This document shows positions 1 through 64,000 of a stretch of DNA of 64,000 nt, in pieces. Positions within the stretch are counted from its first letter, which is position 1. Every line of letters begins with the position of its first letter. The stretch comes from Fibrobacteria bacterium. GTDB taxonomy: Bacteria; Fibrobacterota; Fibrobacteria; UBA11236. The notes under the pieces are model-generated. The model saw only the letters and a program-made list of their open reading frames with translations, ran no database searches and was not told the origin of the DNA. The position numbers and the translations under genes were made by a program. The stretch is taken from contig JAYTSD010000008.1 in NCBI GenBank assembly GCA_043745805.1, positions 64,001-128,000 of the forward strand, in the 5' to 3' direction.

Positions 1-421
1 AAGTGACCAAGCTTTTTCCTTCGGCAGCGACATCCGCAGCGGCTTGCATAGCCTGTTTGAATTTTGCCGGAGGCGTGATAGCATGATCTGCCGTTAACAC
101 CAGCATTACCCCCTGCGGATCTTCTTTCTGAATTAAACGACAGGCCAAAGCAATAGCGGCAGCGGTATTTTTTCCTTGCGGCTCGGTGATAATGCGCACG
201 CGCTTATCTTTTTTAAACATCGCCTTAATGGGTTTTTCCAAATTTTGGCTAATCACCATATGCACGAGCGCATTTTTCTGTAAATGCCGAATATTCGCGA
301 GCGTATCTTCCAGCATAGTCTTTTTGGTCACCAGGGGCAGCAATTGCTTGGGCCGTTGACTATGACTATAGGGCCAAAATCGTTCACCTTTTCCACCGGC
401 AAGAATAACTGGATATATCAT
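1..421 (-). CDS. manC: Mannose-1-phosphate guanylyltransferase, N-terminal part (runs off the left edge)
   Basis: Own translation from ATG at 421: MIYPVILAGGKGERFWPYSHSQRPKQLLPLVTKKTMLEDTL; later EPQGKNTAAAIALA and VLTADH motifs; AGGGG RBS upstream. Not in the ORF track. Confidence 0.9.
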   Translation of the reverse strand, partial: MIYPVILAGGKGERFWPYSHSQRPKQLLPLVTKKTMLEDTLANIRHLQKNALVHMVISQNLEKPIKAMFKKDKRVRIITEPQGKNTAAAIALACRLIQKEDPQGVMLVLTADHAITPPAKFKQAMQAAADVAAEGKSLVT

Positions 422-654
422 AAATCCCCTTAAAATTCAGAAATTTAGTTTTGCCTAGCGTGAAATCCCAAAGAAAAAGGGAATAGGTTGAAATTCGAGA
501 ATTTGAAATTCGAGCAAACAAATTCAGATACATGTAGTAATCTGTTTCGTATTGCATTATTATCAATATGTATCTTTGAGTTGAAAGGTTAAATTTTGGT
601 AAAATATCGGTTTGGCTCACAACTGGTTTTTTCTCCCTAACTTTAGATAAATCA

Positions 655-1539
655 ATGAAATACAGTAAATTTTCAACCTCCATGCGCAATGCCTGCAAAC
701 CCCAAGGTGAGTTTGTCGATTTGCATATGCATAGCACCTATTCTGACGGTGCCTTAGGGGTAAAATCGCTGATTGACTTTTGTATGGAACAGAGCTTAAG
801 CGCCATTGCCATAACGGACCATGACAATATCGATGGTTATGCCGAAGGCCGAGACTATGCCGAAGAAATGGGCATTGAATTTATACCGGGTGTCGAGATC
901 AGCTCTTCTGTAGGCGGTTGCGACATACATATTTTGGGGTATTATTTTGACCCGACCCATTTAAAACTCAATCAAACACTTTTGCAATTACAAGCAAAGC
1001 GCAAAGTTCGCGCTATGGAAATTGTGCGTAAACTCAATGAAATCGGTATTGATATTACTTATGAAAAAGTAAGCGCTAAAGCTAAAGACGGCAGTATTGG
1101 TCGAGCGCATATTGCCACCTTGTTAGTCGAAGAGGAATACGTTTCTTCCTTTCAAGAAGCTTTCAATAAATATTTAGGCAATAACGTTAGTTTTATTGCC
1201 GATTTAGATCCTGTCAAAATGACACCTATTGAGGCTATACAATTGATTATTGAAGCCGGTGGTGTTCCAGTCATGGCACATCCTTCCAAAACGCGACGTG
1301 ATGATCTAATTTCCAGCATGGTAGAAAATGGTCTTAAAGGCATTGAAACCTATTGCCATAATCAAAGCAATTCCTGTTATCAAAAATATCGTGACATTGC
1401 TCGCAAATATGATTTGGTTTGCTCAGGCGGAGCCGATTTTCATGTGAAGCGTGAAGATGGTAAACATGCTCCTGGCAGCTTAAACGTACCTTACAAGGTG
1501 CTATCGATGTTCAAAGACATTAAAGCACATTACGCTTAA
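655..1539 (+). CDS. PHP-domain phosphoesterase (TrpH/YciV-like)
   Basis: DLHMHSTYSDG, AITDHD, GVEIS, HILGY, AHP and GGADFH motifs. Confidence 0.9.
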   Translation: MKYSKFSTSMRNACKPQGEFVDLHMHSTYSDGALGVKSLIDFCMEQSLSAIAITDHDNIDGYAEGRDYAEEMGIEFIPGVEISSSVGGCDIHILGYYFDPTHLKLNQTLLQLQAKRKVRAMEIVRKLNEIGIDITYEKVSAKAKDGSIGRAHIATLLVEEEYVSSFQEAFNKYLGNNVSFIADLDPVKMTPIEAIQLIIEAGGVPVMAHPSKTRRDDLISSMVENGLKGIETYCHNQSNSCYQKYRDIARKYDLVCSGGADFHVKREDGKHAPGSLNVPYKVLSMFKDIKAHYA

Positions 1540-2422
1540 TATTTTCTCCCATTTTCCAAATAAATCGATAGTCGGGTTGTAAAACTAAAGCCTGATCACC
1601 CATTTTGCCATTTAAAAAAAAATCTGTATCCGCTTTTTCACACGCTTGTAAATAAAGCTCTCCAGGCTTCATTTGCAAAGTAAAAATCAACTGCGAATTA
1701 TCGAATAAACCATCACCCAATTCTACTTTAGGTAAAGATCCATTTTGAATCCAAAATGCTTCTTTCTGTGCATAAATTTCTAGCATATTTTTTTTTAAAC
1801 TGTTCACACGAAAATGTTGTTCCGAAGGAAAATACCGAAAAAAAGTACAGCACAGGGAAAGAAAGAAAAAAGTAAATCCAATCAGTGCATAAGGACGTTT
1901 ACTTGCGGTATGTAATTCCTGTTTATTCGTCTCGAAGGCCATAGCCAAGCTACGAGCATTGTCCAGTTTTTCTTTAACTTGTTCCTTTAAACCAAAAGCG
2001 ATTAGCCATTGTGAGCGCACGATCCAATAAAAAATAAGATTCCAGAGTAAAAACTCTATCCAAATACTGCCTTGAAAAGCTTGCAGCTTATCGCTTAAAA
2101 ATAAAATGAAATCGAAAATAGCCAAGAAGATTAAACTGACATTAAAGATCAAATTATTACGAAAAGTACTTTGTGAATTAATAGGTAGTGAAATCCCCGA
2201 AAGACGCGCATAGGATTCTGCCATTATTTCTAAACTTTTTTGACTATTAAAGGACCAGAAGCGAATAAAAAGTATAGCGCCAAAACTTAAGTAAACACCC
2301 TTTAAAGCAAATGCCGAAGCCATTCCCCAAAAATGAAAATTTTGTTTATCGAGGCCATAGCTTATAATTGGCAGACTAGCCATCAATAAAAACCAAAAAA
2401 GAAAAACGATGATTCTTTGCAT
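1520..2422 (-). CDS. Hypothetical multi-pass membrane protein
   Basis: 300 aa ORF with about 5 hydrophobic segments and a soluble C-terminal domain. Confidence 0.6.
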   Translation of the reverse strand: MQRIIVFLFWFLLMASLPIISYGLDKQNFHFWGMASAFALKGVYLSFGAILFIRFWSFNSQKSLEIMAESYARLSGISLPINSQSTFRNNLIFNVSLIFLAIFDFILFLSDKLQAFQGSIWIEFLLWNLIFYWIVRSQWLIAFGLKEQVKEKLDNARSLAMAFETNKQELHTASKRPYALIGFTFFFLSLCCTFFRYFPSEQHFRVNSLKKNMLEIYAQKEAFWIQNGSLPKVELGDGLFDNSQLIFTLQMKPGELYLQACEKADTDFFLNGKMGDQALVLQPDYRFIWKMGENIKRNVL

Positions 2423-2541
2423 ATTTGCTTATAATCCTATCACCTGCCCAAAAAATGGGCAATGACAATGTCAAACTTCAGCTAAAAGCACCCTTTCTCA
2501 CCATTTTTTTTAGATTGATTCCTCTTCTCTAAAAGGATTCC

Positions 2542-3522
2542 ATGAGCTTGGGGCTAAACATTACTTTTTTAGAAAAAATATTTGCCAAAGTGTTCAAATT
2601 GGTTGCAGGCAAAGACTATTTGATCTGCTTTCATTGGAACTTACAAAGTAGCACTCAGTTTATTCCACTAAGTAAAACCGTTAAGCAAATTAGTTTGGCC
2701 ATAATAGCCTTTTTGTCGATTGGATTAATTTCACTTTTTGCCGAGTTAACTTATTACAGCTATTATCATTCTTTTTTTCGGTATCATCAAAAACAAAATT
2801 TTTCTTTAAAAGAAAAGCTTAAAAGCAATATCAAACAACAAGAGTTTATCCATGCCCGTATGGATAGCCTAAGTGAAGTGGAAGAACATATTCGCGCGCT
2901 TTATGGCATGAATGCCTTAAATACCAATCTAAATCAATTTTCAGAAAATGAAAAAATCATACCTTCCGATTCCCTTAAATTTAATGATCCAGTTTTTGAA
3001 AAAGTGCAAAAGGCTGCTTTACTCAACACTCAACTGCAAGGCAAAATTAATTTTGAGCAAGAAAGCTTTCGACAAATTCAAGATTTTGTGAAATATAAAC
3101 ATCATTTATGGGAACATACGCCCTCGATTATTCCGGCCAAAGGACAATGGACTAGCCCCTTTGGCTATCGTGTTCATCCGGTAACCGGGCAGTTTGTATT
3201 GCACGAAGGTTTAGACATTAGCAATAGTATGTGGACACCCATTTATGCTACGGCGTCGGGTACTGTGCAATCGGCTGGCGAAAGCGGTTTTTTTGGTAAC
3301 CTCATTGTGATTGACCATGGCAATGGATATATGACCAAGTTTGGGCATTGTTCCAAAACCCTAGTGAATAAGGGTCAACTGGTGAATCGCTACACTTTAA
3401 TTGGTTATATGGGCAATTCAGGGCGGGCCACGGGAGTTCATGTGCATTATGAAGTTCATCACGACGGTAATTTGCAAAATCCGGAAAAATTTATTTTGCC
3501 CTCGGGCATACTTGTAGATTAA
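2542..3522 (+). CDS. M23 family peptidoglycan endopeptidase
   Basis: TM helix and coiled coil, then HEGLD, GH and HVHYEV zinc motifs. Confidence 0.9.
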   Translation: MSLGLNITFLEKIFAKVFKLVAGKDYLICFHWNLQSSTQFIPLSKTVKQISLAIIAFLSIGLISLFAELTYYSYYHSFFRYHQKQNFSLKEKLKSNIKQQEFIHARMDSLSEVEEHIRALYGMNALNTNLNQFSENEKIIPSDSLKFNDPVFEKVQKAALLNTQLQGKINFEQESFRQIQDFVKYKHHLWEHTPSIIPAKGQWTSPFGYRVHPVTGQFVLHEGLDISNSMWTPIYATASGTVQSAGESGFFGNLIVIDHGNGYMTKFGHCSKTLVNKGQLVNRYTLIGYMGNSGRATGVHVHYEVHHDGNLQNPEKFILPSGILVD

Positions 3523-3531
3523 AATCAAGCG

Positions 3532-4578
3532 ATGCTAAATCGCTTTCACAAATATTCAAAAGTACTTTTACTCTGCCTAGCTTACTTTGTTGGCCTTAAT
3601 AATTTACATGCCGAAAATTTTGTGGGTGAAGTTTATTTAATTGGTAATAGCGTGGTAAATAATGGCAGCGCAAGTACTATTCCTTCGCAAATTTATTCGC
3701 CCACGCAATATTTAGATTTCCCCGCAGAAATGAGCGAGCATAAAATTTACAGTGTCGAAATCGCTACCCTACCCACTTTCGCGTCCTTATCGCAAATTTA
3801 TAATGCCTCAGTGGCATTTTCCTTGGAATCCCGTAGCCAAATTAATGCCTTTTATGGCATGATCACCACCCCCAACATTCTCGAACGCCCTTTATTACAA
3901 GGCAGCAAAGAAGAACGTTTAAATGATCCCACTCTGCGTCCGGGAACATGTGATTTTTGTAATAGTTTACGAGATGTTGTGTATTTAGCCAATATTAATT
4001 TTATGCATCAATACGATTTTTTATTACCGCGTCTCGACATAGGCTATCGCCCTATCCCCATGCAATTAGGCTTGGGAGCCACCAGCAAATATTTTTATGA
4101 GGAATTAGAAGGTGGTGATTATACAGCTCAAAATTTAAATTTGGACGCTGGCCTTAGCTTAAAAATATTTTGGGGGTACAATCCTGTGGATAAAAGTTCG
4201 GATCGAAATTTAAAATTTCAATTCAATGGCTTTGAATTATTACCCACCAATCAACGTAGTGCTTTTGCCAATTCCAAAGTGGATGAAACCTTGCGATTAC
4301 GTTGGCATTTTGCTTTTAGTTGGGAAGAATTTTTTCCTGACTTGCAAAGTAAATGGACTGTGGGCATTCAACAAAAACCCGAATTAGGCAAATATCCTGC
4401 ACTGGGCAGTGAATGGGGGTTTCGCGATGTGCTTTTTTTAAGAGCTGGCTACGATGGGAATTTTATCAGCGCGGGTGCAACGCTCGCCTATCGCTTTATG
4501 GCCTTGCATTATGCCTTTATGCATCATGATTTAAATAACACCCTTTATCAAGTCTCCCTGCAATTGCAATGGAAATGA
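3532..4578 (+). CDS. Outer-membrane beta-barrel, PorV/PorQ-like
   Basis: Signal peptide; LGATSKYFYE, DAGL and C-terminal LRAGY...SAGATL...HYAF...YQVSLQLQWK strand pattern typical of PorV-like barrels. Confidence 0.55.
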   Translation: MLNRFHKYSKVLLLCLAYFVGLNNLHAENFVGEVYLIGNSVVNNGSASTIPSQIYSPTQYLDFPAEMSEHKIYSVEIATLPTFASLSQIYNASVAFSLESRSQINAFYGMITTPNILERPLLQGSKEERLNDPTLRPGTCDFCNSLRDVVYLANINFMHQYDFLLPRLDIGYRPIPMQLGLGATSKYFYEELEGGDYTAQNLNLDAGLSLKIFWGYNPVDKSSDRNLKFQFNGFELLPTNQRSAFANSKVDETLRLRWHFAFSWEEFFPDLQSKWTVGIQQKPELGKYPALGSEWGFRDVLFLRAGYDGNFISAGATLAYRFMALHYAFMHHDLNNTLYQVSLQLQWK

Positions 4579-4803
4579 TTTTCTAAAAACCAGCCCATCC
4601 ATTGTCGGTATCCTTTACATTTTTTTTGAGATTGCCTAAGTTAGCACACTTAAAGTGAGGGTAAAGATTTCATTCTAGAACGGTTAAAACCATTGTGACA
4701 AAGAAATGATTTATATTTTAAACAGCTTAGGAAACAGAGCTTAACTCTCCTAAGATCAATAAAATCAATTCACTTTTTAAATGGATGCGGGAACAGTTTA
4801 CTC

Positions 4804-5610
4804 ATGCTAAAAAAAATTGCGTGTCTGCACATTTTATTTGCGACCTTGTTGTCAACTATTACGATCGCAGCTACGCCAGCAAACTTAATGGGTCCCCACA
4901 CCTTAGGCATTGATTATGACTTTACCATGCTTGGCCAAAATCTTTATACTTCAGCCACACCAAGTCATGAATATGCGCACACTTTAAATTTCCATTACGC
5001 GCCAGTAGAATATTCCTTATTTAGCGTAGGCTTAGGTCTCAATAAATTATATGTAGAAAGCATGCAAAAAAAATCCTTTGAAGGATCTTATGAATTCTGT
5101 CCTTCTTTTGGTTTAGACTTATATTCGCCAAGATTTTTGAATGAGGTATTAAAGGTAAGCGCCGGTGGACATTTTCTTTATCTAAACAATTCAAATCGGG
5201 CTAACTTTAGTTATGCCGGCTCACTTCTTAATCCTTATTTGGGAATAGTGATAGCCGCCAATTCAATTTTAGACATTGAATTAGGGGCTCGTGGGAATAT
5301 GTTTTATGGAACCATGGATAGCTCAGGCTTTAATGAAAAAGAAGTAACGAATTCTCAATTATTTCGCGGCTATTTTTCCCTTACACTTAAATCCCCTCAA
5401 GAAGGGACCTATTTAATTTTTGATTTTGATATGTCACCCGACACCAAACCCAATTGGAATCGTGGTCCGGTAGAAAGCAAAATTAGTTTTGCCATAGGTT
5501 TTTTAATCGGCAATGAAGGCTTGCAAAAAAAAGAACCCGAAAGCAAAATTTATTTTCCCGCCTACAATGACATGAAAGAACGCGAAAAACAAATGGCTGA
5601 GGAAAACTAA
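4804..5610 (+). CDS. Hypothetical exported protein, probable outer-membrane beta-barrel, first gene of the pilus cluster
   Basis: Signal peptide, alternating aromatic/Gly strands; 3 bp upstream of pilC. Confidence 0.55.
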   Translation: MLKKIACLHILFATLLSTITIAATPANLMGPHTLGIDYDFTMLGQNLYTSATPSHEYAHTLNFHYAPVEYSLFSVGLGLNKLYVESMQKKSFEGSYEFCPSFGLDLYSPRFLNEVLKVSAGGHFLYLNNSNRANFSYAGSLLNPYLGIVIAANSILDIELGARGNMFYGTMDSSGFNEKEVTNSQLFRGYFSLTLKSPQEGTYLIFDFDMSPDTKPNWNRGPVESKISFAIGFLIGNEGLQKKEPESKIYFPAYNDMKEREKQMAEEN

Positions 5611-5613
5611 TTC

Positions 5614-6852
5614 ATGCCGAAGTTCAGCTATACGGTTCGTAATCGAGATAACCGCGTGGTTACGGGTCATACCGAAGGTGCGAGCCTAGACGAAGTACTT
5701 GATCGTTTGAGTGCTAAGGATTTTTTACCCATAGCAGTGAGCGAATTAAATTTTGATGGCAGTGACAGCACTAAAGATTTTAAAAAAAGTTTAAAATCTG
5801 CTTTTACCGGCACCAAAAATAAAGTGCCCTATAAAGAGGTGGTATTCTTTACCCGTCAATTAGCGACCTTGGTGGGTGAAGGTGTGCCGCTGTCGAGAGC
5901 TTTAGAGCAATTAGGCAAAAGCGAACGCCCAGTTTTCAAAAAAATAATTAATGATATTGCGGCAGATATTTCTTCAGGAAATACATTCAGCGATTCCATA
6001 GCTCGGCATCCTGGCGCTTTTAATAATATGTATGTGGCCGTTAGTAATTCGGGTGAAATTGCCGGTGCCTTAGATAAAGTGCTGGATGAAATGGCCACTT
6101 ATATGGAAAATGTGGAAATCATGCGTGGTAAAGTAAAAGCCGCTATGCGTTACCCCATTTTTATTGCCTGTTTTGTTACCCTAATGATTATTGGTATCAT
6201 GTGGAAATTAGTGCCTACCTTCGAACAAATTTATTCGGGTTTAGGCGCAAAATTACCTGCCCCGACAATTATGTTGATTAGTGTGTCCCATATCTTTAAG
6301 CATAATATTGCCTTGGTTTTTTTGGGCATGATTTCACTTTTTGGTCTTTACAAGTACTTACTCACACAGGAAAATTTCAAATTCATTTTTGATAAGTACA
6401 GCTTACAAGTCCCCGTATTTGGATCCATTTTAAAAAAAAATATCTGGGCCAATTATTGCCGTACTATGGCCTTACTTATGGAAGCCGGTACACCTATCCT
6501 TAAAGCCACAGAAATCTCCGGTGCCGTGGTGAGCAATAAACTGTATGCTAAAAGCTTAGAGGGAGTTTATAATCAATTAAGACAAGGTGAACAGCTTAGC
6601 TCTTGCCTCGAAAAAACCGGGCTTTTCCCCAGCTTAGTTATTCAATTAGCAAGCACCGGAGAAATGAGCGGAAGCGTCGACAGGCTCTTACGTAAAGCAG
6701 CAGAGTTTTATGAAAGAGAAATACGAAATACGGTAGATGGTTTATCCTCCATTTTGGAGCCTCTTCTTATAATTGTTCTAGGAACTATAGTTGGCTTTGT
6801 AATGCTAGCTTTATACTATCCCATTTTTAAAATTGGTTCAGCTATTAGATAG
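5614..6852 (+). CDS. pilC: Type IV pilus/T2SS inner-membrane platform protein (PilC/GspF)
   Basis: FTRQLATL..GVPL, GEIAGALD, AMRYP, GEMSG, LEPLLI motifs; two T2SSF repeats. Confidence 0.93.
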   Translation: MPKFSYTVRNRDNRVVTGHTEGASLDEVLDRLSAKDFLPIAVSELNFDGSDSTKDFKKSLKSAFTGTKNKVPYKEVVFFTRQLATLVGEGVPLSRALEQLGKSERPVFKKIINDIAADISSGNTFSDSIARHPGAFNNMYVAVSNSGEIAGALDKVLDEMATYMENVEIMRGKVKAAMRYPIFIACFVTLMIIGIMWKLVPTFEQIYSGLGAKLPAPTIMLISVSHIFKHNIALVFLGMISLFGLYKYLLTQENFKFIFDKYSLQVPVFGSILKKNIWANYCRTMALLMEAGTPILKATEISGAVVSNKLYAKSLEGVYNQLRQGEQLSSCLEKTGLFPSLVIQLASTGEMSGSVDRLLRKAAEFYEREIRNTVDGLSSILEPLLIIVLGTIVGFVMLALYYPIFKIGSAIR

Positions 6853-6902
6853 TGACAATAACCGAATAAAAAAATTACTTTACATTTAAGCAAGGAGAAA
6901 AA

Positions 6903-7316
6903 ATGAATATCCAAACACGTGCCACCAAAAGCCTACAAAAAGGTTTTACTCTGGTTGAAGTTATAGTAGTGGCAGTAATTATCGCTGTATTGGCTGGTGT
7001 GGCTGTTCCCCTTTACTTGGGATATGTTGAAGATTCACGAGAAAATTCAGCGGCAAATGCAGCAGGTGCCATTGCAACTTTTTGTGGTGCGTGTCAAAAT
7101 ACTGCTGGAGTACTTGCTTTTGCAGGCTCAAACGCCGCTCCAGCAGTGCAAATAACATGCACTCCAACCACAGGCTCAAATGCTACAAGTATTCTTAAAC
7201 CGCAGGCCATTATAATCAACATCACTCCACCAACGACGCCAGGAGGCACAGGTTTGGTTACAGGTAAGCATTCTGCCAGTCCAAGCGCTACTCTTGCTTC
7301 CAGTTACAATTACTAG
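6903..7316 (+). CDS. Type IV pilin (probable major pilin)
   Basis: KG/FTLVEVIVV class III signal, AVPLY; strong AAGGAG RBS. Confidence 0.9.
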   Translation: MNIQTRATKSLQKGFTLVEVIVVAVIIAVLAGVAVPLYLGYVEDSRENSAANAAGAIATFCGACQNTAGVLAFAGSNAAPAVQITCTPTTGSNATSILKPQAIIINITPPTTPGGTGLVTGKHSASPSATLASSYNY

Positions 7317-7328
7317 CCATAAAAAAAT

Positions 7329-7682
7329 ATGCTGACGAAAACCTCAAAAAGAAAATCTTTGGGGTTTAGTTTAATTGAAATTATTGTTGCAGGTGCCATT
7401 GTAGCCATTTTATCTGCGGTGGCTATTCCAATGTATACAGGTTATGTGAAAAATGCACAAAAAGAATTAGCTGCAAATCTTGCGCGCACCGTAGCAATAT
7501 CTGCCAATGCCTATCAAAGAAACCCCTCAAATCCTGCACTTCCAACCAATACAGATTTAAAAGGTATTTTAAATATTTTTTTACCGAATGCCGCAAATTT
7601 TAATGTCATACTTACCACATCAGATTCAATTTCAGTAACTGATATCGCCAATGTAATTACCGTCAAATCTGCTTATCATTAA
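7329..7682 (+). CDS. Type IV pilin (PilA/PilE-like)
   Basis: LG/FSLIEIIVA...AIPMY. Confidence 0.88.
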   Translation: MLTKTSKRKSLGFSLIEIIVAGAIVAILSAVAIPMYTGYVKNAQKELAANLARTVAISANAYQRNPSNPALPTNTDLKGILNIFLPNAANFNVILTTSDSISVTDIANVITVKSAYH

Positions 7683-7700
7683 AACGTAAAGTTTAATATT

Positions 7701-8150
7701 GTGGCAAGCGTCAAACTAAACTCACAATCCGGATATACACTTGCTGAATTATTAATTTCGGGTGTTTTATTATCACTCACAATTCTTGCCCTAATCACAA
7801 TGATTCAAAAAGGTAGGGATTTGCAATTAGCGGATTCGCATCATCGATTGGCGCGTATAGCATTAATGAATGAATTAGAAAAACCAAAATATTTTAGTAG
7901 TGGAGCAAATTACACAGCATTGACATCTGGAATACCTAGCTTCAATGGCGAAGTACCAATTATCATCGATTCTTCAGGCACAATACCGTTGCTGGGTAAA
8001 TTAAACACGGCTTTCTTGGATCCCCCGGTAGATTGCCCAAATGAATTAATCGTCGCGAATAAATGTCAACAAGTTGTTTTGACATTGACATGGGATGAAA
8101 TTGGCATTCAACAAGAAATAAAATTAGACAAAATATGGGCACCGTATTAA
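7701..8150 (+). CDS. Minor pilin, PilV-like
   Basis: SG/YTLAELLIS; C-terminal VVLTLTW. Confidence 0.75.
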   Translation: MASVKLNSQSGYTLAELLISGVLLSLTILALITMIQKGRDLQLADSHHRLARIALMNELEKPKYFSSGANYTALTSGIPSFNGEVPIIIDSSGTIPLLGKLNTAFLDPPVDCPNELIVANKCQQVVLTLTWDEIGIQQEIKLDKIWAPY

Positions 8151-8659
8151 TGAAAACCCAATTAGGATTCACACTAGTTGAAACTCTTATTGCAGGTGTG
8201 TTATCAACTATTGTAGCAGGAGGGTTGCTTACCATTTTTTATGTGCAAAAAAACGTAATTGCTGAAAGCACCTCCTCACTTTGGCTTAATAATCAAGCAG
8301 ATATCGTTACACAAGAAATTATTAAGCAAGTCCATCAATCCAATTTTATCTTAAAGTATGTGGGTGAAATGCCACCAGCAGGAACGCAGGATACGACTTT
8401 TGTAATGTATTTACAAAATAGTCTAGGTATTTTTGGCGGTTATAAAATTGATAATGGAATTTTAAAAGAATATAAAGGCGGAACTTTCAATACTTTTAAG
8501 GTGGGGCCAGATAGCGTATTTATCGATGCAGGAAGTTATTTTACACTAAATCCAACGCGAAACCGAATGACCATTAAATTTAATTTTCATTTTCCCTACG
8601 ATAGTAAATCCGTACTTTTACAATTTCCTGAAGTGAATGTTGCATGCCATCAATTCTAA
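8135..8659 (+). CDS. Minor pilin, PilW-like (likely start at 8150)
   Basis: LG/FTLVETLIA. Confidence 0.75.
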   Translation: MGTVLMKTQLGFTLVETLIAGVLSTIVAGGLLTIFYVQKNVIAESTSSLWLNNQADIVTQEIIKQVHQSNFILKYVGEMPPAGTQDTTFVMYLQNSLGIFGGYKIDNGILKEYKGGTFNTFKVGPDSVFIDAGSYFTLNPTRNRMTIKFNFHFPYDSKSVLLQFPEVNVACHQF

Positions 8660-9099
8660 AATCATCTAAACTAAAGAACCAAAAAGGATCGATACTTGTT
8701 ACCGTATTAACGTTTTGTTTAATCATGATTATTGGGGCAAGTGGCTATTTATTAGTTATAGTCAATAAATTGCAAATTGAAAATCAAAATTCAAAAAATA
8801 TGTATGCTCTACATGCTGCTGAATCAGGTGCGGTGATGGCCGCTGCTATATTAAAAAATCGAGTTCCAGCCTATACCAATTCCGTTCCGCTCCTTATTGA
8901 TAAACAATGGACTGATTATATGTTAGTTACGGTTATCGATAGCGTTGGTACAGATCGCTGGATTGTTTCTAGAGCTTATGATGCTGGGTCTTTTGACAAA
9001 TCAATGGCTTCAGCAGGACCCCTTCTTAAAGTAATTCGTTGGAAGCTCGTAATTGTACCAGGAAAAGATACTCGCTTAACCGATAGAGTCGAAGACTAA
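8644..9099 (+). CDS. Minor pilin, PilX/GspK-like
   Basis: KG/SILVTVL lacking Glu5, then ALHAAESG motif typical of PilX N-termini. Confidence 0.75.
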   Translation: MPSILKSSKLKNQKGSILVTVLTFCLIMIIGASGYLLVIVNKLQIENQNSKNMYALHAAESGAVMAAAILKNRVPAYTNSVPLLIDKQWTDYMLVTVIDSVGTDRWIVSRAYDAGSFDKSMASAGPLLKVIRWKLVIVPGKDTRLTDRVED

Positions 9100-9114
9100 T
9101 TAAAATCAAAAGCC

Positions 9115-12100
9115 CTACCGCGAAATCACCAAAGTATTTCTCTTTGTACTCAAGGTATTATAATTAACCGTTTCAAAATCCGCTTTGCGTCGCACTTGCA
9201 CTTGATAAAAATACACCCCATTGGCTAATAAATTATTCCATTCATCCCGTCCATCCCAATGCTGACCGGACCCCGAAAGATGATCTAATTTCCGCACTAA
9301 AAATCCGCTTTGATTATAAATACGCAACTCAAAACTTAAACTGTCTTTACTTTTATCTTGCCCTAATTCGCCTTCCGCAGCCGGTAGTACCGAAGCGAAA
9401 TAAAAAGTGGTGCCATTGCGTTTCATGGGATTGGGGGAATTATAAACCTTAATTAAGGCCAATGAGCTGTCGCTGCGAATATCCATTTGCAGTTGTCTTT
9501 GGGTAATATTTCCATACCCATCACGTGCCGAAACTTTTAATAAATGTATTCCGGGTTTAAAATTTTTAGCATCCACATTAAGCTTATAGGTTTTGCGCCT
9601 CAATTCATCATCACGCGGCTGCGGATGAAACGGCTCTAGTATGCCTGGCACTTCAAAAGTTGTGCCTTGATCAGGGCCGTCGCCATTTACCGGACCACTT
9701 AAAGAATCGGTCACTTGTACTTCCAAACAATACGGTAACGATAAAGTTACCTTCGAACCAAAATCTTCGGAAGCCGTTTGTGCCCCATTGCATCCGGTAA
9801 TAATAATTTTGGGGCCGTCATTATCTTCTCCACCACAATTTTTGGCAACGCTGCCTATGCGAATATTTTGTTTAGCTACTGACCCTTCCATTTCCTGACT
9901 GCCATCCCAAGCAAAGGCAGAAATAAGCGCCGTAGTATCTCCAAAAGGCACCGCTTTAGGAAATAAATATTCGGCATCAAAAGTGAAGTTTTCATAGGCA
10001 ATAACGCGTTCAAAAAGAATATTACCGCGCTTAACAATGCTTTGAGTTTCCAAATTTCCGGGGAAATAATCTTTAACTGTACTTCCTCCAAAAATTTTTA
10101 TTTGCACAAATCCCTTGCCACTACCGCCTTGAATTTTTCCTTGAATGTGTCCGCAACCTAAGGATTGTAGGGTGTCGGGAGCTTGCGTAAAAGCAATATG
10201 CAAAGGAGGCTTACGCAAAAGCAAAACCGGTTCGCCCAATAGATTATATTTAGCATCGTTATTTCCGTTGAAAGAGCCCTTGCCGTTTTTTGCATTTCTT
10301 AAAGCATCGCCAACGGTTATGGCAGTATGCAATGAATCCGGCCAAAAAATATTTGCATAGAATGCGGAGGCTAAAGCAATATTGGGATCGGGAAAAGATT
10401 CGCGAGTAGAAGATACAGCGGATATTGCACCGACACTCGGCGCGCGCACAAATTGTTCGCTCAATCCATCTTTCTTTACCAAATCATAGCGGCCCACAGT
10501 ACAAGAAAAAGCATTGATCATAAAATTTTTCCCAACATTATTTAGACGGGATAAAGCATCTGCGGACTGCAATAAGCCTTCATCGGCCCAAACCTCTTCG
10601 GATCCATGGCCCACATAATTTACCATGAGCGCTCCTTTATCTTGATTTAATAAATTCAAAAGGTCTTGCGCCGCCTCGGGCTTTTGTCCTGCAGCATTAG
10701 GAACATAATCCAGTAAAGAAATTTTATCCAAAGTTAAACCAGGATCATTTGCTTGCACAATTTTGGCTAATAACTCGGATTGATTATTGTGTCGGCCTAT
10801 GGGATCTTCATTATTTGGTCGTCCGCGTTGACTAGCATCATCGGCGGTAAATACTACGCGTCCTCGCCATTGTCCATTGGGTTTTCCCGCTTTAATTCCA
10901 TATACTTGAGGATCTTCAAAGGCTTTTATTTTTTCAAAAATATTCTTCCATTGATCTAAGTTTTCAATAGGGATTCTTCCGATGTTTAAAGACAATAGGG
11001 AGGTTCCCCACGTCGATGTGGAATCAAACCATCCATAAAAATCATCACTCACTTCGGTATACCATTCATAAGGAGGAATGAAGTTTTTTTTGTCTGAAGA
11101 AACAATAATGTTACGGTAATCGAAATGTCCATCCCCCAATAGCACCACATATTTAAGCGGATTATCAGCCGCCGATTTACCCCCCCATTTATTCAAAGCA
11201 TATTGCAAAAAATCACGAATCGCTACGGGCGATAAACGCCCTCCAGAAAATTCACGGTATATATCTTCGGTTCTAACAATTGCTGTTTTTAAAGGGAAAG
11301 CTCTTTTACCATCATTGCGAAAACTTCTTAATTGCTGCGCAGCTGAAAAGAAAACATTGGGCGTAATAATTAAATACTCGGGGTTAACCCCATCACTCGT
11401 TCCTAAATTTCGGATAGCCGAGTTTCCGGACGGTAAATTTTCCAGCGAAATATTGGACTTGGCGAAGATTAATTCATCTTTACCTTTGCGGTAAAAATAA
11501 TAGCGGACATTTTCATCTTCTGCTACGCTATCCGAAAAATCTCCAGCAATACTTAAGACTATTTCATTTGTAGCTACGCCGTCAACCACTTTGAGACCTT
11601 GTAAATCAGAAGGACCGGTCACATGATAGCTCAATCTTATCCCTGTATTGGGAGGGAAAATCCAAAAAGGTTTGCTTACATATTTATTCTCGCGATTATA
11701 TACAAACGTATAGCCTTCTAATTTTTTACCGTTAAACCAATATACTGAATCGAATTTGAAGCGATTTAAAGTGCTTGGGCCTGGTAGAGAATAGTAACTT
11801 GCTCCGTTTTGCATTTTATTAATAGCTGTATTGTAGATAAATGTTTTTTGATTTAAAGTTGGAGTAAAATTGTTTTGAGTAGAACGGGGTAATACGCTCA
11901 ATCCCACATAAAGCGAATCTTCTTTATAAGCAGAAATTGTATCTAGTTCTTCGCTAAATAACTGATTGCCAGATAGAGTGCTTGGCTTTTCTCCAGAACA
12001 CGCCGGACTACCTTCACCCGCTCTCATAAACCAAAACCAATTGATTCCTGTCGCAGAATCAGTTCCCGGTGATGGATCACACTCAGCTATTGCCACTACT

Positions 12101-13272
12101 TTTTGCGCACGCAAATAGGTATATGACGAGCTTAAAGAATTGGAACTTGCTGATGGTATAGCCGTCAAGCGTTGGGCTGTAGCCGCATTCGTAGCAGAGA
12201 AGTTTAAATAATAAAAGTTTTTTAAGGAATACGGATCACTATTAAATTCAAATTGAATTTTGCCATTGCCTTTAATTTTTTTCCATGTACTCGTTCCATG
12301 TCCATAGAAATAAATTGTGTCGCCGGCATCAAAGTTGGTATTAGCATTTGCATCCACCACGCGAATAGGTATTTCATGCAAATTGGTTGAATCGGGAACG
12401 GTTCCTTTAGGTTGGGCTTTTAATGTATCATTGGGGCCTGTAAATACTCGTATTTTATTCACTGATAGTCCTACAAATTTACTGCTGATAGAATCTGCGA
12501 GATCAAGGAAAGGAATCGCATACATACCATCTTCAGCAAAACCATCGATTTGCCTATCCCCTACGGAAAGCTTTATGTAAGCGTCGCCTATGTTTATTTC
12601 GGAACGGCCATTTATTTTTCGTAAGGCATGACTAGTTTGGTAATTAAATCGTCCACCTAGCGGGTTTTTGATTCCCCACAAAAACATTTCGGGTAATGTG
12701 GACGTAGCGGGTGCGTTTTTTAGGTTAGAGAAGGTTACCGTAACATGTATTTTTTTAAGTCGAGTTAAAGTTTTATTTTCCTGCGCCCATAAAGCTAAAG
12801 GTAAAGTAATCGTGCGACAGGGCACACCGCGTAACATTTGTATCTCCCCTATTTTAGGGCTTAATATATTAGCCGCCGAATAGTATTGCGCATCGACTTT
12901 ACTTTCAAATTGTGTGGTGGTTTTGTAAGTGCGTACGGGAGCCAATACCTTTGCCAAAACACTATTTTCCGAACTAACCACATCAATCTGAACTTGCGGC
13001 ATGGCATCGCCAGTAATAACGCGAAAACTGTAAATGGGTAATTGCGGAGCGCCTTGTCGATTTTCTGTTTCGCAACCCAAACAGGAAATGGCTAATCCGC
13101 CATCGAGCGAAGTCAGGCTGGCATTCGGTGGTGTAATTTCCAATTCCAACGCTCCGGCAACATCGCGAAGTACTTTACCAAAATCTGCATTGGCTTTATG
13201 ACTTAAAATCAATAGGCAAATAAGAGTTAAAATTAAGCGCGAGGATATTTTATGCGCTAAAAAATATTTCAT
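9115..13272 (-). CDS. PorU-like C25 (gingipain-family) cysteine peptidase/sortase with FlgD-Ig-type C-terminal domain
   Basis: YFYGHG, EYLIITP, DIYREFSGG, VLLGDG, IGRIP, catalytic YVGHG and FSC, LLGEP; C-terminus YNSPNPM...IYNQSGFLVR...WDGRD...NGVYFY. Confidence 0.85.
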   Translation of the reverse strand: MKYFLAHKISSRLILTLICLLILSHKANADFGKVLRDVAGALELEITPPNASLTSLDGGLAISCLGCETENRQGAPQLPIYSFRVITGDAMPQVQIDVVSSENSVLAKVLAPVRTYKTTTQFESKVDAQYYSAANILSPKIGEIQMLRGVPCRTITLPLALWAQENKTLTRLKKIHVTVTFSNLKNAPATSTLPEMFLWGIKNPLGGRFNYQTSHALRKINGRSEINIGDAYIKLSVGDRQIDGFAEDGMYAIPFLDLADSISSKFVGLSVNKIRVFTGPNDTLKAQPKGTVPDSTNLHEIPIRVVDANANTNFDAGDTIYFYGHGTSTWKKIKGNGKIQFEFNSDPYSLKNFYYLNFSATNAATAQRLTAIPSASSNSLSSSYTYLRAQKVVAIAECDPSPGTDSATGINWFWFMRAGEGSPACSGEKPSTLSGNQLFSEELDTISAYKEDSLYVGLSVLPRSTQNNFTPTLNQKTFIYNTAINKMQNGASYYSLPGPSTLNRFKFDSVYWFNGKKLEGYTFVYNRENKYVSKPFWIFPPNTGIRLSYHVTGPSDLQGLKVVDGVATNEIVLSIAGDFSDSVAEDENVRYYFYRKGKDELIFAKSNISLENLPSGNSAIRNLGTSDGVNPEYLIITPNVFFSAAQQLRSFRNDGKRAFPLKTAIVRTEDIYREFSGGRLSPVAIRDFLQYALNKWGGKSAADNPLKYVVLLGDGHFDYRNIIVSSDKKNFIPPYEWYTEVSDDFYGWFDSTSTWGTSLLSLNIGRIPIENLDQWKNIFEKIKAFEDPQVYGIKAGKPNGQWRGRVVFTADDASQRGRPNNEDPIGRHNNQSELLAKIVQANDPGLTLDKISLLDYVPNAAGQKPEAAQDLLNLLNQDKGALMVNYVGHGSEEVWADEGLLQSADALSRLNNVGKNFMINAFSCTVGRYDLVKKDGLSEQFVRAPSVGAISAVSSTRESFPDPNIALASAFYANIFWPDSLHTAITVGDALRNAKNGKGSFNGNNDAKYNLLGEPVLLLRKPPLHIAFTQAPDTLQSLGCGHIQGKIQGGSGKGFVQIKIFGGSTVKDYFPGNLETQSIVKRGNILFERVIAYENFTFDAEYLFPKAVPFGDTTALISAFAWDGSQEMEGSVAKQNIRIGSVAKNCGGEDNDGPKIIITGCNGAQTASEDFGSKVTLSLPYCLEVQVTDSLSGPVNGDGPDQGTTFEVPGILEPFHPQPRDDELRRKTYKLNVDAKNFKPGIHLLKVSARDGYGNITQRQLQMDIRSDSSLALIKVYNSPNPMKRNGTTFYFASVLPAAEGELGQDKSKDSLSFELRIYNQSGFLVRKLDHLSGSGQHWDGRDEWNNLLANGVYFYQVQVRRKADFETVNYNTLSTKRNTLVISR

Positions 13273-13348
13273 GGAATTCGCTCCATTGGGGAAATGCTAA
13301 TAGTGTACAAAAAAGGTGACCAAGCAAAAACCCAAATAACTTCAGAAG

Positions 13349-14254
13349 TTAGCGCCACATAAAAAAGGAGCCTTGCCCCAAAATAGGCGCCGCTTTTTCA
13401 GCTAATAATGAAAGCGGTGATTTCGCGTTTTCCGTTAAGTTTTCCACCCAATTTTTAGCAGGAGGTTCTTGAATATAGGACGCATCTGCTCCTAATTGAG
13501 TTTGTGTTTCTAAATATTGCTTCGCTTCCGAAAGTCCCCCTAAAGTGTCTACCAAGCCTACGGCATAAGCTTGTAAACCAGTCAAGACTCGGCCATCCGC
13601 TACTTTCAATAATTCTGCACGTTTAATTTTCCGATTAGCCAATACATCCCCCACAAACTGTTCATAGGTATTGTCAATAACGCTTTGCAAATAGCTTAAT
13701 TCATCGGGCGTGGATTTACGCGCATAATTTCCAACATCTTTTAATGCGCCGCTTTTAACCGTAGTTAAATTAACTCCAATTTTTTTCATGAGTTCGGACG
13801 CTTCGGGAAATTGAAAAATAACGCCAATGCTACCGGTTAAAGTTCCGCGATTGCTAAAAATTTTATCGCCTGCTAAGGAAATGTAATAGCCGCCCGAAGC
13901 GGCAATATTTCCATAACTCACCACAATGGGAATATGTTTTTTAACCTTTAAAGCTTTAAGTGCGGAATACACTTCTTGTGAAGCGCCTACGGCTCCGCCA
14001 GGAGAGTCCATACGCAACAGGATACCTTTGCAGTTATCGCCTTTGCTAATGCGCTCTATGCTTTTTAAATAGGTTTCTCCCGAAAGGATAGGGCCTTCAA
14101 TGCGTAAGAGCACTAAATGCGGTTTGTTCTCCTCACCCATATTAGCCACATTGTCAAAATGGCCAACCATCTTCACAAGGGCTGTCGCGAAAAACAAAAA
14201 GGCAATGATTATTAAAAGGCAAAGGGCTATGAATATTTTTACGAATCTGGTCAT
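13349..14254 (-). CDS. sppA: Signal peptide peptidase SppA (S49, short form)
   Basis: DSPGG, AASGGYY, TGSIGV, KSGALKD, DGRVLTG motifs. Confidence 0.93.
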   Translation of the reverse strand: MTRFVKIFIALCLLIIIAFLFFATALVKMVGHFDNVANMGEENKPHLVLLRIEGPILSGETYLKSIERISKGDNCKGILLRMDSPGGAVGASQEVYSALKALKVKKHIPIVVSYGNIAASGGYYISLAGDKIFSNRGTLTGSIGVIFQFPEASELMKKIGVNLTTVKSGALKDVGNYARKSTPDELSYLQSVIDNTYEQFVGDVLANRKIKRAELLKVADGRVLTGLQAYAVGLVDTLGGLSEAKQYLETQTQLGADASYIQEPPAKNWVENLTENAKSPLSLLAEKAAPILGQGSFFMWR

Positions 14255-14278
14255 GGCCAGAATATAACAAGTGAATGT

Positions 14279-16399
14279 TTATTTGACCCGAATTTTAGTG
14301 CCAGCTTTTAACACGGAAGGCATGGGAGCATTTAAAGCTTTAATTTTTTCCACTGTACTCTGAAACTTTACAGAAATGTCCCATAAGCTATCTCCCGATT
14401 TAACCACATAAAATTTTTTCTCGGTGTTTATTAAAGGTTCGGCTTCGGCCGACGTAACTTCAGCATGACTGTCCTTAGCAACCTTTGTAAGCCCTTGCAC
14501 CTTCAATTTTTGTCCCGATCGAATTTGATTTCTTTTCAAATTATTCCATTTCGATAAATCACTCATGGACACATTTAATTTATTCGCAATGGAAAAAAGC
14601 GTTTCCCCATCCATCACTTTGTAGGTGCTGAATGCACCATTTTTAGTCTTCTTGCTACTGGAGATATTTTGTGTCTCTAAAGAACCCGCTTCTTCTGCTG
14701 CCACGGGCTCTATTTTACAACAAGCCTTTCGGGTAGCTTTGCGCAAAGTCAAGCGCTGACCAGCCCGCAAATGGCTGTGTGAGGTTAGTCCATTAAGTTG
14801 CATAATCTTTTTTACAGAAATGCCCGTTTTACGCGAAACATCATAAAAATTATCTCCGCGTTTTACTTTATAAGTAAAAGCTTGGCTTTCACTCGGTTCT
14901 TCTTCGGATCCCTCCAAAGAGCCTGTTGATAAGGCATCCAAATCCGCACCATTCTCAAGTGAAACCGGAATTAATAAACTTTGTCCCCGCTTTACGTTTT
15001 GGCCTTTTAATTTATTAGCTGCTTTAATTGCGGCTACCGAAACATGAAAGTGTTTAGCAATACCCGCCAAACTTTCGCTTTTCCCTACTATGTGATGCTG
15101 CCAATTCACTAATTTGGTTTTATCCAAGGCTTCATAATTTTTAATAAAAGTTTCGCGTGTTCCCGAAGGTAAATAAATCACATATTGGGATCGATTAGGA
15201 GGTGTACACCAACGGCGCAAGGCAGGATTCAAAGCTGTGATCTCAGCTTCTTTAGTTTCTGCAGCACGTGCAATAGTGGAAAAAGCTAAGCAATGAAAAA
15301 CACTCACCGTATCGAATAGTAATGGAGGTTCAGGATTATCAATAGTAAATCCATATACCTCGGGATTATGTCCGATGATCATCGCTGCCAAAATTTTAGG
15401 CACATAATAACGAGTTTCCTTTGGTAAGGCCATATCCCAATAGGATTGACTGCTGTCTTGTGCTAATAAACGGCGTACTCTATTTTCTCCGCAATTATAG
15501 CCCGCCATAGCCATATTCCAATCTTGGAATTCTTCATGCAAATCATTCAAATAATTTAAAGCCGCTTCCGTTGCTTGCACAGGATCTCGACGCGGATCTA
15601 TCCACCAATCATCGGCTAAACCATAGCGACGACCCGTTCCCGAAATAAATTGCCATATTCCACTGGCTTTAGCTTTGGACCATGCCTTGGGATTAAAGCC
15701 ACTTTCGACCATAGCTAAATACAATAAATCACGCGGCATTTTTTTCTCTGCTAATTTAGCTTGAATTATTTTTTCAAAACGCGAACGGCGATTTAACCAA
15801 CGCGAAAAGTAACCGCGTCCGGGTCCCGTAAATACGGCAATGGCCTGCACCACTCTTTCATCTAAAGGCACGCTAATGGGTAAATCATATTTTTTAAAAT
15901 CGATATGATGTGTGATAGAGTCAATCCGATGCACCGAAGAATCACTTAGCTGATCCAGTTCTTCATCAAAATACGCGGTCCAAGGCACTACATTGCCCAT
16001 TGTATTGGTGCGTGCAATAGTTTTTAACAATAAATTTTGCACGCTGTCTTGATAGTTTTTTATCGCATAGGCAAAGTTGGGGCCTAAGGAGTCATTGGCT
16101 TCGAGGGTGGAGAGATAAGTTAATGCACTATCAAAATTTTCACTGGCTTCAAACCATAAGGAATCTTTAAGATTATCCAAGCCCAAATTGGTGAACTCAT
16201 TCACCTCCGAAAAAAGTACTTCTTCGTCAACACTAATTTTTTTTAAGGGAAGTGTTTCCGTTTTACCGGCAGTCTTATGTCCAGCACAACCAAATTGCAA
16301 AAATAATATCCATAAAAAAGCAAAGGCTTTAACCCCTTTGCTGAATCTATGTTTAGCTAAATGCGACTTATCCCATACCCTATTTGCCATAGAGGCCAT
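14279..16399 (-). CDS. mltD: MltD-like lytic transglycosylase lipoprotein with 4 LysM domains
   Basis: Lipobox FGC; SLT motifs VESGF, GIWQF, YNCG, ETRYY; four LysM repeats. Confidence 0.88.
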   Translation of the reverse strand: MASMANRVWDKSHLAKHRFSKGVKAFAFLWILFLQFGCAGHKTAGKTETLPLKKISVDEEVLFSEVNEFTNLGLDNLKDSLWFEASENFDSALTYLSTLEANDSLGPNFAYAIKNYQDSVQNLLLKTIARTNTMGNVVPWTAYFDEELDQLSDSSVHRIDSITHHIDFKKYDLPISVPLDERVVQAIAVFTGPGRGYFSRWLNRRSRFEKIIQAKLAEKKMPRDLLYLAMVESGFNPKAWSKAKASGIWQFISGTGRRYGLADDWWIDPRRDPVQATEAALNYLNDLHEEFQDWNMAMAGYNCGENRVRRLLAQDSSQSYWDMALPKETRYYVPKILAAMIIGHNPEVYGFTIDNPEPPLLFDTVSVFHCLAFSTIARAAETKEAEITALNPALRRWCTPPNRSQYVIYLPSGTRETFIKNYEALDKTKLVNWQHHIVGKSESLAGIAKHFHVSVAAIKAANKLKGQNVKRGQSLLIPVSLENGADLDALSTGSLEGSEEEPSESQAFTYKVKRGDNFYDVSRKTGISVKKIMQLNGLTSHSHLRAGQRLTLRKATRKACCKIEPVAAEEAGSLETQNISSSKKTKNGAFSTYKVMDGETLFSIANKLNVSMSDLSKWNNLKRNQIRSGQKLKVQGLTKVAKDSHAEVTSAEAEPLINTEKKFYVVKSGDSLWDISVKFQSTVEKIKALNAPMPSVLKAGTKIRVK

Positions 16400-16454
16400 A
16401 GGGGGGGTTCCAAAACAGGTAATACAATGAATGGCAAGCTACCTGTGGTTCTGA

Positions 16455-16658
16455 TTATTCTTCAAAATCCAAATCTTCGGCATAGTCTTTCCAAATATCC
16501 GTTTTCTTAAACTTCGGATTATCGAAATCAACTTCTTCGTTTTCATCTTCATCATCATCGTCAGCAGAATCTTCATCTTCGTTTTCTAGTGGATCTAGAT
16601 CATCGAAGTCATCATGTTTAGGGCGTCTACCGCATTCCCAAATTTCTTCACGATTCAT
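16455..16658 (-). CDS. Small, highly acidic hypothetical protein
   Basis: 67 aa, very Asp/Glu-rich; AGGAGG RBS upstream of the ATG. Confidence 0.65.
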   Translation of the reverse strand: MNREEIWECGRRPKHDDFDDLDPLENEDEDSADDDDEDENEEVDFDNPKFKKTDIWKDYAEDLDFEE

Positions 16659-16782
16659 AACAACGAACCTCCTATTGAGTATATCATAATTTTTGCAAAT
16701 ATATCTTGGGAACCATAATTGTCAAGCATTTTATAAAATTAACGGTACATAAGCTGTTAAAAATGGATAATACTCATAAATT

Positions 16783-18384
16783 TTATTGTTTCTGCACAAA
16801 TTGCACTGGAAATGACACCGGAATATCCACATTCGAGCCCGGATCTTCGCGAAACTTCCAATGCTTAATATTTCGCAAAATTTCCGAGTTAAACCCTTCA
16901 TTTGTAATGGTACTCTTTTCATTTACGATTTTTGCGTCTTTAACTTCTCCCTTGGGATCAACTAACATACGCACAGTGATTTGACCTTCAAAGGCCTGAC
17001 CTTTTCTTAACCACTTTTGATATACAAACTCTAACTCCCCATGGTTATTCTCAATGGTGGCAAAAATGGATTCTTGTCGCATGGGATCAGCATGAATCTT
17101 TGCAGCTACATGCTTAGGAGGAGCTATAGTCGGTTTCAATTTATTTTCTAATTGCAAAGCCGCCACTTTAACTTCTTCGTCTTTATCGCCTTTTGTTTTT
17201 TTGTCTTGGCCGCGCAAATCAGCAATTTGAATGTCTTCCAAGTTTTCCATCTTAGCGACTTTATATTCTTGTAAGGAATTGGCCTCATGACTGACCATAC
17301 CAGCTCGCGTTTCTTTCGGTTTCGAATCGTCTAGTGATTTTAAAGTATTGATGAATTTAAAATCTTGATACTGTTCAATTTTCTTAAGCGCCGCCTTGGT
17401 TAAATCCGAATCATTCACATAAATTTTACCTAAAAGGTAAAGGCGTCGATTCGCTTTTTTCGCCGTATTTGAATTTGGATTTTGCGCAATAATTTGCCGG
17501 TATTTTTGTACCGCTTCATTTTCCATGCCCATTTCTTCTTGTGAACGTCCAATTAAATAATCCCCTTCAAGGACTTCACTCGGAATGGTTTTCTCATCCG
17601 CAACAACCTGTTCTAAAATTTTTATGGCTTCTTGATAATTGGCTAAAAAAAACATTTGCCTACCTTGGCTAAAAGGGGTTTGCGGCAAAGCGCGGGCTTC
17701 GCGAATTTGATCTTGCAAACCTTTAAGAATATCGATGAGTTTTTGGGCCACATGCGCGTCTTCACTACCCGGCACCAAATCTATTACTTTTTTGAACTGT
17801 ACAATAGCAGGATCGTATTGCCCCAATACACTGGTACAAAATCCGATATGTAACACTAAAGTAGCCTGTAACCCCTCGGTTAAGTGCGTATCGCTTAAAC
17901 GGCTTTTATAAACCTCAATAGCCTTTTCGTATTTACGCGCACGTTCATAGAAATAGGCCACTTCCAATTCCTTTAACATATCGGGAGGTAAATCAATTTT
18001 CACTTTTTTCTTCCCGAGAATAAATTCCACGCCACCAATAAGTGTTTGGATTAGTTTTGAAGAAAAGGATTGTATAGGAACTTGATTGGTAATTAATTGT
18101 TGCGTCGCTAAGGATTGTAAACGCACTTCTAAACCACTTTCATCATCTTCCGGTGCAGCTTGTCTTTTTTTGATCAGTTCAAAGCGCGCTAACATATTCA
18201 AAGAATGATTGCTATTATAATTTTGCGATAGCGCCACCATACTTTTATTGAATTCTTCCATGCGGAATTGAATGATACTCTCATTCAAATACAAGCTGAG
18301 AAACAAGAAAAAGCCAATCAACACTAAGGGTTGAATGGCAAACCAAAAATTAGATAGGCCGGATATTTCCCTACCCTGACTCAA
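16783..18384 (-). CDS. Membrane-anchored TPR protein with C-terminal TonB_C/AgmX-PglI-like domain
   Basis: N-terminal TM helix, BamD/CpoB-like TPRs, C-terminus YQKWLRK..FEGQITVRMLVDPKGEV...IKHWKF...FPVQF. Confidence 0.75.
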   Translation of the reverse strand: MSQGREISGLSNFWFAIQPLVLIGFFLFLSLYLNESIIQFRMEEFNKSMVALSQNYNSNHSLNMLARFELIKKRQAAPEDDESGLEVRLQSLATQQLITNQVPIQSFSSKLIQTLIGGVEFILGKKKVKIDLPPDMLKELEVAYFYERARKYEKAIEVYKSRLSDTHLTEGLQATLVLHIGFCTSVLGQYDPAIVQFKKVIDLVPGSEDAHVAQKLIDILKGLQDQIREARALPQTPFSQGRQMFFLANYQEAIKILEQVVADEKTIPSEVLEGDYLIGRSQEEMGMENEAVQKYRQIIAQNPNSNTAKKANRRLYLLGKIYVNDSDLTKAALKKIEQYQDFKFINTLKSLDDSKPKETRAGMVSHEANSLQEYKVAKMENLEDIQIADLRGQDKKTKGDKDEEVKVAALQLENKLKPTIAPPKHVAAKIHADPMRQESIFATIENNHGELEFVYQKWLRKGQAFEGQITVRMLVDPKGEVKDAKIVNEKSTITNEGFNSEILRNIKHWKFREDPGSNVDIPVSFPVQFVQKQ

Positions 18385-19701
18385 TTAACTACTCCGTTTA
18401 TCAATGGCATAATTACTACCATCAACTTTCTTTACATACTTTTTCATTTCTGCTGCAATAGAAACAATTTTGCGATGATCGGAAATAGGTTGATAATGAT
18501 TACTGGCCACGGCTAAAGAAATGGACATTAAGGGGAAACGTACACGTTTCCCTTGTCTATCTACTGAATCAATAAATCCTTGCTTGGCATCCACTTCATT
18601 ATAAAATTGATTGACGCCACTATCGAAGGTACTGACAATGCCCTTGCAAACAGCCTCCCATGAGGTATAGGAAGTAACGGTTACAAAATCATCACCCCCT
18701 TCATGGCCTACAAATGTGGTGTCATCTCCAAATTTTTTAGCCGCTTCTAAAAAGGCATCGCGTGTATATAAAATGGCATCATCGCCTTTGGAAAAACCAT
18801 ATTTATCATTATAGGCTTTGAAATTATCTAAGTCGCCATAAATAACCGCAAATTCCACGCCCTTACTAATACAATTTTCAATTTCTTTTACAATCACATT
18901 ATTGCCAGGCAAACCAGAAAGCGGATTCGCGCCTTTCGCTTCTTCGCGAATGCGTACAAGGTTCAATACCATTTCTTGAAATCCCGAAGCGAGCATTCCA
19001 ATTTCATCATTTTGTTTCACATCAATAGTTTGATTAAAGTCGCCTTTAGAAACGGCATGGGTAATACGTTCTAATTTGGTTAAGGGAATAATTACAATTT
19101 TACGCAAAAACATGGCAAAGATAAATTGCAAAACCATCACAATAAATGTGACCAGTAAGCATAAACGTAAAAGCACGTTCTTATCTTCTTCCAAGCCCTT
19201 AATCGTTAAGGGGAATTTGAAAACCACGGTTTCCCCACTTTTAGGCAAGGCCATAGGAATATATAAGCTGATTAAATGACTTTTAATATCAATGTCATGA
19301 TAAAACTCCTTATCTTCTAATTCATATTTCGCAATGCTGCGGTTTACGATTACTTTTTCTTCGGGAGGAACCGCGGGTGATTTGCCTGGACCTTTATAAT
19401 ATAGCGGCTCTCCAGCTTCGGAAAAAGCCATCATCTCTTTAATATTTTCTTTAGTTACGGCGGTAAAAATTTTTTCGTAGGTAGCTTGGTCTTGCTTATT
19501 CACCATATCGCCGCTAACCTTTGCGATGAGTTGGCGCATTTTCACAGATTGATTTTCGGCAACAACCTGTTGGTTACGGGTAATCAAATCACTTTGATTT
19601 TCCCAAATAATAAAATTGAATACCGATGATATCAAAACCGTGAGGATGATATAAAGGATACTGGTCTTATAAGAAAGGGAATTTCGGCGTATCCCGAGCA
19701 T
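18385..19701 (-). CDS. Membrane HAMP-GGDEF protein (putative diguanylate cyclase, GGDDF variant)
   Basis: Two TM helices, HAMP (NDEIGMLA), NPLSGLPGN, DLDNFKAYNDKYG, GHEGGDDF. Confidence 0.85.
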   Translation of the reverse strand: MLGIRRNSLSYKTSILYIILTVLISSVFNFIIWENQSDLITRNQQVVAENQSVKMRQLIAKVSGDMVNKQDQATYEKIFTAVTKENIKEMMAFSEAGEPLYYKGPGKSPAVPPEEKVIVNRSIAKYELEDKEFYHDIDIKSHLISLYIPMALPKSGETVVFKFPLTIKGLEEDKNVLLRLCLLVTFIVMVLQFIFAMFLRKIVIIPLTKLERITHAVSKGDFNQTIDVKQNDEIGMLASGFQEMVLNLVRIREEAKGANPLSGLPGNNVIVKEIENCISKGVEFAVIYGDLDNFKAYNDKYGFSKGDDAILYTRDAFLEAAKKFGDDTTFVGHEGGDDFVTVTSYTSWEAVCKGIVSTFDSGVNQFYNEVDAKQGFIDSVDRQGKRVRFPLMSISLAVASNHYQPISDHRKIVSIAAEMKKYVKKVDGSNYAIDKRSS

Positions 19702-19710
19702 TAAACCTCA

Positions 19711-21249
19711 TCAGCTAACTTGGCGTCTGTCAAATCCTACAATCACCTGAAGTTTATCGAATAATTCCCTCTGAGTGCAAGGTTTTTCTATTAAAGTAAA
19801 TCCTAGGAAGCGACGAATCTCTTTATCTTCGGCTGGCATTTTAGCATCTATCAACAAAGCACACCGCGCTTCCGCACTTAATTGGCTTAAAGCCAACAAA
19901 TAATAATCCCGTCCAAAATTTTCTAATTGGGAGTTTTCATTAATTAAAATGAAATCCGTACCCGAAATACCGACTTTATTCCAAGTTTGCAAGGAAGTGG
20001 CAAAATAATCCATTTGCACATGCGGTAAAGGTTCGGATGCAGCAAGGGTTTGTAATTCAGGAAAGTCTTGGGCAAAGTCTAGCAATAAAATTCTTTGTTT
20101 AAACTTGGCTAATGCCATTTGTTTACGTTTTTCTATGGGCAAATGCATAATGAAAATTGAACCTTTGTGGCGGGTAGATTCCACAAATAATTTACCACCA
20201 TGTAATTCGATAAACGATTTACTAATGGCTAAACCTAAACCATGGCCTTTGCCCTTAATATTACTTCCGCCCCCAATTTCAAATTTATCGAAAATGGTTT
20301 CCATATCGGCTTGGGAAATGCCCGGGCCAGAATCTTGTATGGAAAAAACCAAGGCATTGCCTTGTTGATCGGTACGAATAGTAATTTTGCCTTTGGCTTT
20401 GGAAAATTTAATGGCATTGCCTAATAAATTAGTGAAGACGCGACTTAATTTTTGCACATCTAAATACATATCGGGCACCGATTTGAGCTGTAATTCAATG
20501 CCAATAGATTTGGTATCGGCTAAACCTTTAAGTGAGTCTACCGCTAATTCCACTTCGCGAATAAAATTCACTTTTTCCAATTTAAGCTGTAATTTACCTG
20601 CCCCAATTTTTGCCGAATCTAATAAGTCGGTAACCATATCAATGAGAAATTGACAATTACGATGAATGGTGCGAATCGGTTCTAACTGCGAAGCTTGCAA
20701 GTTACCTAATACACCTTCCATCAATAACTCGGCATAACAAATCATGGCCGCTAGAGGCGAACGTAAATCATGCACGGCCATTTGTAAAAAATCATTTTGA
20801 TAATTGAGATTCGCTTGTTGTTGACCAATGCGTGCATTTAAACGATGACTAATAATTTGATGCGAAAGTATTTTAGATTTTAAAGTTAAACGCGATTCCA
20901 AGCGTGATTTAAATAGTTGTCCATCGTCTTGGGCATCCCAAACAAAGGCAACGCCTTGTTCATAGCGCAAAACTTTTTCGGCAACCGAAATGGGCGTGAG
21001 CTGCACTAAAAAAGTATTGGGTAACACGACGGTTTCCCAACCTCCGTTAATCATCGCTTGATTAAAAAAATCAAATTGATTGGCATCGATTAAAAAAACA
21101 TGTGCAAAAGCGGACTGGTCCAAAGTGGGCAAGTCGGCAAATGCCAAAGATTGCATGGGAAAGGCCTCTAAAATTTTCCGCACATGGGATTCCACATCGC
21201 GATTTTGCGCGAGCAAATAAATTTTAGGGAGAATTATTTCCGTGGCCAT
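19711..21249 (-). CDS. Histidine kinase flanked by degenerate receiver-like domains
   Basis: HDLRSPL, NLLGNAIKF, DSGPGI, GHGLGL boxes. Confidence 0.88.
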   Translation of the reverse strand: MATEIILPKIYLLAQNRDVESHVRKILEAFPMQSLAFADLPTLDQSAFAHVFLIDANQFDFFNQAMINGGWETVVLPNTFLVQLTPISVAEKVLRYEQGVAFVWDAQDDGQLFKSRLESRLTLKSKILSHQIISHRLNARIGQQQANLNYQNDFLQMAVHDLRSPLAAMICYAELLMEGVLGNLQASQLEPIRTIHRNCQFLIDMVTDLLDSAKIGAGKLQLKLEKVNFIREVELAVDSLKGLADTKSIGIELQLKSVPDMYLDVQKLSRVFTNLLGNAIKFSKAKGKITIRTDQQGNALVFSIQDSGPGISQADMETIFDKFEIGGGSNIKGKGHGLGLAISKSFIELHGGKLFVESTRHKGSIFIMHLPIEKRKQMALAKFKQRILLLDFAQDFPELQTLAASEPLPHVQMDYFATSLQTWNKVGISGTDFILINENSQLENFGRDYYLLALSQLSAEARCALLIDAKMPAEDKEIRRFLGFTLIEKPCTQRELFDKLQVIVGFDRRQVS

Positions 21250-21255
21250 ATTTTT

Positions 21256-22596
21256 TTAATCGTCATGAATTTTATATTCATTCAATTTATTCCGCAAGGT
21301 GCGAATACTGATATTCAACATTTCTGCCGCCTTGGTGCGATTGTCACCACAAGCGTCTAGGGTTTTTAAAATAAGTAAACGTTCCGCCTCGGCAACACTC
21401 ATTCCCGCAGCCAAAGGAGAATCCATGGTGGATTGGGTTTTTAGTACATCCATTTTCAAATGTTCTACGTTAATATCTTGGCATTTAGCAAATACTACGG
21501 CGCGTTGTACCACATTTTCTAATTCACGCACATTGCCAGGCCAAGCATGACTTTTTAAACGCATCATCGCTTCAGGTCGAATGCCTGCCACAGTAAATCC
21601 ATTCTCTTGATTATAACGATTGATAAAGTGTTCCACTAAAGCTTCTATGTCACTCATTCTTTCCCGCAGCGGAGGTACCGCCAAAGGGATTACATTTAAA
21701 CGATAATATAAATCTTCCCGAAAACACCCTTTCGCCACTTCTTCCTGCAAATTTCTATTGGTTATGCAAACAATACGAACATCGATAGGAATTTCATCAC
21801 TGCCTCCAATTTTGGTAATTTCTCTTTCTTGCAAAACGCGTAATAATTTACTTTGCGCATAAAGTGGCATTTCCCCTATTTCATCTAACATTAAGGTGCC
21901 GCCATTGGCTAATTCGAATTTCCCTATACGCGTTTTAATGGCGCCCGTATAAGATCCTTTTTCATGCCCAAATAATTCGCTCTCAATCAAACTTTCAGGA
22001 ATAGCTGCACAATTAATCTTTACAAAGGGGAAACCCGCACGTTTACTTTTATTATGAATAGCCTGGGCCATTAATTCTTTGCCTGTCCCACTTTCGCCGG
22101 TGATCAATACCGTAGAATTAGAAGCCGCAATTTCGTCGATAGTATGCATTAAAGTGGCTACTGACGGGCTTTGTCCTACAAAGGCATAACGGCTCGATAA
22201 GGTTTCACGCAAGCGACGATTTTCTTTTTGCAAACCACGGATTTGCAAAACTTGTGCCACCGTATGTTCTAGAATATCGATTTGAAATGGTTTCTCAATA
22301 AAATCTTGCACACCTAATTTCATGGCTTTAACCGCTGTTTCAATTGTGCCATAAGCGGTCATAAGTATCATGCATAAATTAGGATCCATGCCCAATAATT
22401 TTTCCGCTAATTCTAATCCATTCATGCCTGGCATTTTAAAATCGGAGATCACCAAATCGGTTTTACCCGGCTCAAAGCTTTCCAATAAGTCCTGGCCGCT
22501 GCGCTTAGTTTTAACTTTATAGCCTTGGCGCGTTAAGCTCGTGGAGATTAAATCTCGCATTAATTCTTCATCATCTACTACAATTATTTCTGCCAT
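21256..22596 (-). CDS. Sigma54-dependent response regulator (NtrC/AtoC family, FlgR/FleR-like)
   Basis: REC domain, GESGTGKE, GSYTGA (GAFTGA variant), WPGNVREL, Fis-type HTH ending ISIRTLRNKLNEY. Confidence 0.93.
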   Translation of the reverse strand: MAEIIVVDDEELMRDLISTSLTRQGYKVKTKRSGQDLLESFEPGKTDLVISDFKMPGMNGLELAEKLLGMDPNLCMILMTAYGTIETAVKAMKLGVQDFIEKPFQIDILEHTVAQVLQIRGLQKENRRLRETLSSRYAFVGQSPSVATLMHTIDEIAASNSTVLITGESGTGKELMAQAIHNKSKRAGFPFVKINCAAIPESLIESELFGHEKGSYTGAIKTRIGKFELANGGTLMLDEIGEMPLYAQSKLLRVLQEREITKIGGSDEIPIDVRIVCITNRNLQEEVAKGCFREDLYYRLNVIPLAVPPLRERMSDIEALVEHFINRYNQENGFTVAGIRPEAMMRLKSHAWPGNVRELENVVQRAVVFAKCQDINVEHLKMDVLKTQSTMDSPLAAGMSVAEAERLLILKTLDACGDNRTKAAEMLNISIRTLRNKLNEYKIHDD

Positions 22597-23852
22597 ACAC
22601 TCCCTCGAGAATCAATGCGAATTTCAAACTGGGTGCAAATCCCTAATTCGCTAGTCACTTTAATATTGCCCCCATGTAATTCAATAATTCGTTGAACTAT
22701 GGCTAGGCCGAGGCCAGTGCCTTGTTCTTTAGTAGTAAAAAAAGGATTAAATATTTTATCCAAATTTTCTTTGGGAATACCTTTGCCATTGTCTATAACG
22801 GAAACCAATAAAAAATCATCGGCATCCAAAGCCACCTTGATAGTCAGTATGCCTTGTGCTTCAATGGATTGAATCGCATTAAAAATTAAATTGAATAATA
22901 CTTGTTGAAATTTCTCCGGATCGATTTGTGCTTCTAATTTAGGAAAGCTATAATCGCGCTCAATAGCAATATTTTTTCCATCTTTAGCTATTTCCAATTC
23001 GGCATAACGCAAAATATCTTCCACCCATTGAATAATATCTAGGCGTTGCAATTGCAATTCCATCGGACGGGTAAACACTAATAAATTGGAAACAATTTTA
23101 TTCAGGCTAGAAACCCCTTGCACAATTTTGCGTACCAAATTGCGACGCGGATCGTCACTATCCAAATCGCGTTCTAATAAACCAGCAAAGCCACCGATAC
23201 CCGCCAAAGGATTACGTATCTCATGCGCTACCGTAGCCGCCATTTCCCCTAAAGCTGCCAAAGTTTTGGCATGCTGCATTTGTTTTTCCATTTGCTTCAT
23301 GGCCGTTAAATCGGTGGAAACTTCTACCGCGCCCAACAGTTCCCCTTGCGAGCCGCGCACCAATTTAGTGGTATAACCCACCGGTTTAAGCGAAGCGCCC
23401 ACTTTCCAATATTTTTCATGCCCACTTAAATTGCGTTTGCTATCAAGTGATTCTAGTAAGGGAAAATGATTTTCGCCCATGGCATGAAAAACTTCGGCAT
23501 AAGGTTTACCCAAGGCTTTTTCGGTCGGCATCGCATAAATGCGCTCTGCGGCCTGATTATAAAGAGTAATAGTTTTCTCTGTATCAATCATGATCACCGA
23601 GGTGTCCAAACTTTCAAGCACGGATCGCATTTGATTTTCTAGGCGTTCCGTTTCTGCTAAGGATTGAATGAGCTTACGATTTTTATCTTCCAATTCTTGG
23701 CTGATTTTATCGAACTTGACGCCAATATCTTTATAAGCCGTCTCTAATTTATTAACCGTGGTATTAAACCATTCGAATACTTCGTGCATTTGTGTTTGCG
23801 CTTCAGGAGGCAAATCACGTCCCAACATGTTCAAGGGATTCGTGGCGCTCAC
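22584..23852 (-). CDS. Cytoplasmic PAS histidine kinase (FlgS/FleS/NtrB-like)
   Basis: N-terminal coiled coil, [23 protein letters not shown]. Confidence 0.9.
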
Positions 23853-24256
23853 TTCATGCCACGATAAAGATTTAAACGCTCTTCAAGCCCTGCTGGAGGC
23901 AGTGGCGCAGTCTCAAATGAATCCGCATGTCGTACTTGTATCCCTTGCGCTAAGGTTTCTAATTCCGCGAGTAAAGTTTCCGCTTCACCCATTAAAATTT
24001 TTTGACGCTGAGTTTTTTCGAATTGAGAAAGTTTTTCAAGCAGCGGGCGAAGCGCATTTTTTTTGGCTTGCAAGGTCTCGGTAGCTAAAGTGAATTGAGC
24101 AATTAGTTCGGTTAGGCCTTCGGAGGAGGATTGCTGAGACTTTTGTAAAAATTGCACTTGCAAAACTTCGAGTCTACGAAAGGATTGCACATGCTCACGC
24201 AATAGGCTGGTAAAAAGCGCGAGTGGGAAAATTTTTTCAATTTCCAATTCCTTCAT
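23849..24256 (-). CDS. Helical hypothetical protein, possibly FlgN-like (start moved from 24331 to ATG 24256)
   Basis: Leu-rich helical sequence; overlaps both neighbours, consistent with translational coupling. Confidence 0.55.
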   Translation of the reverse strand: MKELEIEKIFPLALFTSLLREHVQSFRRLEVLQVQFLQKSQQSSSEGLTELIAQFTLATETLQAKKNALRPLLEKLSQFEKTQRQKILMGEAETLLAELETLAQGIQVRHADSFETAPLPPAGLEERLNLYRGMK

Positions 24257-26444
24257 ATTGCTTTCGCCAAATTGTATCCTCTCTTTGCCATTTAGCCTGA
24301 GCGGCCCAATAACTATAAGGGTAATTATCAATTACCACCTTGTACTCGTTCAAGGCCATTTCGTAATTACTGGTTTCTTTATAGATGTTTGCCAATTGAT
24401 AGTGCACCCAAGAGCCGTCCTTAAAGCGTGGATCACGTTTAGCAATAGCCTGATATTCTTTTTTAGCCTCGGCCCAATTTTTATTTTTGAATTCAAAATC
24501 AGCGATTTGCACTTGTGATTCCGAACAAATGATATTCAATGCGGAATCGGTACAGTCATTGGAAGCCTTGCGAAAAAATTCTAAACCCTTTTCGGTATTC
24601 GCCGAACGCATATGCAAAGCCCCTAACTTGGCCCAAAGCTTTGCCTTCTTGTGCCTTTCGGTGGCGCTTTGAGCAGATTTTTCCAAATAACCGACCCACT
24701 TTTTAATATCCTGCGAAAGCTCCCCTACTTCCACCAAACGATCCTCTAAATTTTCATCTGAAGGCCCACCGGAACGCTTCGCTTTCAACCCATTCAGTAA
24801 ACGCTCGGCTTTTTCCCATGATTTTTTTTGCAAATGTGCTAAAGCTAAAAGGTATTGCGTTTGCGAGTTCAATTCGGAATCGGGAGTTAAGGATTTTAAT
24901 AATTCTTCGGTTTGTGCCAAGGCATTATCGTTTAATCCTAGTTGCAAATAGATGGTGGCCATATCTAAAGCTGCCACATCGGCGTATTCCGAGCCCCCAA
25001 ATTGCAAAATAATTTGCTTGAATTGATTAATCGCTTTTTCAAATCTCTCTTGTTTGTAGAGCTCTACCGCTTGATCTAGAGAGCCTCTGGCCTTACTCGC
25101 ATCATTCACACTATAAAACAAATAGCCTTCAACTGGCTTTGCGTGTGCAATCCGCAAAGTTAATTTTGCTACCTGCGATTTTGCCGATGGCAATTCCGTT
25201 TTCAACTCTGCATTCTGTTCTGTTTCGGATTTTATTTCCTCGGCATTATTTTCACCTTCTCGGTGATCCTTAGCCTTTTCATTTTCAGCAGTTTTTTTAA
25301 CTGCGGTATTTTCCGTGATATGTTCATTTTTATCAGCTATCGACTCAGTAACATTTGTGTTACCATGCAATTCTTGTAACCAAGTCTGCACTTGTTGCTT
25401 TGCATTTTCATCCGTGCTCACTTGCAAATATTTTTGATATTCACTTTCAGCCGCTTTTTTTTGTTTTTGGTTTTGATAAATTCGCCCTAAAAAATAATGG
25501 ACATTTTTGCCTTTTTCGGGATAAGCCTCACTGCGTTTAAAATTATATAAGGCCTTAGCATAATCGCCTTCTTGAAAACGAATTAAGCCACCCACATAGA
25601 ACGCACCGGCATGGCGCGGATTTTTATTCAAACATTCGCGTAAAGCTTTTTGTGCTAAATCCGTTTCGTTGGCATGATAATGCTGCAAGGCATTTGCAAA
25701 CTCTGGGCTGGCATAGACGCCCGTTTGCTGCGGTGCGGATAAGTTTGCGTCAAAAATAGTTTGATTATTTGCCGAAGGCTTTGCTTGTGGTAAAGGGTCT
25801 TCGCTTGCTTTAATTTTGGGCAACTCTTTAGACTTAGGCGTTTTATTCACGTCCGCTTTTATCGGCTCAGGATGATTGTCTTTTGCAGGAATCGTTTTAG
25901 CTTCAGGTGGTGCGTGGTCTTCTTCGGCTGCGACACCCTGATAAGGTGGACTTTCGATATTCGCAAATCTTTTTTGCGCACGATTTTTTTGTGCTGGATC
26001 TTGACTTAAATCGATTAATTTTCGCCACTCTAATTTGGCTTTATCTTTATCGCCATTTTTTTCATAAACCTGTGCTAAAGCTTCTTGAACATTTAATAAA
26101 CTCGGTTTTTTCTTAAGCGCTACTTTATAATTATCAGCAGCAAGCTTATAATTGCCCTGCTGCATACGGATTTTGCCAATTTCAGCATAGATCTCAGCTG
26201 CATCGGGATGCTCGCTTAAATAAAGGCGATACTCTTGTACCGCCTTATCATAATTTCCTTTTTCAATCCATTTTTGCGCAGACTCTAAACGCACATCGTC
26301 TTGTGCTGCGAAACTGGTTGTGCAAGCTAAGGCTAAACAAACCAGTATCCCAAAAAAATGCGAAGAGATCTTAACGCTTGTCAAAGCGTAGTACTCGCAC
26401 TTGCACCACATTGCTGATTTTTTGTAAAGATTCCAACAGAGCAT
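24237..26444 (-). CDS. Exported multi-TPR protein (true start probably TTG near 26384)
   Basis: Signal peptide (FFGILVCLALACTTSFAA) and many TPRs separated by Pro/Glu/Lys-rich linkers. Confidence 0.8.
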   Translation of the reverse strand: MLCWNLYKKSAMWCKCEYYALTSVKISSHFFGILVCLALACTTSFAAQDDVRLESAQKWIEKGNYDKAVQEYRLYLSEHPDAAEIYAEIGKIRMQQGNYKLAADNYKVALKKKPSLLNVQEALAQVYEKNGDKDKAKLEWRKLIDLSQDPAQKNRAQKRFANIESPPYQGVAAEEDHAPPEAKTIPAKDNHPEPIKADVNKTPKSKELPKIKASEDPLPQAKPSANNQTIFDANLSAPQQTGVYASPEFANALQHYHANETDLAQKALRECLNKNPRHAGAFYVGGLIRFQEGDYAKALYNFKRSEAYPEKGKNVHYFLGRIYQNQKQKKAAESEYQKYLQVSTDENAKQQVQTWLQELHGNTNVTESIADKNEHITENTAVKKTAENEKAKDHREGENNAEEIKSETEQNAELKTELPSAKSQVAKLTLRIAHAKPVEGYLFYSVNDASKARGSLDQAVELYKQERFEKAINQFKQIILQFGGSEYADVAALDMATIYLQLGLNDNALAQTEELLKSLTPDSELNSQTQYLLALAHLQKKSWEKAERLLNGLKAKRSGGPSDENLEDRLVEVGELSQDIKKWVGYLEKSAQSATERHKKAKLWAKLGALHMRSANTEKGLEFFRKASNDCTDSALNIICSESQVQIADFEFKNKNWAEAKKEYQAIAKRDPRFKDGSWVHYQLANIYKETSNYEMALNEYKVVIDNYPYSYWAAQAKWQREDTIWRKQYEGIGN

Positions 26445-27558
26445 TTGGCAATTCCGCTTCTAAATCAATAATATTATAGCCTATCTTACCATTGCTTTCA
26501 TTGGTATATGCTTGAATATTTAATCCGGCTCCACCCAAAACCTGAGTAATATGCGCAATCATATTAGGAACATCTTTGTTTATCACAATAATACGTGTTT
26601 GCGTGCTTTGTTGGGGAAACACTTCTATTGTTGGAAAATTCACTGAGTTATGCACCACGCCGTATTCCAAATACTCTTTGGTTTGCTTAACCGCCATCAC
26701 CGCACAATTTTCTTCGGACTCCGCAGTGCTTGCGCCCAAATGCGGTGTGCAAATTACTGCAGGATTTTCAATTAAGGTTTTAGTAGGGAAATCGGTAATA
26801 TAAGCCGAGACTTTACCACTAGTAATTCCTTTGAGCACCGCCTCATCATCATAAATCCCTTTGCGTGCATAGTTCAAAAGAATGGCGTTGCCTTTTAGTT
26901 TTGCGATGCGTTCATCATTGATTAAATGTTTGGTTTTATCGCTTAAAGGAACATGCACAGAAATGACATCACAATGCTGTACGATATAATCAACCGTATG
27001 GGCAATTTCAACTTTAGGATTGAGTAAATGCACATTAGCAATGGTAGGAAAAGGATCGTAGCCAATGACATTCATCCCATGATCAATTCCATAATTCGAA
27101 ACCAATACACCAATTTTTCCTAAGCCAATAACGCCTAAAGTTTTGCCGGCCAATTCCATGCCAGTATAGTTTGCTTTACCCTTTTCCACTTTTTCGGAAA
27201 TTACTTTTTCATCGGTTTCTTTAGCCAAGGATAAAGTAAACTCCAAACTTTTATGAATTTTACGCGCGGCAATACCCATCATAATAAATACTAACTCGGC
27301 TACCGCATTCGCATTGGCTCCAGGCGTATTGAAAATACAAACCCCTTTTTCGGTAGCTTTATCAATAGTGATATTGTTAACACCTGCACCTGCTCGAGCA
27401 ATTGATATGGCCGTAGGAAAATTATCCGTATCCACCAAAGCACTACGAACCAAAATTGCATCCGGTTGGCTTTCTTCTGATTGCACCGCATAACCCTCAC
27501 CAAATAGTTTTAGGCCCTGAGGCGAAATATTATTAAGGGTTTTAATTTTATACGGCAT
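26371..27558 (-). CDS. serA: D-3-phosphoglycerate dehydrogenase with C-terminal ACT domain
   Basis: ARAGAGVNNI, NTPGANANAVAEL, GLGKIG, TPHLGAST, NSVNFP. Confidence 0.92.
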   Translation of the reverse strand: MPYKIKTLNNISPQGLKLFGEGYAVQSEESQPDAILVRSALVDTDNFPTAISIARAGAGVNNITIDKATEKGVCIFNTPGANANAVAELVFIMMGIAARKIHKSLEFTLSLAKETDEKVISEKVEKGKANYTGMELAGKTLGVIGLGKIGVLVSNYGIDHGMNVIGYDPFPTIANVHLLNPKVEIAHTVDYIVQHCDVISVHVPLSDKTKHLINDERIAKLKGNAILLNYARKGIYDDEAVLKGITSGKVSAYITDFPTKTLIENPAVICTPHLGASTAESEENCAVMAVKQTKEYLEYGVVHNSVNFPTIEVFPQQSTQTRIIVINKDVPNMIAHITQVLGGAGLNIQAYTNESNGKIGYNIIDLEAELPNALLESLQKISNVVQVRVLRFDKR

Positions 27559-27835
27559 AAAGCTTCCTTTGCTGATAACTATCTAAGAACTTTGCGAAAA
27601 GTAAAAGTCTTGAGCCCGATTTAAAGGGGATTTACGAATTTTCATGTAATTAAATGTCTCCGGAGGCCTTACCTGTAAACTCTGGTCATTTGATCGTATG
27701 ACTAGAGCATATTGAACGAGTTTGAAGTAAAGAAAGTGGACTCTAAAACAAAAAAGAGTCTCAAGCAATGCTCAAAACTCTTCTTCGATTTTTTTTAGGT
27801 ACCCAGATAACTTTTAAAAAACTCTTTAAAAATTA

Positions 27836-28549
27836 TTAGGGATGAACTGGAGGCTGGCCAACCACATCGGTTATGGTAGTTACCGGTGGAGCGGGCTTGG
27901 GTTTTAAATAATCATAAGCAAAATAACCAGCACCACCTAAAATTGCCATAGCCAAAGGGAATTCCCAATAGAAGGCATTATTTTTACGGGTGATTTTATT
28001 TTCCAAACGCTTATTCCATTTAAAGGCCATGGTTATTACGCCAAAATCTTCTTGCACTTCGTATTCCAAATCAAATGCTGTGAAAAGTGTAACGCGCACC
28101 ACATCGCGTAAATCAGGCTTCATACCTTCAACATCTTTATTTAAATCCAGCTTAAACAATTCCACGGTGCTATTGCTAATGGGATGTTCATGAATCGCAT
28201 CCATTATACTTTCACCGATTTTTGTATCGTAAAAATCAAATACAATAGCCTTTTTAATGGGATCATAATAGTTGAAATAGGCGGAAGGTTTTTCGGTTAG
28301 TAAAAAAACCACGCTTAGTTCTTTAGAGTCGGGAGTGGCGCCAATTTTTTTATTGAATTGTACCCCTTCAATGGTACAAATAACGCCTTGTTCATCCTTG
28401 GTAATTGTTGGAGCTTCGGGGGCATCGACTAAATCTTCGTATTGAGCAAATGAAGTAGCACAAAAAATGGAAGCGACTAACCCTAGAATTTGTATCGGCT
28501 TTTTTAACACGACCAACCTTTCGATACTGTTTAATCTAAAATAGGCCAA
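27836..28549 (-). CDS. Exported AMIN-like domain protein with C-terminal membrane anchor
   Basis: Signal peptide; YYDP.KKAIVFDFYDT and VVRVTL resemble AMIN strands; C-terminal TM helix and Pro-rich tail. Confidence 0.5.
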   Translation of the reverse strand: MAYFRLNSIERLVVLKKPIQILGLVASIFCATSFAQYEDLVDAPEAPTITKDEQGVICTIEGVQFNKKIGATPDSKELSVVFLLTEKPSAYFNYYDPIKKAIVFDFYDTKIGESIMDAIHEHPISNSTVELFKLDLNKDVEGMKPDLRDVVRVTLFTAFDLEYEVQEDFGVITMAFKWNKRLENKITRKNNAFYWEFPLAMAILGGAGYFAYDYLKPKPAPPVTTITDVVGQPPVHP

Positions 28550-28704
28550 TAATCGACCCTGTCAATTGATTTGGCTTTAATCCACGCTTTTAAGATAAAA
28601 ATTCCCGTCAAAAAGAAAGGCTAACCCTAGCGAAAAGGAAAGAAAAAATCGGGTAGCCCGAAAGGACTTCCGTTTTTGGAGTTTAAGGAAGGAAAAATCA
28701 AAAG

Positions 28705-30198
28705 CTATAGTCCATTCACAGCCAGCCACTCATTTAAAACAGCCAATGTTGCTGGTGTTAATTGCCCTGAAGGAGGCATTGGAATTGTTGAAGAGTTAAT
28801 TCGACTTTTAAAATTTACAACGTCCGCCCTTACAATTGTTTCATCAGCCCAACTTTTTTGCGGGGCACCAGAAGGAATATTTCCCACGTGGCAACTATTA
28901 CAGCTTACTGAAGTAATTGCTGCCACATCCGCAAAATTAGCCTTCACGATCACACTAAAAGCATTTGTCTTGGTGCCATCAGAACTCGTAGCTGTTACTG
29001 TGGCACTTCCTCTAGACTGGCCATAATACAGCGTCCCGCTAATAAGCACGGATGCATTGCTGCTAGCGAGCGAATAGCTCGTATTTGTTGGGCTCGAAGG
29101 ATTCCAAACAACTGAAGTGTTGTGCCAACCATCGGCATGAACAATCGAAGTCGCTCCGGATACCGTCAAACCAATAACCGGCGTAGTCACCGTAACATTA
29201 AAGCTACTCGCTGCCGTACCCGTACTATTATCAGTTGCCGTGATGGAAACGGAAGTATTCACCACATCGCAAATTCCGGTTATAGTTTTAGCTGCATTGT
29301 CCACAATCACACAATTCGATGAACTTACCATACTAAAAGTTTGATCTGTGCTGGCAGATGGCAAAATAGTAGGCGCAATTACCAGACTCGAGCCGCCTTT
29401 AAATAAACTTTTTGCAGCTACCGTAATACTCGTGGGATGAATAGGCTGCACCGTGGCATTAAAAGTTCCGGTGACCGACCCACTTACTGAAGTGATAGTA
29501 ATTAAAGTGGTTCCCACGCTGACGCCGAAAAGATTATGTCCCGAAACGGTTACCCCTGCCCCACCACTCGCAAGCGTATAAGCGATATTGGTGGCATCAC
29601 TGGGCGCTACGGTTACCGCGGGTGTTACAGTTTGCCCAACAGCCAAAGAAATGGGTGACGCCGAAACCGACGTGACCGGAACGAAGGCCGCTTGCACGGT
29701 AACTTGAAAAGTACTTTGTGCACTTCCATCATGGGAACTTATGGTGATTTGCGCATTGCCCAGATTAATGGCCTTTAAAGTGTCGCCAGCAATAGCAACC
29801 ACAGATAAATTGGAACTAATGAGCGAATAGGTTTTATCGCTGGCTGTGACAGGAAGAACTCCAATGGCAGGAAGTGTATCTTGCCCTTTAATCAAAACCA
29901 TATCTAAAGCCGAAAGTGACGCCACAGGAACAGTAACCGTAATCACATGCGCCGAAAAAGTAGTTACCCATCCCCTATCATTAGTGGTAAGGGTTATAGT
30001 CGCCGTGCCTTGTTTTACACCGATTAAGGAATCGCCCTTTATGGACACTATAGAAGAATCGGAACTCGTTAAGTTATAACTTTTATCAGTAGCATTAGTA
30101 GGTGTAAAGGAAATGCTGGGCAAGGCGACTTGCCCGAGATTAAGATTTATGGATGCAGCAGAGACACTAGTTAGGGGGTAAAAAAAAAATCTATCCAC
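28705..30198 (-). CDS. C-terminal part of Ig-repeat/cytochrome c surface protein (5 Big_2-like repeats plus 1 CxxCH domain); probably the -1 frame continuation of 30171..32273
   Basis: Repeats of P..A(T/S)(D/N)..Y.L.S....V......L.G...G...IT; CNSCH...MPP; no signal peptide or RBS. Confidence 0.8.
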   Translation of the reverse strand: MDRFFFYPLTSVSAASINLNLGQVALPSISFTPTNATDKSYNLTSSDSSIVSIKGDSLIGVKQGTATITLTTNDRGWVTTFSAHVITVTVPVASLSALDMVLIKGQDTLPAIGVLPVTASDKTYSLISSNLSVVAIAGDTLKAINLGNAQITISSHDGSAQSTFQVTVQAAFVPVTSVSASPISLAVGQTVTPAVTVAPSDATNIAYTLASGGAGVTVSGHNLFGVSVGTTLITITSVSGSVTGTFNATVQPIHPTSITVAAKSLFKGGSSLVIAPTILPSASTDQTFSMVSSSNCVIVDNAAKTITGICDVVNTSVSITATDNSTGTAASSFNVTVTTPVIGLTVSGATSIVHADGWHNTSVVWNPSSPTNTSYSLASSNASVLISGTLYYGQSRGSATVTATSSDGTKTNAFSVIVKANFADVAAITSVSCNSCHVGNIPSGAPQKSWADETIVRADVVNFKSRINSSTIPMPPSGQLTPATLAVLNEWLAVNGL

Positions 30199-32273
30199 TG
30201 GACTATTTGATTGATATCTTTTTGGTCCAGCCGCTTCTGCGGTTGAGGTGGCATGATACCAGGAGTTCCAGAAGCTTTTGAAATTCGGTTCTTAATAATA
30301 TCTGCTCGAGACTTATCCAATAGACTAGTTGAATCTGTGGCATTAAAACCATTATTTGAATTACTATGACAAGCCGCACAATGCGCTTCCATTAAAGGAA
30401 GTATGGTTTCTTTAAAGGATATAGGCTTTACTTTTACCGTAAAATTTTTACTAACTAATCCATGAGCGACAGTAACCGTTGCATTACCGGCTTTTTTTCC
30501 CACTAGTCTTCCGCCAATTAAGGTCACGAGAGCGGTATCGGCTGTGCTTAGTGTGTAGGTTCTTTCGGAAGTGCTATCGGGGATCCAAATAATATAGGGA
30601 TGTAAAGTATCATCCACAGTAATGCTCGTATCCGCTATATTCAATCCAGTAAAAGCTATGGATTTCGGATTTAAAAAATTCTGCAAAATAAGCGAATCAT
30701 GTTTGTTTAATTTTGCATTAATCGGCATAAATTTGGGATCAGTATCGACTAAACCTAAGCGCTGCAAAATAATGGATTTATTATTCATTAGAGTAGCCGA
30801 ATCGGTATAATCCTTTGAAGTAGATGGACCATGGCAGCGCCCGCAATTGTATTGAACTATCGGCGATATTTGGCTATTGAATGTCGGCAAAACAATATTA
30901 AAAATAAAATTACTTTTTACGCCTCCATCTTTACTCGTCGCTTCAATTACCGTTTTACCCAATTTCTTAGCAAACAAATGATCATTCTCTCCCACTACTG
31001 TTACTTTTTGTGCATCAGCGGCATTCAAAAAGCTTAAGATGAAGTTTTGATTGCTGGCATCAATTGGAGTCCAACGGAAGGTGGGCTTTATAGTATCCCC
31101 TAATACAGCAAATGTATCTGGCGCAAAAAAGGAATTCACTTTGATGGAACGCCCGCTAATCCACTTTACCACAATGGCTATTTCGGCATCGGTAATATCC
31201 CCATTAATTGCTTGGTCGGATTGTACGGGCATGCGGCCATTATTTGCTACTCCACGTGGGCGAGTAATTCTATCCGTGATATTTATTCCATATTGCAAAA
31301 CCGCCAAGGAATCTTGCCAGTTTAAAAGCGAGGAGGGAGTATGACAAGGAAAACATTTTAAAGTGGTAATGGGTAAAACATTTTTTTTGAAATTCACTAA
31401 AATAGTCACTTTAAAAGTTGTATGAATACTGCTATCCATTGCACTAGTTACCTGAATAGTATCTACACCAAACCCTTTGGCCACTATCGTATCATTAGCA
31501 ATAGACACCAAGGAAGAAGTATTTAAATTTTTAAAAATCATCTTACGATTCGAGGCGTCGTTGGGTATTAAAGCAAGATTAGCTTTTAAAGTGTCTCCCA
31601 AATAAATACTGGTATCACGAACCGCGATTTTGGTTAATGTTACCAAATTATCATCTTTCGCGAAAACTTGGAAAAAACTATTGGCATTTCCATCCGCACT
31701 AATGATTTGCACCGAGTCTTGACCCGCACCCAAAGCTGTTATTTGATTACCCGTAACTTGCAAGATACCATTGATTTTGACTTTTAAGGTAAAGAGTTTA
31801 TTGGAGGCTGTGTCTGGTAAAATTTTTACGGTTGGCGATTTTAATTCGCCCACATTTAAACGCAGCGTGTCCGCGGAAATATTTTTTACTAAAACTTTTA
31901 AATCTTTGCCCACCGAATCGATTGCCTTATAACCGGAATACTCAAATTGTTTATCATAAACGATGCCACCATTTTTTAAGCCAATGACTTTGACCGAAAA
32001 AATTTTGCCCGGATTATTGGTTAATAAAACTTTGATCACCTTTGTGGTATCTTTAATTGCAACAACTTTAGTTTCCATCAACTTATTGTTCTCATAAATC
32101 TGTAAACGCAAGCTATCGAATTTACCTACTAAAGCACTGTCCAGTTTGTAGGAGAATTCGGTTTTATCTTCGGTTACTGTATGCGTACAAGCACTCCAAA
32201 AGTCGGCCGTAGCCATTATCCCTGCGAGCAGTATGAATGTTTTTAGTATTGAAGAGAAAAAACGGTTACTCAT
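30171..32273 (-). CDS. Lipoprotein with 4 Big_2-like Ig repeats and 3 monoheme cytochrome c domains
   Basis: Lipobox-like WSAC; CFPCH, CGRCH and CAACH, each preceded by F...(I/V).P(I/L) and followed by a distal MP (His/Met ligation). Confidence 0.82.
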   Translation of the reverse strand: MSNRFFSSILKTFILLAGIMATADFWSACTHTVTEDKTEFSYKLDSALVGKFDSLRLQIYENNKLMETKVVAIKDTTKVIKVLLTNNPGKIFSVKVIGLKNGGIVYDKQFEYSGYKAIDSVGKDLKVLVKNISADTLRLNVGELKSPTVKILPDTASNKLFTLKVKINGILQVTGNQITALGAGQDSVQIISADGNANSFFQVFAKDDNLVTLTKIAVRDTSIYLGDTLKANLALIPNDASNRKMIFKNLNTSSLVSIANDTIVAKGFGVDTIQVTSAMDSSIHTTFKVTILVNFKKNVLPITTLKCFPCHTPSSLLNWQDSLAVLQYGINITDRITRPRGVANNGRMPVQSDQAINGDITDAEIAIVVKWISGRSIKVNSFFAPDTFAVLGDTIKPTFRWTPIDASNQNFILSFLNAADAQKVTVVGENDHLFAKKLGKTVIEATSKDGGVKSNFIFNIVLPTFNSQISPIVQYNCGRCHGPSTSKDYTDSATLMNNKSIILQRLGLVDTDPKFMPINAKLNKHDSLILQNFLNPKSIAFTGLNIADTSITVDDTLHPYIIWIPDSTSERTYTLSTADTALVTLIGGRLVGKKAGNATVTVAHGLVSKNFTVKVKPISFKETILPLMEAHCAACHSNSNNGFNATDSTSLLDKSRADIIKNRISKASGTPGIMPPQPQKRLDQKDINQIVQWIDFFFTP
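30180..30189 (-). repeat. T10 homopolymer at the frameshift junction of the cytochrome/Ig gene
   Basis: Coding strand reads CAG TGG ATA GAT TTT TTT TTT ACC CCC TAA. Confidence 0.9.
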
Positions 32274-32968
32274 TTTAATTCTCCATTAATAGTATGTACC
32301 TGGGTTTTGGTTTCGGTTCCGCCGGTACTATAAAGCACTATGCCGGTGATGGTCGCAGCTGCTGCTGTTCCACCGGCGATCCACATCCACATTTTAGAAG
32401 AGTTATTTTGATTCGTAAGCGAAGTACTTGTTCCGGGTACCTTTTTTGCCTCATTGCGTTTTTGCAAAGCAATGGCACTATCAAAAGCCGGATTGCTATG
32501 ATTTGTTTTTACCCCTTCTTGCTCTTCAAAACGCGAACGTACACGTCTGAAAATAGCTTCGATGCTATCGCCTACTCCCAAACGTGATAAGTTTTCTTCT
32601 GGAGAAATTTTAAGCATTTGATACAAAAAACTTTCAGCTTTTTTTTTTGTCACTTCATCCGCACCGTAAATCACACCGAGGTATTTGTAAATAAAAACGG
32701 AGTCGTCGCGATTGCGCATTTGTCTTTCACGACGAATGTTTTCTAATAACTTCACCAATTGTTCGAAGTCACCTTCTTGATAAAGGTTTTGCGCTAAGTT
32801 TTTATCCAGTCCATTTTGATTGTTTTTACTTGGAGAAGATTTAGAGGAAGAGGTATTTGTTTTGGTGGACGAGGTTTTCGCTTCTTTTGCATGCAATAAA
32901 AGTGGAAGCAGGCAAATCATTGATAATCCCAAGCAATATCTTACTTTCATAGATTCCTTCGATGCCAA
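32270..32968 (-). CDS. Exported TPR-like protein with C-terminal Gly/Ala-rich membrane segment
   Basis: Signal peptide, one TPR-like unit (LYQEGDF...YKYLGVIY), C-terminal WMWIAGGTAAAATITGIVLY; ATGA overlap with the cytochrome gene. Confidence 0.65.
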   Translation of the reverse strand: MASKESMKVRYCLGLSMICLLPLLLHAKEAKTSSTKTNTSSSKSSPSKNNQNGLDKNLAQNLYQEGDFEQLVKLLENIRRERQMRNRDDSVFIYKYLGVIYGADEVTKKKAESFLYQMLKISPEENLSRLGVGDSIEAIFRRVRSRFEEQEGVKTNHSNPAFDSAIALQKRNEAKKVPGTSTSLTNQNNSSKMWMWIAGGTAAAATITGIVLYSTGGTETKTQVHTINGELK

Positions 32969-33109
32969 AATAATTTCCCAACGATATGAATTTCTCGTGA
33001 ACCACGAAAAAATCGAATTGCGTTTCGTTCAGTGAGAAAAATTAGATATAAAGTGAACAAAGCCCCAACCAAAATTGGGAGCTAAAATGGAATTTAAAAG
33101 GTCTATTCG

Positions 33110-34705
33110 CTAGGTCATTACGGAAAGTTCTGCAAAATGAATAATAAAGGTAGTGCCCACACCAGGAACGGAAATAAGCTCCATGTTATAGCCCATTAAG
33201 TCCAATATTGATTTTGAAATACTCAAACCCAAACCTGTTCCGCCATATTTTCGGGAAGTGGTTGTGTCGGCTTGTTGAAAAGCCTCAAAAACTACTTTTT
33301 GTCGGTCGGGAGGGATACCGATGCCAGTATCACTTACGGCTATACTTTTTGGCTTTTGTGTATTTGGATCGACGGTTACGCTGACCTTCACCCAACCCTT
33401 GGCAGTAAATTTCAAAGCATTCCCGATCAAGTTAATTAAAACTTGCTTCAATTTACCCGCATCCGTATCCATAGGAGCCATCATCATTGGTAACTCACAG
33501 ATTACGGTAACTTCAGTGTTATGTGTTTGACCTTCAAAATGTGGAATTATTTCATGGAGCAACTCGGCTAGCGATATGGAAGTCCATTGCATATCAGGCT
33601 TTCCCGCTTCGATTTTTGATAAATCGAGAATATCATTAATTAATGAAAGTAAATGTTTTCCATTGTCGAAAATACGTTCCAAATACTGAACTTCATTTTC
33701 CGCCAAATGCCCTACTTTATTTTTACGCAAAATATTGGCAAAGCCGAGAATAGAATTTAATGGCGTTCTTAATTCATGACTCATATGCGCTAGGAATTCG
33801 CTTTTGGCAGCATTGGCCTTTTCTGCCCACTCCTTCGCTTCCTGCGAGGCTTTTTCTAGTCGCTTGCGTTCCGTGATATCGCAGGTTACATTGGCAAAAC
33901 CTCGCAAATAGCCGGTTTCATCATGTAAAGCCGTCACTACCGAGTTGGACCAAAATAGGCTTCCATCCTTACGTACCCGCCATTCTTCCTCTTCACATCG
34001 ACCAAGAGCCGCAGCTTCCCGTAAAATCTTTTCGGGACGTCCTGAGGATATATCTGCAGCAGGGAAAAGTCGAGCGAAATGTCGTCCCATAATTTCTTTA
34101 GCGGTATAGCCTTGAATTCTTTCTGCCCCTGCATTCCAACTCATGACATGGCCATCGGGATCGAGCATGATAATAGCATAATCTCGCACCCCTTCCTCAA
34201 TTAAGCGAAAACGTTCTTCACTATTACGCAGCGCTAATTGGGCGCGCTTCTGTTCCGTAATATCGTGTAATACGCCAGAAGCTCCAAGTACCGTACCTTG
34301 CGAGTTACAATTTACCCGCGCATACATTTCTAGCCAACGGAATCCACCTTCACATTCAAGGAAACGGATTTCTTGTCGTAAGAACTCGCGTTTTTGTTGC
34401 ATTAAATCCCAAAAAAATTCTGTATGTAGAGATTTTTCTTTAGGATGCACAAATTCAAAAAAACTTTTGCCCAAACTTTGAGCAATAGAAAAACCGGTAA
34501 TTTCAGACCAAGCCTGATTTAAAAAAATCCAATGCCCTTGCGCGTCGGTTTGAAATAATACATCACGCAAATCATCTACCACCAAACCCAGCTGGGCTTG
34601 GCTATGCTGCTGTTGAGGGGATAAGCCTGCGGATATATCGCTCCCTTTTGCTTCGTACGAGAATGAATTCAAATCGGCAATCATAATTCGTCTCTTAAAA
34701 TCCAT
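33110..34705 (-). CDS. PAS-PAS histidine kinase (likely start ATG 34684)
   Basis: Two PAS/PAC domains, KSEFLAHMSHELRTPL, NALKFT, DTGIGI, GGTGLGL. Confidence 0.92.
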   Translation of the reverse strand: MDFKRRIMIADLNSFSYEAKGSDISAGLSPQQQHSQAQLGLVVDDLRDVLFQTDAQGHWIFLNQAWSEITGFSIAQSLGKSFFEFVHPKEKSLHTEFFWDLMQQKREFLRQEIRFLECEGGFRWLEMYARVNCNSQGTVLGASGVLHDITEQKRAQLALRNSEERFRLIEEGVRDYAIIMLDPDGHVMSWNAGAERIQGYTAKEIMGRHFARLFPAADISSGRPEKILREAAALGRCEEEEWRVRKDGSLFWSNSVVTALHDETGYLRGFANVTCDITERKRLEKASQEAKEWAEKANAAKSEFLAHMSHELRTPLNSILGFANILRKNKVGHLAENEVQYLERIFDNGKHLLSLINDILDLSKIEAGKPDMQWTSISLAELLHEIIPHFEGQTHNTEVTVICELPMMMAPMDTDAGKLKQVLINLIGNALKFTAKGWVKVSVTVDPNTQKPKSIAVSDTGIGIPPDRQKVVFEAFQQADTTTSRKYGGTGLGLSISKSILDLMGYNMELISVPGVGTTFIIHFAELSVMT

Positions 34706-35076
34706 TGTGCAACCACCGCTAATAGTACCGTATCATCGAGAATCGGCTTCGAGACATAATCATTAAATCCTGCCGCTAAAAACTTCTGTCTATCTCCCGT
34801 CATAGCATGAGCGGTTAATGCGATCACAGGGATTTTTTTCCAATTATTTTCCGTACGGATTTTTTGTAAAACTTGCAAACCATCCATTTCAGGTAAAGAA
34901 ATATCCAGTAAAATTAAATGCGGTTTATTTTCATTAAAGTCCGCGAAGGCCTCTCTACCGCTTGCGTATTGGCTAATAGCATAAAAATCTTGCAGAATAG
35001 CTTCCGCTAATAATCGATTATCGGGATTATCTTCTATGATAGCGATTTTTTGCATGAAACCTTTCGCAACCCTCAT
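34681..35076 (-). CDS. Single-domain response regulator (DivK/CheY-like)
   Basis: IIEDN, LLDISLPEMDG, ALTAHAM, SKP. Confidence 0.92.
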   Translation of the reverse strand: MRVAKGFMQKIAIIEDNPDNRLLAEAILQDFYAISQYASGREAFADFNENKPHLILLDISLPEMDGLQVLQKIRTENNWKKIPVIALTAHAMTGDRQKFLAAGFNDYVSKPILDDTVLLAVVAQWILRDEL

Positions 35077-35174
35077 TACTCATAAATTATAAGGGGTGGA
35101 AAACTCTATGAGCAAAGAACTCTCGAAGAGGCTTTTGCCCCCTCTGAGTTTGTTTGAGGAAAAGTTGCGAGGTT

Positions 35175-35540
35175 TTAGTGAACGGTGGTAATACGCATTG
35201 CGCGTTCACGGCGCAGCCAACTACTGGCATTATCTAAGGAAACACTTAATTGAGTTAATAGAGGCAAGACAATATCTTTTTCTCCATTTTCAGCCATGGT
35301 CTCAATGCGTTGCGCCAAGTCTCGCACTTCCGTAGCACCTACGTTACCTGCACTTGACTTAAGGGAATGCACCGCACGTGAAATGGACTCCAAATCACCT
35401 ACTCTTCCACCCAAGCAGGCATCATCCAAACGCTGCGGTGACCGTTCTAAAAAAATATCGATCATCTTGTTTAATAATTGTTCTCCACCCAATTTTTCTA
35501 ATCGGGTTAAGGCATTTGCATCCGCCAATATCCCACGCAT
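35175..35540 (-). CDS. Stand-alone Hpt phosphotransfer protein
   Basis: AVHSLKSSAGNVGA motif. Confidence 0.9.
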   Translation of the reverse strand: MRGILADANALTRLEKLGGEQLLNKMIDIFLERSPQRLDDACLGGRVGDLESISRAVHSLKSSAGNVGATEVRDLAQRIETMAENGEKDIVLPLLTQLSVSLDNASSWLRRERAMRITTVH

Positions 35541-35732
35541 AAAATCCTCAATCTTTCTTAAATCATTTCACCTAGCTCTCTCATTGTATGTCGGGCTAAG
35601 GTTTTTGTCCAGAATTTTGTACAAAAATTATATGGGATTTTAGTTCCCATTATTGCTCTAGAATAACTGAAGGAAGGGGATGATTCATACTTTGGGCCTC
35701 GCTTTTTCTATGGAATATTTAAATTTCCTCAA

Positions 35733-36401
35733 ATGCAAGATTCTATGAATTCACTCGGCGCTATATTTGACTGGGATGGCGTTCTTATTGATTCTTCAGC
35801 CCATCATGAAGAAAGTTGGAATCGTTTAGCAGCAGAAAATCATTTCCAGTTACCGTTAGGCCATTTTAAGCAAGGTTTTGGAATGAAGAACGAAGCCATC
35901 ATACCGACGATTTTAAATTGGTCACAAGCCCCTGCGGAAATCCAAAGACTGTCTTTACGCAAAGAAGAATTTTATCGTGAAATTATTCGCGAATGGGGCA
36001 TTTCGCCCCTCCCTGGAGCAGAAGCCTTTTTAATTTATTTGCAAAGTTTGCAAATCCCCTGTGTTGTTGGCTCCTCCACTCATCGAAAAAATATTGTTTT
36101 ATCCTTACAGGTTTTGGGATGGAATAAGTTTTTTAAAAGCTTGGTCACCGCCGAAGATGTAAAAGCGGGTAAACCCGATCCTGAAGTATTTCTTAAAGCC
36201 GCCGCAAAAATTTCCGTCGATCCCAAACAGTGTGTAGTTTTTGAGGATGCCCATGCTGGAATAGCAGCTGCCTTGGCCGGTGGAATGAAAGTAGTCGCTG
36301 TAACCACTACACATGCGGCCTCCGAATTGCAAACAGCACATCGAGTTGTTGAACGTTTAGATGAATTGCAACTCGCCGATTTAAAAAATCTATGGTGCTA
36401 A
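35733..36401 (+). CDS. HAD-superfamily phosphatase (beta-phosphoglucomutase-like)
   Basis: FDWDGVL, GKPDPEVF, VFEDAHAG. Confidence 0.9.
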   Translation: MQDSMNSLGAIFDWDGVLIDSSAHHEESWNRLAAENHFQLPLGHFKQGFGMKNEAIIPTILNWSQAPAEIQRLSLRKEEFYREIIREWGISPLPGAEAFLIYLQSLQIPCVVGSSTHRKNIVLSLQVLGWNKFFKSLVTAEDVKAGKPDPEVFLKAAAKISVDPKQCVVFEDAHAGIAAALAGGMKVVAVTTTHAASELQTAHRVVERLDELQLADLKNLWC

Positions 36402-36515
36402 AAATCAATGTATTTGTTACCCGATATGTTACCGAATGCTATTTCAAAGCGTCTCATTCGGATTAAAGGCAACGAGGCTTTTTCATTTTTTAGTGCAGAA
36501 TAATCCGGAGTATCC

Positions 36516-38108
36516 TTGAACAAAGATGAAAAACAACATTTGCTGGAAAACGTGGAGTCACGCACCTTTGCCGAATTAAAGGCAAGTTGGCAAAATTCTT
36601 CGAGTTTAACTCTGGAGATTTTACTTAATGATGCAGTATACCAAGAACAAGAACGTCTAAAAACTGAAAAACGAACCCGTGAAACAGCCAATCAAAAAAG
36701 CTTTTGGGATAAGGTATCTAAGCAGTTTCATCAAGTCGACGAATTAACCCGCGAAGAACTTTTAAAAACCATTATTCAGAATTATACGCAAGAAATTGTA
36801 GGAAATTTCAATCCACACTTACATAGTGCTGTAGCACGCATAGTACCCTGGTTTTTAAAAATACTATTAACGCGTATTACGCCTGCAACTTTTTTAAAGG
36901 GGATAAGTTCACGCCTTAATTTGGAAGAAAACTTAGTCATTTCGGGACCACTTGATACCATTCGCGAATTATCCAAAAAAGGTACCCTGATTCTTACTCC
37001 CACTCATGTGAGTAATCTCGATAGTATTGTGATTGGCTTAGGACTCTATCAGTCGAAACTCCCGCCCTTCACTTATGGAGCCGGGTTAAATTTATTTACT
37101 AATTCAGTTATTGCTTTTTTTATGAATAATTTAGGTGCCTATAAAGTAGATCGACGCAAAAAAAACAGTATTTATAAAAGTGTTTTAAAAAATTATGCCA
37201 CCCTTTCCATGGAAATGGGCAAACACAATTTGTTTTTTCCAGGAGGTACGCGTGGCCGACGTGGGGATGTAGAACAACATTTAAAGTTAGGTTTACTAGG
37301 TTGTGGACTTCCGGTATTTGTGCATAATTTGCAAACTGAAAAACCTAATCCCGACGTTTTTATTATCCCTTGCACGCTTTCTTATGGCTTGGTATTAGAA
37401 GCGAAAAGCCTTATCGATGAACATTTACAAGAAACCGGTAAAGCTCGTTATATTCGACCTCACAGCGATTTTAATCGCCCGATGCGCTTATTAAATTTTT
37501 GGAAAAATCTGCAAAGTATGCATTCTAAAATTCATATGCATTTTGGATCACCGCTTGATCTTTTTGGAAATGATGTGAATACCCAAGGTCAAAGTGTGGA
37601 TCGATTTGGACGAGTTATCGATAGACGCAAATATGTGGAAAACCTTGGAAAGGCGATTCAAGATGCACAACGTGATCAGGAATACACTCGAGAGTTAGGG
37701 CGTAAATTATTAACGGTTTTTCATCGCAATAATATTGCCTTAGCGACAAATATTACCGCCTACGCGGCCTTTACAACCTTACGAGAAGTTTGGCCACATG
37801 CGGATTTATATCAGTTTTTAAGGGTTGAAGGGGAGGCGCATGGTGTAAGTGAAACCTTGATTATAAAAAACATAGACTCGTTATTTAAATCACTAAAAAA
37901 TATTGCCGCGCGCCAAGAAATCATCTTAGACCCAGCACTTAATGATTTATCGAGTTCAGAAATTTTTCAAATTGGGATACAGCATTTTCGCAGCTTCCAT
38001 AACAAAGAAGTTTTACAAGTAAAAAATGGTTTGGTATTCACGAAAAACATGCGCCTTTTGTATTATTATCGCAATCGATTAGACCATTATGGTCTGGAGA
38101 ATTTATGA
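36516..38108 (+). CDS. Glycerol-3-phosphate acyltransferase (PlsB/PlsC superfamily)
   Basis: PTHVSNLD (HxxxxD), GAGLNL, FFPGGTR; adjacent to gpsA. Confidence 0.82.
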   Translation: MNKDEKQHLLENVESRTFAELKASWQNSSSLTLEILLNDAVYQEQERLKTEKRTRETANQKSFWDKVSKQFHQVDELTREELLKTIIQNYTQEIVGNFNPHLHSAVARIVPWFLKILLTRITPATFLKGISSRLNLEENLVISGPLDTIRELSKKGTLILTPTHVSNLDSIVIGLGLYQSKLPPFTYGAGLNLFTNSVIAFFMNNLGAYKVDRRKKNSIYKSVLKNYATLSMEMGKHNLFFPGGTRGRRGDVEQHLKLGLLGCGLPVFVHNLQTEKPNPDVFIIPCTLSYGLVLEAKSLIDEHLQETGKARYIRPHSDFNRPMRLLNFWKNLQSMHSKIHMHFGSPLDLFGNDVNTQGQSVDRFGRVIDRRKYVENLGKAIQDAQRDQEYTRELGRKLLTVFHRNNIALATNITAYAAFTTLREVWPHADLYQFLRVEGEAHGVSETLIIKNIDSLFKSLKNIAARQEIILDPALNDLSSSEIFQIGIQHFRSFHNKEVLQVKNGLVFTKNMRLLYYYRNRLDHYGLENL

Positions 38109-39133
38109 GCAAAGAAAATATCGGCATTATCGGTGGCGGAAGCTTTGGCAGTGCCCTTGCAGATATTATCGGAAACAATGGGCATACGGCTTGGCAATGG
38201 TTTCGTGATCCCTCACAAGTGCAAGAGTTCAATAAGTCCCATGAAAACAAAAAATATTTACCTAGCTTTCCGTTAAGCTCGAATATTATTGCCTCCTCCG
38301 ATTTACAAGCAATTGCCTCACAGTGCCGCATTCTTTTTTTATGTGTGCCCAGTCGTAATTTTCGTGAAGTGGCGCATGAATTAGGTAATTGGGTCAAGGG
38401 CGATCAAATTCTAATCTCTACCACCAAAGGAATTGAAGCGCATTCCTTTTTGCTCATGAGCCAAATTTTAAAAGAAGAAACCTGTTGCTTAAAAATCGGT
38501 GTGTTGAGCGGGCCTAATTTAGCCAAAGAAATTGTAGCGCATATGCCGAGCGGAACGGTTATCGCCAGCAAATTTCGTGAAGTGATTGAAACGGTGCAAC
38601 AAGTTTTATCCTGTCCGTATTTTAGAGTGTACGGTAACTCCGATGTTTATGGTGTAGAATTGGGTGGCGTGTTAAAAAATGTTTATGCTTTGGCCACCGG
38701 CCTAGTCACTGCCCTAGAAATGGGCGATAATACCAAAGGCATGTTGATTACGCGCGGCCTTGCGGAAATGAGTCGCTTCGCAGCAAAAATGGGCTCCAAT
38801 CCCTTAACCTTTTTAGGACTTGCCGGTGTGGGCGATTTGGTCACTACTTGTAGCTCAAATTTAAGTCGTAACTTTCGCGTGGGCTTTGCCATTGGTAAGG
38901 GTCAAAAGCTCGAAGAAGCCTTAAACAGTATTGGAGAAACGGCTGAAGGGGTGAATACAGTGAAAATTGTTAAAGTCAAAGCAGAAGCTTTAGGTATACG
39001 TTTGCATATTCTGGAAGGATTATACGCATTGCTTTTTGGGGGCAAAGAATTAACCGAAGTGTTGCAAGAACTAATGAATGTTCCACAAATGGAAGATGTA
39101 GAGTTTATGACTTTGCTTCCTAATCACAATTAA
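38105..39133 (+). CDS. gpsA: NAD(P)H-dependent glycerol-3-phosphate dehydrogenase
   Basis: GGGSFG, TKGIE, SGPNLA, GGVLKNV, GLAGVGDL..TC.S.LSRN. Confidence 0.95.
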   Translation: MSKENIGIIGGGSFGSALADIIGNNGHTAWQWFRDPSQVQEFNKSHENKKYLPSFPLSSNIIASSDLQAIASQCRILFLCVPSRNFREVAHELGNWVKGDQILISTTKGIEAHSFLLMSQILKEETCCLKIGVLSGPNLAKEIVAHMPSGTVIASKFREVIETVQQVLSCPYFRVYGNSDVYGVELGGVLKNVYALATGLVTALEMGDNTKGMLITRGLAEMSRFAAKMGSNPLTFLGLAGVGDLVTTCSSNLSRNFRVGFAIGKGQKLEEALNSIGETAEGVNTVKIVKVKAEALGIRLHILEGLYALLFGGKELTEVLQELMNVPQMEDVEFMTLLPNHN

Positions 39134-39146
39134 TATTCATAATCCC

Positions 39147-40361
39147 TTGATTAGCATGAAAAACCGCTGGTTCATTTACATTACATTTACATTAATACTA
39201 TTGACTAAAAGTATTTTTTCGGCTGAGCTACTTACTCCTTTAGATACTCTTGCGCAAGGCTATATCGTAGATGTGCATTGTCATACCGCTGGAATTGGAG
39301 CCGGTGGAAGCGGTTGTTTTATAGCTGCCGACATGCTTAAGAGTTATAAATTCAAAATTTATTTAAAAGCCTTTGAAGTAACTCAAGAAGATTTATTGCA
39401 ATATGGCGATGCTCTAATCTTAAAAAAATTATCCGCCAAACTAGCGCAGTCACACTATGTTAAAGCCGCAATAATTCTTGCCATAGATGGTGCGATGAAT
39501 GATCAAGGGGAATTAGATACTGCGCGAACACAAGTTTATATTCCCAATTCTTTCGTCGCAAAAGAGATAAAAAAGTATCCCAATTTACTTTTTGGGGCTA
39601 GCATTAATCCATTGAGAAAGAACGCATTGCAAGAATTAGATAAAGTGGCTCATGACAATGCAAAATTAATTAAATGGATTCCCTCTATTCAACATTTTGA
39701 TCCTTCGGATGAACGCTTTATTCCTTTTTATAAAAAAATGGTAAAGCTGGGCTTGCCCTTACTCACGCATACCGGCCATGAGTTTGCGTTCAATGCCGCG
39801 GATAATGCGCTTTGCGATCCCGAAAAATTACGTTTGCCACTTAGCCTAGGTGTTACCGTGATTGCTGCGCACGTCGCCACACCAGGAAAAAATGCAGGCG
39901 AATCAAATATGCTCAGGTTAATGAAACTTTTTTCGCAATACCCTAATTTGTATGCTGATATTTCCTCTTTAACACAAATCAATAAATTAAATTATTTGCA
40001 TAAAGCTTTATCCCATCCCGAAGCCAAAGGTCGCTTGCTTTATGGAACCGATATGCCTTTACTGGAAACCCCTTTGGTCTCTCCACTATTTTTTTCCTTT
40101 TCGCTTTCGCCTAAAAAAATCTTGAGTTTGGAAAATGTTAAAAATCCTTGGGACCGTGATGTAGAGCTGAAACAAGCTTTGGGAGTGTCGTCGGATATTT
40201 TTTTCCGTACGGCACAGGTTTTAAGAATTTATCCTGCCACGTCGCCAATTATTTTAAACCAAAAAGAAATTGCGCCTGCAACAAAACCTAAGAATAAGCC
40301 TTTAAAGCAATCTAAGCCCAGAACTCCAGCCCTCACAAAACCAAAACCCAATTCGAAATAA
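39147..40361 (+). CDS. Exported amidohydrolase_2 family metal-dependent hydrolase
   Basis: DVHCH, HTGHE, AAH, YADIS, YGTD; signal peptide; Pro/Lys-rich tail. Confidence 0.82.
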   Translation: MISMKNRWFIYITFTLILLTKSIFSAELLTPLDTLAQGYIVDVHCHTAGIGAGGSGCFIAADMLKSYKFKIYLKAFEVTQEDLLQYGDALILKKLSAKLAQSHYVKAAIILAIDGAMNDQGELDTARTQVYIPNSFVAKEIKKYPNLLFGASINPLRKNALQELDKVAHDNAKLIKWIPSIQHFDPSDERFIPFYKKMVKLGLPLLTHTGHEFAFNAADNALCDPEKLRLPLSLGVTVIAAHVATPGKNAGESNMLRLMKLFSQYPNLYADISSLTQINKLNYLHKALSHPEAKGRLLYGTDMPLLETPLVSPLFFSFSLSPKKILSLENVKNPWDRDVELKQALGVSSDIFFRTAQVLRIYPATSPIILNQKEIAPATKPKNKPLKQSKPRTPALTKPKPNSK

Positions 40362-40964
40362 TTATTCGGGTTGGAAATTTTTTTGGCTAGCGACAAAGGT
40401 GGAGTCAAAAGTTTTTTCTCTTTCGTATAATCCAATTAAATGTGTTTCTGCTAATACATGGCCTTTAAAAAAATGCTCCAACTCTTCGAAATTACTCCGC
40501 GGCTTAAGCTCGGTCGCCTGATCTAAAGCTAAGAGCCGAAAAATATAACGGTGAGTTCCCGTTACTGGACATGGACCTCCCCAAGCGGGCCAATCAAAAT
40601 CCGTTTGACCTTCAATAGCACCTTTTGGCAGGCCACTAGCAGGAATATAATGCGTATCGCGCAGAATACCCCATACCAACCAATGCACACGCTGATCGTC
40701 AGAGGTGGCATCTAAATCTTCCACGATGAGCGCCATGCTTTTAGTATGCGCTGGTATCGCTTTAATATGCAAAGGAGGATTTACATTTTCGCCATCACAG
40801 GTATAGCGTTCAGGAATAAATCCTTGATCACTAAAATCCAAACTATAAACTGCAAAGCTGTCTTGTTTTTCGAGAGTGTTTGGTGAAGAGTAAAAAGAAA
40901 AGCTCCAGCCCGTAACTTGTAAGAGACTGAGGGTCACCAAAATAGACTTTATAGGGTATCCCAT
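40362..40964 (-). CDS. YbhB/YbcL (PEBP, Raf kinase inhibitor-like) protein
   Basis: YTCDGENVNPPL, VEDLDA, HWLVW, GPCP..GTHRY.F. Confidence 0.9.
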   Translation of the reverse strand: MGYPIKSILVTLSLLQVTGWSFSFYSSPNTLEKQDSFAVYSLDFSDQGFIPERYTCDGENVNPPLHIKAIPAHTKSMALIVEDLDATSDDQRVHWLVWGILRDTHYIPASGLPKGAIEGQTDFDWPAWGGPCPVTGTHRYIFRLLALDQATELKPRSNFEELEHFFKGHVLAETHLIGLYEREKTFDSTFVASQKNFQPE

Positions 40965-41142
40965 ACCGCACCGCCATAATTTTGAATCGCTAATTAATTA
41001 TGCGCGCGCGGTTTAAAAAAATACAAGGGATAAAAATTGAAAGAATGGGAGTAAGGGTAACAAAATAGCAGGAAGCCCTCAAAACCCCTAATTTAAAGAT
41101 TTACAGGGCGGCTTAATAATTTTTTAAAATTTTACTTTAACT

Positions 41143-42624
41143 TTACCAAGTATACCGGATAGTATATATAATGGTTTTTTCTTGGTCTTTTTCCAATTTA
41201 ACCGGAATTTTTATCGTGGTTTGGTCCACTTTTTCCCAAGGACAATTGACTTTGCTGATTTCCCATTGCGAAGCGCGCCAAGGGTGTTCATATACCCAAA
41301 CTTCGGTCGCGGTACTTTTATGATTGCGTAATTTCACTTCATAAGTTTCTTCTACACTGTGGCCCGAAACTATAGTTTTAAAATCCTTTTGTACCCGTGA
41401 AGCAACCACATCAAAAGCATTGCCTAAATACAATTTCACTTCTTCACCTTTCGCAGTATGATCTAAATTATCTTCACCCACAAATTGCTCTTTACCATCG
41501 TTGTCTTTTTTATACACACGCACTTTTCCTTTAGGTAAAGGCAATCCCAATCCAGCCTTTTCTTCATTTTTAAAAATCACATAAACCCCTACCTTGGTAT
41601 TACTTTGCTGACCAAAGCTGCCTTGCGAACGATAGGAGTTATCATTCATCCAATAACGCCAACCGTCTTGCATGCCATCATAAATCAAAACTTTGCGAGC
41701 AGTCGCGTCATGAGCGGCAACCAATTCAATTTGTTTACTTTCATTATTGTTCACATCGGTGCGACGTTGTAAGGAATAGATTTTGTATTCGAATAAATCT
41801 TTTTGTTGAAATTGTGGTTCTTCTTTTCTTTCATAAGATGCTGCTTTAGCTAATCCCCTCGCCGAATATCCAACGGGCTCCTCCGGTATCACATTCACGT
41901 CACCCGCTACCAATTTCAATCCGGCATTTTTAAAAGTAGTCCCCGTATTATTTACCAAGGTTACCCAACCTTTGAGATCAATTTTATTATCCTCGGCATT
42001 CAACAATACCACATAATCACAATTCCAAGACATCGCATGCGCCAAGTAACTAATCTCTACTTCATGATTCACAGGATTACGATTATCCACTAACCATTCT
42101 AATTGAGGCTTTAAAATCAAGCCGTCGGGTAAACTAGGTAAAACCAGACGGCCAATAGGATTAATCTCTATTTTTCCATTGATTTCCGCCGTAATTCCCG
42201 CGCCATTGCCAATCGCAAGTAACTTTCCCGTTACTGTGTATTCTTTTTTCTTCTCTTCCTCTATCCGAATAAACTCAATATTTTTTCCCACAAATTTTTC
42301 CAAGAGTTTTTCATTACTTACCAAATCGTATTGATAATTTTGTTCGAGGATTTTTACGGCAGAGGCATCCGTGAGACTAGAAAAATGCAAGGATGTCCCA
42401 TCAATCGTTGCGGGGATTTCCGGCACGATAACTTTACTTAATCCTTTTTTAAGGGGTAAAGTGCGTAACTCTCGAATCAAGGCCAAGTCAGAATTATAAA
42501 TGGTTAAATCCACCGAATGCCTCTCACCGGCAATTTGGGTGGGATTCTCAGCAGCAAATACTGCCAGGGGAAACATTGGGGCCAAGGATAAGGCGACAAT
42601 GAGGGGTAACTTGTAAATCTGCAT
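41143..42624 (-). CDS. DUF4139 domain exported protein
   Basis: LTIYN.DLAL, EQNYQYDL, LILKPQL, NNTG..F.NA.LKLVAGDV, LPKGKVRVY, GNAFD. Confidence 0.85.
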   Translation of the reverse strand: MQIYKLPLIVALSLAPMFPLAVFAAENPTQIAGERHSVDLTIYNSDLALIRELRTLPLKKGLSKVIVPEIPATIDGTSLHFSSLTDASAVKILEQNYQYDLVSNEKLLEKFVGKNIEFIRIEEEKKKEYTVTGKLLAIGNGAGITAEINGKIEINPIGRLVLPSLPDGLILKPQLEWLVDNRNPVNHEVEISYLAHAMSWNCDYVVLLNAEDNKIDLKGWVTLVNNTGTTFKNAGLKLVAGDVNVIPEEPVGYSARGLAKAASYERKEEPQFQQKDLFEYKIYSLQRRTDVNNNESKQIELVAAHDATARKVLIYDGMQDGWRYWMNDNSYRSQGSFGQQSNTKVGVYVIFKNEEKAGLGLPLPKGKVRVYKKDNDGKEQFVGEDNLDHTAKGEEVKLYLGNAFDVVASRVQKDFKTIVSGHSVEETYEVKLRNHKSTATEVWVYEHPWRASQWEISKVNCPWEKVDQTTIKIPVKLEKDQEKTIIYTIRYTW

Positions 42625-43106
42625 AAACTATCCTATCGGAAAAACAACTGAACTCAACTGTGGTATTAAGGTAAAACATTCCTTAGCTTAAGAAAAGTGC
42701 AAGAGATACTTACTATAAGTGGTCATGCAAACACAATTATCAGCAAGTTTTTTCCTCAATTTACCCGACCTAGAAAACTGCACCGTCAAAATATGGAACG
42801 TTCTCTTTCAAAAAAAGCCGTGGAATTTGGAAGTTCAATTCGTAAAAAAGGGATAGGTTATAAAAAAAGTCATCTATTTTAAACTACGGAGTATTTAGAA
42901 AATCCTTCTGACTCACAGAAATCGGTGAGAAACCATGCTATTAGTGATCAAAATATTAATGGCGAGGGTATTGTTCATACGACTATCATATCGAATGGTA
43001 ATCGAGAAAATACTAAGCAACTCAATTTATTAGATCGCAAATTTGAAAGTGAAATTTCAGAGTTTAAAGATCGGGAAACTGTAGAAGTAACTAATAATGA
43101 ACAGGG

Positions 43107-44102
43107 TTAAGGGATAGGCGATAGCCCCTCCAATACCCTTTCCAACCGATAAAAATCATCCTCCACCCAATGCATTGAATTGATTTTTAAAAACAAAAGT
43201 TGCGCCTCGGAATTTAAATTCGAGGCTTTAACAATATCCTTCCATAAAACACCATCCTCCCCTACCCTAGTCTGACTAACAAAAGCAGCGTGTAAGGTTT
43301 TTAATAAATGCCCGCAATAAGAATTCATATCCGCTAAAATATATTCCCAGCGTTCACAAAAATCATCTGATGCATTAATAAGTGCTTTTAATTCTGGATG
43401 TTCTTTGATGCTGTCCAACCAATGATAAAAACCAATTTGTTGCCTTGCTCTTTGGGGATTGGAATAAAATTCATACGCATGAATTAAATCATGAATAATA
43501 AAACTGATCGCATCGCGTTCATGATGTAACTGAGTGAGAGCCTGGGTGTTTTTGAAAAAACTAAGGCAACGCCCCCCTTGTTTTTGCAATTCAAAAACTT
43601 CTGAAACGGTGGGAATATAAAAGAAAAGTTTTAGCGGATATTTTTGTTTCAACCATTCTAGCAAGGCCTTTCGTGCCGAATCAGGAACGCCGCGAAAACG
43701 ATGATTATGCAAAAAATCCAGAAGACTAAGCTTATTATCAATATTTTTTTTAAAAGCTGAAATCGGTAGAGCAAGCTTTTGTAATAATGCAATAAAATCG
43801 CTAAAGGAAAAATGATCCGAAAGGTTTTTGGGAATTAGCTGTTCATTTGTGAGAGGCGGTTGTTTTTGAAAAGCATCCACACGCCGACATACCAATAATG
43901 CAAGTAACCCATAACTCAAAAATTCGGCATCATTTATTTTACCTAAATTCTTTTTGGCTTCAAGCGCTTTAAACAAAACTTCCAACTTCGTTGCGAAAGG
44001 TAAAAGTTTTTCGGGAGAAATCAATAATTTACGGTAACGCCCACTGCGCGAAGGCTTTTTTGTTTCGATGTCATTATCGAGAATAGAAATTTTATTGATC
44101 AT
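43107..44102 (-). CDS. Hypothetical protein with HDLIH motif
   Basis: 331 aa ORF; RDAISFIIHDLIHA, Q.GF and ADMN segments look like conserved motifs. Confidence 0.65.
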   Translation of the reverse strand: MINKISILDNDIETKKPSRSGRYRKLLISPEKLLPFATKLEVLFKALEAKKNLGKINDAEFLSYGLLALLVCRRVDAFQKQPPLTNEQLIPKNLSDHFSFSDFIALLQKLALPISAFKKNIDNKLSLLDFLHNHRFRGVPDSARKALLEWLKQKYPLKLFFYIPTVSEVFELQKQGGRCLSFFKNTQALTQLHHERDAISFIIHDLIHAYEFYSNPQRARQQIGFYHWLDSIKEHPELKALINASDDFCERWEYILADMNSYCGHLLKTLHAAFVSQTRVGEDGVLWKDIVKASNLNSEAQLLFLKINSMHWVEDDFYRLERVLEGLSPIP

Positions 44103-44241
44103 AAAAATGACTGTCGGTTATTGATTCGATCTTGCATCAACAAGACCATAATCATTGTATAAAAATGTTCTGATTTCTTTAAGGGGGAACAATGGGATTT
44201 GGAAGGTGAGGCAATAAGAAAAAGCTATTACATAAATTTAC

Positions 44242-44706
44242 TTAGCGGCTGTAACGGCCTAAATAGCGACCCAAATTGGGATTTACTGGCCGAGGAGGAT
44301 TTTTCGTTCTTTCTTTTTCTGCTCTTTCTTCTTGGAGCCACATTTTAATAACTTCCCCTAATGCTGCATAGCGATTTTCAGGAGCCACTACCATGGTTTT
44401 TGAATTGGTAATTTCTTTTTGAATACGAACTTTTAAAGCATCACGCGTATCTTCTAAAAACTGACGCGCAGGAGGATATTGCAATGAAATAGTATGCTGC
44501 ATGCAAATAGCCAAGGTTTTCACTTGTTCACTACTATCGCGATAAAGCTCCAACCCGATTTTATAATTCGCTTCATAGGTTTGCACATCGGCGAGTATTT
44601 CAGCTGCTTCCAGAATGTCATGCAGCTCGTAAGGTTTTTGTTTGAGCCGCGCAACCAGCTCTTCTAATTCATGTTTAACGGAAGCATCCATAAATGAATT
44701 ATACAA
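44242..44706 (-). CDS. Hypothetical protein
   Basis: 154 aa helical ORF in a same-strand run. Confidence 0.55.
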   Translation of the reverse strand: MYNSFMDASVKHELEELVARLKQKPYELHDILEAAEILADVQTYEANYKIGLELYRDSSEQVKTLAICMQHTISLQYPPARQFLEDTRDALKVRIQKEITNSKTMVVAPENRYAALGEVIKMWLQEERAEKERTKNPPRPVNPNLGRYLGRYSR

Positions 44707-44755
44707 CCCCCAAAAGGCATTTGCTCGAAATTTATTCGGGCCTGTAAGGCAAAAC

Positions 44756-45277
44756 TTAACCCCAGGTAACTAAGCTTGGATCCGCCTTAAATCCACAGGA
44801 TTCGCATTCCGGATGCGAATAAGACACGGTTCCACGCGCACAATGCGGACAAGCCCCACTATCGAGCAATAAGCGTACTTGCTGTCCCAGTTGATAACCA
44901 CATTGACGACATTCGCGTGCAATGGATTTAAACCCCCAATATCCCCAGCAATTGGGGCAACGATCATGAGGAACTTTTTTCATACTTCCATCGACAATGT
45001 ATTTAGCCGGTGCCGCATCCGAAGAAGAAAATTGTAGTTCTTCCCCTTCGCAACAATGAATTCCAGTATTCAAAGTTCTTAAAGATTTTTCTTTTTGTTC
45101 GTCGATAATTTCCACAGAAAAATTTAAAGCAACAGAATAACCTTTGGGTAAATGAGTAGCTATTTCTTTAATGCGCTCTTCTAATCGCTGTAGTTTTTTT
45201 TCTTGAAACAAAGATTGGATTTCAGTGTAGACAAAGTCGGCGAACTCTATACTTTGATCGTAAGTTTTGACATCCAT
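44756..45277 (-). CDS. Zinc-ribbon protein with four CxxC motifs
   Basis: CPNC, CRQC, CPHC, CESC; GGAG RBS. Confidence 0.7.
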   Translation of the reverse strand: MDVKTYDQSIEFADFVYTEIQSLFQEKKLQRLEERIKEIATHLPKGYSVALNFSVEIIDEQKEKSLRTLNTGIHCCEGEELQFSSSDAAPAKYIVDGSMKKVPHDRCPNCWGYWGFKSIARECRQCGYQLGQQVRLLLDSGACPHCARGTVSYSHPECESCGFKADPSLVTWG

Positions 45278-45604
45278 GTTGTCTCCGCTAAATTAAATGC
45301 ACTTATTTTTAGCTTCAGTTTGAGTTAGTCCAATGACTCATATTTAAGCTTTAAGAGTAAAGTAATAAAGAATAGCGGCCACTAAAATATATGTGAAAAG
45401 AAATCGTCCCAGAGTTTAGGTATTTTATTTTTTGAATTTTATTTTGCGAATTGTTTTTAGAGGAATTTGATTGCTATTTCAATCGGTTATCCAAATTACG
45501 AAAAATGCTCAAAATTTACCTTAACGCTTTATCGCCTCCACCTGAAAACTAAAATCGAGGTTGTTTTTTAACGTAACACTTGGGTTACCATAAAAAACGG
45601 CGAG

Positions 45605-46771
45605 CTATTTTTTAAGCGGACTTTGATTGGACCAAACTAAATTTTTACGAGCGATTTCCGCTTGCGCTAGTGCGTCCTCTAATGTTTCACCTAAAGCCGT
45701 AAAATGTCCCATTTTCCTTGCAGCTTTAGCTTCGGATTTTCCATAAAGATGCAGGCTTAAATCGCTTTGCGCTAATAGAGAGTCAATACCCTGTAAATAA
45801 TTGCCTTGGCCATTCCCTAATATATTCATCATAGCTGCAGGACGAAACAAAGAAGTATTCCCTAAAGGCAATCCGCAAATAGCTCTTACTTGTTGTTCAA
45901 ACTGCGAACATTGGCAAGCGTCCAAAGTATAATGTCCAGAATTATGTGGGCGTGGAGCGATTTCATTTACCAATAAAGACCCATCTGCCAAACAAAACAA
46001 TTCCACACAAAACAAACCTATAATATCTAAGCTTTGTGCAATTTTCAATGCGATATCACGCGCATTATTTTCCGTAACATTAGTGATACGAGCAGGAACT
46101 AAAGTGACATCCAAAATATTTTTTACATGGCGATTTTCGCCTGTTGGGTAACACACAGATTTTCCATCCCTGCCCCGTGCACAAAGCACACTTAATTCTT
46201 TTACAAAGGGGATTTTCTTTTCCCAAATCAAATCGCAGCCTTGCAAGGCTAAAAATGCAGCAAGCGCTTCTTCCGCATTATCCATAACTCGCTGGCCCTT
46301 GCCATCATAGCCACCATCCGCTGTTTTTAATATGGCCGGACAACCTATTTCGGCTAGCGCCTTTGCAAAATCTGCTTGCGTTCTCACTAGCTGAAAATCC
46401 GCAACCGGAATGCCAGCCTCTCGTAAAAATGCTTTTTCGCGTATACGGTTTTGCGTTGTTTTCAAAACCTTACTACTGGGATAAACAGGCTTATGTAAAC
46501 TCTCTAAATATTCCACCGCTTCCGCATCAATATTTTCAAATTCATAGGTAATCACATCGCATTGCTCGGCAAGTTCCTGCAATGCCTTTTTATCATTGTA
46601 GGCTGCCTCTATTTGTGCATCGGCTACTTGTCCGCAAGGCGAATCACTGCTCGGTTCAAGCGTGATCACACGGTAACCTAAACGTTTCGCTTCTAAGGTA
46701 AACATTCGGCCTAATTGGCCGCCCCCTAAAATGCCGAGAGTAGCGGCAGGAAAAATACTTTTCATGATCAA
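45605..46771 (-). CDS. purK: N5-carboxyaminoimidazole ribonucleotide synthase
   Basis: [37 protein letters not shown]. Confidence 0.96.
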
Positions 46772-47304
46772 ATTTTAATTTTCATGTTACGTACTTCAAG
46801 TTCCATTTCCATACGATAATTCGCCAAAGCTTTTGCATAGAGCGGGTATTTAATGGCTAATATTCGCGCAACCATTAGTCCGGCATTCTTTGCGCCCCCA
46901 ATTGCCATCGTCGCTACAGGAATACCGCCCGGCATTTGTACGATGGAAAGCAATGAATCCATGCCTTGCATACTTTTACTAAGCACAGGTACGCCAATCA
47001 CAGGCAAGTCGGTTAATGAGGCCGTCATACCCGGTAAATGGGCTGCGCCACCTGCGCCAGCAATAATTACCTCAAGACCTCTGGCCTGAGCTGATTCCGC
47101 ATATTCCACCATCCGTTTGGGAGTTCTGTGAGCGGAAACCACCTCCGCTTCAAAAGGAATATTAAATTGCGCCAAAATTTCAGTGGCGGCCTGCATAGTA
47201 TCCCAATCCGAAATACTTCCCATGATAACTCCAACTTTTGGTTTGGGAGAGTTGGACCACTTTGAAAGCTTTACGGTTTTAGCAGAAATTTTTTGTTTAA
47301 CCAT
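46768..47304 (-). CDS. purE: N5-CAIR mutase
   Basis: [37 protein letters not shown]. Confidence 0.97.
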
Positions 47305-47314
47305 AATATGTCCT

Positions 47315-47956
47315 TTAAAAAAGGGAATGGGCCGAAGAGTCTATATTGGCAGAGCTATCTTCTTGAGGTGTTGTGGGACTTGCAAGTATAGGGTAAGTTT
47401 GGTTACCCAATGCATTCCATTCTTTCACATGGCCAGGAATTTCAATCCCATTTTGATAGCCGCGTTCTTGTCTTTTTTTTCCATTTTCATACCACCATGT
47501 TGCAACGCCTTCTAATCGGCCTGCCCCATAATTAGCTTCGAATTTTTTTTTGCCCGTATTAAACCATTCTCGCCAAAGCCCATGAGTTTTGCCATTTTGA
47601 AAAGTAGTTTGCCATTGCTTTTGACCATTTTCATACCAAACGGTGGCATAACCCGATTTTTTTCCGTCGAGATAATAAGCTTCGTATGATTTACGACCAT
47701 TGGTATAGAAATACGTAACAGCACCCTCTTCTTTACCATTTTTCCAATGAATTTCACCTTTTTTTTCACCAGTGACATGCCATTCTTCGGCCAAGCCCTC
47801 TTTTATTTCCCGATTATGGTCATCAACAAAGCAGGTATAATGCTCCTTGATTTTACCGTTAGGGTATAAAGTTTGTCTTTGTACAAGCTTTCCCGTGGCA
47901 GAGAAAGTGAGTGAAGTAAAAACTAAAATAGCGACCAAAAAAAACTTTAACTGCAT
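47315..47956 (-). CDS. Exported MORN-variant repeat (YwqK-like) protein (start moved to ATG 47956)
   Basis: Signal peptide MQLKFFLV; repeated G....WY.NG.K units. Confidence 0.8.
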
Positions 47957-48048
47957 AACCCTTTGAGTATAAGAATGGTAAGGAATATAGTAAACTCTGG
48001 GCTGCACTATTCTGCAAAAAATTAATCTCCCGCAGATATGCTCATCCC

Positions 48049-48090
48049 AAAACAAAAAACGGTTAGCACTATGTATTCATGCTAACCGTT
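48049..48090 (-). terminator. Rho-independent terminator of 48165..49475
   Basis: Perfect 11-bp stem AACGGTTAGCA/TGCTAACCGTT followed by TTTTGTTTT on the minus strand. Confidence 0.8.
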
Positions 48091-48164
48091 CAAGTTAATC
48101 TCCCCACTTTTGAAGAAAAGTAAGGACTGTTTTAGGCTTTTACAAGCTTAATCCGTAAATGACT

Positions 48165-49475
48165 TTAGCGCACTAATCGACCATGTGCAGAGAAAAACAA
48201 TACTTTGCCATCCCGATTCCATTGCGCATTCCAAATTTTTGCTTGACGATTTTCTTTGTTCAAATTCTGTTTTATGGATTGCGCATGAATGCTGGTAGGA
48301 GTAGGAATCAACGTAATATTTAAATTAGTAATTGTCTGTCCTAAAGTAACTTGCACCGTATCCGACGCATAACCGTCTTTGCTAACAATAATAGTTGCCG
48401 ATTGCGCTAGCTGCGGAATGCCGCTGAAAGCATAATCACCGGTAACACTGGAAAGGGTTGTAAGAGTTGCTCCACCTTGACCATTAATTTGCAACTTAAA
48501 TGCCGCACCGGCTATTGCTTGACCCCCTGTGGTACGCACAATGCCCGAAAGGGATTTAGAATTAATTTCGGTGGCTCGGGCTAATAATATTTTAACCGTA
48601 TCTTCCCCATTAGTGGTCACTTGCACTTGTCCCGTTTTAATAACAAAGCCAGCTAAGGTAGCAGTAACGCGATAGTTACCTGTGGTGATGCCGGTAAAAG
48701 TTGCCCAACCTTGCGCATCGGTCGCTCCGGGCAATACAGCGCCCATTCCATTTTGCAAAGTAGTAGCCAATGCCACATTGAATAATGGAGCATTACCCAA
48801 GGAATCTTTGCCTACAAATACATGTAAATTTCCGGCGCCAAGTTTTACTAAAACAATGTTTACGGTATTCGTTTGATTCGCAGCAACTACAATATTAGCA
48901 GCAGTTTTTGAAGTATAACCTGCTTTAGAAGTCACTAAAGAATAAGCCGTTCCAGCGGTCGAAGCCGGTATAGAATCGAATGAAAAAGATCCATCTACTG
49001 CGGTAAATGCGGAATCGCGAATAACCGATCCACCCCCAAATTGTCCACCGGTTGCTTGACGCAAAACTACCCGTGAACCTGCAATAGCCACATTAGTAGT
49101 GGAATCCGTAACTTTACCGTTTATACCTGAAGTCGAGGGAGCCATGGCGACTAAAGCAATATCATGCACAATATTTGCTGCTTGAATATTTGCTGTGCCC
49201 GTATTACCAATAAATCCAGTTTTACTCACAACTACGGAATATGTACCCGCTGCTAAAGAGTCGAAAGTATAACTTCCAGTAGCATCAGTGAAAGCCGTAT
49301 CGGTTACTCTATTTCCACCGCCGCCACCGCCATTAAAACCTCGTATTACAATTTGCGCATTAGCAATTGCAGCGCCCCCAGTTACGGCAGTTACTTTTCC
49401 TGAAATTGAAAACGCAGAAACCGATTGAACTATGGCTAAAATTCCCACGAAGATACTTAAGAGTCCTCTACGCAT
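48165..49475 (-). CDS. Secreted protein with four carboxypeptidase-regulatory-like (Cna-B/prealbumin-fold) repeats and a short C-terminal sorting-like tail
   Basis: Signal peptide; repeated G.V.......IA.A....TD..G.Y.F..L..G.Y....K.G(F/Y); tail PTSI...FFSAHGRLVR. Confidence 0.78.
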   Translation of the reverse strand: MRRGLLSIFVGILAIVQSVSAFSISGKVTAVTGGAAIANAQIVIRGFNGGGGGGNRVTDTAFTDATGSYTFDSLAAGTYSVVVSKTGFIGNTGTANIQAANIVHDIALVAMAPSTSGINGKVTDSTTNVAIAGSRVVLRQATGGQFGGGSVIRDSAFTAVDGSFSFDSIPASTAGTAYSLVTSKAGYTSKTAANIVVAANQTNTVNIVLVKLGAGNLHVFVGKDSLGNAPLFNVALATTLQNGMGAVLPGATDAQGWATFTGITTGNYRVTATLAGFVIKTGQVQVTTNGEDTVKILLARATEINSKSLSGIVRTTGGQAIAGAAFKLQINGQGGATLTTLSSVTGDYAFSGIPQLAQSATIIVSKDGYASDTVQVTLGQTITNLNITLIPTPTSIHAQSIKQNLNKENRQAKIWNAQWNRDGKVLFFSAHGRLVR

Positions 49476-49633
49476 ATCCCATCCCTTTTTAATTTTATTA
49501 AAGATTTTATGAATGTGTTACGCACCTAAACCGTAAACACAATGAAATAATAGATTCGCGGATTTTATACCGTCCCTACATTCACAATCTTTAGCGTTAA
49601 GTTTCGAGACGCTACCTCCCAAAGCCTGTCCAA

Positions 49634-49653
49634 TTCGTACCTGCAGGTACGAA
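49634..49653. promoter_or_regulatory. Perfect 20-bp palindrome, candidate operator
   Basis: TTCGTACCTGCAGGTACGAA in the divergent intergenic region between 49475 and mgsA. Confidence 0.5.
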
Positions 49654-49780
49654 ACCACCATTTTTTCCAAATTAAATTTTAATTGTCACACAACTCTCAA
49701 ATCCAAGAAATAAATCATTTTTTGTAAATTGCTATCTTTTTATCGCATAATTATTATTCCTTTTTGTCGAAAGAAAATTT

Positions 49781-50209
49781 ATGTCAAAAACCTTTGCGCT
49801 AATTGCGCATGATCATAAAAAACCAGCTCTTTTAGAATGGGCCAAACGGCATAGAGAAAAATTGTTACCCCATACACTTTATGCCACCGGTACCACCGGA
49901 TCGCTTTTAGAAAAAGAATTAGGTTTAACCATTCGCAAAGTACAAAGCGGTCCCTTAGGAGGGGATTTAGAGATCGGCGCTAAAATAGCTTCGGGAGAGG
50001 TAGATTTTCTGATTTTTTTCTGGGATCCCCTTTCCCCGCAACCGCATGACCCTGATGTCAAAGCTTTATTGCGCATCGCCGTTTTGTGGAATATTCCAAC
50101 GGTTAGTAATGTGGCTACGGCTGATTTTATTATGTCTTCGTCTCATTTAACCGACGGATATGAACCCGAACGACCGGTATTTCCTAATCGCGAATTAGGT
50201 GCATTCTGA
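49781..50209 (+). CDS. mgsA: Methylglyoxal synthase
   Basis: ALIAHD.KK, ATGTTG, SGPLGGD, FFWDPL..QPHDPDVKALLR. Confidence 0.96.
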   Translation: MSKTFALIAHDHKKPALLEWAKRHREKLLPHTLYATGTTGSLLEKELGLTIRKVQSGPLGGDLEIGAKIASGEVDFLIFFWDPLSPQPHDPDVKALLRIAVLWNIPTVSNVATADFIMSSSHLTDGYEPERPVFPNRELGAF

Positions 50210-50422
50210 TTTCAGCATTTTTTGTGCTTCGGGAGAAAGCGATAATTGAAACGCTTTCTGCTCAAAAGTCGGCTTTGCGGGGTTGGGTGGATTAGGCGTT
50301 GAAGCATTAAATTTATTGGCGGCATTGGACACATTGACGGCTTGACTTGCGGGTTCAACAGGAAGGCTATAAGCCACTCCACTTGATGAAAAAACTTGCG
50401 CTAAACTTTGAAACATACTCAT
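50195..50422 (-). CDS. Small hypothetical protein ending in LSLSPEAQKML (start 50422 or 50416)
   Basis: Low-complexity small ORF directly downstream of a sigma28-type promoter. Confidence 0.55.
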   Translation of the reverse strand: MSMFQSLAQVFSSSGVAYSLPVEPASQAVNVSNAANKFNASTPNPPNPAKPTFEQKAFQLSLSPEAQKMLKSECT

Positions 50423-50440
50423 CCAACAAAGGCTATTCAT

Positions 50441-50467
50441 ATATCGGTATTTTAATTCAAGACTTTA
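50441..50467 (-). promoter_or_regulatory. Sigma28 (FliA)-type promoter
   Basis: TAAAGTCT-N11-ACCGATAT versus consensus TAAAGTTT-N11-GCCGATAA, with exact spacing. Confidence 0.65.
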
Positions 50468-50489
50468 AGGTTTTTATTACTTTTAAAAA

Positions 50490-52187
50490 ATGAAAGTAAC
50501 TCAACTCCTTGTTCGTACATTGCGTGAAACGCCAGCTGGAGCCGAGCTCCCTAGTCACATATTCCTTTTACGCGGCGGCTATATTAAGCAGCTCGCTTCT
50601 GGGCTTTATTCCATTTTGCCTTTAGGCAAAAGAGTTTTGCATAAAATCGAAAAAATCATTCGGGAAGAAATGGAGCGTATCGAGGGACAAGAAGTGGATT
50701 TACCCTTAGTCCAGCCCAGTGAAATCTGGAAAGAATCGGGTCGTTATGACGCCATTGGTCCCGAGCTTTGCCGTTTTAAAGATAGAGCGCAACACCCTAT
50801 GGTTTTAGCCATGACCCATGAAGAAGCCGTAACAGACATGGCACGTGGCGTACTGGACTCATACAAACAATTGCCTTTTATGGTTTACCAATTCAAATTA
50901 AAATTTCGTGACGAGCCGCGTTCTCGCGGTGGCCTTGTACGCGTACGCGAATTTGTCATGAAAGATGCTTACAGCTTTCATCGTGATGAAAAAGATTTAG
51001 ATCAATATTATCAAAGAGCGCATCAAGCGTATTTGCAAATATTTAATCGCACCGGAATCAATCCCATTGTAGTGAAATCGGATACCGGAATCATGGGTGG
51101 AAAATTAGCCCATGAATTTATGCTCGAAACCCCCCATGGCGAAGATTGTCTTATCCTTTCTGAAGACGGCCAATACTCAGCCAATCAAGAAGTAGCCGAA
51201 TTTGATAGAGAAAGTCTTGCCGCAGCGCCATTGCCTATCGAAAAAGTTGCAACACCAGGACAAAAAACAATTGCCGAAGTAAGCACTTTATTAGGAATTA
51301 CTGCCGCGCAAACCATGAAGGCCGTACTTTTTCAAGTGGATAAAACCTTAATATTAACCTTATTACGCGGTGATTTAGAAATCAGTGAAATTAAGGTAAA
51401 AAACTTTTTGAAGGTAACCTTAATGTTACCTGCTGAAGAAACCCTTATTCGTAGCTTTGGCATAATTCCTGGCTATGCTTCCGCGCAAAATATTATTGCA
51501 CGTCCCGATTTACGTATTCTGGTTGACACCTCCATTAGCCAAGGATCAAATTTTGTAGGCGGCGCCAATGAAGAAAATTTCCATCTCAAAAATTTGAATT
51601 TTGAGCGCGACTTTAAAGGCGAAGTCGGCGATCTTGCCGAAGCCCAAAGCGGACACAAAAGTCTTTTCTCAAATAGTCGATTAAAGGCCACACGCGGTAT
51701 TGAAATCGGAAATATTTTTAAACTCGGTAATAAATTCACCCAAAGCATGGGCGTAAGTTATTTGGATGAAGCAGGAAAAAAACAAATTCCCATTATGGGG
51801 TGCTATGGTATTGGTGTCGGTCGTTTAATGGCCTCGGTAGTCGAAAACTCCCATGATGATTTTGGACCCATTTGGCCCAAAGAAATAGCACCGTATCATG
51901 TTGAAGTGGTTAGCATTGGTAAAGAACCGGAAGTATTTGAGGCATGCGAAAAACTTGTCAAAGACTTAGAACAACAAGGATTTGAAGTTCTTTATGATGA
52001 CCGTGATGAAAGACCAGGCGTTAAATTTAAAGATGCTGATTTATGGGGCGTTCCCGTACGCATCGGGATTAGCAATAAAACGCTATTGGAAACTAGTGCG
52101 GAATGGAAGTTACGCCATGAAAAGACTTTTGAAAAATTTCCTTTGTCAGAAATCACCTCCAAAGTAAGCACATTTTACAAGAAATAG
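50490..52187 (+). CDS. proS: Proline--tRNA ligase (bacterial type with editing insert)
   Basis: THEE, KFRDEPR.RGGL.R.REF.MKDAYSF, GIEIGNIFKLG, MGCYGIGVGR, PGVKFKDADL. Confidence 0.97.
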   Translation: MKVTQLLVRTLRETPAGAELPSHIFLLRGGYIKQLASGLYSILPLGKRVLHKIEKIIREEMERIEGQEVDLPLVQPSEIWKESGRYDAIGPELCRFKDRAQHPMVLAMTHEEAVTDMARGVLDSYKQLPFMVYQFKLKFRDEPRSRGGLVRVREFVMKDAYSFHRDEKDLDQYYQRAHQAYLQIFNRTGINPIVVKSDTGIMGGKLAHEFMLETPHGEDCLILSEDGQYSANQEVAEFDRESLAAAPLPIEKVATPGQKTIAEVSTLLGITAAQTMKAVLFQVDKTLILTLLRGDLEISEIKVKNFLKVTLMLPAEETLIRSFGIIPGYASAQNIIARPDLRILVDTSISQGSNFVGGANEENFHLKNLNFERDFKGEVGDLAEAQSGHKSLFSNSRLKATRGIEIGNIFKLGNKFTQSMGVSYLDEAGKKQIPIMGCYGIGVGRLMASVVENSHDDFGPIWPKEIAPYHVEVVSIGKEPEVFEACEKLVKDLEQQGFEVLYDDRDERPGVKFKDADLWGVPVRIGISNKTLLETSAEWKLRHEKTFEKFPLSEITSKVSTFYKK

Positions 52188-52314
52188 TTTTTGATTTTTG
52201 TTTTTGGTGATGGGGATCACTAAAAAATTCTTTGCTCATTTGCATAATTGAAAAAGAACTCCTCTAAAAATTAATTTGGTTGAGTGTTTCCAGAGAAAGC
52301 GGTAGAATCTCCAA

Positions 52315-53172
52315 ATGCATATCAAATTCTGGGGAGTACGTGGGAGCATACCCACACCTTCCGAAAAAACGGTACTCTTTGGCGGGAATTCTTCTTGCGT
52401 TTCTGCGGAAATTGATCAAAACCTAATAGTATTTGATGCCGGAACCGGTATTCGTAATTTAGGCAATGCAATACTAGCCCAAAAATCAATTTATCCCATC
52501 TCCATATTTTTAAGTCATGTGCATTGGGATCATATTCAAGGCTTTCCTTTTTTTGCTCCCGCCTATATAAAAGATTATAAGATTCATGTGCATGGACGCG
52601 GTAAGGCCGATCAAACTTTAGGAAAAATATTAGCCGGACAAATGGAAGGCCCTAATTTTCCGGTCTCTTTAAATGATTTAGATGCCAATCTTTCCTATTC
52701 CGATTTAACTTCGGGCCAAGTCATTGCTTTAAAAAATAATGCTGGCGAAATCTTTGCAAAAATGCAACCCTCAGAAGGCAATCATCCCAATGGTGTATTG
52801 GTTTATCGCTTAGACGATATTAAAAAGGGTTCTGCCGTAGTTTATTCTACGGATACCGAACATTATACTGAGGGAGTGGATACCAATATAGGAAACCTAG
52901 CTAAGGGGGCCGATGTATTAATTTATGATGGAATGTATACCCCCGAAGAATATGCTACGAAATATAAAGGTTGGGGACATTCCACTTGGGAAAAAGGGCT
53001 TGAATTAGCACAATATGCGGGTGTAAAAACCTTGATTATTTTTCATCATGACCCGAACCATGATGATGATTTTTTAACTGCGTATGAAAAAGAAGTGCAG
53101 GCCAAGGTTAAAATACTCGCCCCACAATTACAAATATTTTTTGCCCGTGAAGGCATGGAATTAGATATTTAA
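52315..53172 (+). CDS. MBL-fold metallo-hydrolase
   Basis: WGVRGSIP, DAGTG, SHVHWDHIQG, TDTEH, WGHST, FHHDP. Confidence 0.9.
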   Translation: MHIKFWGVRGSIPTPSEKTVLFGGNSSCVSAEIDQNLIVFDAGTGIRNLGNAILAQKSIYPISIFLSHVHWDHIQGFPFFAPAYIKDYKIHVHGRGKADQTLGKILAGQMEGPNFPVSLNDLDANLSYSDLTSGQVIALKNNAGEIFAKMQPSEGNHPNGVLVYRLDDIKKGSAVVYSTDTEHYTEGVDTNIGNLAKGADVLIYDGMYTPEEYATKYKGWGHSTWEKGLELAQYAGVKTLIIFHHDPNHDDDFLTAYEKEVQAKVKILAPQLQIFFAREGMELDI

Positions 53173-53204
53173 ACCCGTAACATTAAGGTTTCTCGCGCAA
53201 AATC

Positions 53205-55505
53205 TTAAAAGGTTTTACGCACCCGATGATCCGTTTTTTTCACTTCGGTTTGAGAGTTAGGTTCCTTATCGCTATGCGTACTATTATTTTTAAATACATC
53301 ACCTGCACTCGAAAGATGATTTTCCCGAGAACACGCTTCCGTAGGTTGATAGCCCTGGATATAATAATCCGTAGTCACTTGCTTGCAAAAGCTTTGTGCC
53401 AATAATCCCGAAGTTTGACAAACCGTAGCCTGTACTACACCCGGAGGCTTTTCAAAACCTTCAAGCTTTAGACCTTTATGGGCATATCGCATGATAGCCA
53501 ACCAAGTAGGAACCGCATCATCAGCTCCGGTATGCCCCACACCTAATGATCGATGATCATCAACACCCACCCAAATCCCAGTAGTATAATGTTTAGTGAA
53601 TCCAATATACCATGCATCGCTATAATCATTGGTAGTTCCCGTTTTACCTCCCGAAGGATAATTAAAACCACTGGCCCAAATGGCAGCTGCCGTACCATGA
53701 ATGTTAACATCCTGTAACATGGAACACATAATCCAAGCGGCTTCTTTTCGCAAAACCTCTTGGGTAGCAGGAATATTCTGATAAATAAGTCTGCCGTTTT
53801 TATCATTAATCCTATCGATAAAATAAGGCATAGGACGCACGCCCCCATTAGGAAAGGCGGTATAAGCCGAAACCATTTCCATTAAAGTGGCTTCACATGA
53901 TCCAATACCCAAAGAAGGTACCGCCGGAACATTATGGGCTAAGCCAAATTTGCGCGCATAGGATACAACGGTATTTAGGCCGTATTTCATGGCCACTTCA
54001 ATAGCAGGCAAGTTTTTACTTTTGTATAAAGCCCTGCGCATAGTAATGGGGCCAGAAAAAGAATCGTCATAATTATGCGGTCGCCATACTTGTGTGGAGT
54101 CCATCGGATTAGGAATGGTAATCGGTTGATCATTTAACATATTACCTGGACTTGCGCCATTATCAATAGCAGTGGAATACACAAAAGGTTTAAAAGAAGA
54201 TCCTGGAGAACGCAAAGCCTGTAAAGCACGATTGTATTTTGAGACAACAAAATCTTCACCGCCAATTAAAGCACGCACCGCACCAGTTTCATTCTCTATC
54301 ACCAACACCGCTGCCTGCGCATGACGGTAACGTAAAGAATCAGGAAAGCGTTGTTTTTCTTTTCCCGTATCAGCTTGCAAATAAACCGAATCGAAATAGG
54401 GATAATATTTATCCCAATGCCGAACTACCGTATCAATATTTTCTTTGAGCAATTGCGCCATGCCCAAGGTACGCGCTGTGCGATATTTTATTTTCAATTG
54501 TATTTTATGCAAGTTAACGGCAAGGGAAGATTCGGCCACCGCTTGAATTGATGAATCTAATGTAGTGTAAACGCTTACGCCTTGATTATACACAAAATCT
54601 TCATTCCATTTTTTTTCCATAAATTGACGAATGGTTTCCATGTAGTATGCGGAAAATTCATTTGGGGCCTGCCACATCGTAACTGCAATAGGCTCACTCA
54701 TTGCCTCCTTCATCTGTTGGCGAGTGATAAATCCTTTTGACTTCATGGCTCCTAATACAGTATTGCGACGATCCTTCGCTAATTCAGGGCTTAAATCCGG
54801 TCTATAGGCTTCGGGTCTTTGCAATAAACCCGCAAGCAAAGCCATTTGACTTAAACTCAACTGTTCTAAGGATTTTGAATAGTAACGTTGAGCAGCGGCT
54901 TGAAATCCATAAGCGCCAGCACCCATATAAACTTGATTGAAATAAAATTCGAGAATTTCATCCTTGGTATAAGTTTGCTCAATTTTTACGGCTACCATAA
55001 GCTCTCTTACTTTGCGTCCTAGCGAACGCTCCGGCGAAAGAAACAGATTTTTTGCTAACTGCTGTGTGAGCGTAGACGCACCACGCATACGTTTACCCAT
55101 TAAAGCAGGGAGTAATGCCGAAGGATAAGCATTTAAATCTACGCCCCAATGCTTATAAAAAACCTGGTCTTCAATAGCAAACACGGCTTGTTTTTGTAAT
55201 TCGGGAATTTTTTCAATCGGTGTCCAAATACGCCTTTGTGTATAAAATTCATGTACCAAAGCATGATTTTTATCATAAACCCGGGTAATTAAATTAGGCT
55301 CAATACGTTCTAAAATTTCTAAGGAAGGAAGTGTTTTAGAAAAGTGAAACAATATTCCTACAATGATTATTAAACCCAAAATGCTTAAAGCACTTAATGC
55401 TAAAAACCAAAAGGCAATTTGTTTGCGATATGCTTTGGTTTTTAATCCTGATAGGAGATTTTTCCGCCATTCGGATAAAAAAGTTCGAAAATCAATTTTT
55501 ACCAT
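53205..55505 (-). CDS. mrcA: Class A penicillin-binding protein 1A
   Basis: AIED..FY.H.G, GASTLTQQLAKN, SSFK, SKN and KTGT motifs. Confidence 0.92.
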   Translation of the reverse strand: MVKIDFRTFLSEWRKNLLSGLKTKAYRKQIAFWFLALSALSILGLIIIVGILFHFSKTLPSLEILERIEPNLITRVYDKNHALVHEFYTQRRIWTPIEKIPELQKQAVFAIEDQVFYKHWGVDLNAYPSALLPALMGKRMRGASTLTQQLAKNLFLSPERSLGRKVRELMVAVKIEQTYTKDEILEFYFNQVYMGAGAYGFQAAAQRYYSKSLEQLSLSQMALLAGLLQRPEAYRPDLSPELAKDRRNTVLGAMKSKGFITRQQMKEAMSEPIAVTMWQAPNEFSAYYMETIRQFMEKKWNEDFVYNQGVSVYTTLDSSIQAVAESSLAVNLHKIQLKIKYRTARTLGMAQLLKENIDTVVRHWDKYYPYFDSVYLQADTGKEKQRFPDSLRYRHAQAAVLVIENETGAVRALIGGEDFVVSKYNRALQALRSPGSSFKPFVYSTAIDNGASPGNMLNDQPITIPNPMDSTQVWRPHNYDDSFSGPITMRRALYKSKNLPAIEVAMKYGLNTVVSYARKFGLAHNVPAVPSLGIGSCEATLMEMVSAYTAFPNGGVRPMPYFIDRINDKNGRLIYQNIPATQEVLRKEAAWIMCSMLQDVNIHGTAAAIWASGFNYPSGGKTGTTNDYSDAWYIGFTKHYTTGIWVGVDDHRSLGVGHTGADDAVPTWLAIMRYAHKGLKLEGFEKPPGVVQATVCQTSGLLAQSFCKQVTTDYYIQGYQPTEACSRENHLSSAGDVFKNNSTHSDKEPNSQTEVKKTDHRVRKTF

Positions 55506-55637
55506 GGTCGGTTAAGATAAAAATTTTCTGTCCTGCCGCTTGGGATAAAAACAATGCCTAAATTCATTTTCTATTCCTTTTACCCATACAGCAAAACGGC
55601 ATTGGAAAAGTCATCTTTTTTTATTCTCAAGAAGTAG

Positions 55638-55666
55638 CTGACAAAGCAGCTGCGATTATCTATCTT
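55638..55666 (+). promoter_or_regulatory. Sigma70-type promoter of tRNA-Arg
   Basis: CTGACA-N17-TATCTT, 11 bp upstream of the tRNA. Confidence 0.55.
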
Positions 55667-55677
55667 AGCCGCCCGTT

Positions 55678-55754
55678 GCGGATGTGGCCAAACTGGATAA
55701 GGCATCTGACTACGAATCAGAAGACTCCAGGTTCGACTCCTGGCATCCGCACCA
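55678..55754 (+). tRNA. tRNA-Arg (ACG)
   Basis: Acceptor stem GCGGATG/CATCCGC, anticodon arm TCTGA-CTACGAA-TCAGA, T-arm CCAGG-TTCGACT-CCTGG, encoded CCA. Confidence 0.96.
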
Positions 55755-55892
55755 TAAAATTTCCAGCTTTTTCATAATCGTAGTCGCCATTTTAAGCATC
55801 CGGCAATACTTACCCTAAAATTTTTATGCGAAAAAAAATCAAAGTAGCATAAAAACCTTCCCACCAAGCCTCTCAGAAAATATATTCTAGGC

Positions 55893-56222
55893 ATGAGTAT
55901 AGATACCATAGCTTCCACATTACTAGAAAAATTAAAATCCATTGCCCAAACGGAAACGGTAATAGGAAATCCCATTGTCGTAGAAGGAATGACTTTAATT
56001 CCAGTTTCTAAAGTTTCCCTAGGCTTTGGTTTAGGTTCGAATACGGGAAAGGGTGAAACCACCGGATCAGGCGGTGGCTTGAGCGTTGAACCCATTGCCT
56101 TTATCGCCATATCCGAAGGTCATGCAAAAGTGATTAGCCTCACAAGAGACAAAGATGTCTTGGGTAAGGCGATTGATTTAGTGCCCGACGTTTTGGCACT
56201 TTTCAAAAAAAACAAAGCCTAA
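55893..56222 (+). CDS. GerW/YtfJ family protein
   Basis: TVIGNPI...TLIPVSKVSLGFG.G...GSGGG.SVEPIAF. Confidence 0.85.
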   Translation: MSIDTIASTLLEKLKSIAQTETVIGNPIVVEGMTLIPVSKVSLGFGLGSNTGKGETTGSGGGLSVEPIAFIAISEGHAKVISLTRDKDVLGKAIDLVPDVLALFKKNKA

Positions 56223-56242
56223 GTCACCCCCGCAACGTTTAA

Positions 56243-57574
56243 TTAAACTGCCTCCGCCATACGCTTCTTCAAAATAGCACGCACCTGATCCACATCGGGT
56301 GCACATTCTTCGATGGCATTAGCGTATTTCGTTTCCATCCCCGTTAATTCTCGCTTATGATATTGAGTTTTAAATTCCGAAAACTTCAAACCATGAGCTG
56401 TAGAAATAACTACCACGCGATCTCTTTTCTGCAAACGCTTTTCATCCACCATTTGCATTAAGGCGCCTAAAGCCACGCCAGTATGTGGGTCACAATAGAG
56501 CCCCGTTCTATCGGCAAAATGCGCGGCATTGGCTAATTGTTCTTCCGAAACTTCATACACCAAACCATTATATTTTTTCAACGCACGCACGGCTCTGTCG
56601 TAACTTACTGGATTCCCTATTTGGATCGCCGAAGCTAAAGTTTGTTTGGCTTGAATAGGGCGTAGTTTATCAAAACTATTTTTATAGGCCGTATAAAAAG
56701 GATTCGCATTGGCTGCCTGAGCCACCACCAGTATGGGTTTTTTAGTAATCAAACCTAATTCTAACATCATATCAAAGCCGCGACCTAAAGCCGAAACATT
56801 TCCCAAATTTCCGCCAGGAATAATAATGTAGTCGGGAACTTCCCAAGCAAATTGTTGGCAAATTTCAATACTAATGGTTTTCTGACCTTCGATGCGTAAA
56901 GAGTTCATAGAATTAGCCAAATAAATATTTCGATCCTTGGTAATTTCCTGAACCACTTTCATACAGCCATCAAAATCCGTATCCAAGGAGAGCACAATGG
57001 ATCCATGAGAAATGGGTTGTATCAATTGCGCCACGGAAATTTTTCCGCCGGGCAAAAATACAATGGAAGGAATACCCGCTGCCGCACAATAGGCTGCAAG
57101 CGCAGCCGAGGTATCACCCGTAGACGCGCAAGCCACCGCTTGAATAGGAATCCCTTTTTTACGCATATGATTGACTTGAGAAACTAAAACGGTCATGCCT
57201 AAATCTTTAAAAGAACCCGTGTGACTATTGCCGCAGAGTTTAATCCATAAATCGTCAAGACCTAAATATTTACCTAAGCGTTCAGCAAAAAATAAGTTGG
57301 TCCATCCTTCATTCAAAGAAACGATATCTTCCTCGGCAATGCCAGGCAAAACCCATTCTTTTTTACCCCATATACCCGAAGCAAAAGGCCAAACATGCGT
57401 ACCACAACGTGATTCAAAAAGTTTTTTCCATTCGGCAGCACTAAGGGTTTTTAAAGCATTGATATCATGTTCAACCTCTAATAATCCACCATCGGTATCA
57501 CGATAAATCACTTGATCGAGTGAATAGCTCGCTTCCGAATTAAACCCTTTAAAACATGCATTATAGCTCGTCAT
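56243..57574 (-). CDS. thrC: Threonine synthase (plant-like subtype)
   Basis: [10 protein letters not shown] (PLP Lys), [32 protein letters not shown]. Confidence 0.93.
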
Positions 57575-57767
57575 AAATCCTCATCTCATTTCAATGGGCT
57601 AAATGTAAGAAGGCTTGCTCGCTTACACAAATAGATATTACAGAATCGAAGAGGGTTAACAAGCATAATTTTCTTATATTAATGCCTCGTCTTTAGAAAG
57701 TGATCTAAAACACTACCTATAAGTCGAAAAATGAAAAAAAAATCAGACTGAATCATCCAGAACGACT

Positions 57768-59573
57768 TTGACCTTAGGAATTCTTTTGCAAACAATTTTC
57801 TCCCATTCTATATGCAAACAAGTCTTAGCTTGTACTTTTGCATTCGCCCTATTCGGGTGTATTTCGGATGGCCCGAATAAAACCGGCGCCGAATATTTAT
57901 CCAATCAGGGTATTGTGCTCAAAGATCAACTGCAAAAAATTGAGTTATCGGATTTCCCATTAGATACAGTTTGGACCTCTGCTAACTCCGTAAATCCCTT
58001 TGCAACAGGTGAATTGTTAGTGGGTCATTGGGGGAATTTCACCTCCAAAGCGAGAATGGTTTTTGATATAACCGATACCACCCAATTAAATAGCGTTAAA
58101 GATAGCGGTGCATTAAGACTATCCTTAGGCTTTAGACAGTATTCAAAAAGTAACAGCGCACTATTCAATCCCATAAAAAATTTAGCAGACAGTATAGTAA
58201 CCTTAAGGGTAACCACTTGGGCCAAGCCCGAAAGCTTAATTGCCAGTCATCACAGTGATACTTTGCATTATTGGAGTTATCGCTTCATTCGTAAATTAGA
58301 TACTTTATCTATGCTTCCCTTTACCTCCTCAAGTACCGTTTTCGACACCATTCAACTTTCCTTAAAACGTTTTAAAGGCGGCACAGACAGCTTACAAGCC
58401 GTATTATTGCCAAATTTAAGAAAGCAACTCCTGACGAATTCTCAACAAATTCATTGGACTTTATTTATGGAAATGGAAGTAATAGACACTTTAAATAAAG
58501 TCCCAATGATTCTCCGTCTAAGCAGTGGAAATAATGATGCGGCCGGTTCCTCACCTCGGCTTTTATTTGGTGAACCCAAAGTGACTACGGAACAAGCAAC
58601 TGATGCACAAAAACTTTATCCGGCGATATTAGATAATTACCGAGCCACGACTTATCAATTACAACATTTTGGTAATCAAGAAGTTATGCTTTCAGGGATT
58701 ACGCAAGGCATGCATTTTTTCTTGAATCGTGACTCCTTAATGAATCGAATAAAAATGGCTTTCGAAGCCAAAAGCCTGCCCTATTTGGCCGATGATATTA
58801 ATGCAGAATTTAATAGCAATTATTTTATCCCTTATGCCTCTATGCAATTTGCATTTGATTCCGTAAAAATAGAGGATAGTCTAAAATTAGATATGCGTAT
58901 GATTAGTGATTTGGATTCATCCATTGTACCTAAAGATTTACTCAGGATTCGTTCCACCAAACGCATAGCCTTAAATGATTCGCTTCGATTTCCAATTTAT
59001 AATAAGTTCAACAGCTATGAAGCATCTGATACTATTACCGCCAAATATGAAAAAGTAAAAACCGACTCCAGCTTACGACGCCTTACTTTACTATTAAAAA
59101 CCGATACGGTATTCAATGATACAGTAATTTTACATTCGGGCATCAAGACTCACTTTGCTTTGTCTGCGCAAAGAATTCGAAATTCCGTGATAAATTTTTC
59201 AGTCATTCCGTCCAACGATACCGTTGCTATTAGTTGGACCTTAAATCTCAAAGGTATTATTGAACCCAATGAATACAGTAAAATTGCTACGGATACATTA
59301 ACAACCTATGGACCACGATATTTATCCGAAGGCAATAACAGCCAAGTTACCCTGAGAGTAACTAATGGATTACAACGTTTACTTAACCGAACCCAATCGG
59401 GAAAAAATATTCAAACTGAATTTTATCTTGAACCGCTTCCACTCGCGATAGACCCCACCGCACCCGTAAAAACGAGTTACTCCGTCATGGGCGAAATTCC
59501 TATACGACCCGCAATGGGCAAACCCAAAGTAAATATGATTTTATATCTCTTTCCGTTGCGGAGGTTGCCATGA
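57768..59573 (+). CDS. Hypothetical lipoprotein (architecture reminiscent of Bacteroidota DUF4270)
   Basis: Lipobox LFGC, beta-rich sequence, ATGA overlap with the next gene. Confidence 0.65.
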   Translation: MTLGILLQTIFSHSICKQVLACTFAFALFGCISDGPNKTGAEYLSNQGIVLKDQLQKIELSDFPLDTVWTSANSVNPFATGELLVGHWGNFTSKARMVFDITDTTQLNSVKDSGALRLSLGFRQYSKSNSALFNPIKNLADSIVTLRVTTWAKPESLIASHHSDTLHYWSYRFIRKLDTLSMLPFTSSSTVFDTIQLSLKRFKGGTDSLQAVLLPNLRKQLLTNSQQIHWTLFMEMEVIDTLNKVPMILRLSSGNNDAAGSSPRLLFGEPKVTTEQATDAQKLYPAILDNYRATTYQLQHFGNQEVMLSGITQGMHFFLNRDSLMNRIKMAFEAKSLPYLADDINAEFNSNYFIPYASMQFAFDSVKIEDSLKLDMRMISDLDSSIVPKDLLRIRSTKRIALNDSLRFPIYNKFNSYEASDTITAKYEKVKTDSSLRRLTLLLKTDTVFNDTVILHSGIKTHFALSAQRIRNSVINFSVIPSNDTVAISWTLNLKGIIEPNEYSKIATDTLTTYGPRYLSEGNNSQVTLRVTNGLQRLLNRTQSGKNIQTEFYLEPLPLAIDPTAPVKTSYSVMGEIPIRPAMGKPKVNMILYLFPLRRLP

Positions 59574-60766
59574 GATTTTCGGCAACGTTCTCTTTGCTCA
59601 CGAGCATACTCGCTTTACCTTTAATCAGCCAAGCGGACAGTTCCCCATTTAGCCTCAAAGGAAATGGTCTTGAATTAAGTCCTTTCTCGGCCCGCGAGCG
59701 TGCTATGGGTGATGCCGGTTTATCCCTTAACGCCAAACAAGGTCAAAGTTTAACGAATGCGTCAAGAACAGCCTTTGTGGAGAAAACATCTTTCACGGCT
59801 ACCATGGAATCGGATCTCGATTATTTACAAGATAAAGCGACCTCAAATCGTTTAACATCTTTTGCTATTCCAAGTATTGCTATGGTATTTAAATCCGAAT
59901 ACTTAGGAAGTTTTGGTTTGAGCTATTATGAGCATTTTCAAAAAAACTTTGAATATGCTCCCCCCGCAAATGACAACAGTGGACTTAAAAGTTTACAAAG
60001 CGTACGGGTTGAAGGTGGTATTTATGAACTGTCCGCCTCTTATGCCTATGCCATTAACAGCCATTGGGCTTTAGGAGCAACCTACTCTTATTTGCTGGGA
60101 CGTGAAAGAATAATCAAGACTGCAGAGTTTAGTGGTGATGTCAATTTAAACGATGCTAAAAAATTAACTGGTGATACGCTTTGGACACATAGCGATGGAA
60201 ATTTCCCAACCTTGTCTTTAACTTATCGGCATCATTATTTTAATTTAGCTGGCTCATTCGCGTTCGCCAGCGACCTTGATCAAGAGCAACGCAAAACTAT
60301 TAGTACCATGGAAACACCGCCTTCCCAAAAAATGACAGGAACCTATCCTTGGTTTGCACATTTGGGCCTTACTTTAAAACTAAAAGAGAATCAAAGTGTT
60401 GTATTGGATTATGGCAATTCTGATACCACTTTGAGCAAATACGATTGGGCACATTCTGCGCAGCAAGTGGGTTTAGGCTATGAGTTTTTAGGAAAAGGAA
60501 ATGTCTATGATGCCTATTATAAAAAACTTGCCTATCGCGCGGGCCTAGGCTATCAAATGCTGCAAGTGGATCAGGTGGATCATTATTTTGTGACTCTTGG
60601 AATGGGTTTACCCTTAGGAACTCGAGGAAATATTTTGGATTTTGCGGTAAAGTATGGTCATCGCGGTTCCGTACAGGATCAAAAAATTTCCGAGAACTAT
60701 GTTAAAATGTCAATCTCTCTAACCGGAGTAGGAAATTGGGGACAAAATCAACGCCGTAAAAATTGA
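59570..60766 (+). CDS. Outer-membrane beta-barrel (FadL/PorV-like)
   Basis: Signal peptide; SARERAMG.AG...NAS N-terminus; YRAGLGY, LGMGLPLG, LDFAVKYGHRG. Confidence 0.7.
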   Translation: MRFSATFSLLTSILALPLISQADSSPFSLKGNGLELSPFSARERAMGDAGLSLNAKQGQSLTNASRTAFVEKTSFTATMESDLDYLQDKATSNRLTSFAIPSIAMVFKSEYLGSFGLSYYEHFQKNFEYAPPANDNSGLKSLQSVRVEGGIYELSASYAYAINSHWALGATYSYLLGRERIIKTAEFSGDVNLNDAKKLTGDTLWTHSDGNFPTLSLTYRHHYFNLAGSFAFASDLDQEQRKTISTMETPPSQKMTGTYPWFAHLGLTLKLKENQSVVLDYGNSDTTLSKYDWAHSAQQVGLGYEFLGKGNVYDAYYKKLAYRAGLGYQMLQVDQVDHYFVTLGMGLPLGTRGNILDFAVKYGHRGSVQDQKISENYVKMSISLTGVGNWGQNQRRKN

Positions 60767-60838
60767 GGCCTAGTATAATAATGATTTAGGGTCTATTATT
60801 TAAGAGTAGACTTATGTGATTCAGTGGGGAGACGGCTT

Positions 60839-62038
60839 ATGCAAAAGAAAAAAGTGCTAAAAAAGGGGCCTAAAAAGGAACTCAAGCCAACTAAAGCAAG
60901 CCCCAGCAAATCGTCTTCTACAAATAATATCAAAAACGCAAAAACAACTTCCAACAAGAAAAACCTCAAGGTAACACCAAAGTTACCTGAAAAAAAAGTT
61001 TTAGCGTCCTCCAAAAAAGGAACCGCAAAAAAAAGTCTTAAAAAAAAGGTCTTAAAAAAACCTATTACAAAGCCTAATTTAGGCTCGATTGCAAAAATGG
61101 CAAAGGAAACTGAGGCATCCAAAAAAATACCGAGCAAACAAAAAACTGTTTCTAACTCGCACTCCAAAAAAATGCTACAACCCGAACAATTCAGTATTTC
61201 AATAATTGAGCCAGGTAGCAAAAAAAATAAAACTTTAAGAACCAAAAAATTTCCACAAACTCCTGCACAAAAACCCTTTGGATTTCCAGATGAAGCGCCT
61301 TCCCTTCCCAGCGAATATGGAATCGATAAATTTGTAATCATGCCAAAAGATCCCGAATATATTTTCGCCTATTGGGAAATCACCCCTGCTTTATGGAAAA
61401 AAAAAGTACAGGAGAAAAATTCTGCGGAAAATTATCGCGAAGCCGTTAAAATCGATTGGGAAACCAATGACCTTTTTGAAACCAATTTTGTTTTTGTGCC
61501 CGTAGAGTTTTCTGCCCGCAAATGGTATTTCAAAATGCCTGAGCAAAACAAAAACTATCGTTTAGAATTGGGTTGGTTAGGCGCGAATGGACACTTTATT
61601 ACTTTACTCAACAGTAACGCTTCAGTTACCCCAGAGTCTTGGGAAACTACACGTAATCATCTAGCCCAAAACCCTGTATTGGCCTATATCACTCAAAGTT
61701 TGCCGCATTTAGGAAGCTCCGAGTTTAAACAAAACACAACACAATTGGCGTATATCCCTAATTGGAATATGAATTCGGAAACATTTTCCTCTTCATCTTG
61801 GGCAAAAAAAAGCCAAACCGATTCCACCAAAGTGGATAAAGGCGTACAGTTAGAAGTGAAAGGTAAAGTCGCACCAGGAACTCATGTGAATATCGGGAAT
61901 CAAGAAGTTGAAACCGATGCCAAGGGTAATTTTAAAGTGGTTTTTCCCGCTACTAAAAATGTACTCAATTTGGAATTAAGCAGTAATAATACCAGCAAGT
62001 CCTTCCGTTATGAATTTAAGGAACTCATATTGTTTTGA
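60839..62038 (+). CDS. DUF4912 domain protein with a long Lys-rich N-terminal tail
   Basis: LPSEYG.D...MPKDP..IFAYWEI, WYF, LELG...GHF motifs; GGGGAG RBS before ATG 60839. Confidence 0.8.
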   Translation: MQKKKVLKKGPKKELKPTKASPSKSSSTNNIKNAKTTSNKKNLKVTPKLPEKKVLASSKKGTAKKSLKKKVLKKPITKPNLGSIAKMAKETEASKKIPSKQKTVSNSHSKKMLQPEQFSISIIEPGSKKNKTLRTKKFPQTPAQKPFGFPDEAPSLPSEYGIDKFVIMPKDPEYIFAYWEITPALWKKKVQEKNSAENYREAVKIDWETNDLFETNFVFVPVEFSARKWYFKMPEQNKNYRLELGWLGANGHFITLLNSNASVTPESWETTRNHLAQNPVLAYITQSLPHLGSSEFKQNTTQLAYIPNWNMNSETFSSSSWAKKSQTDSTKVDKGVQLEVKGKVAPGTHVNIGNQEVETDAKGNFKVVFPATKNVLNLELSSNNTSKSFRYEFKELILF

Positions 62039-63606
62039 TGGGGACTTTAAATTTTGTTTTACATGCCCATTTACCTTTTGTAAGGCATCCAGAACACGAA
62101 CGATTTTTAGAAGAAGATTGGTTTTTTGAAGCCATAACAGAAACTTATACTCCCCTTTTGCAAGCTTTTGAGCGTTTGCAATCCGAAGGGCTGCCTTTTA
62201 AAATCACCATGAGTATTACCCCTCCCCTTTGTGAAATGCTTAGTGATGAACTTTTGCAATCACGTTATGTCAATCATTTAAATCGCCTACGTGAACTGGC
62301 CGAAAAAGAATGTACTCGCACGAAAAATGATCCTGCCTTTTGTTATTTAGCTGCGATGTATCGCAATCGTTTTGAAGAGTGTTTTAAATTATTTTCCAGA
62401 TATCATCGAAATTTATTAAACGGTTTTCGTCATTTCCAAAAAACTGGAAATTTAGAAATCATTACTTGTGGAGCCACGCATGGTTTTCTGCCCAATCTGC
62501 GTTATGTTCCACGCTCAGTAGAAGCGCAACTTGAAGCGGCCGTAACCAATTATCAAAAACATTTTAATCAAGATCCCTGGGGGATTTGGTTAGGCGAATG
62601 TGGGTATTATCCCGGCCTTGATATTCCACTCAAACAAGCGGGGCTTAAATATTTTTTCACTGATACCCATGGCATATTACAAGGGCAACCGCCCTCGCCT
62701 AAAGGAAATTATGCGCCCGTGCAAACACCCTCAGGAGTGTATTGTTTCGCCCGTGATCCCGAAAGTTCCAAAGCGGTATGGTCTGCCGAAGAAGGGTATC
62801 CTGGAGATTACCGTTACCGTGAGTTTTATCGCGATGTTGGATTTGATTTGGAAATGGATTATATCAAGCCCTATATTCATCCTATAGGTTTTAGAATCAA
62901 TACCGGCATCAAATATTACCGTATCACCGGTAATACGGGACATAAAGAACCCTATGTAGAGGCTTGGGCAAAATCAGCCGCCCAAGATCATGCGCATAAT
63001 TTTGTGCATAATCGACAATTGCAAATCGATTATTTAAGCCCCTATTTAGATACCCCTCCCTGCATAGTTTGCCCTTATGATGCCGAATTATTCGGGCATT
63101 GGTGGTATGAAGGTCCAATTTGGCTGGAAAATGTCATGCGCAAAATATTGACCGAACCTAGCAATATTAATTTGTCCACGCCCCGTGATTATTTACAGCA
63201 AGGTTATGTTATTCCGCAATCCCAACCGGCCTTTTCCTCATGGGGAGCAGGTGGCTATGCCGATGTATGGTTAAATGGGAGTAATGATTGGATTTATCCA
63301 CATTTACATAAATGCGGAGAGCTTATGCATGCGATAGCACATTTGCCAGAAGGAGATGCCGTCAATACTCGCGCACGCAATCAAATGGCACGAGAATTAT
63401 TATTAGCTCAAAGTTCGGATTGGGCTTTCATTATGAAAACTGGCACCATGGTTGAATATGCCATTAAGCGCACACAAGTGCATGTTGACAATTGTTTAAA
63501 ATTGCATCGCCAAATATTATCAAATAGCATTGATTCGGCATTTCTGGAAAATTTAGAAGCTACCAATAATATTTTTTCAGAACTCCATTATCGAATTTTC
63601 GCATAA
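62035..63606 (+). CDS. GH57 1,4-alpha-glucan branching enzyme (DUF1957)
   Basis: HAHLPFVRHPE, EAITETY, THGFLP, WLGECGY, PYDAELFGHWWYEG, QSSDWAF. Confidence 0.92.
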   Translation: MMGTLNFVLHAHLPFVRHPEHERFLEEDWFFEAITETYTPLLQAFERLQSEGLPFKITMSITPPLCEMLSDELLQSRYVNHLNRLRELAEKECTRTKNDPAFCYLAAMYRNRFEECFKLFSRYHRNLLNGFRHFQKTGNLEIITCGATHGFLPNLRYVPRSVEAQLEAAVTNYQKHFNQDPWGIWLGECGYYPGLDIPLKQAGLKYFFTDTHGILQGQPPSPKGNYAPVQTPSGVYCFARDPESSKAVWSAEEGYPGDYRYREFYRDVGFDLEMDYIKPYIHPIGFRINTGIKYYRITGNTGHKEPYVEAWAKSAAQDHAHNFVHNRQLQIDYLSPYLDTPPCIVCPYDAELFGHWWYEGPIWLENVMRKILTEPSNINLSTPRDYLQQGYVIPQSQPAFSSWGAGGYADVWLNGSNDWIYPHLHKCGELMHAIAHLPEGDAVNTRARNQMARELLLAQSSDWAFIMKTGTMVEYAIKRTQVHVDNCLKLHRQILSNSIDSAFLENLEATNNIFSELHYRIFA

Positions 63607-63726
63607 TTTCTCGAAATAGTTTATCGCTTGAAAAAGGAGTATTGAATTCCTTGTAAAAGTTATTTTTTCTCTCACTCTATTCTAATTTATAGCCTTATAT
63701 TGTGGATAGAATAATAAGGGGATTTT

Positions 63727-64000
63727 ATGAGCACACGTTTGAAATTAGCAGTTATTGGATTAGGCCAATGTGGCGGTAACTTAGCCAATACCTTTGCCAA
63801 ACATGGCTATCCCGCCATGGCCGTCAACACCTCCATTTTAGATTTAAAAGAGCTTGCCAATATCCCTGAAAATCGACGAATATATGCGCCTTTAAACGAT
63901 AGCGATGGTGCTGGAAAAGATCCGCGCATTGGTGAAAACGCTTTGCATTTACATACCACAAATATTCTCACTCAAGCACATGAATTTGTACAAGGTGCCG
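63727..64000 (+). CDS. Tubulin/FtsZ-family GTPase, non-canonical, N-terminal part (runs off the right edge)
   Basis: Own translation: MSTRLKLAVIGLGQCGGNLA...AVNTSILDL...DGAGKDPRIG; AAGGGG RBS. Not in the ORF track. Confidence 0.8.
   Translation, partial: MSTRLKLAVIGLGQCGGNLANTFAKHGYPAMAVNTSILDLKELANIPENRRIYAPLNDSDGAGKDPRIGENALHLHTTNILTQAHEFVQGA

Follow-up and report, generated by a model that had tools for sequence, protein, structure and literature searches.

In close-packed multiheme proteins such as MtrC and OmcS, a single fold brings bis-His hemes to within a few angstroms of each other. The leptospiral Lig proteins, for their part, have no heme domains; they are lipid-anchored at the N terminus, and a long series of Ig-like domains of the Big_2 type follows. 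Cultured Fibrobacteria are mainly fermentative polysaccharide degraders. Hemes carried on separate domains of a lipoprotein have been described for PgcA (GSU1761) of Geobacter sulfurreducens, an extracellular protein that reduces Fe(III) and Mn(IV) oxides; its N-terminal domain is beta-rich, its three monoheme domains lie at nanometre distances from each other, it works by tethered diffusion, and it is the type member of the "microbial heme-tethered redox strings" (PMC10570954, PMC11520253). Recognition of tethered, widely spaced hemes as a carrier class dates only from 2023-2024 and came from a single Geobacter protein.

The locus described here lies in a window of 64,000 nt, the whole stretch of DNA analysed (contig JAYTSD010000008.1, positions 64,001 to 128,000, from a Fibrobacteria bacterium). 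It is a two-gene unit, in which the gene for a small membrane-anchored helical protein is followed by that for a predicted Ig-cytochrome lipoprotein of ∼1,190 aa. When set beside PgcA, the family to which the latter belongs looks like a rigid-spacer version of "hemes on a string" carriers. The features of the Ig-cytochrome gene, with residue numbers in brackets, are as follows.

30171..32273, minus strand: ORF1, 700 aa, the 5' part of the Ig-cytochrome lipoprotein gene
32187..32273, minus strand: predicted signal peptide and lipobox (..FWSA-C29), with a family Cys column at least 90% conserved
31935..32162, minus strand: N domain (residues ∼38-113), a seven-stranded beta sandwich of generic FN3/C2/Ig-like fold
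31413..31880, minus strand: Ig-like repeats 1 and 2 (132-201 and 216-287), from the Ig-repeat HMM and AF2 strands
31146..31397, minus strand: cytochrome c module 1 (CFPCH, 307-311), internal type
30906..31127, minus strand: Ig-like repeat 3 (383-456), from the Ig-repeat HMM
30660..30887, minus strand: cytochrome c module 2 (CGRCH, 477-481), internal type, with a last helix that lacks Trp
30441..30644, minus strand: Ig-like repeat 4 (544-611), from the Ig-repeat HMM
30174..30422, minus strand: cytochrome c module 3 (CAACH, 632-636), of a type between internal and terminal
30180..30189, minus strand: T10 run (mRNA sense), a frame change at the domain boundary after module 3
28705..30198, minus strand: ORF2, 497 aa, the 3' part of the gene
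28957..30165, minus strand: Ig-like repeats 5 to 9 (ORF2 residues 12-81, 95-164, 178-246, 258-333 and 358-414), from the Ig-repeat HMM and Pfam Big_2
28708..28941, minus strand: cytochrome c module 4 (CNSCH, ORF2 residues 433-437), terminal type, at the anchor-distal end
28649..28661, minus strand: terminator-like hairpin and, after it, a T run, 44 nt past the ORF2 stop, a pattern match only

ORF1 and ORF2 overlap by 28 nt. The sequence at the join (mRNA sense) is GAT TTT TTT TTT ACC CCC TAA, with the 0-frame stop two codons past T10, and an eleventh T or a -1 slip at T10 leads to read-through into ORF2. The tblastn HSP pairs obtained with the single-chain homologues P0002, P0010 and P0004 were collinear across T10 in frames -3 and -2, meeting at 30174-30192/30177. 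Since these pairs run collinearly through the two frames, ORF1 and ORF2 are, on this evidence, one gene split by the T10 run. This is in agreement with the fusion to ∼1,189 aa proposed in the initial annotation, a length that agrees with read-through at T10; the frameshift itself was not addressed there. A terminator-like site was seen after ORF2 and not after ORF1.

The joined order is N - Ig - Ig - Cyt - Ig - Cyt - Ig - Cyt - 5xIg - Cyt, with nine Ig-like repeats, which were placed with an HMM built iteratively from family sequences. The previously proposed alternation of a lipobox, an N domain, Ig-like repeats and cytochrome modules with four CxxCH motifs was matched exactly by ORF1 plus ORF2. 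The number of CxxCH motifs expected from composition was 0.001 for ORF1 and 0.0005 for ORF2, and three and one, respectively, were observed. Of the seven Cys residues of ORF1, these motifs account for six; the remaining one is the lipobox Cys29.

The N terminus is hydrophobic and is followed by W-S-A-C29. Trp at position -3 is noncanonical, whereas the homologues carry canonical versions such as I-G-S-C; among 15 aligned sequences, 90% or more keep the Cys, which is consistent with the lipobox that had been predicted. Within the N domain, Gly50, Asp53 and Ser54 are invariant. As for the repeats, which had been described as Ig-like of the Big_2 type, Big_2 (PF02368) was matched by ORF2 (27.5 bits versus a cutoff of 22.8) and by the homologue P0002 (50 bits, in three stretches); ORF1 alone gave no Big_2 match, and its repeats were recognized solely by the family-derived HMM. 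The spacer Ig-like domains fold in AF2 with pLDDT values mostly of 80 to 95. Although the AF2 domains were good, pTM was 0.43, so inter-domain geometry is not reliable. The surface location, the extended filament and the functions put forward in the initial annotation are hypotheses.

Each of the four cytochrome modules contains a Phe ∼12 residues before the first Cys, a CxxCH motif and a later Met-Pro, and the last helix carries a Trp in modules 1, 3 and 4 and none in module 2, in line with what had been noted at the outset. In an alignment of 15 family sequences, the heme Cys, Cys and His either never vary or are conserved to at least 90%, so that loss of the motifs in homologues, which would have spoken against heme binding, was not observed. 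Met-Pro was present in all 45 modules, in one alignment column, in concordance with the His-Met signature suggested initially; Asp-Ser and Arg were each found in 44 of the 45. With PF13442 (Cytochrome_CBB3; cutoff of 27), module 3 scored 44.7 bits within ORF1 and 35.3 bits alone, and it was the only module to pass the PF13442/PF00034 cutoffs on its own; module 4 reached 17.8 bits, below the cutoff, and modules 1 and 2 alone matched neither family. The initial annotation had also likened the modules to planctomycete-type cytochromes. This identity was not supported: PSCyt1 (PF07635) was matched neither by ORF1 or ORF2 at E≤0.1 nor by the four single modules at E≤10, and the only matches were to Cytochrome_CBB3/Cytochrom_C. 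By these motifs and profiles the modules are assigned to class I cytochrome c (His/Met-type), not to PSCyt1. The best matches in a PDB profile search, whose profile was built from the four window modules only and is limited in reach by this, were class I proteins, including cytochromes c6 (E = 0.0014). AF2 predicted three or four helices per module, with CxxCH ending the first helix, and its secondary structure fits modules 1 and 2; module 3 was poorly modelled, with pLDDT below 50 at residues 620 to 647.

A search for homologues with the same architecture yielded 14 cluster representatives (892 to 1,147 aa, with two or three CxxCH motifs each), in the order lipobox - N domain - Ig(1-4) - Cyt - Ig - Cyt - Ig(4-5) - Cyt, plus unbroken orthologue frames of 924 to 1,253 aa in 11 related genomes, 3 of which are named Fibrobacteria MAGs. 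These putative Ig-cytochrome lipoproteins are a small conserved family of uncultured Fibrobacteria. The tip heme that had been claimed was borne out, as every family member has a cytochrome module at its anchor-distal end. A protein Atlas search with one homologue gave matches that were all below 0.9 and was uninformative. The family would place c-type cytochrome carriers on an adhesin-like scaffold in uncultured Fibrobacteria, and, with its one to five spacers and two to four hemes, it would offer a natural series in which the influence of spacing on tethered electron transfer could be studied.

The architecture had been put forward as undescribed. No description of an Ig-spaced monoheme cytochrome lipoprotein was found in literature searches, but the design principle has been published for PgcA (PMC10570954, PMC11520253), which the initial annotation does not mention. 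PgcA is a lipobox lipoprotein, as the present protein is predicted to be, and both have a beta-rich domain right after the anchor, at least three separate small monoheme domains and no close-packed heme chain; the ligands are His/Met in PgcA domains I and II, and the modules described here are also of the His/Met type. The PgcA spacers are unstructured (Pro-Thr)n tethers, whereas one to five folded Ig-like domains are found here, and the PgcA domains measure ∼60 to 68 aa versus ∼80 aa for these modules. PgcA comes from Geobacter, and the Ig-cytochrome protein comes from another phylum, Fibrobacteria. The PgcA structures 8QJ6, 8QJG and 8QK0 were absent from the 51 PDB sequences matched at E≤10 with the four-module profile; thus, the likeness is one of design and not demonstrated homology. 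Rigid Ig-like spacers that can be counted would mean that carriers of fixed length are built by cells as well.

By sequence, the closest proteins are the class I cytochromes c (c6, c552/c551 and CcoP domains), in which, as in these modules, CxxCH lies close to where the first helix ends, with Met-Pro distal to it and a helix at the C terminus. Class I cytochromes are free-standing or part of respiratory complexes, whereas here four copies stand between Ig-like domains in a lipoprotein, three of them too diverged to pass the Pfam class I cutoffs alone. The lipid anchor and the Ig-like string recall the Lig proteins, from which the present protein differs in its hemes and in its diverged Ig repeats, Big_2 passing only in ORF2 and homologues. 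With MtrC and OmcS it shares c-type hemes on a cell-envelope protein and, possibly, electron transfer outside the cytoplasmic membrane, but it has one His/Met-type heme per ∼80-aa domain, with at least one ∼70-aa beta sandwich in between. Metagenomic proteins of the P0104 type (1,283 aa) carry five CxxCH motifs ∼295 aa apart, with Cytochrome_CBB3 alternating with fn3/Big_7/Kre9-like domains; they represent an unrelated second case of the same building plan, with other beta-sandwich families and another spacing, outside the Ig-cytochrome family.

Upstream of the Ig-cytochrome gene lies up232, with the following features.

32270..32968, minus strand: up232, 232 aa as listed, its stop overlapping the ORF1 start (ATGA)
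32639..32648, minus strand: A10 run (mRNA sense), in frame within up232 and coding for Lys-Lys-Lys

A GGAG sequence is located 9 nt before the ORF1 ATG. The up232 product comprises a signal peptide, a Ser/Thr-rich stretch, a strongly conserved ∼85-aa helical domain, a linker and a C-terminal transmembrane helix; its 19 homologues, which matched no Pfam family, share 37 invariant columns. The gene adjoins the Ig-cytochrome gene at 5 of 11 loci. It also belongs to a multicopy family, members of which precede large PKD/cadherin-like/Big_2 proteins in 11 of 20 sampled paralogous loci and at 3 further loci of the source genome. Such proteins are typical of the cell envelope or surface. What is new is a conserved, translationally coupled upstream gene, of a family usually preceding large beta-sandwich lipoproteins, and its recurrence provides a lead to the handling of giant lipoproteins. 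Homology of the N domain to the lipoproteins of the paralogous cassettes is not claimed, the matches being weak (BLASTP E values of 0.21 and 0.03; hhalign probability of 11%). Prediction of a complex between ORF1 residues 26 to 300 and the up232 conserved domain gave a score of 0.00, which is no evidence either way.

Regarding function, we give an even chance to the Ig-cytochrome protein being an anchored, multivalent electron carrier, a rigid-spacer counterpart of the tethered-diffusion design. The protein would be exported by Sec, with the lipid attached at Cys29, and its four hemes would be loaded by System II (ResB/CcsA). Genes of this type, ResB plus CcsA, are present in the genome, so that the absence of a maturation system, which would have counted against functional hemes, does not apply. 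The loaded protein would then act as an anchored multivalent carrier. The distances between its hemes would not allow direct tunnelling along the chain, and electrons would therefore move when modules of flexing or neighbouring molecules collide with each other and with soluble or solid partners, as in the tethered diffusion of PgcA, with the rigid Ig-like spacers setting the reach.

The site of action bears on this proposal. Lipid- or helix-anchored class I cytochromes such as cytochrome cy and lipoprotein c551 shuttle electrons in the periplasm of other bacteria, and the present protein might similarly be anchored in the inner membrane or in the periplasmic leaflet of the outer one, carrying electrons from quinol-oxidising complexes to a heme-copper oxidase or cytochrome c peroxidases, with the Ig-like domains as spacers only. 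The modules are of the class I His/Met type used in aerobic chains, the same genome encodes a heme-copper oxidase, other small cytochromes and two cytochrome c peroxidases, and heme attachment is periplasmic, so no further export step would be needed. Moreover, no outer-membrane electron conduit was evident (a maximum of 5 CxxCH per ORF among 7,165 stop-to-stop ORFs of at least 80 aa), and an electron feed to a surface-located protein is thus hard to see. However, by general domain sizes, ten beta-sandwich and four cytochrome domains in extended form would measure several tens of nanometres, more than the usual periplasm; the gene is missing in 9 of the 10 genus g4 genomes, all 10 of which have the oxidase; and the domain types found in the paralogous cassettes are those that surface proteins typically have. 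We regard such a periplasmic carrier as unlikely. Counting against a carrier role in general, co-variation of the Ig-cytochrome gene with the oxidase or the maturation genes was not observed among 24 family genomes, because both are near-universal (24 of 24 and 23 of 24, respectively); the Ig-cytochrome gene is not.

That the protein is no electron carrier at all, and is an adhesin or stalk with hemes used for sensing, for peroxidase-like detoxification or for heme/iron storage, appears very improbable. It has the scaffold of a Big_2-type stalk protein, no respiratory or redox enzyme is encoded near the gene, here or in relatives, and a set of Hpt, response-regulator and PAS-kinase genes lies directly upstream. 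Nevertheless, six-coordinate His/Met class I domains are, as a rule, electron carriers, a terminator-like site parts the kinase gene from the operon, and the two-component genes, like the downstream 237-aa gene and the SerA-like and TPR genes, are not conserved beside orthologues. The neighbours conserved in the relatives of genus g3 are housekeeping genes (thiolase, FadB-like, Rrf2 and succinyl-CoA synthetase).

As encoded, the product is a 700-aa three-heme lipoprotein, the four-heme form needing a T11 variant or slippage of the polymerase or ribosome; the source genome may not make the full protein at all, the gene being frameshifted. It is somewhat unlikely, in our judgment, that the gene is simply broken, with T10 as a true loss-of-function frameshift that leaves the three-heme product or nothing useful and ORF2 as a young pseudogene remnant. 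T10 was found without indels (0 gaps) in contigs of all four runs, including one variant with three nearby SNPs, all 11 orthologues in relatives are unbroken, and ORF2 has neither a signal peptide of its own nor a visible Shine-Dalgarno motif before its GTG. A -1 frameshift stimulator was also rejected, the search near T10 yielding only a 7-bp hairpin ∼45 nt downstream and a fold z-score of -1.69. On the other hand, ORF2 still forms an open frame of 497 codons in which the heme motif, Arg and Met-Pro are all preserved, and T10 falls exactly at a domain boundary; runs of at least nine T or A cause polymerase slippage. Two of the variant's SNPs are synonymous and the third replaces Thr by Asn; three SNPs are too few to carry weight.

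Homopolymers are error-prone, and the split could likewise reflect an assembly or sequencing error, the real genome having T11. The assembly may itself derive from two of the four runs, and depth at the site in the remaining two was only ∼2.7 to 2.9. Yet independent contig builds of the four runs agree on T10, and the genome is not riddled with such breaks: only 4 of its 257 homopolymers of at least 9 nt lie between two long same-strand frames, the other 3 being cases of separate genes or an IS transposase, and T10 is the only such case among the 25 runs of at least 10 nt. An error is rather improbable.

More speculatively, and with a small chance of being right, T10 could be a length switch and not damage, and up232 may in addition belong to a Fibrobacteria cell-envelope display system not recognized before. 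The encoded product would then be complete in itself, a short version that bears three hemes and, like every family member, ends in a cytochrome. Phase variation, through a T11 subpopulation, or slippage of the polymerase would extend it by five Ig-like domains and a fourth heme of the terminal type, so that the carrier would reach about twice as far. In such a system, small membrane-anchored helical proteins may each be dedicated to one large beta-sandwich lipoprotein, and the Ig-cytochrome protein would be its redox-active member. The A10 run of up232, for its part, is the second of only 25 homopolymers of at least 10 nt in the 3.95-Mb genome.

The two frames of the gene lie on the minus strand and overlap by 28 nt:

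30171..32273, minus strand, ORF1, 700 aa
28705..30198, minus strand, ORF2, 497 aa

CxxCH motifs were located at residues 307, 477 and 632 of ORF1 and at residue 433 of ORF2, compared with about 0.001 and 0.0005 motifs, respectively, expected from amino-acid composition. Six of the seven ORF1 cysteines fall inside these motifs, and the seventh, Cys29, closes the hydrophobic N-terminus. An HMM grown from one repeat across the family detected nine Ig-like domains, four in ORF1 and the other five in ORF2, giving the order N domain, Ig, Ig, Cyt, Ig, Cyt, Ig, Cyt, five Ig, Cyt. Every element of the layout proposed in the initial annotation proved right, down to the Phe that leads each cytochrome module, the Met-Pro, and the Trp found in three of the four. 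In the AF2 model of ORF1 the beta sandwiches and helical modules were well defined (mean pLDDT, 78.6); since the pTM reached only 0.43 and the third module was modelled poorly, domain arrangement and heme spacing are not readable from it. The N domain modelled alone (pLDDT, 83) formed a seven-stranded sandwich, matching only generic FN3/C2/Ig-like folds.

A word-indexed search rendered a single full-length relative, P0002 (1119 aa, 28% identity across 97% of ORF1), whose source name is 'uncharacterized protein YjdB' and nothing more. An exhaustive HMMER search yielded 1251 proteins at E<=0.001, the majority of them plain Ig-repeat proteins; 20 reached E<=1e-30. CxxCH was present in 23 of the 152 proteins collected. 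The family comprises 14 proteins (P0002 and P0004-P0016) of 892-1147 aa with one common plan, in which a lipobox and the N domain precede one to four Ig domains, then Cyt-Ig-Cyt, then four or five Ig domains and a terminal Cyt. Thirteen of them carry three CxxCH motifs and one carries two; four were seen only in the protein of the window. Matches were obtained in 18 of the 41 genomes of its lineage, and 11 genomes, all from its own family-level group, had orthologues with unbroken frames of 924-1253 aa; both tallies take in the unpublished genome G021. Within that group, all ten genomes of genus g3 gave a match (G006 and G019 weakly, through Ig repeats only), and one of the ten of genus g4 had an orthologue.

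The heme-binding positions were strongly conserved. Across 15 aligned sequences, both Cys and the His in each of the three ORF1 motifs were invariant or at least 90% conserved. When 45 modules were aligned, Met-Pro occupied one column in 45/45, Asp-Ser in 44/45, Arg in 44/45, the leading Phe in 40/45 and the late Trp in 39-40/45; CxxCH was present in 45/45 by construction, the modules having been cut out around the motif. Module 3 passed the Pfam cut-offs for Cytochrome_CBB3 and Cytochrom_C, module 4 scored below them, and for modules 1 and 2 the only matches were weak ones to Haem_bd/PccH. PSCyt1 was absent from the Pfam matches, and the planctomycete-type cytochrome suggested earlier was not borne out. 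For its part, a profile of the four modules searched against the PDB retrieved class I cytochromes, with c6 first (E, 0.0014), followed by c552, c551, CcoP and c4. According to HMMs built from the internal and terminal modules of the homologues, modules 1 and 2 are internal and module 4 is terminal, with module 3 between the two (52.3 and 50.0 against 52.7 bits).

At the ORF1-ORF2 junction, which reads GAT TTT TTT TTT ACC CCC TAA in mRNA sense, an eleventh T lets the frame continue into ORF2. P0002 aligned across the break as one linked HSP set, with residues 3-697 in frame -3 to position 30174 and residues 697-966 in frame -2 from 30177, and the single-chain homologues P0010 and P0004 aligned in the same way. 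ORF2 lacks its own signal peptide, no Shine-Dalgarno motif was seen ahead of its GTG, and a terminator-like hairpin was found 3' of ORF2 and none 3' of ORF1. Export and maturation of the ORF2 cytochrome module would require fusion to ORF1.

An assembly error is an unlikely origin for the split. Logan contigs from four runs of a single sediment-metagenome study were aligned to 29700-30700, and T10 without a gap was present in all contig pieces spanning the run; the assembly may derive from two of these four runs, and in the other two the depth at the site was only about 2.7-2.9. The genome contains 257 homopolymers of at least 9 nt, 25 of them of at least 10 nt. Only 4 of the 257 separate two long same-strand frames, and at the other three of these four the frames are complete T2SSE ATPase genes in one case, unrelated genes in another and parts of an IS3-type transposase in the third; thus, the assembly is not full of homopolymer breaks. 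Recent decay may also account for the split. A variant with three SNPs near the T10 run occurred in the two low-depth runs, and these ORF2 SNPs, two synonymous and one Thr-to-Asn, are too few for measuring selection. Alternatively, the run may act as a T10/T11 or slippage-dependent switch; no strong RNA structure was found near it.

In the transposase locus (L092, G000:C32:91-953), the HTH part and the integrase-core part lie in two frames flanking an A9 run, and a two-frame, slippage-prone arrangement is classic for IS3-type transposases. Separately, two of the 25 homopolymers of at least 10 nt lie inside the 4.3-kb operon formed by up232, the upstream partner gene, and ORF1/ORF2, where the genome-wide rate predicts about 0.03 (a post-hoc count):

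32639-32648, in up232, in frame, codes Lys-Lys-Lys
30180-30189, at the ORF1/ORF2 junction, frameshift site

Located directly upstream of ORF1, up232 (32270..32968) was the only neighbour conserved across genera, with a homologue at the equivalent place in 5 of 11 loci, representing five genera. Its stop overlaps the ORF1 start (ATGA), with GGAG 9 nt ahead of that start. The product matched no Pfam or NCBIfam family; it shows a signal peptide, a low-complexity stretch, a highly conserved helical domain of ~85 aa and, after a variable linker, a C-terminal membrane helix. Proteins of this family (~200-290 aa) are multicopy: they occur in 25 of 41 related genomes, and as many as 24 matches came from a single one. 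The genome of the window has six, including these further members:

C45:36080-36835, up232-family member
C20:83259-83966, up232-family member
C36:2973-3656, up232-family member
C1:43186-43899, up232-family member

Downstream of three further copies in this genome stand genes for lipoprotein-like proteins built from PKD, cadherin-like, Big_13 or Big_2 domains. One such lipoprotein (L066, G000:C45:36825-39848) has five PKD domains and a ThuA domain at its end. Among the 20 best-scoring copies in relatives, none of which adjoins an Ig-cytochrome gene, 11 precede beta-sandwich-repeat proteins of 722-1272 aa, 1 a glucose/sorbosone dehydrogenase-type protein, 3 unrelated cytoplasmic genes and 4 proteins without a Pfam family, and 1 has nothing within 400 nt. 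As the family usually stands immediately ahead of a large beta-sandwich-repeat lipoprotein, the Ig-cytochrome gene is one cargo of a recurring two-gene cassette, and the up232 family may constitute an undescribed envelope-protein partner system of Fibrobacteria. The dehydrogenase-type sister cargo lies at L086:1188-2762 in a relative; this protein and the ThuA-ended one, both redox-type cargoes, could be candidate donors to a tethered cytochrome.

A maturation system, whose absence would have argued against a cytochrome, is present: contig 4 has adjacent ResB and CcsA-type genes, and contig 46 a second PF01578 gene. The genome also holds a heme-copper oxidase, further small cytochromes and two cytochrome c peroxidases; no ORF in it has more than five CxxCH motifs. 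The oxidase was found in 24/24 relatives and the maturation genes in 23/24, and, being near-universal in the family, they do not track the Ig-cytochrome gene.

With the domain plan and its conservation, the heme-ligand signatures and the maturation genes established, the protein would be an anchored electron carrier, presumably exported through Sec, lipidated at Cys29 and loaded with heme by System II. Successive cytochromes have one or more folded domains of about 70 aa between them, so hemes of the same chain would lie beyond tunnelling distance unless the chain bends. The size of the protein and the surface-type domains in sister cassettes favour an outward-facing orientation, whereas a periplasm-facing one is favoured by the class I chemistry and by no outer-membrane conduit being evident.

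The nearest published mechanism is that of PgcA of Geobacter sulfurreducens. PgcA is a lipoprotein in which a beta-rich domain at the N-terminus is followed by three monoheme domains; these sample conformations extending to 180 angstroms, and electron transfer among them proceeds by tethered diffusion (PMC10570954, PMC11520253). In contrast to PgcA, the spacers of the Ig-cytochrome protein are folded and of countable length, and its family always has a cytochrome at the anchor-distal end. In full-text literature searches, the class name 'heme-tethered redox strings' appeared in one paper only, and no account of an Ig-like/monoheme cytochrome c lipoprotein architecture was found. By its sequence, the building plan seems to recur in a second, unrelated case, the metagenomic protein P0104 (1283 aa), with five CxxCH motifs about 295 aa apart and cytochrome c domains alternating with fn3/Big_7/Kre9-like domains. 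Another metagenomic protein, P0066 (350 aa), has four CxxCH motifs 78 aa apart and no spacers.

Other genes in the window were as follows:

33110-35540, minus strand, Hpt protein, single-domain response regulator and double-PAS histidine kinase
27836-28549, minus strand, 237-aa protein, signal or anchor at the N-terminus, membrane helix at the C-terminus
9115-13272, minus strand, 1385-aa Peptidase_C25 (gingipain-type) protein

The regulatory genes, directly upstream of the operon and separated from it by a terminator-like site at 33063-33080, were not conserved beside orthologues. Neither was the 237-aa protein directly downstream, which had no family match. The C-terminus of the Peptidase_C25 protein bears a weak CHU_C type IX secretion signal (26.6 bits, just below the cut-off of 27).
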